64,000 bases of DNA from Raillietiella orientalis (taxonomy: Eukaryota), in the NCBI GenBank assembly GCA_036172245.1, contig JAYWIR010000012.1, forward strand, positions 1,798,001-1,862,000, given 5' to 3'. The translations under genes and the position numbers were made by a program. Shown one piece after another: positions 1 through 64,000 of this stretch (position 1 is its first letter; every line of letters begins with the position of its first letter). The notes beneath the pieces are model-generated. The model saw only the letters and a list, made by a program, of their open reading frames with translations, ran no database searches and was not told the origin of the DNA.

Positions 1-2910
1 CTGGGCGCGAAACTTCCCGTTGCCGCTCCGGACGGAATCGCGCGCGGCTCAGCACGCCTCGCGCATTCTGCAAGCTGCTAAGCAACGGACTCGCGTTGTC
101 CTCCTCGGAGTTCCGCCCGAAAGGGAGCTTCCTCTTGAGTTGAATTCCCGCCACGCTGCCGGGCATCCTCTGCAGCAAGGAAGACGAGCACTCACCCTTC
201 CGAGGTCGAGGTGGTGGAGTTCTCCAAGGTCGACGCCAGATGCGGCTCTCCATTTCTCCCGACCTCTCTTCGATTTCCCCTTTCCTATCTGATTTCCATC
301 TTTTCTCCCCTTTCGAGCTGTCGGGATTCTCATCCCCTGTGGAGGAGATTCCTCCCCCCCCCCTCTCTTTTCCCAAAGGATGTTGATGGAAGATCGGGAG
401 AAGAGGATGCGACGGCAATTCCTTCCGCTCCCCTTTCGTGTTTTTTCAGGTGCCAGGAGCGGAAGGAGGAGAAAGTCTTTCGAGATGACGGGCGCCCACC
501 CGCACGCCCACCTGTTTAGCCGGACGGCGGACAGGACGGTGCGGCTGCTTTGCTCCCACCCATCTTCGTACCTGACTCACGAACGAGTGCGAACAGGCGC
601 TTCTTCGGTTCGCTGGCGGGGACGATGCCTTAACAGGTGCTGGGAACGCGAGAGGGCCTTGACGTGCGAAAAACATCCTGAGGGACAGCATATGGATCGG
701 AAAAGTGAGATTTTCTGCTTTGGCGTTTCCGGTTTTCTCTTGAGAGAGCAGCAGGAGGGGAGAATTGCGCTCCCCCTCACGGTAGGGAATAATAAAAGTA
801 TTATTTCGGGGATTGCATGAACGAATGCGAAGGAGGAAGGGGGAGGGGATTTTCCACAGCTTCTACCGTTCCCCCAGCTCGCCCTGCTCCTCGTTGCGGG
901 CGAGGGTCTGGTTCGCCACCGGAGATCGGATAAGGGATGAGGGCCTCTGCGTACTCCGGGACTCGATCCCCCAAGCCTTACTCTCGGCACGGATGGGGAG
1001 ATGAGGCCTTTCGGTGCACACCTTTTACCTGCTCAAACTGGCGCCGCAACGGGCTTTAGCCTCAAGCAAGACTGCGGCTCGAACAAGGGGGGCTTCGGGA
1101 GAAATTTCCCGGTGCCGAGCAGATAACGGAAGCTCCGCAATCCCTGCGTGAGTCTTGCATTGCTGAGACGAGGACTTTTCTCTGAGGATGCACCGCCGGG
1201 GTTTGAACCCTTGACCACCCTCTCGCTCGGTAGGGGCATCTCGCCCTTCTTCGACAAGGGTCTTCTTGAGTTACTTTCGGTGATGCGTTGGAGCTGAAGG
1301 CTGACCTTAACTTTCTTCAGCTTCTGCAGGTCTGTTCTCAGTCGGTGGAAGGTTATCCTAGTTGTCCTAGCTCGTGCGTCCAACAGATGAATGTCCTTCG
1401 ACTACGCTGGATGATGGGCGATGAAAGGCCATCAGCGTGATGAGCTGGTCCTCGCAAGTGCCCCAGATTTCCAGCTCCTGGTGTGTGAATGCATAGCCAT
1501 GCTTACGAAACCTCCCCTCCGTGATCTCGCCATCTCCACCGAAACTCTTCCCAAGGATGCCCTGATCTCTGATTCCGATACGGGCTTAGCTAAGACAAGG
1601 GACGGCAAGGTTTCTGGAAAGGCATTCTGATGGCATTTGCTGCCTGCAAGAATCTGCTCAGAATGTGTTACACTCTGGTCAAACCCCATCCATGCACTCT
1701 CTTACAAATCCACGGTGGGAGGAGGATCTCCCACAGTTTCCTAGACTTTTTTTTTTTTTTTTTTTACTACTATTGCTCTCAAATGTGAGATCCAAATCAT
1801 TCTTTTCAATCCCAGAAGGCATTTACTATCGAATTCCCTGATAGGACATCTGTCGGGATACTTCCCTCGCGTGAGAGATCCTCTCGATGTGGCCGTATCG
1901 CCCCGCAGCCTGCATAAACGCTCTTTGGGGCCTCCATAAATATCCCTTGCTGTTCCTTCTCAGCCGTCAAGGATAGTCCACGGCTTGTGACGCACTTCGC
2001 TATCAAACGCCATTTTGAACGCAGACCGTGCCGATTGCGTCTGGCGGAAACATTCTCGAATTGCACCCCGGAGGGGAGAGACGCTCAGAGGAAGGGGGGA
2101 AGGAGGGGGTAAACGCAGAAGGAAGGACTTGGCCGAGTAGGACTCGGCCACAGGGATTCTTCCGTTCTACGAGACCGCACTCCTGAGACTTTCATCTCGC
2201 GGAGCACTTGGAATCCGGAAGAGGCGGGGAATGAAAGAGCAGGTTGGTCCCTTCGACTCTTGGTCCAAGGTCCTTTGTTGTGAGTTCCGGGAACATGATC
2301 GGCTTTCCTTTTCTGGTCCGAGCAAACTCGTCCGGTTCGTTTTCCCTCGTTGATTCCTTATGGCGTGGTCCTCGATGACGTTCCAGGTACACTCACGAGA
2401 CGACCGAGGAGGAACTTTCGGAGGCTGAAGAGCAACTTTCAGTTTCCTTCATGGAGAATTCCAGAAGCACTCACCCAAAATGAGCAAAGAGCACAATTTC
2501 GCAAAGTCAAGCAGTTCGTGGGAAGGATGAGTGGAGGGCGCTCTCATCATTCCCTCAACCTTCCTCCTGCTGATGATGGTTCGGTCCTCGAAACCCACAT
2601 TTCCTCATCCCGAGAATCGTCTACATCGAGATGGCGTTCGTCTTCAGAGAGGGCCACTTGCAACCAGGACAAAAAGTGAGTGCTCAAGGAGTTGCTTTTT
2701 TTTCTATTTTCTTTTTTATTTTTTTTTTTAAAAAAGGATCTAACAGGGTGATAGCTGCTATTGGTCCACGATGCTGGAAATCCTTTTTTCCATTTTCTCT
2801 GCTTTCTGATTCTTTTTTTTTTTTTTTTTCGAATTTTCTTTGTATGGGGGGGGGGCCCGTAGTCGAAGGACATGGGGCTTTTGAAGAACCGTCCGTCTCC
2901 TTAGGGGGCA

Positions 2911-3614
2911 CTCACGAAGTTCTTTGACTCTGTCCACGCCACCCGAGAGTGCGTGTGACTCTTCAAGTCATAGAGGGCAAGTCCGGAGGGACCACCCTAT
3001 GAATCCAGGAAGGCTTCGGAAGAAGGAGTCGGTTCCTCTTACACTTGGGAGGGGACCCCGTAGGGAACCTTCCACTCTGGTTCTCCGAAGGGAACCTCTT
3101 TCTTATTCCCTCTCGGAGGGGGGCACTCCTCATTTCGTTTCCTGAAGGAACCCACAAGGGAACCGCTGCTTGCCTCATCATCCTCTGAAGAGAACCCGTA
3201 AGGGGCGCATCCCAATTTATTCGAAGAATCGCTCCCTGAAGGGAGCAGCACCTTCCGACACTCTGGAGAGGCAATCCCCCAAGGGACACTATCAGCTCCA
3301 TGGTAACCGACAGGAGGAACGGCTTCATTCTCACAACAGGAAGGGAACCCTGAATCGCTCCTCGATTCCCGGAAGGACACCGAAAGGTCAGCTTCCAATC
3401 CCAACCACTCAACGGGGACACCCGGTTTCCAGCTGCTACCAATGCTGACGCACTCGAAGCCCGCAGGCCAGCCAGTGCCATCCAGATGGGGGAGGAGGGA
3501 TAGAAACCTACGACGCAGCTCCCGTTCCCGTTCTCGCAGCTCTGAGGTCGGTTCTACGTGAGGATTCGAACCCGCGACGCTTGTGCCACACAGGGAACCC
3601 ACGGCTACACGGCC
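2911..3614 (-). mobile_element. tRNA-derived SINE, copy 1
   Basis: Pol III B-box GGTTCGAATCC on minus strand (3562-3572), ~45 nt from a GGCCGTGT(A/G)GC head. The body is visibly homologous to copies at 8.1-8.7, 40.2-40.7, 58.0-58.5 and 60.2-60.8 kb. Ends approximate. Confidence 0.8.
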
Positions 3615-4562
3615 AGCGACGCAGGCAGTGTGGCTGAAGCAGTCTCTTGTGCACTGCACTCTTCCTCGCAAGGCTAGAGGTCGGAAGGGGGGGGGGGGGG
3701 GAAGAGGTCTTTTTTTACAATAGCCTTCTCTGTGAATCCACGAGCTCCACTTCACACGTGGCAGATCGAAGGACAAATTTCGTTCGGGGGTATCCGGGAA
3801 GGAGGCCCTCGGACCAGTCGCGTGTTTGGATCTGAAACATTCAGACGGGGGTATTCTCCCCAACTTCCGAGCCCTCCGCGTCTTGGTGTTGAGCTGGTGC
3901 TGTCCCGCAGAGAGTACGCGAGAATCGGCCAGGGGCAAACCTCGTTCTACCCCTGCCGAATCGATCTTCTCTCCTTGAGGACTGAGCTGCCCGCTCCGGA
4001 GAGCGTCGCGCAGGGGACGCGCCCCGCACGTGTTCCTGCCGAATCAGACGTTAGGAAACACCATGAACTCCTTCCCGCGATTGGCTTTGGACGGAGCGGT
4101 TTCCAGGTCTCGCAGCGTTTGATGCTGATCCCGCGATTCCACGAGGTCTCACGCGCGATTCCCCTTGTGGGGACATCCAGAGAGAGGGATTATTTGTGGT
4201 ATTTGCTGGACTCGTTTCACTCAAACAAGCCTGACAACTTCCGAGGCGATCTCGGATGTCGGCCTCCCACGTCCGGAATCAAGAGTTGGATCCCTTCTTC
4301 GCAACAGGGAATCCGAGCAGGTTTGCGAGTCTGGAATTTTCTGCCCATTTTCTGTCTTTACGACGCGGTTGACAGCCTCACCAGCCGTTGCGTGGATAGG
4401 CGCGTGTGTTTCCGGCAGTGATGTAGGATGTGCGGCATCCCAGGCCGTGCATCTGCGGCACATTCGTTCGATCCGGGCCTCGTCTTGTGGCTAGCAGGTG
4501 TAAGCAAACAGCATGCACTGCGTGGTGAGCCACTCGAAACCTGTCCTTTTCATGGTTTCCAT

Positions 4563-5290
4563 TCGGTTTTGCCGGGGCATTTATTGTTAAATAAAATAAT
4601 GATAAAAGTCCATTAGAAGTGTTCAAGTGTGGTGAAATACTTGGCGGCACCACGTGCTCGGAACTTGCCGAGACCGGCATGTAGACTGACGAGGTCCGTT
4701 CCCACAGAAACGGGGAAGGGAAAACCGAGGAAAAAAAAAAAAAGAAACCAACAAAAAGGGAAAACCGAGAGGACAAGTTTTGTTGGAAAGGGGGATGAGG
4801 ACCGCGGATGGGATCACGTTTTGCTGCAAAGCGTCCTCAGCATCCTGTTTAGGATGCTGGCAAGTTCTGTTCTTATCCTGTCCAGGTGGAACCATCTCGA
4901 GGCGGTCTTCAGGAAGATCGTCGCCCAGTGGATGGCGTCCCTTCCATTTAGGACTTCCTGGTCTTCCACGCTGCCACGATCCTGCAAAGACAGCAGAGAG
5001 CTGCAAGGGACGCGGCTGGCAGCAGTGCGGTACCACGTGCGAGAAGGCCTTCGCAAATGTTCCTGGGGCTTCTAACCGGAATTCCTAGGGTCATCGGAAG
5101 GCGATCCCTAAGGAGATGGAGGGCGGAAAGTCTCCTTCTCGCCTCACCGGTAGCAATTGGCATCCACACTCCCCCGTGTCCAATGATGAAGGCGTGGGGT
5201 TCCCCAGCACCAGCAACGCCAACACATGTGAGTTGAAAGGGAAGGCGCCACTGTTCCAGCATTCTGGAACAGTTCAGCTCTCTCCATGTC
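4563..5290 (-). mobile_element. 5'-truncated non-LTR retrotransposon relic (L1/Tx1-like ORF2 C-terminus + 3' UTR), copy A
   Basis: Nucleotide homology to 16.9-17.6 kb and 38.75-39.5 kb (shared aggatgcYggcaagttc, ctcccccgYgtcca). Degenerate HWTRG motif, ORF end at TGATCCC, T-rich UTR and AATAAA on minus strand near 4580-4586. Confidence 0.7.
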
Positions 5291-8094
5291 TGGCTTCACG
5301 GCGAGGCGTAGAAGCCACGAGCTTCCGCCGATCACCACTGCTGGCCTCGAGTCGCTCGTTTTATGCAAGCAACTGGGGAGGTTGACTCCAGCCCGTCCTT
5401 CTTAGCGGATTCCACCAACAGAGGAAGGAGGCGCTCCCAGAAGCCAGGATGACCAGATGGGAGGAAGCCTTTGCTGAATGAGTCGCTGAAAAGCAGCGCT
5501 CTTCGAGTGTGGCCTGGAGGCACGACGACGCGAGCGCGCGCGACCAGCAACCGGCCAACAACGCGGTCCGGAGAAATTCGGAGCGGCGGGACCGCTCGAA
5601 TCGGCGGCAGAACGCCACGAGTATCGGACCAGGCCGGTTTAAAGTGACACGCGCTGTGTAATCTCAAGATCTTCGGTGCTCTCGGGAAAACAGGGAGAGG
5701 AATGAAATGAGATGTATTTCCGAGAAGATGGTTCTCCCTTGGTTAGGGTACTTGAATCAATGGTTTCTCATGCTTGTAGGGTAGGACTGATCGATCTTCT
5801 TTCTTATGCTCTTGTTAAAAGCACCAAACCCTCCAACTTCCGGTTCTTATTTCAGTAAGAAAGGGTCCAGCGCGTGCCGATCCGAAGATGGAAGGGACCA
5901 AGGCTCACTGGGGACTGTAGGAGAAAGGTAGTGATCGGAGGGAAGGGAGCACCGATAGATGGATAAAGGCTGATGGACCGGCCCCACGACGGCGGCCACA
6001 GTTAACGAGTTTCCGCGTCGCAGGGAGGATAGAGAGGGGTGCAGCCACTAGCCCGAAAGTACCTGACACACCAGCATCCTGAGGCTTACTTTGTCTTTCA
6101 CATCCCACAATTTGCTCCATTCCGACCCAACTTCTCAGCGGAGTGATGGGAACTTTGGATGGAAGCCACGGGCTACTTCCGATCGCCACTGCCCGCGCGT
6201 GGCAAGGGATCTCTGAGGAGGAACCTTCTGTTGCTTCCCGAAAGCGTCTTTCGGGCAGGACGCTCCTCCTGGTTACCTAGCATAACGATAGTCTCGAGAT
6301 CAAGAAGCCAAAGACCTCGAAAGAGGGGAGTCCTGGATTCCGTAGGAGGCAGAAGAATGAGGGTGGCATCTCAGGTGAGCAGCGACTCATCCAGAAAACA
6401 ACACCAAGAAATTTAGGGATTCTCTCTTTGGTGCCGAACTTGTAAACGGATGATGTCACATAAAGGGGCTGGTAGTGGGCATCTGTGCCGATTCCGCCCT
6501 CACCCCATCCGACAGCATTTTCTTTTCCTTCCAGAAACCACGTTCTGCTGGACCGAAGAGCTCTTCAGATGGACACGCTGCGAAGTGAGAGGAAAGGGAC
6601 CGCAAGCTCTTCGACCCTAAGTGGTGGGGAGGGGAGGAGGAGCACGCAAGCTACGATGGTGGGCGGTGTCCCCTGTTGCGAGGCAGCATGAGCGTACCCT
6701 TGAGGCACCTTCCATTTCGGGAAGGGTTGAGTGGGTGAGTGCTCGAGAAAAGGATGGGGTGAGTTGCTTGGTTCGGATTAGGGAGCCTTGCAATGGGGCA
6801 CATCGAGAGGGGCCAGGCATTTCCATCTCTTCGCGGTGGCTAGCCGTCTCCGGGTTCCATGGGGTGGATGATGCTGCAGGGAGCTGGGTTCCCTGCGTGA
6901 CCCAGGAGGCATCGTCCTGCAATCGAAGTCCTAGAGTTTCTCCTGCCGGGGAGTGGGTGCCGCCCTCCCCTCTCCCCAGCGAGCGCGAAGAGGGCGGGTC
7001 CCAAGTCAGAGGAAATCGACGATTATTCCTAGTAGCTGCGCCTCTGGTTGCACGGGAAGGAGTCTCGAAGGGCATCGTCCCCTGTTCAACGGAGCGGCAT
7101 CTCCCTGCGGCACAAGAAGAGGCTGCGAGAGCGAAGCACCCTCGACGCGGGACAACTGCACTGCTGGGACGCTTCGGAGGGGGTGAACCCCGAAGCGAAA
7201 CGCACCGAAGGGTGACCCTGCATCTCGACGAGGCCGTTCCGGGCAGACTCCTCCCGAACCGAACGTTCGCGTACGCCGGAATCCTCCGCGTTCCTTTCTT
7301 CTCTCCGGGCAGCAGCACCCTCAGCCATCCAGGAGTTGCATCCGCAGCACCTCTCCTGGCTCCTGTCCGACTGCGGTCCATTCCGCGAACCGCAAGCATC
7401 CGTTTCGTTTCCAGAGCCGGCAACAACAAGAGGTCTTTTTTATGGACGTCGCCACATCCTTGTCGGACGAGGCATCTGCAGCATCCAAAATGCGGGTAAA
7501 TCTCGCCTCCGCCTGGAAGGGCACCACTGACTTCTCGGAAAGACTCCCCTCAAACAGTGCATTCTACTTTGGAAAGAACTTGGAAATGTCAGGAAGAACG
7601 AATGTTGCATCAGAGGCCTCTCTGTGACGTGAGGTTGCGGGGTAGGGCAGCAAAGGGAGGTCCACGGATCGCGCGAATCGACCAACAGAATCGGCAGCAA
7701 CTGCCGACGGCTTCTCGTCTCTGAGAAGATAAGAAAGGGATATTCGAAAACGGCTGGAACAGTTGGGATTGTCTCCCAGATCAAGCCACGGCACGGGGCG
7801 AACGGATTCTTCGTCCTCTTAAACCACTACGACCCCGCAGGCAAGAGGAGACGGTACTGGAACCTCTCGTCGGCCTTTCGACTAAGGTCAAAGAGAGCGG
7901 CAGGCGCAGACGACAGACTCATCAACGAAACGAACGCGAAGGCTTCGAAGGAGAATCGCTCGTGAAAGCGGGGGCGAAATTTCAACGCACAAAACGCATC
8001 CTCAAAAGTGCATTTGTCTGCCGAACACCCGGAAGCCTTGCGGCCACCAGCTTCCATGGGAGATTTAAACAAACATCTGAGTAGGATGTGGCCC

Positions 8095-8737
8095 AACTTT
8101 TCAAATTATAGGGGGTACTCCGGGAGAAGAACACCTTATGGATCCAGGAGGGCTCTGGAAGAGAGTCCGCTCTTCTAACTCTTGGTAGGAGAACCCCGAA
8201 AGGAACCTTCTCCCTTGTGGTCTCCGAAAGGAATCCTGGAAAGATATCTTCCTTATTCTCTTTGGAGGGACCCCCCAGAGGGGGATGTTCCATTGTTCCT
8301 TCTCCGACGGGAAACCGGAAAGGATCCGCTCCTTGTTCCCTCATCTGAAGAAACTTCCGAATGGACGCTTCTTAATTTCTTCCTCTGAAGTACCTCTTCC
8401 CGAAGAGAGCAGCGCGCTTCTTACACTCTGGAAAGGCAATCTCCTCAGGGAGTATTAAACAGCTCCATGGTACGCTATGGGTGGAAACCCCGAAGGGCTC
8501 CTTGATGTCTTGGAATGATCCCGGAGGGTCAACATCCAATCCCGACCACTCAACAGGGGCATCCGGTTTTTACCAGCTTCCACCATTGCCTCACCCAATT
8601 ACGAGCCAACCAGCGTCATCTTGCGGAGGGACTCAAAACCCACGACGCACTCATTTCTCGGCGTCGATCCTCCCCCGGGTGGGATTCGAACCCGCGATGC
8701 TTGACACCACATGCGGAGGGACGGCAGCCACACGGCC
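8095..8737 (-). mobile_element. tRNA-derived SINE, copy 2
   Basis: B-box at 8682-8692 (gggattcgaacccgcga on +); body homologous to copy 1. Confidence 0.8.
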
Positions 8738-11700
8738 GTAAGAGGTGCGTAGGATTCCACCAGGCGCCAGGCGCCCTTCGGAAACCAGCGTGAAACTCGG
8801 GACGGAGGGCGTCGCCAGCACGCTCGCTGCTGGCAGCGTGGCCTGGAGAGGCAGAACTGCCACTCCCGTCTGGAGATCTGCCTCGACCCTCTATCCGTGT
8901 AGTGGGGTCGCGTTCTCGTGGACGGCGCCAAAAGAGCGGCACGTTTTCGCTCCCGGAGTCCCGTCCCAACTTCCTGAGGAACGCTCACAAAACGTGCTCC
9001 TTTCGTGAGAACGGATCTAAGACTAAGGATGCTGTTGCGCTGCTCACTCCAGTGACGTTTTGTCGCCGACGGAGCCGCGAGGTCCGCAAACTCACCGCGC
9101 GGAGAAACCGACAGGCAACCAATCGGTGGAACCATGGAGATGCGAGCAGGAAAAAAAAAAAAAGCAGAAGCAGCGTGGCAACGCCTCAGGCACGGTGTCC
9201 AGGTGAGGAGAGGAGGCAGGCTGAAATGAAAATGGCGCTCCTGTGGTTGTGTCCGGGGACGGCGTTCCTGTTCCCTCGCGATCATCCCTTTGGAACAGCT
9301 TCTTCGCTCGCTCGCTCCCTTCCTGTCTTTCCCGATGCCAGCGATCGCTTCCGTGCCGAGCGGCGGATTTACCGGAGGGGGCGGGAAGGGGGGGGGGGAC
9401 CGAGCGCAGAATTCTTGCAGGAAACCTCCCAACCAATTCCTCCACTCCCGGCGCAGCCGATGCGACGAAGAACGGGAGCGCCTTACCTCGCAAAAGGTGT
9501 GGCCGCCGGCTGTAATCAGCGATTGCGGCGCGCGTTACGAGACGCCCTCCCCGGCGCCATGACAACATCGATTAAATCCGCGCTCATGGAAACCGTTTAT
9601 CACAGCATGAGGGGGGGCCCACGACAGCTGCTGCTAACAATGCCGCCCGCAAGATGGTGGCCGGGAGAGTGCCATGGAGTTTGTTCCGTGCGTGTTGCTT
9701 TCCGTGTCTTTTGCAGAGTGCTCGCTCCCTCAAGTTCTGCCGGGCTACCCCAGGCGCAGGTTCGCCGTCTTCACCGTGGAGGAGAGCCACTGGGTATATT
9801 CCTCGCTTTTTTGCCATTCGAGCGCTTGGGGCAACCGCAGTTGTGACCGCGGTCCGGCGCGACCCCGAACGAAACGGCATTCGGGAAGCAAGCAAGCAAA
9901 CAAACCCCAAAACAAACCAACAGCAAACAACAACAAAAAGATGCACCCCAGTTCGTTGGCAGGCAACCATCTGAGTCATCCGCTCTTTTTTTACACGCAG
10001 GATTAAAGGAGTAAGGAAACATTGAAATGCTAATTTTACAAAGATGTGCCCTGGACATGACGAAGTACTTTCAAAAAAAAAAAAAAAAAATGCTTGAGCG
10101 CTCTCGTTTTTCCTAAATATCTATTTCAATTTTTCTTTTTTTCTTTTAAAAAAAAGTGCTGTATTTGAATTTTGTTTGGGCGAAACATCTTCAGTTAGCG
10201 AGCACGTAGTGATTATTCGCTCTCTTATTACAGATATTTCAATAAGCTTTATGCCTGGATCATCTCAATAATAATAATAACAATAAGGATCTGAAGGATT
10301 CGTGGGTTATACAGCATTTCGTACAAAAAAATTAACGAGTTTAAAAGGAACAAAAACGAGATTCCTTCGATGGAAGCGATGCAGGTTTGTCTTCATAGCA
10401 CATGATGGGTTTCTCAGCATCGGTTAATCGTTTCCAAGCATCTTTTTCTCAGCTTAATCCACCCCGCGGTCTCTACCACCAATTTGAACGATCCGTTTTA
10501 CTGATTGGAGAACCGTTGCCTCTCTGCGGTCTCCATGTAAAATCCTTGTAACAAAAAAAAAAAAGATGCTGGGAACACTGCTTCCGTTTAGCATATGGCG
10601 GATTCATTCATCGTTCTAGTGTACGTGCATGTTCTGTGCGCGGTCATTACGTGGAAATTTCCGCATTTCTCTTTCTAATGCGTAAAAAGCTCGTACGTGC
10701 GTTTTTATTACTGCGTTTTTTTTCTGTGTGTGTTTTTTCAGTCTAATTTCTAATCCCAGCAGCGCAATCATCGCCTACTTGTTTCAAACCCTTGAGTCCC
10801 TCGATAAACTGGCCTTGTTTGACAACTTCTTCGAGTGCAGAAGCTTCAATTCCTGATGCCCTCCTGGGAAACAGCTGCCAGCACTTTCTTTTTCTGCCTG
10901 TTCTCCAGAGCTCCAAGCCACGATCGGAACATTCTTTGGGCGGCGACTGCCATCCACGCTCCCGGAGTACGCGAAACCAACGTTCGATTCTGATGCTCCC
11001 TGATGGACGGAGTTATCCGGCTGCCTCCGCACCACTTGAAACTCCTGCACTTGAAGAAAAGGAGGGAGGAACATGCTTTCGTTACCACTCAGAGGACCAC
11101 TGGCCATTCATCTCGACTTGAGAATCGTGTTTTGGGGATGCCTCCCTCAGGGACTTCTATATCGCAGCTCCTCCACGTTCGCAGCTCGAAATCACTTCCT
11201 GCTTGAGGAACCCTCGCTTGTGCGCGAAGTCTCGCAAGCTCGCACTGATCATCTCTGGAGCTCTGATTTTTATGCAGGCGTCGCATCTTCTGCCCCACTT
11301 CTGTCCTTCCATCTTCTGTCCTTGAAGTCTTACCACACTCTCTTATTTACTCAGGTCCGTGTTCTGGTGCTAGAGCGACGGGAGGCATTACCTCAGCAGG
11401 CTGTTTGTACCTCACTAAGACCTCATGTAACGGGACTGCACTCGCAAGCCGTACAAGCATTTGAACAAGCAGCCGATGGTGCGGATGGTTCGAGTGAAGA
11501 GGGCGAAGAGAATTCAGGACGTCCGTGAAAGACTTCCCGAGGTCGCGAGGGAGCGCTCCGCCCAGCAGCTGCCGGTCCGGTGTCCCGGCGTTTTATGCTG
11601 AATCAGAAGCCACTTCCGTCCGGAATCTCGAAAATTCTGTTGGGGAGGTCACGGTGACTGCCGAATTTCCAGCCGCATGTGCGAAATTCATGCGCCACCG

Positions 11701-12193
11701 CATCGCGAGTTTGGTGGAATCACCGTGAAATCAAGAAAATGCTTCGCTCAGAGTGTGACCTCTCAATTTCCGCGGTTGTGCCAAGCATGACGCGTCGTTC
11801 CTCCGCGGTCCCGGCTGTTGAATGAACCGTGTTATGAGGAGCATTCGGGAGTCACTACTTGATCCATTTGTCAGTTCGGATGTGCCCACGGCATCGGGAA
11901 AAGGTTTGTGTCGTGCAGCGTCTTGAAGTTCTCTGGCCCGTGGATGGACTTGGCGTGCACCATAAAAAGAGAATGCAGCAGATTTGCGGTATCTAATGGA
12001 GTGTGTTGGACTACTTTGATATGAGACTCCTTCGCGCCGACGGTCTCCAGGAGGTGCCAAGTTTAAATGCTTCAAGCAGGGAAGCTCACAGTCTCCCGTG
12101 GAGAAAATGCAAAGTTGCTTTCGAATTTTGTAAAATGCCCTTTTCATAAGTGTTATGAAGAAGATCCAATGCTCAGAAATCCATTATTTCCAG

Positions 12194-12565
12194 TCCTTTT
12201 CCAAAAACAACCTCGTGGGCATTGGTTTCGTTGTTGTCTGTACACTGGCAGTCCTTTTTATTGGATTCGCCGCCTACGTAATCAGTCAGGTGTTTTAAAT
12301 AATTAATACATGTAAACATATTCAGTTGTGTTTACAGATCAGGAGGCTGAAGAAAGATGTTGGCAGTTTGGCATACGCGTTGAGAAAGGTAGGATCGGTA
12401 CCAAATGGGGATTCTGGCTGCTAAAGAATTTTTGCTCAGCTTCAAAAGCACTTGAATAAATTAGAAGATCTTCCCCTGCAGGGCAAAGTGAGCCCCCACT
12501 ACTTGGAGAGCCTCCACCGTTATGTCCAGTTGGTAAACACACTCCGTATTTCTCTGGGTACTTGA
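12194..12565 (+). CDS. 3' exons of a putative single-pass membrane protein (exons 12194-12289, 12338-12388, 12440-12565; possible extra 42-nt intron 12488-12529)
   Basis: GT-AG introns of 48 and 51 nt join phase-0 exons into SFSKNN-LVGIGFVVVCTLAVLFIGFAAYVI-SQIRRLKKDVGSLAYALRKLQKHLNKLEDL...: a TM helix, basic stop-transfer residues and a coiled-coil-like segment. Upstream exons not resolved. Confidence 0.6.
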
Positions 12566-14553
12566 CTTTTCCGCTCGGTTTTGAACCCATGGAAACACAG
12601 TGCACTGTTTCCTTCGAGGAACACGCCTGCAACGAAACACGGTGATCGTAAGCACAGAGTAAAAAGGAAGAGGGGGGGAAGAGGAGGAGGAGAAACGTGT
12701 TATGGGTTGTGAGCATATATATGTCATGGGTGTTGGCGTCTCGATGTCCTAAAGACAGAAACGTTCATAGTGCACGGATTAAGAGAGCAGCGGATTTGCG
12801 TAGTTAAAGACAAAACTAAGAAGCAAAAAAAAGGAAAAGAAATATATTTATAAAGCACTTAAAGATGTACACGCACTTCTGCGGAAGTTTTTTTTCTTTT
12901 TTTTTTCTTCATTTTCTGCTATTATTTTAATGCATTGACTGCTGGCGGTGGGAATCTCTCTGATGCTTGCATCTTCGTGTCGCATCCAGCGTTTTGTAGT
13001 GTGTGCGTTCTCATGGAAAGGATTCGAATCAGGAAATGCACTGGATGCACAATAAATCACGCTTAGTCAGTAATTCGCCCTCAATTCCGATTTTTACGCA
13101 TTTCCTGGAAATTGTGCGACGAGTCAAACAGGCTGCTCTGACTCGAAAATATCGCCATGCCCGAAAAACCGGCTCTTCCATTTCAGTGTGATGTTACAAG
13201 TGATACATCAAGGATGGTGCCTTACGATGGTGACGGCTTCTTTTGGAATGCCACTGAGACCCTATGAAACACGGTCGTAGACGACAAGATTAGAAATCCC
13301 CATTCTAAAAACGAGGGAATCGAACAGCATCGGGACTTGGGCGGTGCTCGGTTTTCGTCTTCCTTCCAGGGAGGTTTCCCGACGGGAGTAGCGGCATTTC
13401 CGTAATACTTTCATGATAGTAACTGAACTTTCAGTAAGGATTAATGGGTTCTCCGGATCTCAGTGATTCCGCCTAGCTAATCTCACCGGATCTGTGACGA
13501 AAAATCCTGGACTTGTCCTGGAAAAATGTTCCGAGGAAATTTCTGTCCTTGGTTCAAGGGCAGAACGATCGCTGGCATCATTTGAAAGTTGCCGAGAAAA
13601 GTCTTCGGCGCAGAACCGAACACCATGAATTACGATAGTGAATGTTATTATTATAAGCATCACGTTATCGTGAAACCAAGACTTGCATAGGTTGCCAAAT
13701 TCGGAACACAAGGTGATACCGGGAGTCACTTAATAGGAATAAATTCGTCTTCGAGTCCGAATTGCGGATGACGAAGATTGTGGGACGACTTTTTTTTGGT
13801 GAGACTCTGAAGGGTGGTATATTATGAGGAAGATTGAAGTCTTTACAGTCTTTTGCAGCATGCCATGTGCATCGCTGATTAATCTGTGCGGCATTTATAG
13901 ATCGAAGGTGATTCAAAGATAGCGCCATGTATGCATGAAAACGTATCCACGGCTCTGTGAGAGGAGGTAAGGCATGGAGACGGAATATTCCATGGAAAAC
14001 GTGCGCCACGCACGGCCGAAAATAATGCTGGAATTCGGTACGCTAAACAGCCTAGAAGAATCACACAGAAACTCGAGATTGAGACCGCATTCGGGCTGCT
14101 GTAAAGGGACGCGTGCTGAGCAGTGACGAGGTCCTTGTTGTGAGCGCAGGATGTAGTGGTGGTGGATCTTCGTTGTAGTGCTTAATTGAAGCCGGAACTT
14201 CCGATGAGATTAGCCAGATGGAAGGAAGACAGTGTTTGCCAAGGAAAGGGTGGCTTCCTCCGTGTTTACTGGAAAAAAAAAAAAAAAAGGAAAACCCCAA
14301 GCAGGTGTAAACAAATGGCACGCTCGTCGGCACGGGTGAAGACGGATGCTGCTGTAAATCATAACTAATGCGCCCCTGTTCAAGAGTGTCCGCTTTCCGA
14401 AAAACTGGGCCAGTAGCTCACTCAGTGTCGGAAATAAATCCAGCAGGAGCCGCAGCAGAATTCCGATTTTGCGAAATCCGTGGGGACGACGAAAGAGCGC
14501 GGAAGCCTCGAGGAAGACCAGGAAACAGTGTGCCTCAGCTTGCTAATCATTCC

Positions 14554-14583
14554 ACGACGACGACGACGACGACGATGATGATG
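14554..14583. repeat. (GAC)n/(GAT)n microsatellite
   Basis: acgacgacgacgacgacgacgatgatgatg read directly. Confidence 0.9.
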
Positions 14584-16929
14584 AAGCCGTGTGTGACCGT
14601 TCCGTGCCGAATCCATGCTGATTTGCAACACGCAAAATTGCGGTGTTTGCGCTTCCAACGTGAGAAATTTCCCACGCGCTTCGCGTTCCGAGAACGACGT
14701 CTTCATTCCCCGTCTGGAGCCTGCTGCTGGATGCGTTTCGATTATCCCGTCAAGCGCAGTCACACCGAGTGAATCCCGGTTTCTTCCCCTTTGCACGGTG
14801 CCGAGACGATGAGCACGCGCGCACACTGGGGGTCGTTCCGAAAGAGCGTCGGCTTCCTGGTTCCGCTGTGTTCCCGCCGGTGTGCCAGCCAGCTGCTGAA
14901 AGATTTTGCCGAGTGGCTGATTAATTGCATCATTTGTTTAGCTGAGCACCGATCTGGAAGATTTGTCTTCTGACGTGAAGCTGTTCAAAAGGCTCAAAGC
15001 GAATCCTCCGATACCTTTGCGCCGGGACTACCAGGACGCTCCGAAAAACAACCCAGCTTTAAAGCAGACCCTGGAGCTGCACCGAAAGGAGAGCTCACAC
15101 ACGTGATTTCATTTCTTTCTACTTTCCGTTTGATTTGGACAGCACGGCAGATGACATCGGCCGATGGATCCGATTTTCGAGCCGCTCGCGGGAGCGAAAC
15201 CGAGCACGTCCCAGAAGAAAACGTGTTCAGACGTGACCTCCCAGAGTTCCGCGATCCAGGACCGAACGCCTTCTCTGGACTGGAAACGGACTTTCTCCTG
15301 GGGCTGCATCTCGCATCACTTGTGTTGTCCCTCGCTCCTGGCCGGAGACCTGGGCCACGGAAATAAAGGAGTCTTGAGATACGCCTGGCGCTTGCGCACA
15401 CGTGTTTGCGTTCCCTCCTTTCGATTTTCTCCTTTTCGTGAAGGTCCTTTCACACCCAAGGATCAGCGCGGTTGTGGAAACGGTGGCTGAAGATGGATTC
15501 GGGATTCTCGTAAGGCGCACTGACGCCCCAGCTGGAAGGACTCCGAGCTCATTCAGAGGACGAGTGTAGCCGAAGACAGAATGGGAACGTCTTAGAAAGA
15601 GCGGTCGGGGGCCACTTTCTTTCAACAGATGAAAAAATCTTGCGTCTTCAGCTCAAAGAGCGCTCCTCTCCCTCTCCTTTGATGCGAATGTAAATATTAC
15701 CCTTAGCACTTGACGAAAGACGCTTCCAGGCCTTGGGTACGGCGGCTCTGCTTCCGATCAGATGATTCCTCCTTCTGTACACACAGTGGGCTGAGTAACC
15801 CAACCCTGAGATAAACTCGAGCGAGGGGCGTTGGGACGAAGTGCATCCTGATTTGCACTCGGGATGTCTTCCAGTTTCCATCGCAAGGTGGGAGGGAAAC
15901 CGTGGCCTCCGACCTCCGGAGCAGGTCCCCAGTGCTCAGCGCGAGCTGCAGCGGCGAGGCGGACAACGGCCGCCCTCCTTAAAGCTCCCCCTCACCCCTT
16001 CGTCTGCAGGAAGCTTCGCTTTCCTGCCCGAGACCGTGGTGGAATCAAGGGGGTGCATGCCACAGCCTCTTTCGCCCGGAGCTGGAAGAGGAGCGCAGCG
16101 GTCGACTGCGTGTTTTCCCTCCGCTTCGCACCCTGAGGAACAGTGGCATAAGTAATCTCGGGAGAAGGGGACAAGTAGACGGAGCTGCCAGTGCACCACG
16201 GAACGGCGAGACGGGTGCGTCAGCGTGCGAGAGGGAGGTCAGGTTTTCTCGAAAGGTCGCTTCGAAATGGCCCCGCAAGTCCTTTTAATTATTATTTTCC
16301 CTGGATCACGTTTTTCCTTTTTTTTCTCGTCTCTTGGCTGCATCTTGCTCAGACTCTTTCATCTTTACCTAATTCCTCCCTTCCCTTTATCTTCTTCGTA
16401 AACCGGCGTGTTCTTTCGTCCCCTCCTTCGTTCTGTTTGACTAAGCTTAGCCGGGTTCCCTGAGACTTTCAAACACGAGAGCGTCCTGCGCTCCCAACCG
16501 TTCGGGGACGCACGTAACAAGTGGGTGGCAGGCGATGTCATGAGCGCCAGCCCTGTTGCTGCTGCAGACACCTCGTCTCGCAACCTCTTCGTCCGGCGCG
16601 CTTCCCTGCCTGCTGACCTCCAGCTTGCAGGCACTGAAGACAGGCATCGGATGAGTCAGGGGCCGAGAGCTTCTTAAGACACCACCTCAATCGAAAGACC
16701 TGTTGAGCCGGTGCCGGTGGGTTCCCTTCCGCGCCGCCGCAGGGACGCTGAAAACTCCTCCCAACGTTCGGGATCTGCCTCCCGAACAGAGCACGCAAGC
16801 GAGGAGGTCCCTGTTGCTGGACACGCACGTCACCGGCACGTCTTGCGCACAAACCGCTAGGATCCCAGCGTGCGTGTGGGTTAGGGAAGTTTCTGACCTC
16901 TTCCGAGAACAAATTGACACCAGCTGCAT

Positions 16930-17580
16930 TGGGATGTTTATCTATAAAAAAATAAACACACAAGTCAGTGACAGGACGCTTGGTCCTGCCACGTTACATG
17001 TATATGCAAAAAGGAACCTGCCGAGAACGGACGCTCAGGCCAGCGGGGTTCGCCTCGCCAGCAGAGGGGGAGGGGTAGAAGGGGAAACAAACGAAATGAA
17101 AAATAAAACAAAAAATATATTTAAAAAAAACTGGGAGGATTCGGGGAAGGGATCATCGGTTGCTGGAGGGCATCCTCTGCATCTTTCCAGGATGCCGGCA
17201 AGTTCCTGTTTTAGGATACCCAGACAGGGTCACCGTGATGCTGTCCTTATGAACAGGACGGCAAAATAGATGGCGTCCCTATCGTTTGGCCTCCTCTTGC
17301 GTTGCTCCATGCAGCCAGATTCCTCCGAGTAGGCAGCAGAGTGCTGCTAGGGATTCGGCCGGAGTTATGGCGGCACGCAGGAAGGGACTCTTCAAAACGT
17401 CTCTGGGGTTGACCTCGGGGTTCCTCAGGGACGCGACAAAGCGTACCCACAGGAAGCAATGGGCAACACAATCCATGAGCAGGTGCGGGGGAGCGACTCA
17501 CTTTCGCCGCACCTGTTGCAATTTGGGCTCGCACTCCCCCGCGTCCAATGGTGGTCTTCTGAGAACAGAAGGCCTTTCAC
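16930..17580 (-). mobile_element. 5'-truncated L1/Tx1-like LINE relic, copy B
   Basis: Minus strand, with one frameshift in a C-run, reads HHWTRGSASPN-CNRCGESESLPHLLMDC-VAHCFLW. This is the CCHC knuckle typical of the non-LTR ORF2 C-terminus. 3' UTR homologous to copies A and E. Confidence 0.75.
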
Positions 17581-18679
17581 TCTTTCGAGGAACCGCAAGG
17601 GGCGCCTGCCGAGAATCGGGGAGCGCTCCCTGGGCAGTAACTCTATTCCTTCCTTCAGAGCCGCGAGAAAACGCTCCCGTTCCCGTATCTGCTGCCCCGA
17701 ATCAGCAGGCGCATGTTTTTTTTTCCTTCCATTTGGTAGATCCCGGTTCCACATCAGCAGCGTGGTTCCTTCCATCGGATTTATGGACCCTTTTTCCTTT
17801 CTCCTATCTTGGAAGCCTACCAATACCCGTTGCATTCATCGGCTATCTGCAAATCCTTCATTATCAATTTTCGTTCGTGGTCGTTCGAAGTAATGTATGA
17901 CCCCTGGGCTTCGGTGACTATCATCCCGCACTTAAAAGTCCTCTGTGGTCTCTGGTGCCATTCATCGGAGATATCAGACGATTCCGAAGCTCCTGAATCA
18001 GACATCTCGTTCCGCGAAGGTTCTTGAGCCCCGCTCATGATTCATCCAGAAACCCCCCTTCTGCCAAACAACCTCTGTGATTTTTCGTGCGATTCGGTAA
18101 TGGGACGTGGGAGCGGAGCTACCAGACGTTCGAGGGTTTTTTCTTTTTTTTCCGGGCCTTCCATTTCGAAGCCCTCTTTCCTCTCCTTCCCGTTCAGACT
18201 GCTTTCCGGGATGCTCCGTGATTGCAGCCTTTGGCAAAAGCTGCGTTCGTCGCACCGCCACGGGTGGAGCTCTTCCGCACCGCCTGCCGCCTCACGGTCG
18301 GCCCGTTCCTGGGAAAAGCCACACCCGTTTTTCTCGCACCAGAACACGTACGAGGCGCATGTTTTCTTCCAGTCGCAGTTCACACAAAGGAAAGATGTGC
18401 CGTGGTGGTGGTATTCTCCCTCAACCTCTACCAAGAACGAGAGCTGCTGAGCAAGAAGAGCGTGCGAGGTTTCCCGGAGCTTGGCTGGCCAGAAGCTGAG
18501 CTGGAGAAAGGTGCACCGGATCCCGCAAGCCCTCGAAGGGGTGCGATCCCTCGAGGGAATTTCAAACCTGCCTGCTGCTGCTGATGATGATGATCCTAGT
18601 GCGCGCGGCATCGTTCTGCCCGATCCTCGATTTCCAGCAGGCTCCACTCGCTGCTTCGGACCTCCAAGCGTCGATGCTT

Positions 18680-19175
18680 CTTAGTCCGCGATTAATGCCA
18701 GCGTGTTGTTCTTGGAAACAGTTTCGGTAAGCACGCAAGAACTCCGGTAGCGACCAGATCCGTTTGGTCGCGGTGTCTCCGAGTGTCTCGGAGTGCCACT
18801 CATTTTTCAAATATTTACGCTGCCGCACTCGGTCCTCGTTTCTAGGATCATTAGAAACGTGCTCCAGCTCGTTACTCACTGTCTGCCTCAATTCAGCAGA
18901 CGTCACGCGAGCCACCGACGCGCCGTTGCTTGGCTCAGGAACGCAGCGTGTCTCCGATCTTCCGCACCGAGTTCCCAGGCGCGCTTTTCCTCCGGAAAGT
19001 CGGAAGGAGGCAATCAGAAACGCAGTCCTCGGCAAGAGCTGGAACAAACTCTGCACCAGAATCGCCCGAGTGACGTCTCTTTCATCTGGGCACATGCGAA
19101 ACCCCGCGTGCCTTCGAACTCAGTGGAGAGCGGACCTGCGGTTCCGAAGCGTGGATGCTGAAGAGTATCGATCAT
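18680..19175 (-). CDS. candidate internal exons of an unknown gene (19175-19136; 19085-~18680)
   Basis: A 50-nt GT-AG intron (19135-19086) joins MIDTLQHPRFGTA in phase 1 to DERDVTRAILVQSLFQLLPRTAFLIASF...ELRQTVSNELEHVSNDPRNEDRVRQ. No recognisable domain; 3' boundary unknown. Confidence 0.3.
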
Positions 19176-20408
19176 CTGGAAGTACAGATTTGGTTCGCTT
19201 GGGAAACCGAGGCGGGATTTCCCAGGAAGCATCGATCACGGCAAAGTACCCTCTGCGAGCCTTTCGTCAGAGGCGCAAGCGGTTCCGAAGTCCCTTCGGA
19301 TATCGAAGATCCCGAGCAGCGCGGCTGGAAAATCCACCTGCAGGAGGAGCGTGCGCCCTGCCTAGGTTCGCGCCTGCCGCTCTGCGACGACCGTCGCTGG
19401 CACGCTTCGAGACGCGCGCGCTCGCACGACGCCGTCACTTGACTCCTCTGTCTCCGGTCGACTGCGTATCAGCGCGCGCGCCCGCCGGGCCGAAGGCACT
19501 GACGGTCGGCGTCGACGGCGTTTTCAGGAGCATCCGCCTGCGCCAGCTGCGCTCGGAAGCCTCCGCTCCCACCCGTTGGGCAACGAAGCCTTCCGAGAGC
19601 CAGAAGAAGATGGAGACAGTGAATTCCAATCAGCAGCCATCCGCGTCGAATGTCTTTCTTCGCGGTTGTCTTCAGCCTTCCGTCCGCGCTCGCGACGGCT
19701 GCAAGAATGGGAGTTTTGAGATTTCGGGTTTTGCACACACCCCGAAGCGCTGGGAACGGCCGAAGACGGCAGAAGATGGCGCGCGCCGATCCCGTGTTTC
19801 GGCGGTTTTCGCATCTGTGCGGTGCCATCGCTCACTCCGCTCGTAAACAACGCACCGGATGGCACCGTGAAGATGAGAACGGCTCATGCCTTCTCACCCA
19901 CCCGTGTGGGATGACCCGGAGACCTCCGGAGCCAGGCACAAACCTCTTCCTCCTGCCACAGGAAGTCCCTAGAACAGGGATGCAGCCGCAATCCTGGAAA
20001 AAGTGACCCTCGAACTTATTTTGCGGGAGGGCATCTATCCAGACCGTTGTTCCCCCTTTTTTCTCCTGGCACGAATGGCGGGACCTCCGTTCCACCCGCC
20101 AGCTGCACACTGCGTCTTGTAGCAGAGAAAGTTTCTCGGGTGTTCCACATTTCCCATAAGGCAGAGGATCTACTGGGAGGCGGCGCGTGCAGCTCGGCTC
20201 CTGCGAGAAAGGTGCGGTGGTTCAGGTGGCCGCAAAGCAACGGAGGTGTCTCTTGGGCCTGAAAGATGCACCGCTTAAAGCACCCCATTCAGCAGCGAGC
20301 CTTCCTTCCTTCTTCTTCTTCGTCTTCTTTTTTTTTTTCAGTTTGCATCCCGGCTGCTGTCTCGTCCGGGGAATTCCCGCACCTCATGGAATAACCAAAA
20401 AGCTCCAC

Positions 20409-20537
20409 GCCACAAGGCGTGAGACTTTGTGGATTCTCCGCTGCTTGCCCGACGGCCTGCAGCTCTTCCTTCCTTCCACTACGCAGGCCGGAGGATGAGG
20501 GCTGCGAGTGCAGCACGCGCGTGCAGCAGTGGACACT
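20409..20537 (+). repeat. inverted repeat, left arm (pairs with 21418-21543)
   Basis: gctgcttgcc...gcagcacgcgcgtgcagcagtggacact is the reverse complement, with substitutions, of 21418-21543. Confidence 0.85.
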
Positions 20538-21417
20538 GTTCCGTTGCATCCAGCATCCGCTCTGGTGTTCGTTCCATCGCTGTTTGCGGAGCCCGGAGTT
20601 TCGGGAAGCACAGCCGGTTGAAAGATTGATCGCGCGGTTATCCATTATTCATGTGCACGTGAACAACAACAACACGGCGGACACCGGCGGTTTCCAAGAA
20701 CAAAAAAAAAAAAATGGAGGGAAAAAAGAAAGCGAAACGGAAACCGACGGGAATCGGAAGCTGTGAGGGAGGATCGATTCACATGCACGCGGAGTGGACG
20801 GCGAGGACAACGCGCCGAGCCAAGCGCTCTTCTTGCCCGCACAGCACGAAACAAATCCCTGCCTTCCCTTCGCGGGCGCGCGCGACGAAACTCCGCGAAG
20901 GAGGAAGGAAGACTTGGCCTTCAAACGCGGGGAAGGGGAGGAAGGAAAAGGGGGGCAATTCCCAACTCGCGTCCACCGGGGGCAGCATCCGCCGACACTT
21001 CTGTGCGGACGAGAGAGGGAAAAGGGCAAACGGCAAGCGCTAGTGCGGAAGGTCTTCGAATCGGGGAAGCAGGACGGGACCCCCGTCTGCCCTGGAGAAA
21101 CTTCGGCCGCGCGCACCTGGATGCTTCTGGGAGGTCTCCTCGTCGTTGCTGGGCACAGAGAACACGCCATCAGGCAGGCCAAAGACGCGGAGAGACACAA
21201 ACGCCACAAACGCCGCGGGCGCTGGTCTTTTTTTCTTCGAGCAGGAGGAAGGGAGGAAGGAGATGAGGAAAAAGAGAGGAAGAGAAGGGGAGGAGGAAGC
21301 GAATACAAGTACTACCACTACTACCAGAAGTAGTGATAGTAGTAGTGGCAGTTGCAGTGGCAGTAGGAAGAAGAGGAGGGAAGAGGAGGAAAGGGGAGCA
21401 GCTCGCGCCTGATGAGA

Positions 21418-21543
21418 AGTGTCCACTGTTGCACGCGCGTGCTGCGCTCGCAGACACCCTCTGGCCTGAACGGTGGAAGGAGGGAGGAGCTCCCGGTCGT
21501 CTGGCAAGCAGCCACAAACACACCGAGTCCGACCCCTCGTGGC
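21418..21543 (-). repeat. inverted repeat, right arm (pairs with 20409-20537)
   Basis: agtgtccactgttgcacgcgcgtgctgcgctcgcag...ggcaagcagc. Confidence 0.85.
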
Positions 21544-21659
21544 GCCCGCAGACCAAGCACGTCCCGGATCGGTGACCTCCGACCTTCCGACTGCTGTGGA
21601 CGAGATCAGCGCCCCGTTTCATTTTGATTCCCTGTAGGTTGAGGGCGGGGAACGCATCC

Positions 21660-22050
21660 CGGACTTCCCGAATTTACCGCGGCGTGCAAGATGTGGTCCT
21701 ACGGAGTCGATCCCTCGATCCCGCACATGCTTTTGGACTGCTGTGTCCTTCAGGAGCTGTGGCGGAGGCTGGCAACAGCACTCCTGAACCAGAAGGACAC
21801 CACCCGAGACGTGCTGTGGCGTTCTTCGAGCACAGAGACCTCTCGACGGGCGCTGCAATTGCAACCATGGGTTGCATCCGCGCTATCGTTACGGTCCGAC
21901 AGGTGTTCGAAACCGCCGCCGCCCAGAGAAGGGAGGTCACCAGGATGGCAGCCACCTACATTAGGATGCCTGCAAAGGGGCCTCATCTGGGAGAGGAAAT
22001 CACCGACATCCACCGCCTGTTGACGACAGTTAGGGACAGCGGACCCAGCA
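21660..22050 (+). mobile_element. L1/Tx1-like LINE relic, copy C (diverged)
   Basis: Reads ARCGPTESIP/HMLLDCCVLQELWRRLATALLNQKDTTRDVL across an 8-nt tcgatccc duplication, aligning with copy B CGESESLPHLLMDC...LW...LRNPEVNPRDVL. Followed by a (TA)n tract at 22072-22091. Confidence 0.65.
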
Positions 22051-22384
22051 ACCCTTATCTCCTCCCTCCCTTTATATATATATATATATATTGTTATTCC
22101 CCATCCCCGTTCGTTCCGTAAGTTCCCCGGTGTTATTTGTTCTTATCCCGATAAACGCGGAGCGAAGCCAAAGATCTCTGCCCCTTCCCATTCACTTTGT
22201 CTGCGTTTTTGTTGCCCCCTTGTCTCTGCCCCGTTCCGGACTTTCCGTTTCTGGCCAGCGTGCCGGTGAACCCTCTCCTTGTTCCTTGTTGTAGTCGGTT
22301 GAGAACAAGTTCCTTGGTTGGTTCCCTTGAGTGTCGCTCCAGGCGCCACAATCCCGTGAATGGGCTGCGTCTATGGCACCTCGC

Positions 22385-22700
22385 ACGAAGAGGAGTCGAA
22401 AAACATCTCTGAGGTTGACAACCCTGGGGATGCTCAGGGTCGTCCCCAAACGTTTTCATAGGGCCGGAGGGCAACACAAGGAGGTTCGGGAGGGATCTCT
22501 GTTCCCTGCACCTGAGACAGTCTGGGTTCGCACTCCCCTGCGTCCAGTGGCGTCGGCAGGCGTGGCAAGGGATACCTAAGTGCAACAGCAGAGGCACCGA
22601 CTCCTGCCACTCGAGGTGGAGGGAGTCCTGCTGTCCAAGAACACTGGGGACCACTTCAGGTCTTTATGGAGAGCTCCCAGCGGCTTGCTCCAACACGGAG
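22385..22700 (-). mobile_element. L1/Tx1-like LINE relic, copy D
   Basis: LEWQESVPLLLHLGIPCHACRRHWTQGSANPDCLRCREQ; nucleotide similarity to 17400-17550 and 39390-39445. Confidence 0.65.
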
Positions 22701-23796
22701 GCCCAGGTGACAGGCCATTTGGAATCACGGCATCAGTCAGCTGTCCCGTGGCCCAACCACTCATCTCCGTCCTCCTGCCTGCGGCCTTGGAGGGGACTTC
22801 CCACTTCGCCGGCTGGCTGCTGCCACTCGCATCTCCAGGGAGGGCGGCGCTGCGGCAAGGCAGGTGCGCTCCACCCACGCGCTCATGCCGGGACTCTCCA
22901 GCATAGTGCTTGCTTGGATGTGGGGACGATAAACCGTGGAAATCCCGCTGCCGGCATCCTCTGTTCTTCCTTGTCCCTTCAGCCCCTCAGGCTCGCGTTG
23001 CCGCTGTAAAATCCAGGAGACAGACGCGGGACCTTGCGGAGCGATCCAGCTGCGCCGGAATCTTTTTCCGGGTGTGGTCGAAATTTCCCGAGAAGGAAGA
23101 GGGGAGCGGGGTGAATTCGACTCCTGGACCAGCCTTTTCTTGATGTGCGCCAGAAGGAGGGGAGTCTCGATGGCTGCAGGCAGCGACTCCAGTGCCACTG
23201 AGAACAAGAGGAAGATGAGTTCGTGAGCTCAAACAGCACCAGTTCTCTTCCCCACCTGGTGGCTCCAGCAAATCCTTGCTTTCTCCCCGGAAAACTGTAC
23301 CTTTTCTCTCCTTACCCTCTCTTCTTCCCCCCTACAGAAATCGAAAGCGCTCATGCAAAGGACCAGGGATTCGATCTATCCGCTAAGAGCCTCTCTGGTA
23401 AGATCCTGTTTGATTGCAGTGGCTGGAAAAGCAGCCACCCATCGGTGGAGCCACAGGGACTGCAAAAGTCGGAAATCTTTTTAGACCCGCGACCTCCTTT
23501 CCTTCCTTATGACTTCAAGTCAAAATAGATCCTGCCTTTTCGTGCTGGGAGCACCCTTCCGCGTCCCTACCTACCCGCCTCTGTGGACGACCACAGGAAC
23601 ATTCCTCAAGTCCCCTCTTCGTGCGAGATGCCATGCCACCAGCACTCGCGGTGGCAGCGATTTCCGCAGCGAGGTGTGAGGCCGGGACCGACAGATGAAA
23701 CCACCCTTTTCGCCATCCAGCTCCTCAGGATCACGTCGAGGTGGTGCTACCCGGCTTGCCATCGGGGGGAACTCGCCGGCATCCCGTGAAGTATGC

Positions 23797-24090
23797 AGAA
23801 GGTGCAATGCTCAAAAAGAGAGAAACGGAAAAGATGACGCAGCTTCCAGAATCGTTTCATATAAACAACCAGGCCGTTCGATGGTTTCTCTCCCTTAGCG
23901 AGGTACATCGTTTTATGCCTTTCTCCCTTCCTCTTTTCCTGCCTTCTTCCTCTTGCATTCTTCCTTTCCTTCTCTATCCTTTCCCTCTTCTCTTCCTCTA
24001 CGTCCTCCCTTCTTCCTCATCCCCTCCTTCTCTTTCTCTTTTCCTCCTTCCCTTCCACCCCTCCTGCCTTCTTCCTCTTGCATTCTCTCC
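23797..24090 (+). repeat. unclassified A-(pyrimidine tract)-B repeat: A block + tract
   Basis: 23797-23930 is the reverse complement, with substitutions, of 25010-25136 (aaaaagagagaaac...aaagatgacgcagc...ccgttcgatggtttc). Confidence 0.8.
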
Positions 24091-24762
24091 TGAAAATCTA
24101 GTCTCTAGAGAACCGACGTCACGGGCAGTGAGTGATTCCTTCCCTCATTTTTTCTTTTTGGAGTGATCCCTGCTTGCGTTTTCCATTCCTCCCGTATCCG
24201 CACTCTCTGGGGACCGCGCCGGCGCCCTCTGAAGATTGTGCAACCATCAGCAGCAGGTTCACCTCTTCGTAAAGAACGCGCCTGCTCCACCGCAAGTGGA
24301 AAACCCACGGTTCTCGGTTGCAGCAGTCCTCTCGTGCACCACCCATCCTCCTTGGACGCACGAAGCAAAAGACGAGCAGGAGTTCCGCCGGCAGGAGAAT
24401 GAGCTCCGGCAGCCTCGGGTCGAAGGAGTGGCAGGTGGAAAATACGATTGCGACGACAGCCGAGGAGAGGGGAGTTTCTTCGCGCGCACACGCGCGCATC
24501 GCGGATGAAGAGAACGTCCAGCATGCATTCAGCAGCGGAATCGTCGGAAGAAGTGCGAGATGACACGTTCTGGAAGATTCTTCCGCTTTCCGTTTCCAGC
24601 CAAAGGATGCAGCTCAAATCCTAACCCTCGATGCTTTTATCCCTGAACCTTGGAGGATACAGAGGATGCACTCAGAAGATTGCCAGGGCATCGGTGTGCC
24701 TGCCGCGGGCAATGCTGACCATCGGTAAGCTGCGGCCGAGCGATCGGAACGAAGAGTTTCTG

Positions 24763-25136
24763 GGACATTACGTCCTGGATGTGCCAGACCGCCCATTCCC
24801 TGGAGAACGAAAGAGTCTGAAGGCCCCAGTGGGGGCAAGGCTAGGGAAGGAGTGAACAGTGGGAAGAGAGGACCAACCAATCAAGCAAAAAAGTACCTGT
24901 TGGAGCAGCTGTGAACACGACTCCCAAGGATCACATCGACAAGGGAGAGGAGGAGGAAGAAGGGAGGACGAGGAGGCGGAGGAGAATGAAGAGAGGAAGA
25001 AGGCAGGAAAAGAGGAAGGGATAAAGCGAGATGTCTTTTGGAGGGAAACCATCGAACGGACTGACTGTTTGTATGGAACGATGCTGGACGCTGCGTCATC
25101 TTTCCTGTTTCTCTCTTTTTGTAAATTTCACCTTCT
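24763..25136 (-). repeat. unclassified A-(pyrimidine tract)-B repeat: copy with both blocks, inverted
   Basis: Contains A' (25010-25136), a purine tract on +, and B' (24763-24945). Confidence 0.8.
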
Positions 25137-27909
25137 TCTTCCACTCTGTGGATTATGAGGGGAAGGGGGACCTTGGGTATTGACTTTGCCTCGAGGCCGC
25201 TCCATCACCGCTTCATCATTCCTCTCACAAAGACATTTCCGTTTTCCAAGTTGGGTCGCGTTCCATTGGGTCCTCCGTGCGCCGCTGCCTGACGCCGGCG
25301 TGGGTTGTGGGTCCGCGGTGGGTAAAGTACCTAAGTGAGTGCCTGTGAATGGTGAGTTCAAGACGCGCAATCCAAGGAATTCTCTTCCTCGACATCCCGG
25401 ATTCCCGCACTTTACGTCATAAGACTTGAATCGCTTCCAGGAAGCGCAGGACGGAAATCCCGCTTTTTTCGCATTGGGACGGAGCCACCTGAATGCGATC
25501 AAAATAATTCAAGTTCTCGGGAACCGGGAAGAGCCTTTAGGATATCGCGGACCAGAAGAGGAAAGTTCCCCTGGAAAGGGTCTGAGGAGAAAGGGGTGGA
25601 ACTCGCATCCGGGGGCGCGGAGCGGAAATGCTGGATGAGAAAGCAGCCACGGAAAGGAAGCACGGGAGTGAGCGAGGTTTCTCTCCCGGAGGGGGCACTT
25701 GTGCATTTAGCCGGAAACCCCACTCGTCTCGCCTTGGTCCCAGAGGTCGCGGGGGTTTCTTGGAAATTAACGGTCTCTTCCGCGGCTGAGGACCCTCTCC
25801 GCGATGGGTTTCCTGAGGACGGTAAGCAGCTGCGTGCAAGGAGGAGGGTCTCTCACGCTCCCAAGCCCCTCCCCTTTTTTTTTCTTTACCTCTGCACACG
25901 CATGAACAGGTGGGAGTGTTTTTCCTAGGTTGGCAATAATCCCAGGGATCAAAGGATCTCCTTCCCGGACTCCCCCCCAGGCGCGAAGTTCGCGCTCCTT
26001 GACGAAGGGAGCGCACTCGAACTTTGGAGACAGCAACCAGCCCGGAAACCTGCCAAAGCCACCCTCTGTTCTTCGAGGTCCACGCCGCCAGAAGCTCGGA
26101 ATTCCCACGGCGACTGTGGTCGATGGCAGTGGTAAAAACCCCATCTCCCCGTCACCACCTCATGCTCCTCGGTCACCTCCTAACTTGTCACGAGCCCGCA
26201 GATGGGGACACTCCTAATTCCTAAGGACAAGGAAGGCATCGCGCGGCGCCGTTCTCTTCCACCAAAGAGTGAGGGAGGCGCGGATAGAGCGAAAGAATGG
26301 GAAGAGAAATGGAATGGTGCTTCTACCAGGAGAGCTCCGTTCCTCGAGAGTTAGTGGTCCACAGGTGGGCAGAACATCCTCAAGCAGGCTCTCAGGAAAG
26401 GAGACAAAAGGGGTCGAGCGTCGAGCAAATTTTTCCACCCTCCCCCGTCCTCCGCATCACGCAGACCGAAACTGAGGAACGTCGGATTCCTTCAAGGAGC
26501 ACGGGGCAATCTGCCCCTGAAGGAGATAATGAATCGAGTCTCGAAAACGAGTGCTCTGCGACGCCCACGTGTTCCAGCGCGTGGAGCCTCCTTTCAGCAA
26601 CGGATCTCGCACCGTCTTGCTCTGCTCCATGGAACAGCAAGAGGGAACGCCTTCTCAGAAATCCAAAAAAGAAAAAAGAGTGGGGGGTTCTCTAGAGCCC
26701 AAAGTCGAACCATTGCATCTCGTGGGTGGCTTCCTCGTAGTGTTGAGGCAGACACCTGAGTTACCTCTTGTGGCAGAAAGTAAGGCTGCCGAGGTCTCTC
26801 ATAGACCTCTTATCGTCTTTCTCAGCAGCATTCGAATTTTCCATCGCGCGTCCGCATCTTCGCAAATGAAGCCCCCGGCACGCCCCGCGAAGGCCCTTTG
26901 AGTTTCGGGTCTCCCTCGGAGCACTTCGAGTGCTCTGTCTGCTCTCATCGGAATGAATGGAATCTCATGAGAATAGAAGCTGCACCACCTTCCGGGAGAA
27001 CCTCCTCAGGTAGGACCGCCTTCTTCCATCAGTGCGGCGCGCCGCTCGGGGCGAGACATGCGGAGCTCGCGGGAAGTGAGCGGCCACGAGGCATGCCGTC
27101 GACGGCTCACCGAAAGGCAGGCCGCCATCCCTTTCCTTTCCTTTCCCTGTCCCTCGAGAGATGGCGCTGGCGTGCGCCGACTGGCACGCCGGAAAGCAGC
27201 CGGGCGGCAGACGAGTGCACACGCAGATGTAGTGTCGGGGGGGAAACCGGTCGGGAAGGCGATCCGCGTCGACCGGAGGCCAAGGACATCGCCGCATCCA
27301 TCCGCACGCCCGCACGCACTCACGCGGGCGTGCGGATGCGACGCCACCGCCGGGAAGCTGGATTGGGGAGCTCGGAACGACGCGGGGAGGCTGGCGCCAA
27401 GGAGCGCTCGGTGCTTGGCCGGACACGACGGCGCCGCAGAGCACCCCATGGAAAGTCTGGCCTCATGCAGCAAGAAGGAAGGGAGTGGTGCGGGGTTCGA
27501 GCTGGCGCCTGCGCAAACTCGGGCGAGGGCGGCGGGAGCGTGCGACGGTTGGCCGCGTGGTTAAGGCGCGTGCGCGTCGTGGGAGCCCCCTGGCGGCAGG
27601 GTAAGGCGGGAGCTCCTGCCGCCCGCTCCGCGTATCCCTGGCATCCATGGGGATGCTCCTTCTTGCTCAGAGTCATCCAAACTGCAGAGGGTTTTCCCTC
27701 ATGACCAGCTCAGATCTTCCTCCCTTCGGACTTGCCTCCTTGCTGACACCTGCGAAGGAAGCAGCTGCAACTGCTTCCTTCGCAGGATGAGGAAGGATGC
27801 AGCTGCCAATCAAAGTCATGAAGCTGGTTACCTCTTGCACTCTGTAGAGGAATGGTCCAAACTGAGAAGTGGTGCAGAAGGGTCACTGCAACAAAGGCTT
27901 GGTCCGATC

Positions 27910-28195
27910 CATTTCCTTCTCCTCCCTTCCTTTTCCTCCCTTCCTCCTCCTCCTTTCCCCCTCTCCCCTTCCTCCTCCTCCTTTCCCCCTCTTCCCTTCC
28001 TCCTCTTCCTCCTCGCCCTTCTCGACTCGACCCTTAAGAGTCACAGCTGTTCCACCAGTTACTTTTTTGCTTGATTGGTTGGTCCTCTCTTCCCAATCTT
28101 CACTCCTTCCCTAGCCTTGCCCCCCCTGGGGCCTTGAGACTCTTTCCTATTTCAGAGAATAGGTGTTGTGGCACATCTGGGATGAAGTGTTCCAG
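27910..28195 (+). repeat. unclassified A-(pyrimidine tract)-B repeat: tract + B block
   Basis: ttttttgcttgattggttggtcctctcttccca...cactccttccctagccttgcccc is the reverse complement of the matching part of 24763-24945. Confidence 0.8.
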
Positions 28196-30749
28196 CTTCT
28201 GGAGATGGTCTGAAGCTCATTCAAGGCACAGCAGGGAGTGAAGGGCGCAGCCCTCGCGCCTTCCGCTCTTCCGAGACAATGGGGAGGAGTGGAATGAGGA
28301 CAACCCGGGTCCTCCACGGATCCAAGGCATCCCCTTCCTCGAAAGACGGTTTTTCCACTGGGAGCTCCCTCCCTCTTCTCGACTTAGCGGTCCTGCCGCT
28401 TTGCATCTTGCTTCTGCGTTTCTCCAGACTGCACGACGTCTGCACTCAGTGCCCCAGACTTCGAAGACGGAGGGCAAGGCGAAGGAGCACTAGAGGTCAC
28501 GGGGAGAGAGAGAAAAAAAAAACGGGTGTCGAGGGAAGAAACCCGTCGGCTGCAGCTCTGAGGGTATCGAGGAAACGGATCCGTATGGTGGCGGATTTGC
28601 CCTTGGGGCCGCGCGCTGTTTACAGAGGACTCCGAGCTGGGATAGGAAGCCATGAGACAACGCGCGTAGACAGCAGCACGCTTTGGGCCTCGGACGGGGT
28701 CTGAGGGAATGGCTGGAAACTCTGACCTGACCCCGTGCTCAGAACGAAAAGCGAGGTCCATCCGTCGCACTGGGACGCTGCACGGGTGTTGTGTAAAAAA
28801 AGCTCCACGCAAGAAGGGGGACGAAGGAGCTGTCCGCCCTCTCCACCTGCAGAGGGAAGCCAGCTGCAGCGAGAGGATCCCTGGGAGAGGGGTTGAGACC
28901 TGAAGGACGACGGGGTGCTTAGAGAAATCGGAGCTTCCCTTGAGCCGGAAGAGAACCTGAAGGCAGCGTGCATCCAGTATGCAGCAGCAGCACAGCCGAG
29001 GAGGACGCCGCGCTGTGGGTCACAGAGGACAAGGTGGATGGACGAGCAAGCTCGCTGGGCAGGACGGAAGATCGAGGAACGCCCACCAACGGCCCTTCTG
29101 ACCTAAAGTCCGCAGGGGGCGCACAGACCCGCAGCGAAGTGCTAGCTCATCCGCTAGATGGCAGGGGCGCGAGTCACGTCGGGAAAATCCGCCAGAGAGC
29201 TCCTTCGGCACGGCCGGCTTTCGCGCTGATGTGTGCCAATGCCAGCTTCCACCGGCCCCTCCCCTTCGAGCGCCACCCAGAGATGAGAAATCTGGACTAG
29301 AGGCTCTCCGCACGAGCGTGTCGATGCCGTCGGCCGGCAGCAGGATACCTGGACTCCCCGGGATCGGTCTCGGTCCGCCGGATCGGGTTCCGCAGCTCTT
29401 CGGAGGGGTGGAAGAGCCTTCCTGCTTCCTCCTGACCCCGAGTAAGGTCGTCCGTGACCGGGAAAAAAAGGGGTCCGTGAGAAGGAAGGCGAGGAGGAGG
29501 GCATCGTCCCCCGGGGAGATCGAGGAAGCCATCTGGCCGTCCTTGGGAGCTGTTTCGAGTCCCGGGAGACCGCGACGGCGTCCTCACACGCCTCCGGGGA
29601 CGAGGCCATTGCGCCGCGTGCCAACGAAGGGAGACCAGAAGAGCACGTCATCGCGCTCCAGAAGGCGCGGAAGGCGACCTCCCCTTCCGCCTTTTGAAGC
29701 TTTGTCATCGTCATAACCCCGGGAAACGAGGCCACGAAGACGGAAGCGTCTCGTGACGCCCTTCCGATACTACGGGGACCTCCCGCACCGACAGCCTCCG
29801 GGGCTCGAAACAGAGGACCACAAGTGGGGGGGGATCTTAAGAAAGCTCCCGATTACGCGGAGGCTTGGGTCTCTGGAGAGGGTGGGCCCCCGATGCCCTT
29901 TTTCTGAGAGCGCTCCTCACTGGCAGCCCCGCTCGGTGCCCTCCCGAGCGACGATCCCTCGACCGGGCCTTCCCATCCCCCTGGGGCAACTCAGCAGAGC
30001 TAGCGCGCGCGCGTTTCCCAGGTAACGTACGAGACCCGGGCAGTGGGAGAGAAGGAAGAAGGCGAGGGCGACCTCTCTTTCGCGAGCCGGGCGCTGCCCC
30101 TCAGGAGAGAGTGTTTGCAGGTCACTTCACTCCCTGGCCTGCGGCGGGGGGGCTCGCGAGGGCGAAGCCGCGTTTTCTTTGAGACTCGCTGCTTCACAAA
30201 CCGCTCTCGCGCCGGCAACCGGGAGGAGGGGTTAATGTCTCGGAGGATGACCAGGTGACTCTCCGCCACCTTCCTTCGGGAGGAGAGAGCCTGAACATCT
30301 CAAATGGCGTCTCTCGCAACCTTGTCGGGTCCGAAGGGGCACCTCGGCGAGTTCTTCGCTCGCTGAAGTGACTTTAGACCCCAGAGCATCTTCCCCGATG
30401 CCGAGAAAAGTTGAGAAGGGGGACGGTCTCCTTCCCGGGACCCCGGGTTCTGCAGTCCCAACCTCTCATCGATGCCCTACGAAAGTGCATTCGTCCAACC
30501 CTGCCGCCGTGGGTGTGGGGAGGTCGGGCATCCCTATTGTTTCTCCCTCGTTTGCTTAACCCCCACGCGAAGACAAGGCGGAGACCCAGCAGGAGCAGCA
30601 GCACAGGTTCCCTCTCCCTTCTTCGTCCATCCCCCTGCCCCACACATTCAGCACCAGCGCTCTCCTCCCTTTTTTTCTTTTTTGTTCGGGACAGAGGTGA
30701 GAGGAGTCTGTTTGCAGGGAGGGATGGGCGGCGAAAGCCAGGAACGTCG

Positions 30750-30842
30750 TCAGAGGAGGCTGCGCTCCTCTCGGATCTTCTGGATGCGCAGGATCTCGTT
30801 CTGCATCTGCGCCACGACGCGGTCCACGATGACCTCCGGCTC
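30750..30842 (-). CDS. terminal exon of putative type I membrane protein gene
   Basis: ttccag|GAG acceptor; EPEVIVDRVVAQMQNEILRIQKIREERSLL*; nearly all codons end in G/C. Confidence 0.65.
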   Translation of the reverse strand, partial: EPEVIVDRVVAQMQNEILRIQKIREERSLL

Positions 30843-31056
30843 CTGGAACGCCCAAAGGCTGCATCTCCTGCAGCGTCGACGCGGAGCGCGCGTGACCGAG
30901 GGGGAAGGGAGGAGGAGGAGTCAAGGACTGGGAAGAGGTCCCGCCTCTTGCCCGCTCCAGACGGGGGTGGAGGTCAATTATCGCTCCTTTTCCCTTCCCT
31001 CCTCTGTCGTGCGTCTCCACAAGGCTTAGCGAGCCTCAGCGCGAGGGGGGACCCAC

Positions 31057-31182
31057 CGTGGGCCCCATGGGGGCACTGGCGTCGAAGTCCTCCAGCTTGC
31101 CCAGGGACAGGATGCTTTCCCGCCTCCACACCGACACCACCCGGATGAAGTACTCGCACGCCTTGTCCAGCTCTCCCGCCAG
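31057..31182 (-). CDS. internal exon of putative type I membrane protein gene
   Basis: ttttag|...|gtgggt, phase 0-0, 42 codons LAGELDKACEYFIRVVSVWRRESILSLGKLEDFDASAPMGPT; strong GC3 bias. Confidence 0.65.
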
Positions 31183-32453
31183 CTAAAAGGTCACACGTGG
31201 CGAAGTCATCCGGAGGAGGCAGGAACCCCCCGCTCCCTGGGTGAGAGGCACTTCCCACTCTTCTTCCTCTCCCCCAGTGCCAGAGGCCCCCTGCTCTCCG
31301 TAGCGGCGGCGCACCTCGTTGCCACGACGACGTTTCCAGTTCCCCGGGGGCGGGCGAGACCTGCCCGCCATCGCCGCTCCGAGCGCCGGTGCTCCCTCGC
31401 AGCCTCCCCACCTCCGAGATGGGACTCTTCCCCCCTCCCTTGTTCCTTGAGACACCTACTTTTTCCGGGAAGGAGTGTCCTTTCTTCCCGTATCCCACCG
31501 AGCGCTACCGGGACGGTCTCCCAGGGAGATAGTTGCTCTCCTGGCTTCTCTAAAGAGGGCTCCTTGGGAAGGGGCGCCTAGCAAAGGAAGGTGTACGGGA
31601 CCGCTCGACTCTCGACAGGGAGCGTCCGAAGGGGAGGTCCGTGAGACCCCTTCGCCCGCTCGTCAGCCTCGCGGACCCGCCTTTGCCTCTTTGAAGAGCT
31701 CTGCGAGTTCCTGGGGAGGAGGGAGGCGGACGAAGTTCAGGGAGGGTTCCCAGTGGAGAGGCAGACTGCCCCTTTCTTGCTGTGCAGGTGCGCGCGCACA
31801 CATCCAGTTCGAAGCCACCGGCCGCTCCCCACGGGAGGTGTCAGGGCCGAGGTGTGCCTCTTTCTTCCCTCCGTTGCTTCCTTTCCCGGTCCCGGTCCCA
31901 CCCGAAGCGCGGCTGGTCCGAGGAAGGGCTGGGCGTCAGGCCACCTCTCTTGCCCATGCTCCTCTCCCTCTAACGGGCCGGGCTGAGCGTGCAGTCCATC
32001 TGAGGAAGTGTAGCCACTCAGCAGATCTGTAGCCCTTTCTCTCCCAGTTGTCGTTCATCCCGGCCGTCGCTGCCGGGTAGTTCCTGCGGTTTCCGTCGCT
32101 CTCCCTCCCTCGGCCGTTGTCTGGCAACTCCCTCAGGTGCTGCCCTCTTGACTCTTTTTGCCGCTGCTGCCTTCGTCCCTGCGGGGTGTTGCTTTTTCTT
32201 CCGCCAGTGCCGCTGCTACGGAGGGGCCTGACAGGAGGAGCGGCTTTCGACTCCCTGCGGTGGTAGAGGAACACGTCGCACCCCCTTCTTCCCCGGCGGG
32301 CAGTCCCTCCACCGGCGGCTCCTTCTAGAGCGCTCCCTCCCCTCCCAGACCCTTTTTCCGGCTTCCCTCCCCTATAAGGGAACACCTAACAGCTCTTCCC
32401 CCCTTCGGCTCTTGAGCCCCTCGGTCTCCGCAAGCCAGCAGACGGCCCCGGAC

Positions 32454-32788
32454 CTGCATTTCCTCAGGCCCATAGGGCAGGAACTCCTCCGACTCAAAAT
32501 TTTCAAGCCCTTTCCCCCTGACTTCTCGCTGGAGACCCACGAGCCCTGGGGGAAGGGGGAGTGAGGAAGCTGACGCTGCGCTCCCGCACGCGAAAGGCAA
32601 GAGCGCATGACGAAGTCATCTACCTCGTCCAGCCGGCAGCGGACCAGCTCGTCCTCCAGCAAGTTGCTCGCCTTCCGGACGGCCAGCTGGGCCTTTCCGC
32701 GGCTGCTTTCCTTCCACCTTTCCACCAAGGTGGCACAGAGCTCGTGACCGGCGGAGACCCCCTTCATGGACTTCTTAAGGGCCTGATT
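32454..32788 (-). CDS. two internal exons (32788-32590, 32545-32454) separated by a 44-nt intron
   Basis: tttttag|NQALKKSMKG...KAQLAVRKASNLLEDELVRCRLDEVDDFVMRSCLS joins in phase 1 to RLVGLQREVRGKGLENFESEEFLPYGPEEMQ. An alternative donor at 32623 is possible. Confidence 0.55.
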
Positions 32789-33100
32789 CTAAAAATAGCA
32801 TGCCCTCAGGGGCAGAGGGGAGGAAGGGTCAAGGGTGAATAGGTACGCGAGAGAGACAGAAACGCCGAAGCAGGCCTGACTGACACGATCCAGCCCCATC
32901 TCCCACCCGCCTGCCCCAAAGGACGAAGTTTTCTCCGGAGGTCACTCGGAGGTCGGGATCTGGCGCCAGCCTCCTCCTTCCCCGTCCGACCTTAGGAGGA
33001 GGAGGAAGAGAAAATCCATCCCTCGTGGGTCCGCCCTTCGACGACTCCGCGTCTTCAGAAGCTGCGGTGGCAACCGGGAAGAGGTAATGGGAGAACCCAC

Positions 33101-33286
33101 CCTCCCGAGAGGAAAAGAGAGAGCGCGACACCCCCCGAGGTAGGTAGCTCCTTCGAGAGGATGCGTCTTGAGCAGGCACCGCCTTCCCGCCATTTCCATC
33201 TGCTTGCTCGTGTTTCCGCGGCCGTCCCGGAAAGGGTCGGAAAGGAACCGCGCGGAGGACATGGCCCGAGACGGGTCGCTCCGATC
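33101..33286 (-). CDS. candidate internal exon of same gene
   Basis: ctgac...ccccag| acceptor and |gtgggt donor, 186 nt, phase 0-0, open frame DRSDPSRAMSSARFLSDPF... Confidence 0.4.
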
Positions 33287-33888
33287 CTGGGGTGCAGCGG
33301 TCAGTGAGAAGGGGGAGGACGACGACGCTCCAGGACACGTAGGGCGTGCACGGCTCGCAGGACTCTAGCCTTCGCTCCTTGCACCATCCCGACTTCCTCC
33401 CTCTACACGATCCTATCTTCGTGCTCTACCTGACCCCAGTTCTCCTTGACCTCGACTTGCCGGGACGACCAGGGCAAGCAAAAAGCATTAAAATGGCGCC
33501 GGAGAAATGGGGCGGGATGCACGGCAGCATTCAGAACCTCTCCTCATCCAACCAACAAACTCTCAGCGCTTCCCAGCCGACCTCTCTTCGTCCTGACCTC
33601 CCCTGTCCCCTCACCCCAACACTCCTTCCGGCCATCCTTCCACCAGGGTTTCATGTTTCCCTACCCATCAAGAACTCCCCCAACCCCTCCTCAACAGCGC
33701 CCTCTGGTCACTTTCCCTCAAAGAGGGAGGGGGCCAAGTCGCGACGGGGAATTCCCCCGGGAGCGAGAGCGAGAAAGAGAAAGGGAAGAAAAGGGACACC
33801 TATTTCGAGACCGCAAGCGCAGCGAAGATGGGAGCGAGCCCCATGGGGCGGCGTGGGTCACTTGCGGGCAGGGAGGAGAGGGCCTCAC

Positions 33889-34656
33889 CTCCAGAAAGAA
33901 GTAGAGGGCGGTGGGGATCAGCAGGACGACGAGGAGGATGGAGACGACCTGCTTCCAAGTGGCACAGCTCGTCTCTTCCCGGGAGGAAGGATTCGAAGTC
34001 GCCAAGGATGCTGCATTGGCACCACGCACCGACGCCTCTGGGTCGCGGCGCCTCGTTCCCCACCCGGATCCACCAATCTCTCCTGGCGTCACTTCGGTTA
34101 GGGAGATCACCGCTTCCGGCGCCTCGGGCCGAAGGGAGGGGGACGGGGAGAGACCCCGAGCTTCAAAGGTCGCCTCGCAGTGAGGCTTCCTCCGGCGCAG
34201 CGACCTCCCCCTCTTCCGGAAGACGGGCGGAGCCGGTGGGGAGCCTCCCAGGACGAGGGAGGCCAGTAGGCGCTCCGAGACCTCCGCGATCCTGCCGGAG
34301 ACGTACGGGACGGAGCACCAAAGCAGCCGCGCCGCCTCTGCCACGGACACGTCCCCGTCGTCGTCCTCCTTGCGGCGGCCGCCCCCTTCCGCCTCCGGCG
34401 ACGGTGGGGACTCTTCCCATACGGCGGTGGTGGTGCCGTTGGAGACGGCGGCGGAGGCGACCTGTTGCTCCCGCTGCACATCCTGGGGAGCGGACGCCCC
34501 CACGGACTTCCTTCCTGGTCCCTCCTCCGCCTCCTCCTCCTCACCTCCTGCGCCCGACGGTGGAGGGCCGGACGATCCTACCCCTGCCGCCACCTCCACC
34601 ACCACCACCACCAGCAGTAGCACCACGCAGCGGCAGACCGACTCCTTTATGCCCAT
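33889..34656 (-). CDS. first coding exon of putative type I membrane protein (signal peptide, low-complexity ectodomain, TM helix)
   Basis: MGIKESVCRCVVLLLVVVVVEVAAG is signal-like. VVSILLVVLLIPTALYFFL is a TM-like stretch, followed directly by a gag|gtgagg donor (phase 0). 256 codons; hidden short in-frame introns not excluded. Confidence 0.65.
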
Positions 34657-36078
34657 TGACAGCCACCCTCGACCACGGTGCGGAAACGCGCGCATGCATC
34701 GAACGCAGGGCCGTACGCATTTCGAACAGCGGCCCCCGACAATGCCCTTACCACTGCGATTCCCATTGTTGCCCTTGCTCACCCTGCTCTTGGCTGCCTT
34801 CTGCTTTCGCTTTCGGATGCTTCCCGCCGCGTCGCTTCCACAGGAGAACCCTCCCCTCCCCCTTCCCTTCGGAGAGAGGTACGGGCGAGGGGAGGAGGCA
34901 CCGTCCTCGCTAGCAAAGCTCGCGCTCGCCAACGCTTCTCTCCGCCGCCCGCCTGCCACGCCTAGGAGAAATACGCAGCTCCAGCTCGAGGAGAAGGGCG
35001 GAGGTTGGCGCTCTCGGGATGGAAGGTGGGTGCAGCGGATGGCCGTGTACCCACCCTCCATCTTCGCCCCCCACCCTATCCCAATCGTTCCTTCCTGAAC
35101 CACTCTCCATTCGCGCCCTAGCTGACGTCATTCTTCTCCCACTAAGCGACCCCATCTTCCCCATACAAACCTCATCCTTCCCCCCTACACCACCCCAGCT
35201 CACTCCTTAGAACTTTCAACCTTCCTCCCTTCATGATCCCAACTTTCTTCCCAGCGACCTCATCTTTCCGTAAAACCCCATCTTCATCTGAATCTTCCTT
35301 CCGGAAACCACCTCAGCTTCACATTGCGCTCAGCCTTTATCTTCTCTCCCTTTACACCTGCATTCCCCCATCTCCCTCCCCTGCCTTCTCTTCTCTTTTC
35401 TTCCTGCTAGGAAAGGTCGCAAGGATAAGCTCGCCAGTACGCGCGCGCGGCATTTTACTCTCTCCCTCCTCCTTCAGACGAGCTGTGGCAACGGGAGGGT
35501 CCGTTGCTACAGCCCACCCGAAGGACCAACTCTTCTTTCTATAATGAGTGGTTGCCGTGCTACCAAAAAAACACCAGAAGAAAGAAACCGAAAGGAAAGA
35601 AAGGCGGCGACCACCGAAAATTCGTAGTTGGCGAGAGCTGGTTGTTGGCTCCAGCACCCTGCAAATTCCACCATCCCGGGAAGCCCGGCGCGCCTCCCGC
35701 AACGCCACACTGCTGCTCGTCACCCCTAGTTGCGTTTCCCTAGTTGTTGTTTGTTCGTTTTCGCTCGGGTTCCCCTCGGTTTCCGACTCCCTTCCTCCTC
35801 ACTGCCCCCTCCTCACCTCCCCCGCGTGTGCGCGAGCTCACGCTCCCACCAGACCTCCTTTCACGCCCTCCTCTGCGACTCCCTCCCCACCCGCCAGCAA
35901 GCCTCGGCGTACAAGCAGATGATAAAGCAGCAACAGCAGCAGCAGCAGCGCCCTGGACACGCCGTCGTCGTCGCACCCCCTTCTCCCGGGCAGGACGCTG
36001 CCCCTGTCGCGTCTGCCTAAGCGCGACAGGCATGCGCGGCAGCACCAGCAGCAGCAGCCACGCCCGCCCCCCCAGACC
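34657..36078. promoter_or_regulatory. putative bidirectional promoter / 5' UTR region
   Basis: ~1.4 kb between two divergent start codons; CpG-rich, with pyrimidine tracts and a (CAG)n run at ~35927-35949. Inferred from gene arrangement only. Confidence 0.45.
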
Positions 36079-36963
36079 ATGGTCCATGACGCTATCTCGG
36101 AGGAGAAGGCCCTGGAGAAGAGGGGCTACGTGCTGGGGGAGAAACTGGGCAAGGGCTCATTCGCCGTGGTCCGGATGGCCAAGTACATGAACGAGGGCAA
36201 GGAACTGACGCTGGCGTGCAAGGTCATCGAGAAGAGCAAGGCTCCCAGGAAGTTCTTCGAGAAGTTCTATCCCCGGGAGCTGAACATAATCGCCCAGATC
36301 AGCCACGCCAACGTCATCTGCCACCACAGCGTGCTGGAGCGCGGCGACAAGATCTTCATCTTCATGAGGTACGCTGAGAACGGGGACCTGCTGGACTACA
36401 TCAAGACGTACGGCCATGTGACCGAGAACCACGCCCGAATGTGGTTCCGGCAGACGCACGCGGGCCTGCACTACCTCCACTCGATGAACATCGCCCACCG
36501 CGACCTCAAGTGCGAAAACCTCCTGCTGACCAAGAGCTACAACATAAAGCTGGCCGATTTCGGCTTCGCTCGCAGCTGCGTGGACGCGTCTGGCAAGAGG
36601 CTCCTTAGCGACACCTTTTGCGGGTCCGCGGCCTACGCAGCTCCCGAGGTCATCCGCGGCACGCCCTACAACCCCATGATGGCTGACGTCTGGTCCCTCG
36701 GCGTCATCCTCTTCGTCATGATCAACGCCGGCATGCCATTCAGTGACTCCAATCTCAAGAAGCTGCTCAAGGACCAGCTGAGCAGCAACTGGTCCCACCG
36801 GAAGTGCGTGGAGGAGGTCATGTCGCAGCCACTGAAGGACCTCGTGAACCGCATGCTGGAGCCCGACGTCACCCGCCGGATGACCGTGGAGAGGGTTCTC
36901 AACCACGAGTGGGTCAGGAACGAGCGCAAGACGAGCGACAAGAGCATCGCCTACCGGACGTGA
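36079..36963 (+). CDS. TSSK: testis-specific serine/threonine kinase family protein, intronless, 294 aa
   Basis: accATGG start; complete kinase domain with GKGSFAVV, ACK, HRDLKCENLLL (KCEN is typical of TSSKs), DFGFAR, LSDTFCGSAAYAAPEV, DVWSLGVILF. Paralog number not assigned. Confidence 0.95.
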   Translation: MVHDAISEEKALEKRGYVLGEKLGKGSFAVVRMAKYMNEGKELTLACKVIEKSKAPRKFFEKFYPRELNIIAQISHANVICHHSVLERGDKIFIFMRYAENGDLLDYIKTYGHVTENHARMWFRQTHAGLHYLHSMNIAHRDLKCENLLLTKSYNIKLADFGFARSCVDASGKRLLSDTFCGSAAYAAPEVIRGTPYNPMMADVWSLGVILFVMINAGMPFSDSNLKKLLKDQLSSNWSHRKCVEEVMSQPLKDLVNRMLEPDVTRRMTVERVLNHEWVRNERKTSDKSIAYRT

Positions 36964-37185
36964 ACACGGACGCCGGCGGCGGCGACGACCACCCCGCACG
37001 CGCGTGGAGCGCGCGCACCAGCGCGCCTCCCCCACTGGATCTCCATCTCTGCGCCCGCCGCCGCCGTCCAGATGCACGGCGCGGCGACCGGCCCCGGGCA
37101 ACCCATCCGGCGCCAGCGCGCACAACCTGAGCCCGTTTCTGACCGGTTCCTCCATCCCAACCTGCCCTGCCCGAAAAAGAGAGTG

Positions 37186-37191
37186 AATAAA
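37186..37191 (+). terminator. polyadenylation signal of TSSK
   Basis: AATAAA ~220 nt after the stop, in otherwise GC-rich sequence. Confidence 0.65.
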
Positions 37192-38744
37192 GCGGGAAGG
37201 AGCTTCCTCTTGCAGTCCTACTTCGTTTGTCCCCACTCCACCCAGGGAATGACTGATCAAGGCAGGGTAAGAGACTCTGGGCGCCCCTCATGCACCGGAT
37301 CAAGTGCCGAGCAGCCCCTCCCAGCTGGTGATGCTGGCTGGGCGAGATGTCGCGCTGTCCCACTCTCCTATTCTTGTACCATCTCGTCCTCTGGTAGCCC
37401 TCCCCATCCGTGGGGGACGCGTCCAGAAACAACCACTCCCTACAAGGGTTTCTCCCTAAGCATCACGGAGGGGGCGAGACCCTCGGCCTGGTCACTCATG
37501 GAGTCACGTGACCCGCAGGCATTGCGGGCCGAAAGAATAGGGGGAGCACCGCGATGTAACTGACTGGTTGGACCGCCCGACCCGCTCTACACTCCAATGC
37601 AGGGAGGCAGTCGCGGGTCTCGATTGCCCGTCACCGGCACGACGGTGGGAGACCTCGGCATTGCGGATGAGCTATCCACACGCAGGGGGCGCTCCCTAGC
37701 GACACGCCTCCCACGGCTCCTCCGCACCGAGAGGACTACCGTCAAGGCAGCAGCAGCAGCTGATGACCAGCGGCAAAGGGATTTTCCGAAGAAGACTGAA
37801 GGACAGCCCTCATCTCAGGTTCCTCTCCCGGGAGAACCGGTGCTGGTACCCCCGAAGCGCGCGCAGGTCGCACGTGTTGCCAGACGCAGGACGAGCGACC
37901 GCGAGTGGAACCCACGCGGTCCGACGGAAGGAGTCCCGCCCACAGGCGTGACCTCAGGGGCAAATTCCAGAGGAACGCCACCTTCAGTCTCTGCGCCTGG
38001 CTGACTGCGAGGCAGGGAAGGCGCTGCCCTCCCGATGACACTCGGGAAGCGCAAGAGGGAGGATCCGTTCGAAAAGGCACCGCGTACCTCTGCCGCCCCC
38101 GAAGAAAGGGCGTCGCGACTCGAACCCCCCCAAGGACTCGACCCTGAGGGTCACCTGACGGCTCAGCACCCCCTCGTTCACAAGAATGGCCAACACTGGT
38201 CCACGGAAGCTTTTCCTTCCATCCATCCGTCCCGGGGGTACCGGTGCTGCTGAGAGCCCGGGCAGGTCTTCGTCTTATGAAGACGGAGCGGATGCTGCCC
38301 ATGGAAACCGGCGACCGCGGGACCATTCTTTACAGAAAATTAGCATATCTTTGGAGGTCTGCGATGAAGACGCAGGGGACAGCCATCATGTCCAGTAGGG
38401 AGCAGGTCTTCAGGGGATCCATGCCATAGTTTGCAGGTGAGTACATAAGTGAATACATGCATGTATAAAAATAATTAAATAAATAAGTTCACAGGGTCGT
38501 CTACCTAGAGGACGGGAACGCAGGGGAGAAGACGGAGGAATCACTGGGTCAAAGGTCTTAGTTCTCAGGCAACGGTGCACTTCCACGACGTCACACCTGC
38601 TCTCCTCTGGCTCCACTTTGTTCAACGAACCTCTTCCCTCGAAAACGGGAACGCAGTGCTCGTGGTCGACTGACTGCACTGACGGAGCTCCAGCAAAGTT
38701 CAACCGCGGTGCGGCGCCAGCTCGTGGTGATTATTACCACCCGG

Positions 38745-39500
38745 TTATGCCGGGACATTTCTTACATTAAGCAACAAAAATGCAAAGATGTGGTAGAACT
38801 TGTGGTTCTACCACGTGCAGTGAACCTGCCGAATGCCGGTGCTCAGACCGACGAGGGTCGCTTCGGCAGTGTAAGGGGAGGAGAAACAAAAACAAAAAAA
38901 TTAAACACACAAAAGCAGGAGAGGGGAAATTATACAGGGGCAGAGGAAGGAGGGACTGAGGAAGGGATCACAGTACGCTGCCTGGCGTCCTCTACTTCCT
39001 GTTCAGGATGCTGGCAAGTTCCGTCCTTGTCCCGCCCAGGTAGGGTCATCTCGAGTCAGTCTTCAGGAAGATCCGCGTCCAGTGGATGGCCACTTCTTCT
39101 GGGGTTCCAGGTAGCCACAAAAGCAGAGAAATGCAAGGGACGTGGTTGGCGGCAGTGCGGTACGTGCGAAGAGGCGTTCGAGAATGTCCCTGAGGCCACC
39201 TGCCCCCCGGGGTTCCTAGCATCGTTGCGAGGCGATCCCAAAGGGGATGGAGGGAAGCAGAGTCCAGAAACAGGAGCGGGAGAGTCTTCTTCTTCCCTCA
39301 CCTGCGGCACGGAGCACCCAATCTCCCCCGTGTCCACTGATGAAGGTGTGCTTTGCACGGGATTCCCTCAAGAACCACCAGCAACGCCAACTCCCGCCAA
39401 TCGAGGGGGGAGGTGCCGTTGTTCCACCCTGGAGGCCACTTCACTTCCTCCAGAAGGATTCCAAGTAGAAGTTCTTGGGGTGGGGCATTCCGTCACTTCC
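38745..39500 (-). mobile_element. 5'-truncated L1/Tx1-like LINE relic, copy E
   Basis: LDWRELALLVVLEGIPCKAHLHQWTRGRLGAPCRR*GKKKTLPLLFLDS..LW is a degenerate CCHC region; long nucleotide match to copy A. Confidence 0.75.
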
Positions 39501-40190
39501 GGAGTTGTCCACCCGCCCAGAAGTTTCTTTGCGGCTGTGAGGCATGTGACTTCCCACCTTGAGGGGATTACGCTCTCCCTTGAGTCCCTTATGGTGGGCA
39601 GCATTGGGAGAAGCGGGGTGGACGAGGCCCACCGCATCTTCTACGAATTGCGGACGATCTCCTAAAACTAGACTTGCGAGCGTTGACCCCTCGCCGCAGA
39701 CAGGCTCACCCCGCCTCGTGGATCTTTCCCCAGGAGAAGACGGAACTCCTGGAGCCAGGCAGTGCAGTTCGCGGGGAGGCAGGAGATCCAGGTGTTCCCT
39801 CCACCAGGACAAGCATCCGGCGGAGTTGGCGTCCGCAATGCCTCAGCAATCTCTCGCAAGCGACGAGGAGGGACGTGAGTCCCTCGCAGCCGGTTGCACT
39901 CTTCGCGAGGAGTCGTGCTGTTGCGCACCAGGGAGTGGTCCATCATCTCGTCGCGAGGATGAGTCTCCTAAGTTGGAGCTGACGCTGAAGGAGGTCCGGT
40001 CCACCATCCCTATGCGGAGGTGGAAATCCTTTCGAGTTCTGCTTCCGCTGCTTTCCTTCCAGCTTTTTCTTTTTCTTTTGCTTCTCAAGGAAAGCTGAAG
40101 AACCGTTCGCCTCCTTGGGAAGGAGAGGGAGGAAACTCATAAAGCTCTTTCACGCTGTCTACCCACCCGAACGTGCGCCCGACCCTTACA

Positions 40191-40740
40191 GTTAGGGGGT
40201 AACCCCGGAGGGACCACTCTATGAATCCAGAAGGGCTCCTGAGGATAAAGTCCGTTCCTCTTAAGCTCGGGAGGGAACCCCGAAGGAAACCACCTCTTCT
40301 TGATTCTCTCCAGAGGAATACCAAAAGGGAGCGTCTACTTGTTTACTCCTCTAAGGGAATCCTGAAGAGAGCAGAGCGCTTCTTACGGGGGTTGCCTCTC
40401 CAGAGTTGGTTGATGCCCGCCTCGGGAGGCATCAACCAGCTGCATGGTACTCGATGTAGGGTCCCTCTCGAGGGATAGGGTTCGGTTCCATTTTCACAAC
40501 CGGATGGGGAACCCCGAAGGGTTCCTTGATTCCTGGAAGGACCCCGGAGGGTTAGCTCCCAATCGCGGCAAGTCAACGAGGACATTCAGTTTCCGGCTTC
40601 CAATGCCTCACACGAATGTAGGCCGACCAGCGTTATCTTGCGACCAGCGTTATCTTGAATTCAAGATGCACCCTCCGTTCTTGGCGGGATTCGAACCCGC
40701 GACGCTCGGTGCCGCGCTCAGAGACCGCAGTCACACGGGG
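40191..40740 (-). mobile_element. tRNA-derived SINE, copy 3
   Basis: B-box at 40687-40697; ccggagggaccacYctatgaatccag shared with copy 1. Confidence 0.8.
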
Positions 40741-43700
40741 GAATCAGGGGAGCGATTCGCCGTGGCGATTCCCTGGTGGGAAGGCCGTCGAGCTTTGGAA
40801 GGAATCGCGCAGAAGATTCGTTGCGCTGTCTCTTGGGAGGGCGCGTGCCCAGTCGCTGCCATCATCTCCGGAGTCCCGAGAGGTAGATCAGCAGGTGGGG
40901 ATGGGTATCCTTCTTACCTCAACGGCCGCTGAGATGGGATGCCGCTCCCCTCGCAGCGTGATGCCTGGAGACGCCAGTGCCAAACGAGGATCGCGCTGTG
41001 CTGCGTACGGAGGGGGAGAGCAGAATCGAGGGAGGGACGCGCAAGCGGTCGGGTGCCACACAACCAGTAGGTGGCTCTATTCGCGTGGCTTAATGTTTCG
41101 GTGTCCGGATGGCTGTCCACCTTCGCTGCAGAGGCTTCGAAGCATTCCTCTCCACGAGCGGTGGTCCATCAGGGAACCCAGGGTCGTCCTGTCCACTCTG
41201 CGGACGTTTCCTTGACAGCAAGGCGCAGCCTCCTTTGCGGTCTCCCTCACTTTCGACGGCTCGGCTAGGGCACAAGAACAATCTTACAGGAGCGAAACGA
41301 AACTTGCTTTCCGCGATGACCAGGGTCTCCCTCTGCCAGAGCGGTCCACGGTCCAATGAAAAACGCTCTCCTTCAAGTGAGCGGAAAAGGAGATCGGCAG
41401 CTTTCGTGAGCTCTCCCCACGTCCGTCATTCTGGGATCAACTCTTCCGTCGAAGGATCTTAAGCAAAACCTACTGGCTTCCCCACGGGAACCCTGCGGCA
41501 GCCTAACTTGGCTCCAACCTTTCATCCCATTCCATCCTGGAGCCGAACACGCAGGAGCCACGGCGACGTGAGGAAGGAGAGGTACCGATCCTCCTGGAGG
41601 GAGTGACCCGAGCCCTCCTTCGCTCCCACAACGTTCATGCGAGTCCAGTGGGGTCTTCGACCTGCGAACCGATGGCACATCCCAGGCGTCTGCAGGTACC
41701 CCCCGACGCCGCCGTGAACTGCACACGCGCGCGCACGGGTGGGCGTTTGCGCAAATTTCGTTCGTCTCTTTCCGGAAAAGCGGGAAGCGCGACCGTCTAG
41801 ATTTAAGCACTTCGATTTCGGCCCTACAGCTCCTTCTTTCAACCTCGCCTCCCGAGATCTCCCTTTTTACACGCTCGCTCCCTTTTTACAATCATCGCGC
41901 GATGTACTTTCTGCGCGGCAACGCTTCACACGAATGGCGCGCGTGAGCACGGCTGCCATATCGTCCTTTGCGCACCCACCGCCCTGAATCTGCGATTCCC
42001 TCGACACGTATGCCAATTCACGAAGTGTGCAGCATTCCTGTGTGTGGAAGCATGTGTTTCTCGGTCGCTTCTTCCACGAAGATGAGCTCTGGACACCCAT
42101 TTCTAACACGCCATTACATGTATTATCATCATATGGGCGAGAGCTGGGTCAAATTTAGATTGAGAATATTATTGAATATGCTTCATTGCATCCAAGACAC
42201 TGCTGACCTAAATAATAAATTCACCAAATGGTAACGTGGAAATGGACAATGACAACTTATTAAGCAGTAATTGAGAATTCTAAACAATAGATGCATTTGA
42301 AAAGAAACTTGATAAATAACTGCCAGGGATGACGTGGATTCAACGGATTTTGCTATCGATATTGTTCCAAAGGTAAAACGCAACGAAAAATCAAATGGGC
42401 AGTAGAAGAAGATAAGAAGAAATTTTTGAAACTGATCCATCAAGTGATCAACTGCGACAAAGGAAGACATCGCATCTTAAGTGGAAAAGTACGCAAAAAT
42501 TAAGTAGGAACGGAGAACTTACGAAACCAATAAATGGATGCAAATGGCACAAGGAAGAACACAAACTGATAGAGGGATTGAAACAAGTGCCGATAAAATG
42601 AAACGGAATTGAGTTCTCTGGACACAGTATGGAGTGAAGTACCAGAGAGAAAGTTCCTGTCTTACGAAATAATTGTAACTTACGTCAACAAGTAGGCACG
42701 TAATTAACTACGTTTTCTGTAGGACGGGTTGTAGACTTGAATGATGGAAAGACAAGAGCATTCTAAGTATAACCTCTCGAAAACTGCGATCGAGTGAGAA
42801 AAGGACCCTTCGGGGATCTAAATACCAGTAAACATACCGTATCAAATCAATTTAATGTCAAATTAGATTCCTTCCCTGGAACACACAGAGTCGAACTTTT
42901 CAAAAAACGAAGTGACTGTTTCCAAACCTGGCTTTCACTATTTAAAGAAGAAATACCGTGTTTGGAATGGCATACCAGTGACCAGAGCTTCATCTTATTT
43001 GAATAAGATGAACCCCATCTTGAAAGGCCAATCAAGTGAAACTAATATATGCACTTAGTTACGTATACATGACCAGTGGCAGGCATTTCTTGGCGATCTA
43101 CGTTTACCCAAGAGTTCGTTCCATGCTAAAGCATTCAGCAGAAGTGAGGATGCTGGATGGAAATTGTTCATACACAGCCACTTTGTGAACTTTGCTCGAC
43201 AGTGGATGCTCCGTTGTGAACTACAGCAAACCAAATGCCGGAAGAAGACAACTACCGTAACAATAAAAAGGTTCCTAAAATACTGTCCATGATTTTCATA
43301 ATATTTAACGTTCGGAATATTAATTTGATGATATTATGCATAGATACAAGTTCTCGCATGAGTCCTCGATTCTTCATTTCATCATATTAATATTGTTTGG
43401 ACTGATTATTGATTTCAGTATTTTTAAGTAGTATGTTCCGTTTGTCTCATGGTTCTATACGTTTTTTGAGTAGCAGCAGAGAACTGACGTAATTAAATTT
43501 CTAAATCAGAAAGACCAGGAACAATTCACCACTTGATTTCATTCTTCATTAAGCGACGAATGCTGTTGCAATCTTGGTGTTTTACACAGCGGACATTATG
43601 TGCAAATGCCCCATGCTTTTGCATTTTCTTCAGTTACTTGGAATCGAAATTTCAAGAAATGTAAAGAATTCACTCTTGTTTAATCCTATGCAATGCTCAG

Positions 43701-44581
43701 GAATCACACTTTCTTGCTCACGCAAAAGTAGGAATAAAATACCCAGATCAAATCAAAATACTTAGGCGAAACACACAATATTTTATTATCATATCAATTC
43801 TGGCTACGGTTTTTTCAGAGAACTCTTTTAACATAAACTTCCTTTTTGAAAAGCACTGACACCACTGGATCGTTTATTTCGCCAAGAAATATTCTCATAT
43901 GACTTTTCAAATTAAAATTAAATTGCAACTTCAAATTTAAGCCAGCTATTAAAGAGTATGCAGCCAGTCAGAACTGCTAAGGAATCTTAAAAATCTTCTC
44001 TAAGAGAACTAAACTCATGTTGCGTTGAGCTGGCACTCAGAGATTTCACAGAAACATGGATACCAGACTACGGATGATGTAGCGTACTCGATGCAAAACA
44101 GATTTCTTTCAAGGATCGTGCAGATTCCAAGAGTTCAACGTCGTTAAGATGGCTATGATTTCGGCACCGTTCTTCTGCTCTTTACCTTCACCGTGATAAG
44201 TATCCAAAGCCCATTGCAAACTCGGAAGGCAATGACAAGTCCGCCTTCTTTCCGTTTACATCCCATCTCATTCCGTTCTCGCAAGCCAACATCGCACCGC
44301 TTGGTTTCTTCCACGCAGTGCTGAAGAAGTACGCGTTCAACACCACGAAGAGAACGCATAGAAATACTGCCATTAACTGAATAATTTTTTTTTTTGTTTT
44401 CACCCCATTCATTACTGCATAGGCGGATCCGTGCAAAGAAAATAATGCTCTACTCGCTAAACATGTGTCACACATAAGTTCATGAAATACACATGCTCTG
44501 CCGTTTTACCTTATCATCTGATTATGTATGTCGGGTTACTGATATGGAATCCAACCAAGCATCTATATAAAATGTAGCAAC

Positions 44582-44587
44582 TTTATT
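44582..44587 (-). terminator. polyadenylation signal after BTB exon C
   Basis: AATAAA on minus strand ~50 nt after the stop at 44638. Confidence 0.55.
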
Positions 44588-44637
44588 AAGAGTATGTGTT
44601 AAGCTGTCAGGTACAAGAAGCATGATCATTACTTCAG

Positions 44638-45284
44638 TCAAATTTCTGAAGTTTCATGTTGGAATTCCGCCATGTTTTTTGATTTCAAATTATCATCTTT
44701 TTCCAAATGTTTGTGATACACTTGAAAACATGGTACAAGGCAAAGGGTTCTCTTGCATTCCCTGCAATAATATTGACTCTTACGACGTACCATACGCCCT
44801 TGTTCATCAAGAGTATTCCAGCAGTAGCTACATGCAAGATGTGGACCATCTCGCTTGGAAGGGCAGTGCTCTGATGATGCTGCTACTCTTTGGCTGTATG
44901 CTACACTGGAAGAATGCTCCACTTCTCTCAACACCAATTCATGTAAAATGGAAGAGGACTCTGATAGGGAAGTTCTGCATTTGTCAACAGGCTCAGAAAA
45001 TGACCTCAGGACACCAGGGACATTAACTCTAGTGGCTTCTGGCAGAGAAAGAGTTCTTTCAGGAAAATAACTTGAATGTTCATGAACTAAGTGCACAACT
45101 GGTTCATCATTGATCTCAGAAGAATGCATGCGCTGAGGGACAGATTTGGCCATCGCACTAGGGTTCAAAGGTGCCAACATCTCATCTATGCTAGCACTTG
45201 ACTGTATGTCCTCCAAGTTCCCACTTCCCACACATGATTGCCGGTGAAGCTTTCTGCTCCGTTTTGCCCTCAGGTTCTGAGAGA
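44638..45284 (-). CDS. BTB gene alternative terminal exon C: piggyBac-type cysteine-rich zinc finger
   Basis: ccttgtctttttccag| phase-1 acceptor and 215 open codons. C-terminal CSYCWNTLDEQGRMVRRKSQYYCRECKRTLCLVPCFQVYH fits the piggyBac transposase C-terminal pattern CxxC...CxxC...LC..PCF..YH. Confidence 0.8.
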
Positions 45285-45332
45285 CTGGAAAAAGACAAGG
45301 CGTCATCATAAGATGGCAGCCTGAGATTGCCT

Positions 45333-45362
45333 GTGTGTGGGTGCACAGGGCAGCTGTCTGCA
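45333..45362 (-). promoter_or_regulatory. candidate splicing selector element for exon C
   Basis: Pre-mRNA CUGCCCUGUGCACCCACACAC is imperfectly complementary to docking GUGUGUGUUGCCAGGGGGCAG (7-bp and 6-bp perfect blocks). The adjacent UGCAGACAG is shared with selector B. Confidence 0.5.
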
Positions 45363-45365
45363 GAG

Positions 45366-45556
45366 CTACTTTCGAGTGTGCCGCACTTCTTCCCGCCGAG
45401 CTCGATACCACAGTGAGCTGGCATTCACGCGATAATACCGGGCGGCTTCCAGCAACCGCATCCGCCCACTTAGAACTGCTTCCTGGGCAAGGCTTAGCCG
45501 CTGCTTGGTTTCTTGCAACTGAGTTAAGCAGTAGTACTGGTGTGAGCGTGCCGAAC
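45366..45556 (-). CDS. BTB gene alternative terminal exon B: pipsqueak-type HTH
   Basis: ctgac...cctag| phase-1 acceptor (nearby alternatives exist); QETKQRLSLAQEAVLSGRMRLLEAARYYRVNASSLWYRARR fits the psq HTH pattern. Confidence 0.8.
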
Positions 45557-45616
45557 CTAGGCAACGCACTGCAGTCAGGCTATGCGCAGCACCCAAACAC
45601 AGAACTGTCTGCATTG

Positions 45617-45631
45617 TGCCAGGGGGCAGGG
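45617..45631 (-). promoter_or_regulatory. candidate splicing selector element for exon B
   Basis: + strand tgccagggggcaggg is the exact reverse complement of 46261-46275. Confidence 0.7.
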
Positions 45632-45765
45632 CAGCGTGCAATAAAAAGAACATGAGAGACTAACTAAACAACAAAATAAATAAAATAAACAGATTTATAT
45701 AGCGCCTTTCTATCACAATATTCAAGGCGCTGGGATATCTGGGCTCTGTTGCCAAACAGGAGACT

Positions 45766-46136
45766 CTATTGTAACAACGTATTCTGAGATGCTAGGGCAT
45801 TACTGGGGACATCACTTCTATGACGAGTACCAGGAAATCGGTTCCGGATAGGTAATCCCATTTTTTTATAGTGATTGTGCAAAGTCATTGTACTAAGCCC
45901 AAATGCCTTGGCTGCAGCCCTGAAGCCAAGCCCCCCTGTACACACAGCTTCTATAGCAAGGCGCAAGGCCTCAGGACTGGGCTTTTGTCGTTTTTTTAAA
46001 TAAATGCTATTGGACAATTGTGTAGAGGGGCTGCAATGCATTTCGCCTTGTGGGGAGATGGTTACAAACGGTTCAAGAGTGGGAAGGTACAAGCTTCTTG
46101 AGGATTGCGAAGTGGTTGGCGTCCAACCCGACAACC
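45766..46136 (-). CDS. BTB gene alternative terminal exon A: pipsqueak-type HTH
   Basis: ctgac...ttttcaccctag| phase-1 acceptor; KKRQKPSPEALRLAIEAVCTGGLGFRAAAKAFGLSTMTLHNHYKK. Confidence 0.85.
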
Positions 46137-46260
46137 CTAGGGTGAAAAGACATCTGTCAGGAGTGCTGCACTTCTACCAACAGATTAGAGCAATAGGAAA
46201 CGGTGCACTGAATAGAGAAACGAAATAAGGGGAAAATGCCGAGGCCTAGTAGGTATCCCA

Positions 46261-46283
46261 CCCTGCCCCCTGGCAACACACAC
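46261..46283 (-). promoter_or_regulatory. candidate docking site in the intron after the last common BTB exon
   Basis: Pre-mRNA GGUGUGUGUUGCCAGGGGGCAGGG ~80-100 nt downstream of the donor at 46360; complementary to elements before exons B and C. Confidence 0.7.
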
Positions 46284-46360
46284 CTCAAAACAAGGTAGTG
46301 CTTATGCATACTCTGTGCTCTGTAACCTCATTGCACACAAAAAGCCAAACAGAGAATTAC

Positions 46361-47302
46361 CTTGTGTAGTTGCTGGTTCATCTGAGGGGCCTGGATCTGA
46401 GGACTGTGTATGAAATGATTCTGAAGTACGATGTTCCTAATAGATAATTACACACATGACGCCAAAATTTAAGCCAACTCACTAATGCTTGGGTTTTAAT
46501 CTCATCCAGATTCTTACTTTCAGATAGAGTGGGACTAGATGGTGAACGTTCAGATGCTTCCTGCTTCACATTGAGAATAGGATAGTTTTCTTCTTGATCT
46601 TTTTAAGATTTAAATTGATTTATAGTACACCTTTTTACCTTCTTCCTGAAGCTTTCTCTTTTTAATAAGTTTACTGGATCCCTCAGTGGACCAAGAGGAA
46701 GGTGCTAAGTCATGCTGATCACTATCTTCTCCACTGTCCAAAAGCTTTTCTGATGGATAAATCTCACAAAGTCCTTTAACTTGCAAGTTACTTGCTGTCT
46801 ATGATTTAATAATAGATACAAATTATTCTACATCGACTAACCTTGAGGATACTTTGTAACTGATCCTGTGACACATTCACTTCACCTTTATACATATATT
46901 CAACAATAACTTTCAAGTGATCATAGCTCACATCTTTTAAAATTACAATGGGATGGCTAGTGGGATTCAACGAAAACAACTCCTAAAAATGAAGACTTAT
47001 GTAATAGAAGCAATATAATTAAAAATAATTTTGCATCTGAATAAATTTACCTATTTATTTAAAAAATATTCCATGCAGTATTCTAGCATAACCAAGTTGT
47101 AGCACAAAAAATTTTTAAACTACAACACATTTACCTTGAAGTATGGCGAGCAAGCAGATAGAATGAGCTTGTGAGCTTGCAAATGTTTACCTTCAGCAGC
47201 TAGGGTGACATCAACAAAGGATTCATTTAGAAGCAATTCAGAAAATGTGAAAATGAAATTAGGTTGATGCTGATTCCAGCGTAGGCAATATTGATGTGCC
47301 AT
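46361..47302 (-). CDS. tramtrack-type BTB/POZ transcription factor, common exons 47302-47135, 46982-46842, 46798-46639, 46598-46483, 46436-46361
   Basis: MAHQYCLRWNQHQPNF...FVDVTLAAEGKHLQAHKLILSACSPYFK|ELF...HPIVILKDV...IVEYMYKGEVNVSQDQLQSILK|TASNLQVKGL. GT-AG introns of 152, 43, 40 and 46 nt keep the frame. It ends ...TTQ-G in phase 1 at |gtaatt. HQPNF recalls the BtbVII group, but orthology is not verified. Confidence 0.93.
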
Positions 47303-50300
47303 ATTTTCAATGTGAAGCTTACAATGTTCATAAAATTTTTTTTAAATGAACCTAAAAATGAAACAAATGATTGAGAGAGTTCAACCAACATTGCTTGAAT
47401 GAGAATAATGCATCTCATTAACAATTTTGTTCAATCATCAATCAATGGAAATAGATTCACAAATTTTAATGATAAAAACTTTGTTTAAAAGGAAATGTAG
47501 CTGTTTAAAAGGAAGCATGTATCAAGCACCTTTGTTATATTTTTAGATAGAAGTATTAAAATTTAGATTTAGTCTATAATGGATGAATTCTAGATATAAC
47601 CTATTCTACATCTGTACAAAGAGACTGCAGGTTATAATAACATCCTTTTACAAAACACGTTCTACTGCAATAAACATCAAATTAAAACTGTGCTCTTACA
47701 ATGAAAAAACTAACAATTTTCAATGAAAACTCCCCATCTACTTTCATGATAACGTTCACCTATTCTAATAAATTCCAGCAATTTATAAAGTTGGGAATGC
47801 AAATTTTAGAATCCAATCTTATTTGCAAATACAACTTTAATATGAGAAGAAGAAAAATTACAATAAAAATCACTCAAGTCCATGGAATTTGTCAACTTGA
47901 AATTAGGAAATTTTCAAAAATTCAAAACAAAAATCAACATCTGTCATACACGGTACAAGTACAAGTTCAACCGAATTCTTTGATGGAAGAAACACCATGA
48001 ATGCAAACACTGTTGAATAAAACAATGGTAAAACTGCAATACAACTTCGTATGTTGCTTAATAAGCAGAAAAACACAACACAAACAAAACAGTGCAGATC
48101 AAGGGGTGATATGCAAAATGGAATAATTAATATAAAAACGTTACAACTGATTATATAACAGAGATTGCCAAATTACGAAAAATGCCTTGATCTAACCAAA
48201 CACATGTGCTGAATTTATAACTTTATTGCATTCCATACACAATTTAAAACGAGATTCAAATGCATTCACAAACTAAATGCTGCTTGGTTAACTGACATGA
48301 AAAATAAAGCAACTGAACAATGAAATTATTCCAATACATCAAGTGTTTATTTTTTTTTTTACTATTTTTCGATGGCTGTTTTTGATTTTGCAGCCATTCT
48401 CGACTTTCCAATCTTCCCTGTTACGTGAAAATTATTTGGTTAAGTCCAAAACTCAGTTAGACCTGCTATTATTCATTAGAAAACACACACACATGCAATC
48501 CCACTGCCTCAAAACAAACTTTTAATTTAAGGCCATTTTTAAGTATCCGCATGATTTGTAATACTTACACATGCAAACTTAAATTTATTAATAATAATTC
48601 CTTTTCGATGTTGAAATCATAAACATAAAAATGAACTACTTGTAAGCAGAATGCATGCAACAACTATTTACTGACTCACATTTATGGAATGCATATTAAC
48701 CAGTGCAGAAATTGTCACCTATTAAATACATATTAACCAGTAAATAAGAATAATGGATATCAGAAATCAAAACTGCAACTACGTAACAACTAAAAAATTA
48801 CCACATGGCTTACAATGCACACTGGCATTCAATGCATATCTCATCATAAAACTTGCTTAAATAGACAACTACTATGAATTAAAAGGAATACATACTGAAA
48901 TATAACCTGAGAAAGCAAACACACAGATATTCAGTGAATACCTAGATCAGCTTGTTCATGCACTTTTTATTTGTCAACTATAATGTGCAAAAGCTGTACA
49001 CAATGACAGAGAAAATATTTTACTTTCGTGGCAAAAAAAAACTGGCTTATTTATGGCACTGAGAAAAAAATAAACTTGTTCCTATGAACCAGCAAAGTCA
49101 ATTGAAAATTATTCTTGAAAATTCCCTTTTTTCCTATACAGGAACTTGTCTATGAATTTGCTTCAACTTGCAAGATCCTTATGACAGTTTTAGGACCTTT
49201 ACTTTCCATTAGCAAATCCAAACGTTTTTATCAGTAATTAAAACTCCTGAAACGTGCTGTACTGAGTGAACTTTGAAACAATGTGATTCTTTGACTTATA
49301 AAAATTTTATAAATAGTAAACCCAAAATATAGTATGAATTCTCATGACAAATAAAAAGTGAATTAATAAGCACACCTTTCACACAAATAAATTTACGAAT
49401 AAAATGCTTGAAAATAAAAAAGCTTTTCAAATTCCTAATGCTTGATGTACAATGAAATACTCAAATTTTATTTCATCCAAATCATCAGTAAATTTGCGCC
49501 AAATGGTGGTTTGAAACTCAAATATTCAGAAACACGCGAAAAATAAAAATGCTATTTGGGATATCACGAAATTCCACCTCCAAAATTAATGCAAATCCGA
49601 TCCTATTATGCAAACATTGATAGTTGTATACAAGTATGTAGTTTGGGAAGCAAAGCCTTCTGTGAGCGGTGGAACTGACGGAACAATCCCACAAACTGTT
49701 ACACAACTATCTTACTGTAGAATTGTCTCCTTTTGGAGAAAACCAGCAAACTTGCATTCCCTGTGCCTGTGTAACCAAGGGACTCTTTGCACCTAAGCTT
49801 TCGAAATTCTACGTTTTACATACTCGAATGCATAACAGAAATTTCGATCAATCGAAACATCCACAACAAATTTTGCCAAACAACAGGCGACAGCTGAAAC
49901 GGGCATTTCAGAATACAGCAGCCCAAGAAACTTTTGCTGACAAACAAACCCCTGCATGTTCGCTTTGCCAAACATTAAGACTTTTATTGAATACGCTGTC
50001 AGTACGTTTAAATGGGCAACAAATTTTAACTGATCACGTCATATTGATCGAAACTGCGCCGTAGGGAACGGATCAAAATTACAAATAAAAACATGGCAGA
50101 TAATGAGCAAACCTGTAATCAAACACCCTCAGAAACAAATGGAAGAACAACAGTGAAGATTGCAATTGCCAAATTCAGATGCAGCAATTAATGGCACATA
50201 TAGACACATTTACAAAAGCTTGAGAATGTGGTGGCGTATCGGAAATTACATGGCTTCTTCGGAGTAATGTTAACTGAAACATCCTTTTTGGTAAGAATTC

Positions 50301-53300
50301 CGTGAGTCATGATTCATGAAAACAGAAGCCATAATAATTATATATAGGGTGGTGGAAGAAGTCAAAGTGCCACAGGAACGTGTACGGGGAAAGAGAAAAA
50401 GGAAAATTACGGTTCTTCGAATTCAGCCACTTCCTGCAGAGTGTTTCTTGCTAACGACTGCACAGTGAAAAGGAAAACATTTTGGGACGCGTGAAATAGA
50501 TCGAACAACAACTATTTATTTGCTAATTGAACAAAACTGAAAAGGGAAGCTGGCACTGGAGGGCAAACGTCAACTTCAGGACCTTATCGAAAGAGAGCAG
50601 GTGAAGAAAAACAAGCCAAGTGGTAGCAATAGAAAACTCCCACTACACTAACAAGGAAATAAAGCTGGAAGATGAATATTTTATACTTATAGCAGAATTC
50701 AAAGAAGGAATAACCGGTGAAGGATTTACCTTCCCCAATTCAATAGCAGCGACATCGATAGACAAACCCTTTGGATACATGCAATGGTACACCGTGTAAT
50801 TAAAGCAATATGCTCACTTAAATGAAACTCGAAAAAGTTCAGTATCAAAAGGTGACTGTCAGATCCATAAACATAAACTGCACATCTTCGTTAGTGTTTT
50901 CAAAGGATAAGAAACATCATCACATCATCAGGAAGGAAAGAGTAAACAACCTTAATTAGAAATCATCTGGAATAGAAATTTATTTTGCATCACCTCTTCG
51001 GAGAGGAAATGTGAAATTGATCATCTCTTAGAAATCTAAAAGGCATTCATCTGAATCATCTCTAGAGGTGGGGATCGATGGACAGGACCCACCATTCTGG
51101 TGCTCCTCTTTCAACTCGCAGCACCAGAAACTCCTTTTGTCAAGGAGAAGCTTATAACGAAATCTTTCTTGTGCATATGATCAGCATCCATCCTTTTTTT
51201 CTTTTTTTTCATGGCTTATCTTCAGTGGTCCTTCTGATTCCTGCTTTGTTCACCACTGAAATTGATTCGTGGAAAACACGGCTCACATGACAGAGCTCAC
51301 ATGGCCAGTTCAACCTCTTTTCTGTTAGCAGTTCCTGGGAGAGTTTTAGAGGACTTTATGACTGTTCGTGAGATGAAGCGACAGTCACATGCAGGTTTCA
51401 ATGACACTTTTCTCTGGTAGAAGGTGGTACAAACAGAAACTGTTTTTATGAGGTAGTAGATTCTCCAGGATTAGAGTAGAGATTGGTTTGGGGAAGCTCT
51501 TCTGGTTGAGCTGATGACGATGGAAGCTCTCCTCGCTTCCTGGCATTCAGCTGTCGTGTGGAGACCCGGATTCATGCAATCGCTGTCGCGTGACGTTTCA
51601 CATGACGTAAATGTGCATCACTAACCTAACGTTACTCGGTCGGAGGTGTTGACGCACAGTCTGGCATCGACGTGGCAGCCACGATCTCTCGCGTCTGTCA
51701 ACCTGTTTCCATTACTCCCATTGCTTCTTCAAATTCTTCCCATTACTGTGGAAAGTGTGTCAGTCCGAGAAAGGAAAGGCTGGAAGCATCCATCCCAGAT
51801 CGGCAGGTCTTTCCTGAGATGTGGGAGCTTTCCTCAGCAACAGGCAGCTGCAGGAAGGAAGAGAGGAGGAGGGGAGATACGAAATATTCCTCTGCTCGTG
51901 GGAGAAATGCAGTACCTGTACCTAGAGCGGCTGGTCTGCTCACACGCACTCGCATCCACCCACGCATGCGCATACGTTCTCACAGAAATTGTGGACCAGT
52001 AGAGTCCCTTGAGGGGGTGGAGACATGGGATCTCTCCTCTCCGAGCAGGAGGTAGATCCTGGTCGACTGCAGTGCCTCCCCCCCCCTGTTGTCAAAGAGA
52101 GCAGATCTCTCCTTGACAACAAGGTTTTGTCAATTTTGAACTACTCCCGAGAAGCAGCACCCAGAAGTGGTTCCACGTCTTTCCGGAGAGGCTCGGCGCC
52201 TTCTCCCAGGTGAGTGCTCTATCCCTACCTCTCTCCACGTCACGGGGGGGGGGGAGGAAGCACATCTCTCCCTCTTGCCTCACACACTTGTGCGGCGCCT
52301 GCATCCAGGAAAAGAGGGAGCAGTAAACTGCGTGCTGGACGATGCAGAGGGAGAGAACGCACCTGCACGGGGGTCTCGACAGCTGCGGGCGCCGCCTCCG
52401 ACGGATCCGCGGATTTCTAGGCCCTCTCCCTCACTCTCCGCAAAGTTGCCTTCTTCCTCCTCCTCCATCCTCTCCGGAGGAGGAGGTGCGGAGAGTCGCG
52501 CTGTCCTGCACGCTGCCGCTGTTGGTCCCGCCGAAGGAGGAAGAGAAAGAGGAACGCGCGCGCCTCCACACACACGTCTGCTTCAAGACAGGACCTCCCA
52601 CGGAGAAGAACGCCAGGCACATTCCTCCAGGAGCGCCGCCGGATGACCCTGCCACCGATCGCCTTGAGGAAGACAGCCGAAGGGCGAAGGTTGCAGGCGC
52701 ATCTTCGTGAGAGTGTGCGTGACGGAAGCCGGACGCCGTCCGCTAAAAACAGAAGGAGCCTGACAATCGAAAAGCGCTCGCGAGAAAACATGTTGCCATG
52801 GGGACGGAGGGGAGGGAGAGAAGGGAGAAGCGCAGCCCGCGCTCCCTTTCTCCAGGCGCAGCGGACCACCTGGGCGTTGGGAAGCGCGGAGCGGTGTCCT
52901 CTTTGTCAGAAGAGCCGTTCGGCACCCTGCACGGGGTGACACCCCATCTTCACAAATGAAAGGGAAAGGCAGAGTAGCTCTTTCCCTTTTCTTCTCCTCC
53001 TACTCTTTTCCTTTCTCTTCCTACTATTGCTACTTACCACCGCTCCCACTGCTATTATTTTTTTTTCCCTCGCCCTACTACTACTAATGCTATCACTACT
53101 CGTACTACTGCTACTATTTCCGCTTCTCCTGGTGCTACCCTTCTTCTTCTCCCTTTCATTGCCCCTGTTCCAAAAACTGCAAGGTTCTTCCGTGCCGTAG
53201 GGAGAAACGTTTCTGTAAGACGGGACAGGTGCTTTTTTGCTGCAAATTTCCTTGTCTTTGATCCGTCCGGGAGCGTCCGAGGACTCCTTCCCTTAGGGAT

Positions 53301-56300
53301 GGGCGTCACCTTTCCATGAGTCGGCAAGGGCTGCTGCGGCAGAAGGAGGTCTTCGAGGACCGCGACGTCTGCTCGGGAGTCCGCCGACCTCCTTTTCCTA
53401 GGCATGCGGACGGGTCAGCGGTCCAACCAAGAGACCCCCTTGGTCAAGGAGGCATTCAAAGAAAGCTACCCGGAGGCCCATCCGCTCCTTCTTCCGCTTC
53501 CCGCGCCATCAGGTGCAAAGGAATTCGCCCCTGGAGGCAAGCCTAAGAACTCAGGCGTCACTCCTTGACCTCGAAGCCCCAGATGCAGCTGCGACCCGCC
53601 CCTCTCCAGGGCGAAACCCCTGGAAAGCCACAGTACCCGGATCCAGACCGGAGGTGAAGGTCAACGGGGCTCGAGGATACTCCTTGGAGCTGTCTGACCC
53701 GGGAGTCCAGGACTCGTCTCAACAAAGACCTGGAAGGCGTCCTTCCTCGGAAAGTTGTCCTGACACACCCTCACCCTTCGCCTCGAAGACGCATCTCCCT
53801 TGGAGAAGGCGGCACATGGAAGAAACCGCCTCCGGCACTCAGGTGACCGACATCCGCGCTTCCTTGGAAACCCCCCGCCCGACTCAGCGCCTGTGCCCTC
53901 GGCACGCGGCCATCCCTCTGGAGCTGCCCCATGCGGTCGGGGAGAGGAAACTGTCTGAGAGGCCAGGGCACGGGAGGCGATCCCCACGCGCCCTCTCAGT
54001 GGTCAGTAAGGGATCCAGTGTGAAAGTCGTGCAAAGTGGGATGGGAAGAGGGGAGGGAAAGAAGGGAACGTCTTTGGGAGTTTTGCTGATGCCGCGCCGG
54101 CAAAGGCTGGCCCCCATCGTGACCTTGGCAGACAGAGTTCGCCCCTAGCGGTCCACCAAGCGCTCGTTCGGGAGACTCTGAAGCGGAGGCGGCAGTGGCC
54201 CCCGCCTGGCAACTCAAGAGTCTCGTGGGTCGAGACCGCTGGTCGAGGATTTCACCGCACCTCTCTCCCCATCATTCCGCCGGCACCTGCGATCCGGCGG
54301 CTACCGGTAGTTGGGTGGTGCGCGCGCGAGGCAACCTGAGAAGAAGGTACCCTCCGGCGGCGGCAGAGGTGCGGGGATCGGAGGTAAAGGGAGGAGCTCC
54401 CCACTGGAGAGAATGCCGTATCACGGACGTGTGGTCACATTCTCCTCTCCTTGCGCCCTTTCTCTCCGCGCTTTCGTTTTCTTATGGCCGCGTCGTCATG
54501 GATTGCGGAGCCGCGAGTGGACCCGCGGACCCTCCCCCCGCAGGGGAGGAAAAGACCTCGGGGAGGGTCTCGGATGTGAGCCTCCTGGGTTAGCTGGTCC
54601 AGTCACGTCCAGGGTCGGCACGAAAGCCCCGAGACAGGAGGGAGAGGATCTTTGACCCGGGGTCCTTCGACAGGTCTCCCCGGAGGACAGGGTTCGCGCA
54701 GGGGGATGGGGACCCTCCTGAGAGCCCCAGGATCAGGAATGGTCCGGAGGCGGCACCCATGTTCCCTTCCGCATCGGGCGATCGTCTTCGAGGTCCTCTT
54801 GCCTTTCCGGAGAGGTCGCGGACCTCATGGTGCGGGCTGGTCATCCGGTGGTCATTGGAGGGTTCGGGAGCTTTTTTTTGCTCCTCGCGCAAGGTAGAGG
54901 GGCAGCCGCGCCGGCCCGCTAGCGTGCGGTACAGCCTCCCTGGAGGCACTCCCTCTCAGCCGCTCTGCTCGTGTCGGCCGAAGCGGCGCTCCCTCTCGTC
55001 GCGAGACGACGAGAGGCAAAAGGCAGCAAGTGCTGCCCTCTCCGACCCGTTCCCGGAAGCTTTCGGCGGATGCTCGCAGGGTCGCGCAGCTTTTCGTCGC
55101 AAAGTAACTCCGTTCCTCCGTTCTCGCTTCCAGTCCCGTGTTTCAATGCACCTTGCAGGATCTCCAGGATGTGTGCAACCTGGATTCCTCACGTTATTCT
55201 TTTTTTTCTTTTTTTTTTCTCTGGGGGAGAAGGAGCTCGAGAACCAGTCCGAGAACGACTTTGTCGAAGGACGAATGACCAGCACGAATGGCTCGGTGGA
55301 CTCATTCGTGCCACTGTTGCCAGATCCATTTTTTTTTCTTTTTTTATACCTTTGGCTCCGTGACCTCCCTTCCCCTCCTGCTCGCTGCCTCCCGAGCTCC
55401 CGCTGCTGACACTGGCCTGGAGCGCTCCCCAAGCCATCACTTCCGTACCACGGGCATTCGCAAACGTGTGCGCGCTCGCACGCGACCTAGGCTCGCCATG
55501 ATCATCCTCGTGCGCACGCGAATGAGTACGCATGCGTTTGCACGTGCGTTGTTCCCAGGTCTGTCGTGGGACAGCGATGCGTCCTACCCCTTCGGCCCGG
55601 GTGCGCGACGGTGCAGGAACGCGGGGCCGCCCCCATCCTCCCCTCTGTGTCCTGTTGGGTCGCCAATGCCCTCGGCAGTGCTATCCCGCCTTCCTTCTTC
55701 CCTTCCCACAGACAGCGGCAGATCTGGAGTGCGTGCGTGCGCGCCGGACCTGCCGACCCCGCATTTCCCTTTGCGGAAGGCAAGTGGTGCCGGAAGCGGC
55801 GACTCGATCACCGGAGGGAATGCGCTGTTGCTCACGCCGTGTCCGACGGGAAGCCGGGAAGACAGGAGCGCGTTGCTGCCAGTTCCTGGTAAATCCCCCG
55901 AGAGAAGGGAAAGTCGTCCCACCCCTCCTCCTCCCCACACCCCCTTCCTCGGGGATGACGCCCTCCGCTCCGAAAATGCTCCAGAGGTTGTTGAGGCGCC
56001 AGGACTGGGCGCGCATGCTTTGGGGGCAACTCAGCTGCCCGACGGCGACGGCGCGCCATGAGGGAACCTGCAGGGAGCAGCACTGACCTCACTCCACATG
56101 AGCTTCCCGGCCGCTTTTTCCCACGCGCGCGAGGACAGCGGCGGTCCCCCGAGCAAGCGGAGGACGTACCGTCGGCAGTCGCCAGCTCCCTGGCTTGGGG
56201 TTGCGACAAAACGGGTCGAGCCGGGAAGCGAAATGCAAAAATGGTCAGACGGGCTCGAAGCCGGTGACGACACACCCCATTCTCACCTCCTCTCCTGGCT

Positions 56301-58004
56301 CCGCCCAGAAACTGTTCCCACCCCTACTAACTCGTCTCCCTTTGACCCCTCCCCCTCCATTCCCTCCCCATTTCCTGTCCCTACAGAAACGTGGTTCCTC
56401 TCGCTCCGAGACGGGCCCCTTCCTCCCTGCTGTGCGAATTTCACGGATTCATTTATTTCTAAATAAACGGACCGCAATCCTAGATGAGGTCACGCCCTGA
56501 GGTGTTTTTGGTGAGCAGGTGGGACCCCGGGATCCCCTTACGCACACACAGGACTCCGGTTCCTGAGCAAGTCCACAAGTCTTAGGAGGGTCGCTGATTC
56601 TAGGTCCGAGGAGGAGCTGGGAAATAGGGCGATGAATGAGCAAGCAGACTCCGGGGCAGCTAGCAATCATTAGAGGCATCCCCTGCGGTCTGTTCATGGA
56701 TGCGAGATGCGTCCTCGCCGGCCCTTCCTTCTCGACGGATTGACTTCCCTCCTCGGCACGGAGATCTTTCGGGTGGCTGGAGTGGTTCCCTTGCGTGGCG
56801 AGCTGCCTCTGATCGGAGGACGCGCCCCCTGCGGCGGGGTCGCAGGCGGCTGCACGAGAACGAGATCCCGGTGACCTCCGGGCGCACAGAGGGAATTTCA
56901 ATCCCTCCGTCCAAGGGCGCCATGGCGCAGCAGTAGGCGAGGGATCGATTCCGTTTCCCTACCCCGAGCATCAGGGATCGCAGCTTCGAATAGACGACCC
57001 CCCTGCTGCAGAGGTGCTAGAGAGCGCTGCGGAGGAGCATGTGCTGCCGCCAGAGGGAAAATCCCCGTACGATGTCAGAGGCATTCGCTGTCTTCCTGGC
57101 AAGTTCCCCCGGAGCATCCCTGCAGCGGCGTTCCCTCGATGAGCAGCATCGTCAGCCCTGCTTCCTCCGAGTGCAGAGATCGAGCAGCCTCCAAAGACAG
57201 CACGGCCCGAAGAGCAGCTTCGTCTTGCAGACCTGGAGCTTCTTCGAAGGGAGGCGGGCCGCCGATCTTGACGGGAGGCAGGGCCGAGCCGCCCCCGAGC
57301 GCGGTTCACCCGAAGGCAGCACGGGCATGATTCTTCCTTTTTCGCCCCTCCCCCCTCCTTCTGCAGCGTGACCCACTTAGCAAGGGGCGGGGGCACGTCG
57401 AGAGCGCCTCTCCCGCGCAGCTCGCCGTGTTTGACCGCTTTGGTGTGCCCGAGTTCGACCCAGACTCAGGGAAATGATGTCTAGACACGCCTTAATCAGT
57501 TGACCCGTCCTCTCTCAGTGATCCCGTAAGTGTGGTTTCCCTACAAACCCTAGCCCGACGGGAGTGCCACTACTTGCATTCTGTGCAGAGGGACTTTCTT
57601 CTGCCTCCCCCCCTCCCCTCCACACAGTCACTCATACTGCGGCTAGCCCACCGGGTACTCGGAGCTGGAGTTGCACCACAGCGTATGCGCGGTGGCGCGT
57701 TCTTTCGGTGAGTCATGGGTGCGGAGATGGGAGTCCCTGAGGTGCAAGGCATTCAGGTGCACCATCGTGAGGATGCGAGGGCCTTTGCTCCGCCGCAGGT
57801 ACCGTTCCTAGGTTCCTGATCCTCTCCAGTGCATCGACCCTTGCCTTTCTTAGAGGGCTAGGTAGATGCTCACCTCATGCTCGAGAACGGACTTCTAGTC
57901 TCGGGCGACGTGAGCGCGCATCTCTGTTCTGTGCGGGAGAGGATCACCACGGACGACGGCGGCCGCCTCCAAGTCTGCCCACTGTCTTGGGAACAGCGAG
58001 ACAT

Positions 58005-58501
58005 TGGCCCGCGTTGATGGCTGTGCGGCTGCTGTCTCTCCGTGCGCGACACCGGGCGTCGCGGGTTCGAATCCCCACGTCGAGGACCGTCGCCGAGAGC
58101 GGGGGGAGGGGATGGCATCGCGGGTTTCGAGTCTCCCCTGCAGGATGGCGCTGGTTGGCCTGAAGGCTTCAGGTGCGTCGGCATTGGTGGAAGCTGGAAC
58201 CCTTGCCCCGGATGCCCCCTTGGCGGACCGGGATCGGAAGTTGACCCTTCAAGTTCCTTCCTGGACATCAAGGAGCCCTTCGGGATTCCCTTCCGTCTGT
58301 GAAAATGAAGCCGTCCCTCCCATCGGTTATCATGGAGCCGTTTGATACCCCCTTCGAAGGGTTGCCTCCCTAGAATGTCGGAAGGTGCTGCTCCCTTCAG
58401 GAAGTGACCCTTCCGAGAAATTGGGAAGCGTCCCTTCGGAGTTCTTTTCAGAGGAGGAAACAAAGGAGGAGCTGTTCCCTTGCAGGTTCCCTCCGGAGAA
58501 G
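58005..58501 (+). mobile_element. tRNA-derived SINE, copy 4
   Basis: B-box ggttcgaatcc at 58064-58074; body is the reverse complement of copy 1. Confidence 0.8.
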
Positions 58502-58509
58502 ACATGAGT

Positions 58510-58660
58510 TCCTCACGAAGCTCTTTGACGTCATCCACGCCACCCGAGGGAGCATGTGACTCTTCAAGTTATAAGGGACTACCTCATGATTGATTGATTC
58601 CTGGAAGAATTCCGAAGGGTCGACTTCCAATCCGGCCGCTCAACGGGAACATCCGGTTCT
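58510..58660 (-). mobile_element. internally deleted SINE fragment, tail-to-tail with copy 4
   Basis: 58510-58577 matches 2911-2976; 58590-58660 matches ~3365-3430. Confidence 0.7.
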
Positions 58661-59373
58661 CCCGAAGAGCAGCTTCTTCTTACAGACCTCAGCGCCTCTT
58701 CGAGGGGCAGCGACCCACCGATCCTCACGGGAGCTGGCTCCAAAATAAGAAGAGAGAGGGGAGGGAAGGAAGAGAAAACAAACCTCCTAAGACTTTTAGA
58801 CTTCTGCTCCGAGGCTGCCGAAGACAATGAAGCTGGAAGTTCTTCTCTCTCTTAGTAATGATGCCGTGGTCACCTCCGAGCACCGAGAATGGCCGGGCGG
58901 GGACGCCTCCCAGCTGGTTCGGGGAAGTAGACGAGCCAGCAAACAAGGAGAGGAGCGCGGCGCTCGCGGGGCATCCCGGAAGCTCCAGTGGCGCCAGCGC
59001 GCAGCAGCAAACAGGCGTTATCAGCAGGCGTGATCCCCATGGGCGCGCGCGACTCTCCCGGAATCAATGCTCTCATCCGCTCCTGAGGCACAGCTCCTTT
59101 GCGACTCTCTCACCCGGGCGATGTGCGGCGCGGGGAAGATAACGCCCTGGGATGGATCGAGTGATCGTGTCCCGCATCTGCCGGAGCGCACATCAGCATT
59201 TCCATGTAGAAGCGGCGTCTGCCCTCGGATGCTGATGCTCCGTGACCTACATGAACAACGAAATATGAATGACCGCGATTGCGCAACACCCGCCTGTTGT
59301 GCAATCGCAACACCGGCTTCGAAGGGCAGGGTAGATCAAACGAAACACCTTAGCACTCGGGAGAAAGCAGACT

Positions 59374-59580
59374 TTTCTTCTCTTCCTTTCCTCTTGCTCC
59401 CCTTCTTCCTTTCTTCCTCCTTTTCCCTTCACCAACCACCCCTCCCTTCCTCTTCTTCTTCTTCCCTTCCTCCCCCTCTTTCTTTTCTCCTCCTCCTCCT
59501 CTTTCCTTCACCAACCCTTATCTCCCCCATTCCTCCCCCTCCCTCCTCCCTCCCTTCCCTTCCTTTTCTCTTTACCAACC
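59374..59580. repeat. polypyrimidine/polypurine (CCT/CTT-rich) low-complexity tract
   Basis: ~200 nt almost exclusively C/T on the + strand. Confidence 0.85.
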
Positions 59581-60244
59581 TCCGCTTTGAAGGTGCACTG
59601 AGCCCCAGGGCGCCGATGTGCAGCCTGGAATCACCTACCCTCCACATCTCGAGGAAATCCAAACGATTCTTGGGTGACCCTGACCGGTTCCTGCACGCCA
59701 ACTTCTCAATGTGACCAATCGGCGAGCTGCTAATCTTTGGTCATTCTTCACCCTTGGGTTCGTCTGAAATTTTCCTTAAGAGAAACTCCTTGATCTGAGA
59801 ATCGGCGTCCAGAAACCCCGTCTTTTGCAGCATGTGGAAAAGCTCGGCTTGACCTCGGAGGGATCGATCACGCATTTCAGAGGACTCGCATTTGGCGCAC
59901 TCGAGAGACAAGCCGTGGAACAAGCTGAAGAGCGGTACCGATTTTGTTATCAGGCAGCCCTCGGTCATCTTGCAATTCTTGATCATCATAACGAATGAAG
60001 ATGACACCGGTACACGGAGACCTCATGGGTGGCGCTGGCTCAACAAGATGGTAAAAAATGGACCATGGATCTTCCAAACATCTCAAAAACCAGCATACTT
60101 TGAAGGGACTGACATTTTCGGTAACACTCCATCTTTATTCTGCGCTCCATCTCTCAATGTATCTGAGGAATCCTCATAGGCATGGATGAAATAAAGTTAT
60201 CCATGACTTGACATCCAAAAAAAACAAAAAACAGAGCGCGTCGG

Positions 60245-60785
60245 CGGCCGCGTGGCTGCGGCCTCCACTCGCGTGGTACCAAGCGTCACGGGTTCGAATC
60301 CCACCCGGAGAAGTACCGACGCCGAGAACGAGGGGTGCTTCATGGGTTTCAAGTTCCCCCGCAAGATGACGCTGGTTGGCACGCAGGCATCGGGTGCGAA
60401 GGCACTGGTGGAAGCCGCATACCGGGGTGCTCACGTTGACTCCTGGATTGGAAGTGGGCCCTCTGGGATTCTTCCAGGACATCAAGGAGCCTTCGGGGTT
60501 CCCTTCAGGCTGGAATGGAGCCGCCCTCCCTCCCTCTGGGAGGATCCTCCATCGCGCACCATCGAGCTGGTTGATGCTGGTTGATGTCGAATGGGTTGCC
60601 TCTCCATAGTATCAGATGTGTGTTCCTTCCTTCGGTGAGAGCACCCTTCCCGAAATTGGAAAGTATCCTTTCGGAGTTCTCTTAAGTGGAGTAAAGAAGG
60701 AGCAGCTTCTCTGAGGGTTCCCTCCGGAGAAGAAACAAAGAGTTTTCTCCTTCTTCCAGAGCCTTCCTGGATTCATAAAGTGGGC
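60245..60785 (+). mobile_element. tRNA-derived SINE, copy 5
   Basis: Head cggccgcgtggctgc, B-box at 60291-60301; body homologous to copies 2 and 4. Confidence 0.8.
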
Positions 60786-63700
60786 ATTTCGGGGCACTTA
60801 GCGTCGTTCAGATCGATGGGAAAAACTCTTTTAATTTTCCCGAGGAACTGGTGGTCCCTCCTTTGTGCTTGGTCACTTCGGTGTTCCCGGTGTGGTGAAA
60901 ACAGGACGCGTTGCTGTTCCCAAACCGGAGCTTCCGTGCCATTCAGCGCTTTGTTTCCGGGAAATCCCCGAACTGTTCCAGGTTTTGGGATGTGGAGGTT
61001 GTCTTCAGCGCCAGGACATCACCAAGGTCCTGCTGCAGCGATTCTTCGACCTCTTTTTGCTTTGCCTTGGGAACCGCGTTCCCAACTCATTTGTTCATTG
61101 TGGTTTTGAGCGAACGCTCCGGAGCGACGGCATGGAGAATCTTCGGTTTGCAGCCTCTCACTTCAGGGTCGAAGCTTGCAGCGCGTACCAGCCTTTGGGG
61201 GATGCCTGCCACCACACTCTGGCACGCTGACTCCTCGATCCTCAGGAAATCTGGTCGAGAATTGGCACCTCAGCATGCGAATTTGTGGGTCTTGTCAGCA
61301 TTCCTGCGAGTCAGCTGTACCACCCCCAAGCGAGACTTTTCTGACACCAGCCGAGTTCCCAAGTAGTCGCACAAACAAGAAAAAGAAAAAAAGATATTAA
61401 TTTTGCATGATCGGATGCGAGGTCATACGAGATTATGGAGTCAGAGGAACACCGTGAATCTTCTACCACTGCCACCAGCCCCTTCTTTTCTCCCCATGGA
61501 TCCCATCAATAAAGTCGAATGTGAAAACTTGCAGCATAAAAGTCACGCTATCATCCCTTGGCCAACTTTTCCCTGACCGTGCTGCTTCGACTGGAGGCAG
61601 CTGTCAGCTTGTCCCCGTTGAGCGCTGCTATGGCTCCACCAACTAACTTTCCTCCACCGATGGCGCGCTCGAGTCGACTCCAGCGCACAGTCGGGTGCAA
61701 ACAGCCCAGCCGGAAAAGAACACGCACGTCCCGTCCACAGCTCTCGGACCCTGAATCGGAGGTGGAGGCCGTCCCGGCCGACGGTGCAACCAGCACCATC
61801 GTGCGTCGGAGCCAGCCGAAGCGGGAAGGAGGGGGCAGCCCGAAGTGAAAAGACCACAGAGGTCGCCTCGCGTGACACTTCTCACCAGAGAGGAACCCGT
61901 TTTGTTGATCCCTTTCTCTGCCCTCTTTTCTCTGTTTCATCCCCACATTGAGATGAGGGGCCCACGGACTGTTGAGGAGGGCCCTGATGGGCACCGTACG
62001 GACCAAAGTCCGAATTGACAAATATTGTCGGACTCCTCATCCTGTTGCTAGGGAGGATAGAACTGTAGCTCTATCCTTCAGAAGATGGACAGGAGTGTGG
62101 AGCCAGAACTGGTGCCCCCTTGCTGACCACATGATAGGGGAAGAGACCGGTTGCGAGGAGTCAGGTTTCCTCCTAACCAGGCGACCGGAAATGGACGGAG
62201 CCGTTGGGGTGAATCAGCTTCCCTCCTTGTTGGCGACCATATCATACGTCTCCTGCATCCCCCATGAACCTCATTTCCTCGGTCAATTCCTGGGAGCATC
62301 CAATGATTGGCATCCCGGTTCATCTCTTCCTAGGAAGGACCTACCTTCAGAGGAAGAAAGCGAAGGTGCGTTGGCGCTCCCTGTTGAGGGAAAGAGAAGG
62401 AATGAAATAGTAAAGGAGGAGGAGAGAAGGGGATGGAGAAAGGGAAGAAGAGGAAGGGGGTGGAGGAAAAGGAGACTCCACGTGTGGTCTCTTTCGCTGG
62501 AGCGGACGGCACCGAGATAGGGAGGAGGCGGGGAAAGTCCACCCATTCCGACCATCACCTCAGACTACGCCGCTCCCCGAATTCCTCCGCATTTTTCTCC
62601 GGTCCTTGGGAGGAGTCCGAGGAAGTCGCTGCCCGCCAGGACTCCCCCATCTTCTCTTCCGATCCTACCCAATCGCCTGCCTCACTCCAGACGTCCGGAC
62701 TACCGTGAGGTGCCGCCGCTGCTGCCTCTTTGTGATGCCCTGGACACGCCTGTTCCACCCCCTGTGACGACTCCTTCCGGTGGTGGAAGTCGCGCCTCGA
62801 CCGGATCCTTCCATTAGTGGTGGGGTCCGACAACACGGTCCGCTTCAGCGCCTCCGGAAGAGGCAGATCTACCTCCTTTCTTCAATCTGGGAAGCCAGGA
62901 GTGAGCACCCATGGACACGAGTTATTGGGGCTGTCGTGTCTCTTCGGAAGGTTCCCCGGAGGAAGCACATTCCGAGCACAGATCACCCACATCCTCTCCT
63001 AAGGGGCGGGCCGTGCCCTGCCGGCAGGGACAGACCGGCTCCGCCGCGAAGAAAAACGTCGCCCCTGAGGGCAATCACAGACCCATCAACCTCCAAGGGA
63101 AGGAGCCTCCACCCTCCGTCCTTCTCTTTCCATTCTCCCTCTCCCTTTTCCTCCCGAACTCCTTGGAGCTGAATGCAAGAACGGCATCCAGCTTAGCGCG
63201 CATCCCCTTTAATGTTCGGCAGTGGCTGAGAGGGTGGGAGGCAGGAATGGTGGATCCCGAAAAGAGAGAATAGCAAGAAGATCGCATTCCGAGAGACCCC
63301 TGGAGCTGAGGGTCGGGTACGGATCCAGGAGAAGAGGGAGAAGCCCGAAGAAAATGGCCTGTCCGCCCCGGTCAGCATACGGTAGCCTCTATGGGGAGGG
63401 GGAGGAGAATAGCCTCCCTTCCCCACCCCTTGCATCCCCAAGGATCTTCCGAGGCGTCCAGATTCCCTTTCCACCTCTGGTGTCCGGGACTTGCGGCGCA
63501 GGCGGTAGAAGAAGGAGGGGAGGAGAGGTTCATCTACGACCTCTTGTCTCTTGCATCGTTGTGACATCTGTCCGCAAAGCTCAGAACTGACGCTCTTGCA
63601 AAGTCCTGTCGCTGCGGCGCTCACTTCGGCGACACCTGCGTTCGCACTCACGAATCCGCCCTCGCTGAGGCTGTTGGTGGGAAACGCACCCCCCTATATC

Positions 63701-64000
63701 ACACATACACACACCCCACGGCGCGACCGGCACTTTGCGATCGGTTCCCGGGCGACCTGGGCGTGAAGCGAAGTGATCCTCCTCCTCCCACCCCGAATGC
63801 GTATGTTTTGATGCGGGCGCGTGCTTGCGTGCCGCGCGACCTTATGCGCTACCCCGTGCACTTTCGAAGCACGCAACGAAGGCGAGGGGGCAGCAAGAGC
63901 GGTCGGCAGGTCCGTGCCATGGGAGGAAGCGTTTCAGGAAGCACGCAGCCTCCTCCTCCGCCCGCTGCTCGGTAAGAAGATCCTGATCACCCACGGGAAG

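Follow-up and report, generated by a model that had tools for sequence, protein, structure and literature searches.

A BtbVII-like BTB gene with three alternative terminal exons

On the minus strand of the window (the whole 64-kb stretch of Raillietiella orientalis DNA analysed here, to whose numbering all coordinates refer) lies a gene whose sequence identifies it as a BtbVII-like BTB transcription factor of the TTK group, with a psq and zinc-finger isoform architecture. Genes of this kind, such as lola, mod(mdg4), fruitless and BtbVII, produce families of factors from one BTB domain and alternative DNA-binding exons. The BTB domain is 76-80% identical to insect proteins named BTB-protein-VII, lola or ttk-like, and the Pfam matches in the gene are to BTB, HTH_psq (twice) and zf-Tnp_2. 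All its exons are on the minus strand. The first half of the BTB domain is encoded by coding exon 1 (47135..47302; ATG at 47302-47300; Pfam BTB E=1.2e-11; donor GTAAAT) and the second half by exon 2 (46842..46982; Pfam BTB E=7.5e-07), which is followed by an intron of 43 nt. The common exon 3 (46631..46798) starts with TASNLQVKGL, the residues with which TTK-type BTB domains canonically end in alignments; by inspection, the frame from it into exon 4 is kept by the donor AAG|GTGTAC only. Exon 4 (46483..46563), likewise common, has an open frame, an acceptor AG at 46565-46564 and, by inspection, the donor GTGAGT, and the common part closes with exon 5 (46361..46436), which ends in phase 1 at a donor GTAATT read by inspection at 46360-46355. 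The constitutive introns measure 152, 43, 67 and 46 nt.

The common part is followed by three alternative, in-phase terminal exons, of which A and B each encode a psq helix-turn-helix (HTH) and C a transposase-type zinc finger. Exon A (45766..46136; phase 1; acceptor AG at 46138-46137; stop TAG at 45768-45766) matches Pfam HTH_psq at E=2e-09 and shares 39% identity with the psq part of P0003, a beetle isoform. The poly(A) scan found no canonical AATAAA for this exon; instead, a TATAAA variant at 45694..45699 (minus strand), followed by a U/GU-rich stretch, is a candidate weak signal that may serve it. Exon B (45366..45556; phase 1; stop TAG at 45368-45366) encodes a divergent psq HTH, with an HTH_psq match at E=1.4e-06 (28.3 bits, the cut-off being 20.4). 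Its relatives are all distant, with identities of at most 35%, so that its status as an exon rests on the Pfam match, the reading phase and the splice signals, and it is presumably expressed. On the minus strand at 45573..45577, ~18 nt upstream of its acceptor AG (45558-45557) by inspection, is a CUGAC, a candidate branch point. No poly(A) hexamer was found between exons B and C in the poly(A) scan. Exon C (44638..45284; phase 1) has a strong polypyrimidine tract, an AATAAA at 44587-44582 and a zf-Tnp_2 match (E=7.6e-05) that at 23.6 bits lies slightly below the cut-off of 24; over 53 residues it shares 60% identity with P0004, a further beetle isoform. P0003, with the psq domain, and P0004, with the zinc finger, are two isoforms of one beetle gene. 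The Pfam matches and the reading of splice sites bear out the original prediction of a BTB gene whose common donor is followed by three in-phase alternative DNA-binding end-exons. The use of exon B as an in-frame cassette joined to exon C is ruled out by phase arithmetic, and so is a recent duplication as the source of exons A and B, which are without alignment to each other.

Complementary arms flanking exon A

The intron downstream of the last common exon contains TGCCAGGGGGCAGGG at 46275-46261, whose perfect reverse complement is found at 45631-45617, both on the minus strand; a sequence check located these and all other sequences named in the original prediction on that strand, where it had placed them. 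The two members of this 15-nt docking/selector pair are the only matches in the 64-kb window at up to two mismatches. The docking arm (46258..46275, minus strand) consists of the core UGCCAGGGGGCAGGG at 46275-46261 and three more pairs (two G-U and one G-C); it is G-rich and follows the common donor, the GT of which is at 46360-46359, at a distance of 85 nt. The selector arm for exon B (45617..45634, minus strand) consists of the core CCCUGCCCCCUGGCA at 45631-45617 and three more pairs; it is C-rich, and its 3' end precedes the exon B acceptor by 60 nt, the distance at which a perfect complement had been claimed. The stem has a 15-nt perfect core and ~20 bp in all with G-U pairs, and its arms are 80% G+C. 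Exon A and its acceptor lie between the two arms (46275-46258 and 45634-45617) in a loop of 629 nt, which also holds the exon A stop and the candidate TATAAA, both upstream of the selector. Of the three acceptors, the one just after the selector arm, that of exon B, has the poorest polypyrimidine tract (by hand count, 11 pyrimidines in the last 20 nt, against 13 for A and 15 for C). The 64-kb window contains no further copy of the stem region, and the core is without extension.

Cofolding of the 26-nt arms gave -42.8 kcal/mol. When the 224-nt first intron was paired in 30-nt tiles with the 100 nt upstream of exon B, the best duplex had an energy of -46.8, against -29.2 +/- 2.9 for shuffles of the exon-B-upstream region, none of which (0/200) reached this value (z = -6.0). 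When 40-nt windows along the downstream pre-mRNA were scanned for partners of the docking region, the B selector was the outlier at -51.9, the next best partner being at -38.2. The 15-mer is also the longest perfect inverted repeat of the 2.8-kb pre-mRNA. The original prediction had pointed to duplex and folding prediction on 46360-45285 as a check. The core pair has an ensemble probability of 0.91 in that 1076-nt context, of 0.61 in one of 1237 nt and of ~1.0 in one of 804 nt; moreover, the stem is found in the centroid of a separate fold and, when the whole intron is folded, in both the minimum-energy structure and the centroid. The minimum-energy structures predicted for the 1076 and 1237 nt, however, pair the docking arm not with the selector but locally, with a competitor at 46238..46249 (minus strand; local fold -25.2 kcal/mol). 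This local docking hairpin is transcribed ~600 nt before the exon B selector. A longer pairing of donor-proximal with acceptor-proximal flanks, hinted at by the whole-intron fold, was not significant. A search of 44000-48000 against Rfam gave two matches, both under the gathering scores.

The region upstream of exon C

A competing selector for exon C had been proposed at 45333..45353 (minus strand), but this region pairs no better than shuffles: the 100 nt upstream of exon C gave -29.8 with the 224-nt first intron, and the shuffles -28.7 +/- 3.1, with 69/200 reaching the observed energy. As a docking partner the C region ranks sixth among the downstream windows, at -32.5, and the expected docking:C pairs in the ensemble are ~0. 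Blocking the B selector leaves the docking region folded locally (46324-46225) and not with the C region. A docking:C duplex is drawable at -24.0 to -29.8 kcal/mol. For exon A no selector was found. Looping out of exon A had been predicted to deliver the donor to B or to C; the non-random pairing upstream of B agrees with the first half of this proposal, and the chance-level pairing upstream of C does not support the second.

The proposal also included a second docking element, UUGUGUGCA, close to the donor at 46332..46340, which would pair with UGCAGACAG, present in two copies at 45605..45613 and 45354..45362 (all on the minus strand) and nowhere else in the 64-kb window. The complementarity is there, with 8/9 positions paired by hand (seven Watson-Crick and one G-U, with one G-G mismatch), but the pairing is negligible, the two duplexes having energies of -10.5 and -10.0 kcal/mol and ~0 expected pairs in the ensemble. 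Another motif, GCUGCCCUG, likewise occurs in two copies (45627..45635 and 45346..45354, minus strand) and nowhere else in the 64 kb, and its copy at 45346-45354 abuts the UGCAGACAG copy at 45354-45362. At least two 9-mers are shared between the regions upstream of B and upstream of C in 93/5000 shuffles.

Relatives and orthologous loci

Alignment of the zinc finger against metagenome contigs recovered 38 loci, all of them distant, with identities of at most 66% in the zinc-finger exon; the stem 15-mer is present in none of these 38 distant orthologous loci. The same alignment recovered no locus from genome contigs or viral contigs. Exon A was found in no metagenome contig, and no longer protein scored against it in a word search. 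Only in loci L024 and L025 are the zinc-finger exons preceded by a psq exon, and there the common donor lies beyond the sequence covered. In L002, L003, L012 and L035 there is no psq exon between the BTB and the zinc-finger exons, and HTH_psq matched 0/109 open frames. A repeated hairpin in L025 and L029 was considered as a compensatory change and rejected, since the copies are not orthologous, and strong inverted repeats in the introns of L012, L025 and L029 proved transposon-like.

Alternative explanations for the complementarity

One alternative is that the inverted repeat is a chance or neutral match, an intronic element rich in G happening to complement a stretch rich in C, and that splicing would be unaffected by it. 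Several observations fit this. A perfect inverted repeat of at least 15 nt arises somewhere in 4/300 dinucleotide shuffles of the whole 2.8-kb pre-mRNA, and the actual sequence of the window holds five such repeats with arms within 1 kb of each other, against an arithmetic expectation of ~0.06 for 64 kb. The flanks adjoining the core are not significantly complementary, being equalled by 38/300 and 48/300 shuffles, and the folding of the intron as a whole is not unusual (z = -1.18; 3/20 shuffles fold equally well). Moreover, very many windows were scanned at the outset, which would bring rare coincidences to the surface. Against this stand the absence of any equal among the shuffles once the comparison is restricted to the two relevant regions, the G+C content and energy of the arms, and their location where a bridge would need them, shortly after the donor and shortly before an acceptor with a weak polypyrimidine tract. 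The other four long inverted repeats of the window are also of a different type, all being inside longer imperfect repeats of 27-94 nt, whereas the core of the stem is sharply bounded. We regard a coincidence as rather unlikely. Inverted repeats of the extended kind (e.g., 20408-20537/21418-21544 and 23800-24088/24942-25133) do lend some colour to another view, in which the arms are non-functional remnants of transposon terminal repeats, of a small inverted duplication or of a template switch, as do the 437-nt imperfect palindrome at 8028-8445 of the orthologous locus L012 and the hairpin element repeated in L025 and L029. However, the core lacks extended imperfect complementarity and a second copy in the window, no target-site duplication was seen by eye, and the arms enclose a conserved coding exon, all of which makes such an origin quite improbable. 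We give still less credence to the arms being convergent sites for a DNA-binding protein with a CTCF-like core, acting on chromatin or on polymerase pausing. Both fit a 14-nt degenerate CTCF-type consensus at 11/14 positions, but matches with three mismatches are common in the window (221 observed versus ~149 in shuffles), the strongly conserved first triplet of that consensus is absent, and a protein site would not need identity at all 15 positions.

The remaining alternative accepts the docking:B pairing as real and goes further, to the full competition of the original prediction, in which the B and C selectors would contest one docking site as in Dscam1 or PGRP-LC, with the UUGUGUGCA:UGCAGACAG contact assisting. 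In its favour are the occurrence of both UGCAGACAG and GCUGCCCUG upstream of B and of C, a degree of sharing that few shuffles attain, and the docking:C duplex that can be drawn. The shuffles that equal this duplex, its rank among the downstream windows, the lack of expected pairs, the local refolding of the docking region when the B selector is blocked, the feeble second contact of ~-10 kcal/mol and the want of a selector for exon A all count against it, and we consider this model improbable. The same low confidence attaches to a docking/selector code in which a strong B and a weak C selector would alternate on the docking site with the shared 9-mers as part of the code. With one selector only, the arrangement is that of a bridging or loop-out stem rather than of docking/selector competition.

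Comparison with known systems

The closest parallel is Drosophila Nmnat, in which a stem flanking the proximal terminal exon is required for use of the distal acceptor, as established with compensatory mutants (Raker et al. 2009, PMC2724269). In Nmnat the first of two alternative acceptors is situated between two complementary boxes, as the exon A acceptor is between the arms here, and in both genes the paired elements are a few hundred nucleotides apart. The proximal option there is a terminal exon that carries a poly(A) signal of its own, which in the present gene is only a candidate; and when the Nmnat stem forms, that exon is looped out and a weaker, more remote acceptor comes close to the donor, which is here a prediction. 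The Nmnat stem was tested by mutagenesis, whereas the present one is predicted from sequence alone. [quoted passage not shown] Further, there are three downstream choices here against two in that account of Nmnat, and the present gene, unlike Nmnat, encodes a transcription factor with swapped DNA-binding domains.

Docking/selector pairing at 3' variable regions has been published for PGRP-LC, CG42235 and Pip (Pan et al. 2018, PMC6191721), and in PGRP-LC the selector:docking pairing activates the 3' cassette immediately downstream. In the sections of that paper which describe them, these genes resemble ours in having the docking element in the intron beside the common exon and the selector directly upstream of an alternative 3' cassette, with pairing proposed to activate the adjoining acceptor, and in that cleavage and polyadenylation at the proximal cassettes come into play, as we likewise propose here. 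They differ in having at least two competing selectors, where our docking region has one partner above chance, and in the masking of the 5' splice site, of which there is no sign here. Dscam1 exon 6, as described in the same sections, is alike in that an intronic element after a constitutive exon pairs with one upstream of a variable exon (PMC6191721); Dscam1 itself has internal mutually exclusive cassettes, dozens of consensus-sharing selectors and deep conservation, none of which was seen here. In mod(mdg4), according to the relevant portion of PMC13490949, complementary pairing was tested and rejected in favour of redundant protein-binding motifs. Both mod(mdg4) and lola are, like the present gene, TTK-group BTB genes that join a common 5' part to alternative DNA-binding 3' exons; mod(mdg4), however, uses trans-splicing, whereas here the exons lie in cis, spanning no more than 1.1 kb, and strong complementarity is present. 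A literature search found no report of docking/selector pairing for a BTB-psq gene.

A proposed loop-out stem and its implications

We propose that a single bridging, loop-out stem of the kind known from Drosophila Nmnat and PGRP-LC favours exon B over exon A, a model in which we have moderate confidence, about evenly balanced between belief and doubt. The stem probably loops out the first end-exon and sets the splice donor beside the second, the support extending to one exon only. With constitutive introns in the range of 43-152 nt, the 804-nt intron from the donor to exon B is exceptional for this gene. Were the stem to form in vivo, it would enclose exon A, the exon A acceptor and the candidate poly(A) signal in the 629-nt loop and reduce the donor-to-B distance from 804 nt to ~145 nt plus the stem, within the constitutive range; by this shortening, splicing would shift from the proximal exon A to exon B. 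Exon C, further downstream, would perhaps also be favoured over exon A. Conversely, the stem would be absent and exon A would be used if the local hairpin retained the docking arm, or if the transcript were first cleaved at the putative exon A poly(A) site. The donor, both arms and all three end-exons lie within 1.8 kb, which makes a minigene assay of these predictions easy.

To our knowledge, the mechanism of exon choice in TTK-group BTB genes is largely unknown. A loop-out stem acting as a splicing switch is a device of a known kind, of which this BTB gene, with its one predicted stem, would be a new instance. Should the docking/selector code hold after all, RNA pairing would pick psq A, psq B or the zinc finger for the BTB domain, in what would be the first such case in the lola, mod(mdg4) and BtbVII class of genes. 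If the single stem functions as proposed, structural control of the Nmnat and PGRP-LC type would reach the BTB transcription-factor genes, and a stem in cis by which such a factor exchanges one psq domain for the other or for a zinc finger would constitute a simple and mutable handle on DNA-binding specificity.

A BTB gene with alternative DNA-binding ends

The first two coding exons of the BtbVII-like gene (47302–47135 and 46982–46842; positions in this gene and its transcript are on the minus strand) jointly encode one BTB domain (Pfam E = 1.2e-11 and 7.5e-07 for its parts), and the BTB exon shows 76–80% identity to insect proteins named BTB-protein-VII, lola-like or tramtrack-like. Exons 3 (46798–46631), 4 (46563–46483) and 5 (46436–46361, the last common exon) have splice sites read from the sequence, and the exon 3 donor preserves the frame only with AAG|GTGTAC. 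The constitutive introns measure 152, 43, 67 and 46 nt, the two very short ones lying at 46841–46799 (43 nt) and 46482–46437 (46 nt). Exon 5 ends in phase 1 (donor GT, 46360–46359), which fits all three downstream acceptors, and each resulting frame has its own stop codon. Exons A (46136–45766) and B (45556–45366) each encode an HTH_psq domain (Pfam E = 2e-09 and 1.4e-06, respectively); exon C (45284–44638) encodes a DDE_Tnp_1-like zinc finger (E = 7.6e-05; 23.6 bits vs the cut-off of 24), and this C-terminal finger (44707–44868) matches the transposase-type finger zf-Tnp_2.

Exon A is 39% identical to the psq region of one isoform of a beetle (Sitophilus) gene, and exon C is 60% identical over 53 residues to the zinc finger of another isoform of that same gene; beetles thus share the alternative of a psq or a zinc-finger end. 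The relatives of exon B are all distant (identity no higher than 35%) and are proteins with four psq repeats. Scanning metagenome contigs with the zinc-finger alignment recovered 38 loci, none above 66% identity; the exon C finger is found at 54–66% identity in 36 of them (L001–L036), on arthropod-like contigs, as well as in insect proteins, and seems to be a transposase domain domesticated long ago in this gene family. Among the loci, only L024 and L025 carry a psq exon ahead of their zinc-finger exons, and there the common donor lies beyond the sequence examined, and none was found between the BTB and zinc-finger exons of four compact loci (0/109 frames). The orthologue introns include a 437-nt imperfect palindrome in locus L012 (8028–8445) and hairpin-forming repeat copies in L025 (1822–1906, 7211–7401 and 8927–9407) and L029 (2839–3030).

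The gene lies within an A+T-rich island (42000–52000; 32–45% G+C, CpG observed/expected 0.32–0.85) flanked by sequence with 54–64% G+C and CpG observed/expected mostly of 0.7–1.1. [quoted passage not shown] A weak match to the C/D-box snoRNA snoR64 (47735–47831, minus strand; 27.3 bits vs a gathering score of 45) and a 27-nt inverted repeat (48950–48976/49345–49371; 89% complementarity, 368 nt apart) lie upstream of the BTB start codon. Elsewhere in the window, an intronless 345-residue frame on the plus strand (35926–36960) encodes an entire protein kinase domain (Pfam E = 2.4e-64) and has about 60% identity to testis-specific serine/threonine kinases (TSSK-like) of many pancrustaceans (insects, ostracods, springtails), which places the organism in an arthropod lineage that the databases searched do not sample.

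Complementarity across exon A

The original prediction held that a docking site after the common donor pairs with competing selectors upstream of exons B and C. Its strings were all found, on the minus strand, where it had placed them, so its coordinates are correct. The docking sequence TGCCAGGGGGCAGGG (46275–46261) has its exact reverse complement upstream of the exon B acceptor (45631–45617), and with up to two mismatches allowed no third match occurs in the 64-kb window. Inspection lengthens the stem to 18 bp by one G-C and two G-U pairs, and the 26-nt arms cofold with about 20 pairs at −42.8 kcal/mol.

For a test against chance, the best 30-nt-tile duplex between the 224-nt first intron and the 100 nt preceding each acceptor was scored and compared with shuffled controls. 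Upstream of exon B the best duplex reaches −46.8 vs −29.2 ± 2.9 in shuffles (0/200 as strong; z = −6.0), and among windows of the pre-mRNA further downstream the B selector stands out as partner of the docking region at −51.9, the next best being −38.2. No other perfect inverted repeat in the 2.8-kb pre-mRNA is as long as the 15-mer, and 4 of 300 whole-transcript shuffles held a perfect one of at least 15 nt anywhere. The core docking:B stem is real as complementarity and non-random.

In ensemble predictions the core pairs with a probability of 0.61 when 1237 nt are folded, 0.91 with 1076 nt and about 1.0 with 804 nt. The stem is present in the centroid of one fold and, in another, in the centroid as well as the minimum-energy structure, whereas the minimum-energy structure in the 1076- and 1237-nt contexts instead pairs the docking arm locally with 46249–46238 (−25.2 kcal/mol). 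Added helices between the donor-proximal and acceptor-proximal flanks, suggested by one fold, were not significant (38/300 and 48/300 shuffles), and the folding of the whole intron is not unusually strong (z = −1.18).

The proposed C selector scores −29.8 vs −28.7 ± 3.1 in shuffles (69/200 reach it), ranks sixth as a docking partner in the scan (−32.5) and has about 0 expected pairs with the docking site; when the B selector is barred from pairing, the docking region folds within 46324–46225, not with the C region. The proposed second contact, between UUGUGUGCA (46340–46332) and either copy of UGCAGACAG, likewise has about 0 expected pairs, with duplexes of about −10 kcal/mol. The multi-selector part of the prediction is therefore unsupported. 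The regions upstream of B and C do have two 9-mers in common, GCUGCCCUG (45627–45635/45346–45354) and UGCAGACAG (45605–45613/45354–45362), in swapped order and each unique to those two places in the 64 kb; two or more common 9-mers occurred in 93 of 5000 shuffles, which is suggestive.

A predicted loop-out stem and its alternatives

After the exon A stop, a TATAAA at 45699 is followed by a U/GU-rich run, both inside the predicted loop and upstream of the B selector; the 81 nt that separate the stop of exon B from the acceptor of exon C hold no poly(A) hexamer, and an AATAAA is present at 44587, after the stop of exon C. As read by eye, the acceptor of exon B has the poorest pyrimidine tract of the three, and CUGAC, a candidate branch point, lies about 18 nt upstream of it. 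A second AG, also in frame, lies 12 nt upstream of this acceptor (45570–45569) and is probably too near the candidate branch point for use. A 25-nt direct repeat (76% identity) is present just upstream of the exon A acceptor (46178–46154) and at the exon B end (45393–45369).

The best reading, to which we give about even odds, is a single predicted stem that bridges donor and exon B by looping out exon A. Once formed, it would hold exon A, its acceptor and its candidate poly(A) signal in a 629-nt loop and shorten the distance between the donor and the weak exon B acceptor to about 145 nt, a span in the size range of the gene's own introns. Exon A would be used when the docking arm is kept in its local hairpin, or when the transcript is first cleaved downstream of exon A. 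Exon C combines the strongest acceptor with a canonical poly(A) signal and would need no selector.

That the inverted repeat is a product of chance is rather unlikely given the shuffles, although the window holds five inverted repeats of at least 15 nt within 1 kb and the real sequence is richer in such repeats than shuffles are. Competition among several selectors, as originally proposed, shares the docking:B stem and could draw on the common 9-mers, and we regard it as improbable given the C-region results. It is very improbable that the arms are a neutral repeat remnant: the other four such repeats are embedded in longer imperfect repeats (27–94 nt), whereas the TGCCAGGGGGCAGGG stem has sharp boundaries and its region has no further copy in the 64-kb window. 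Least probable of all is a paired DNA motif. Separately, two long, imperfect inverted-repeat pairs with arms about 0.9–1.1 kb apart, 20408–20537/21418–21544 (36 nt at 94% beside 90 nt at 73%) and 23800–24088/24942–25133 (94 nt at 85%), look like mobile-element terminal repeats or inverted duplications.

The placement of the loop-out stem fits a known class of splicing switch. In Drosophila Nmnat, use of the distal acceptor is reported to require a stem around the proximal terminal exon, by disruption and restoration (Raker et al. 2009, PMC2724269), and docking/selector pairing is reported as demonstrated at the 3' variable regions of PGRP-LC, CG42235 and Pip (Pan et al. 2018, PMC6191721). In mod(mdg4), also a BTB gene, pairing of complementary sequences is reported as tested and rejected (PMC13490949). 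The 15-mer TGCCAGGGGGCAGGG is absent from all 38 metagenome loci. A literature search, mostly at the level of abstracts, found no report of such pairing in a BTB-psq gene, and none of the matches listed has 'BtbVII' in its title or abstract.
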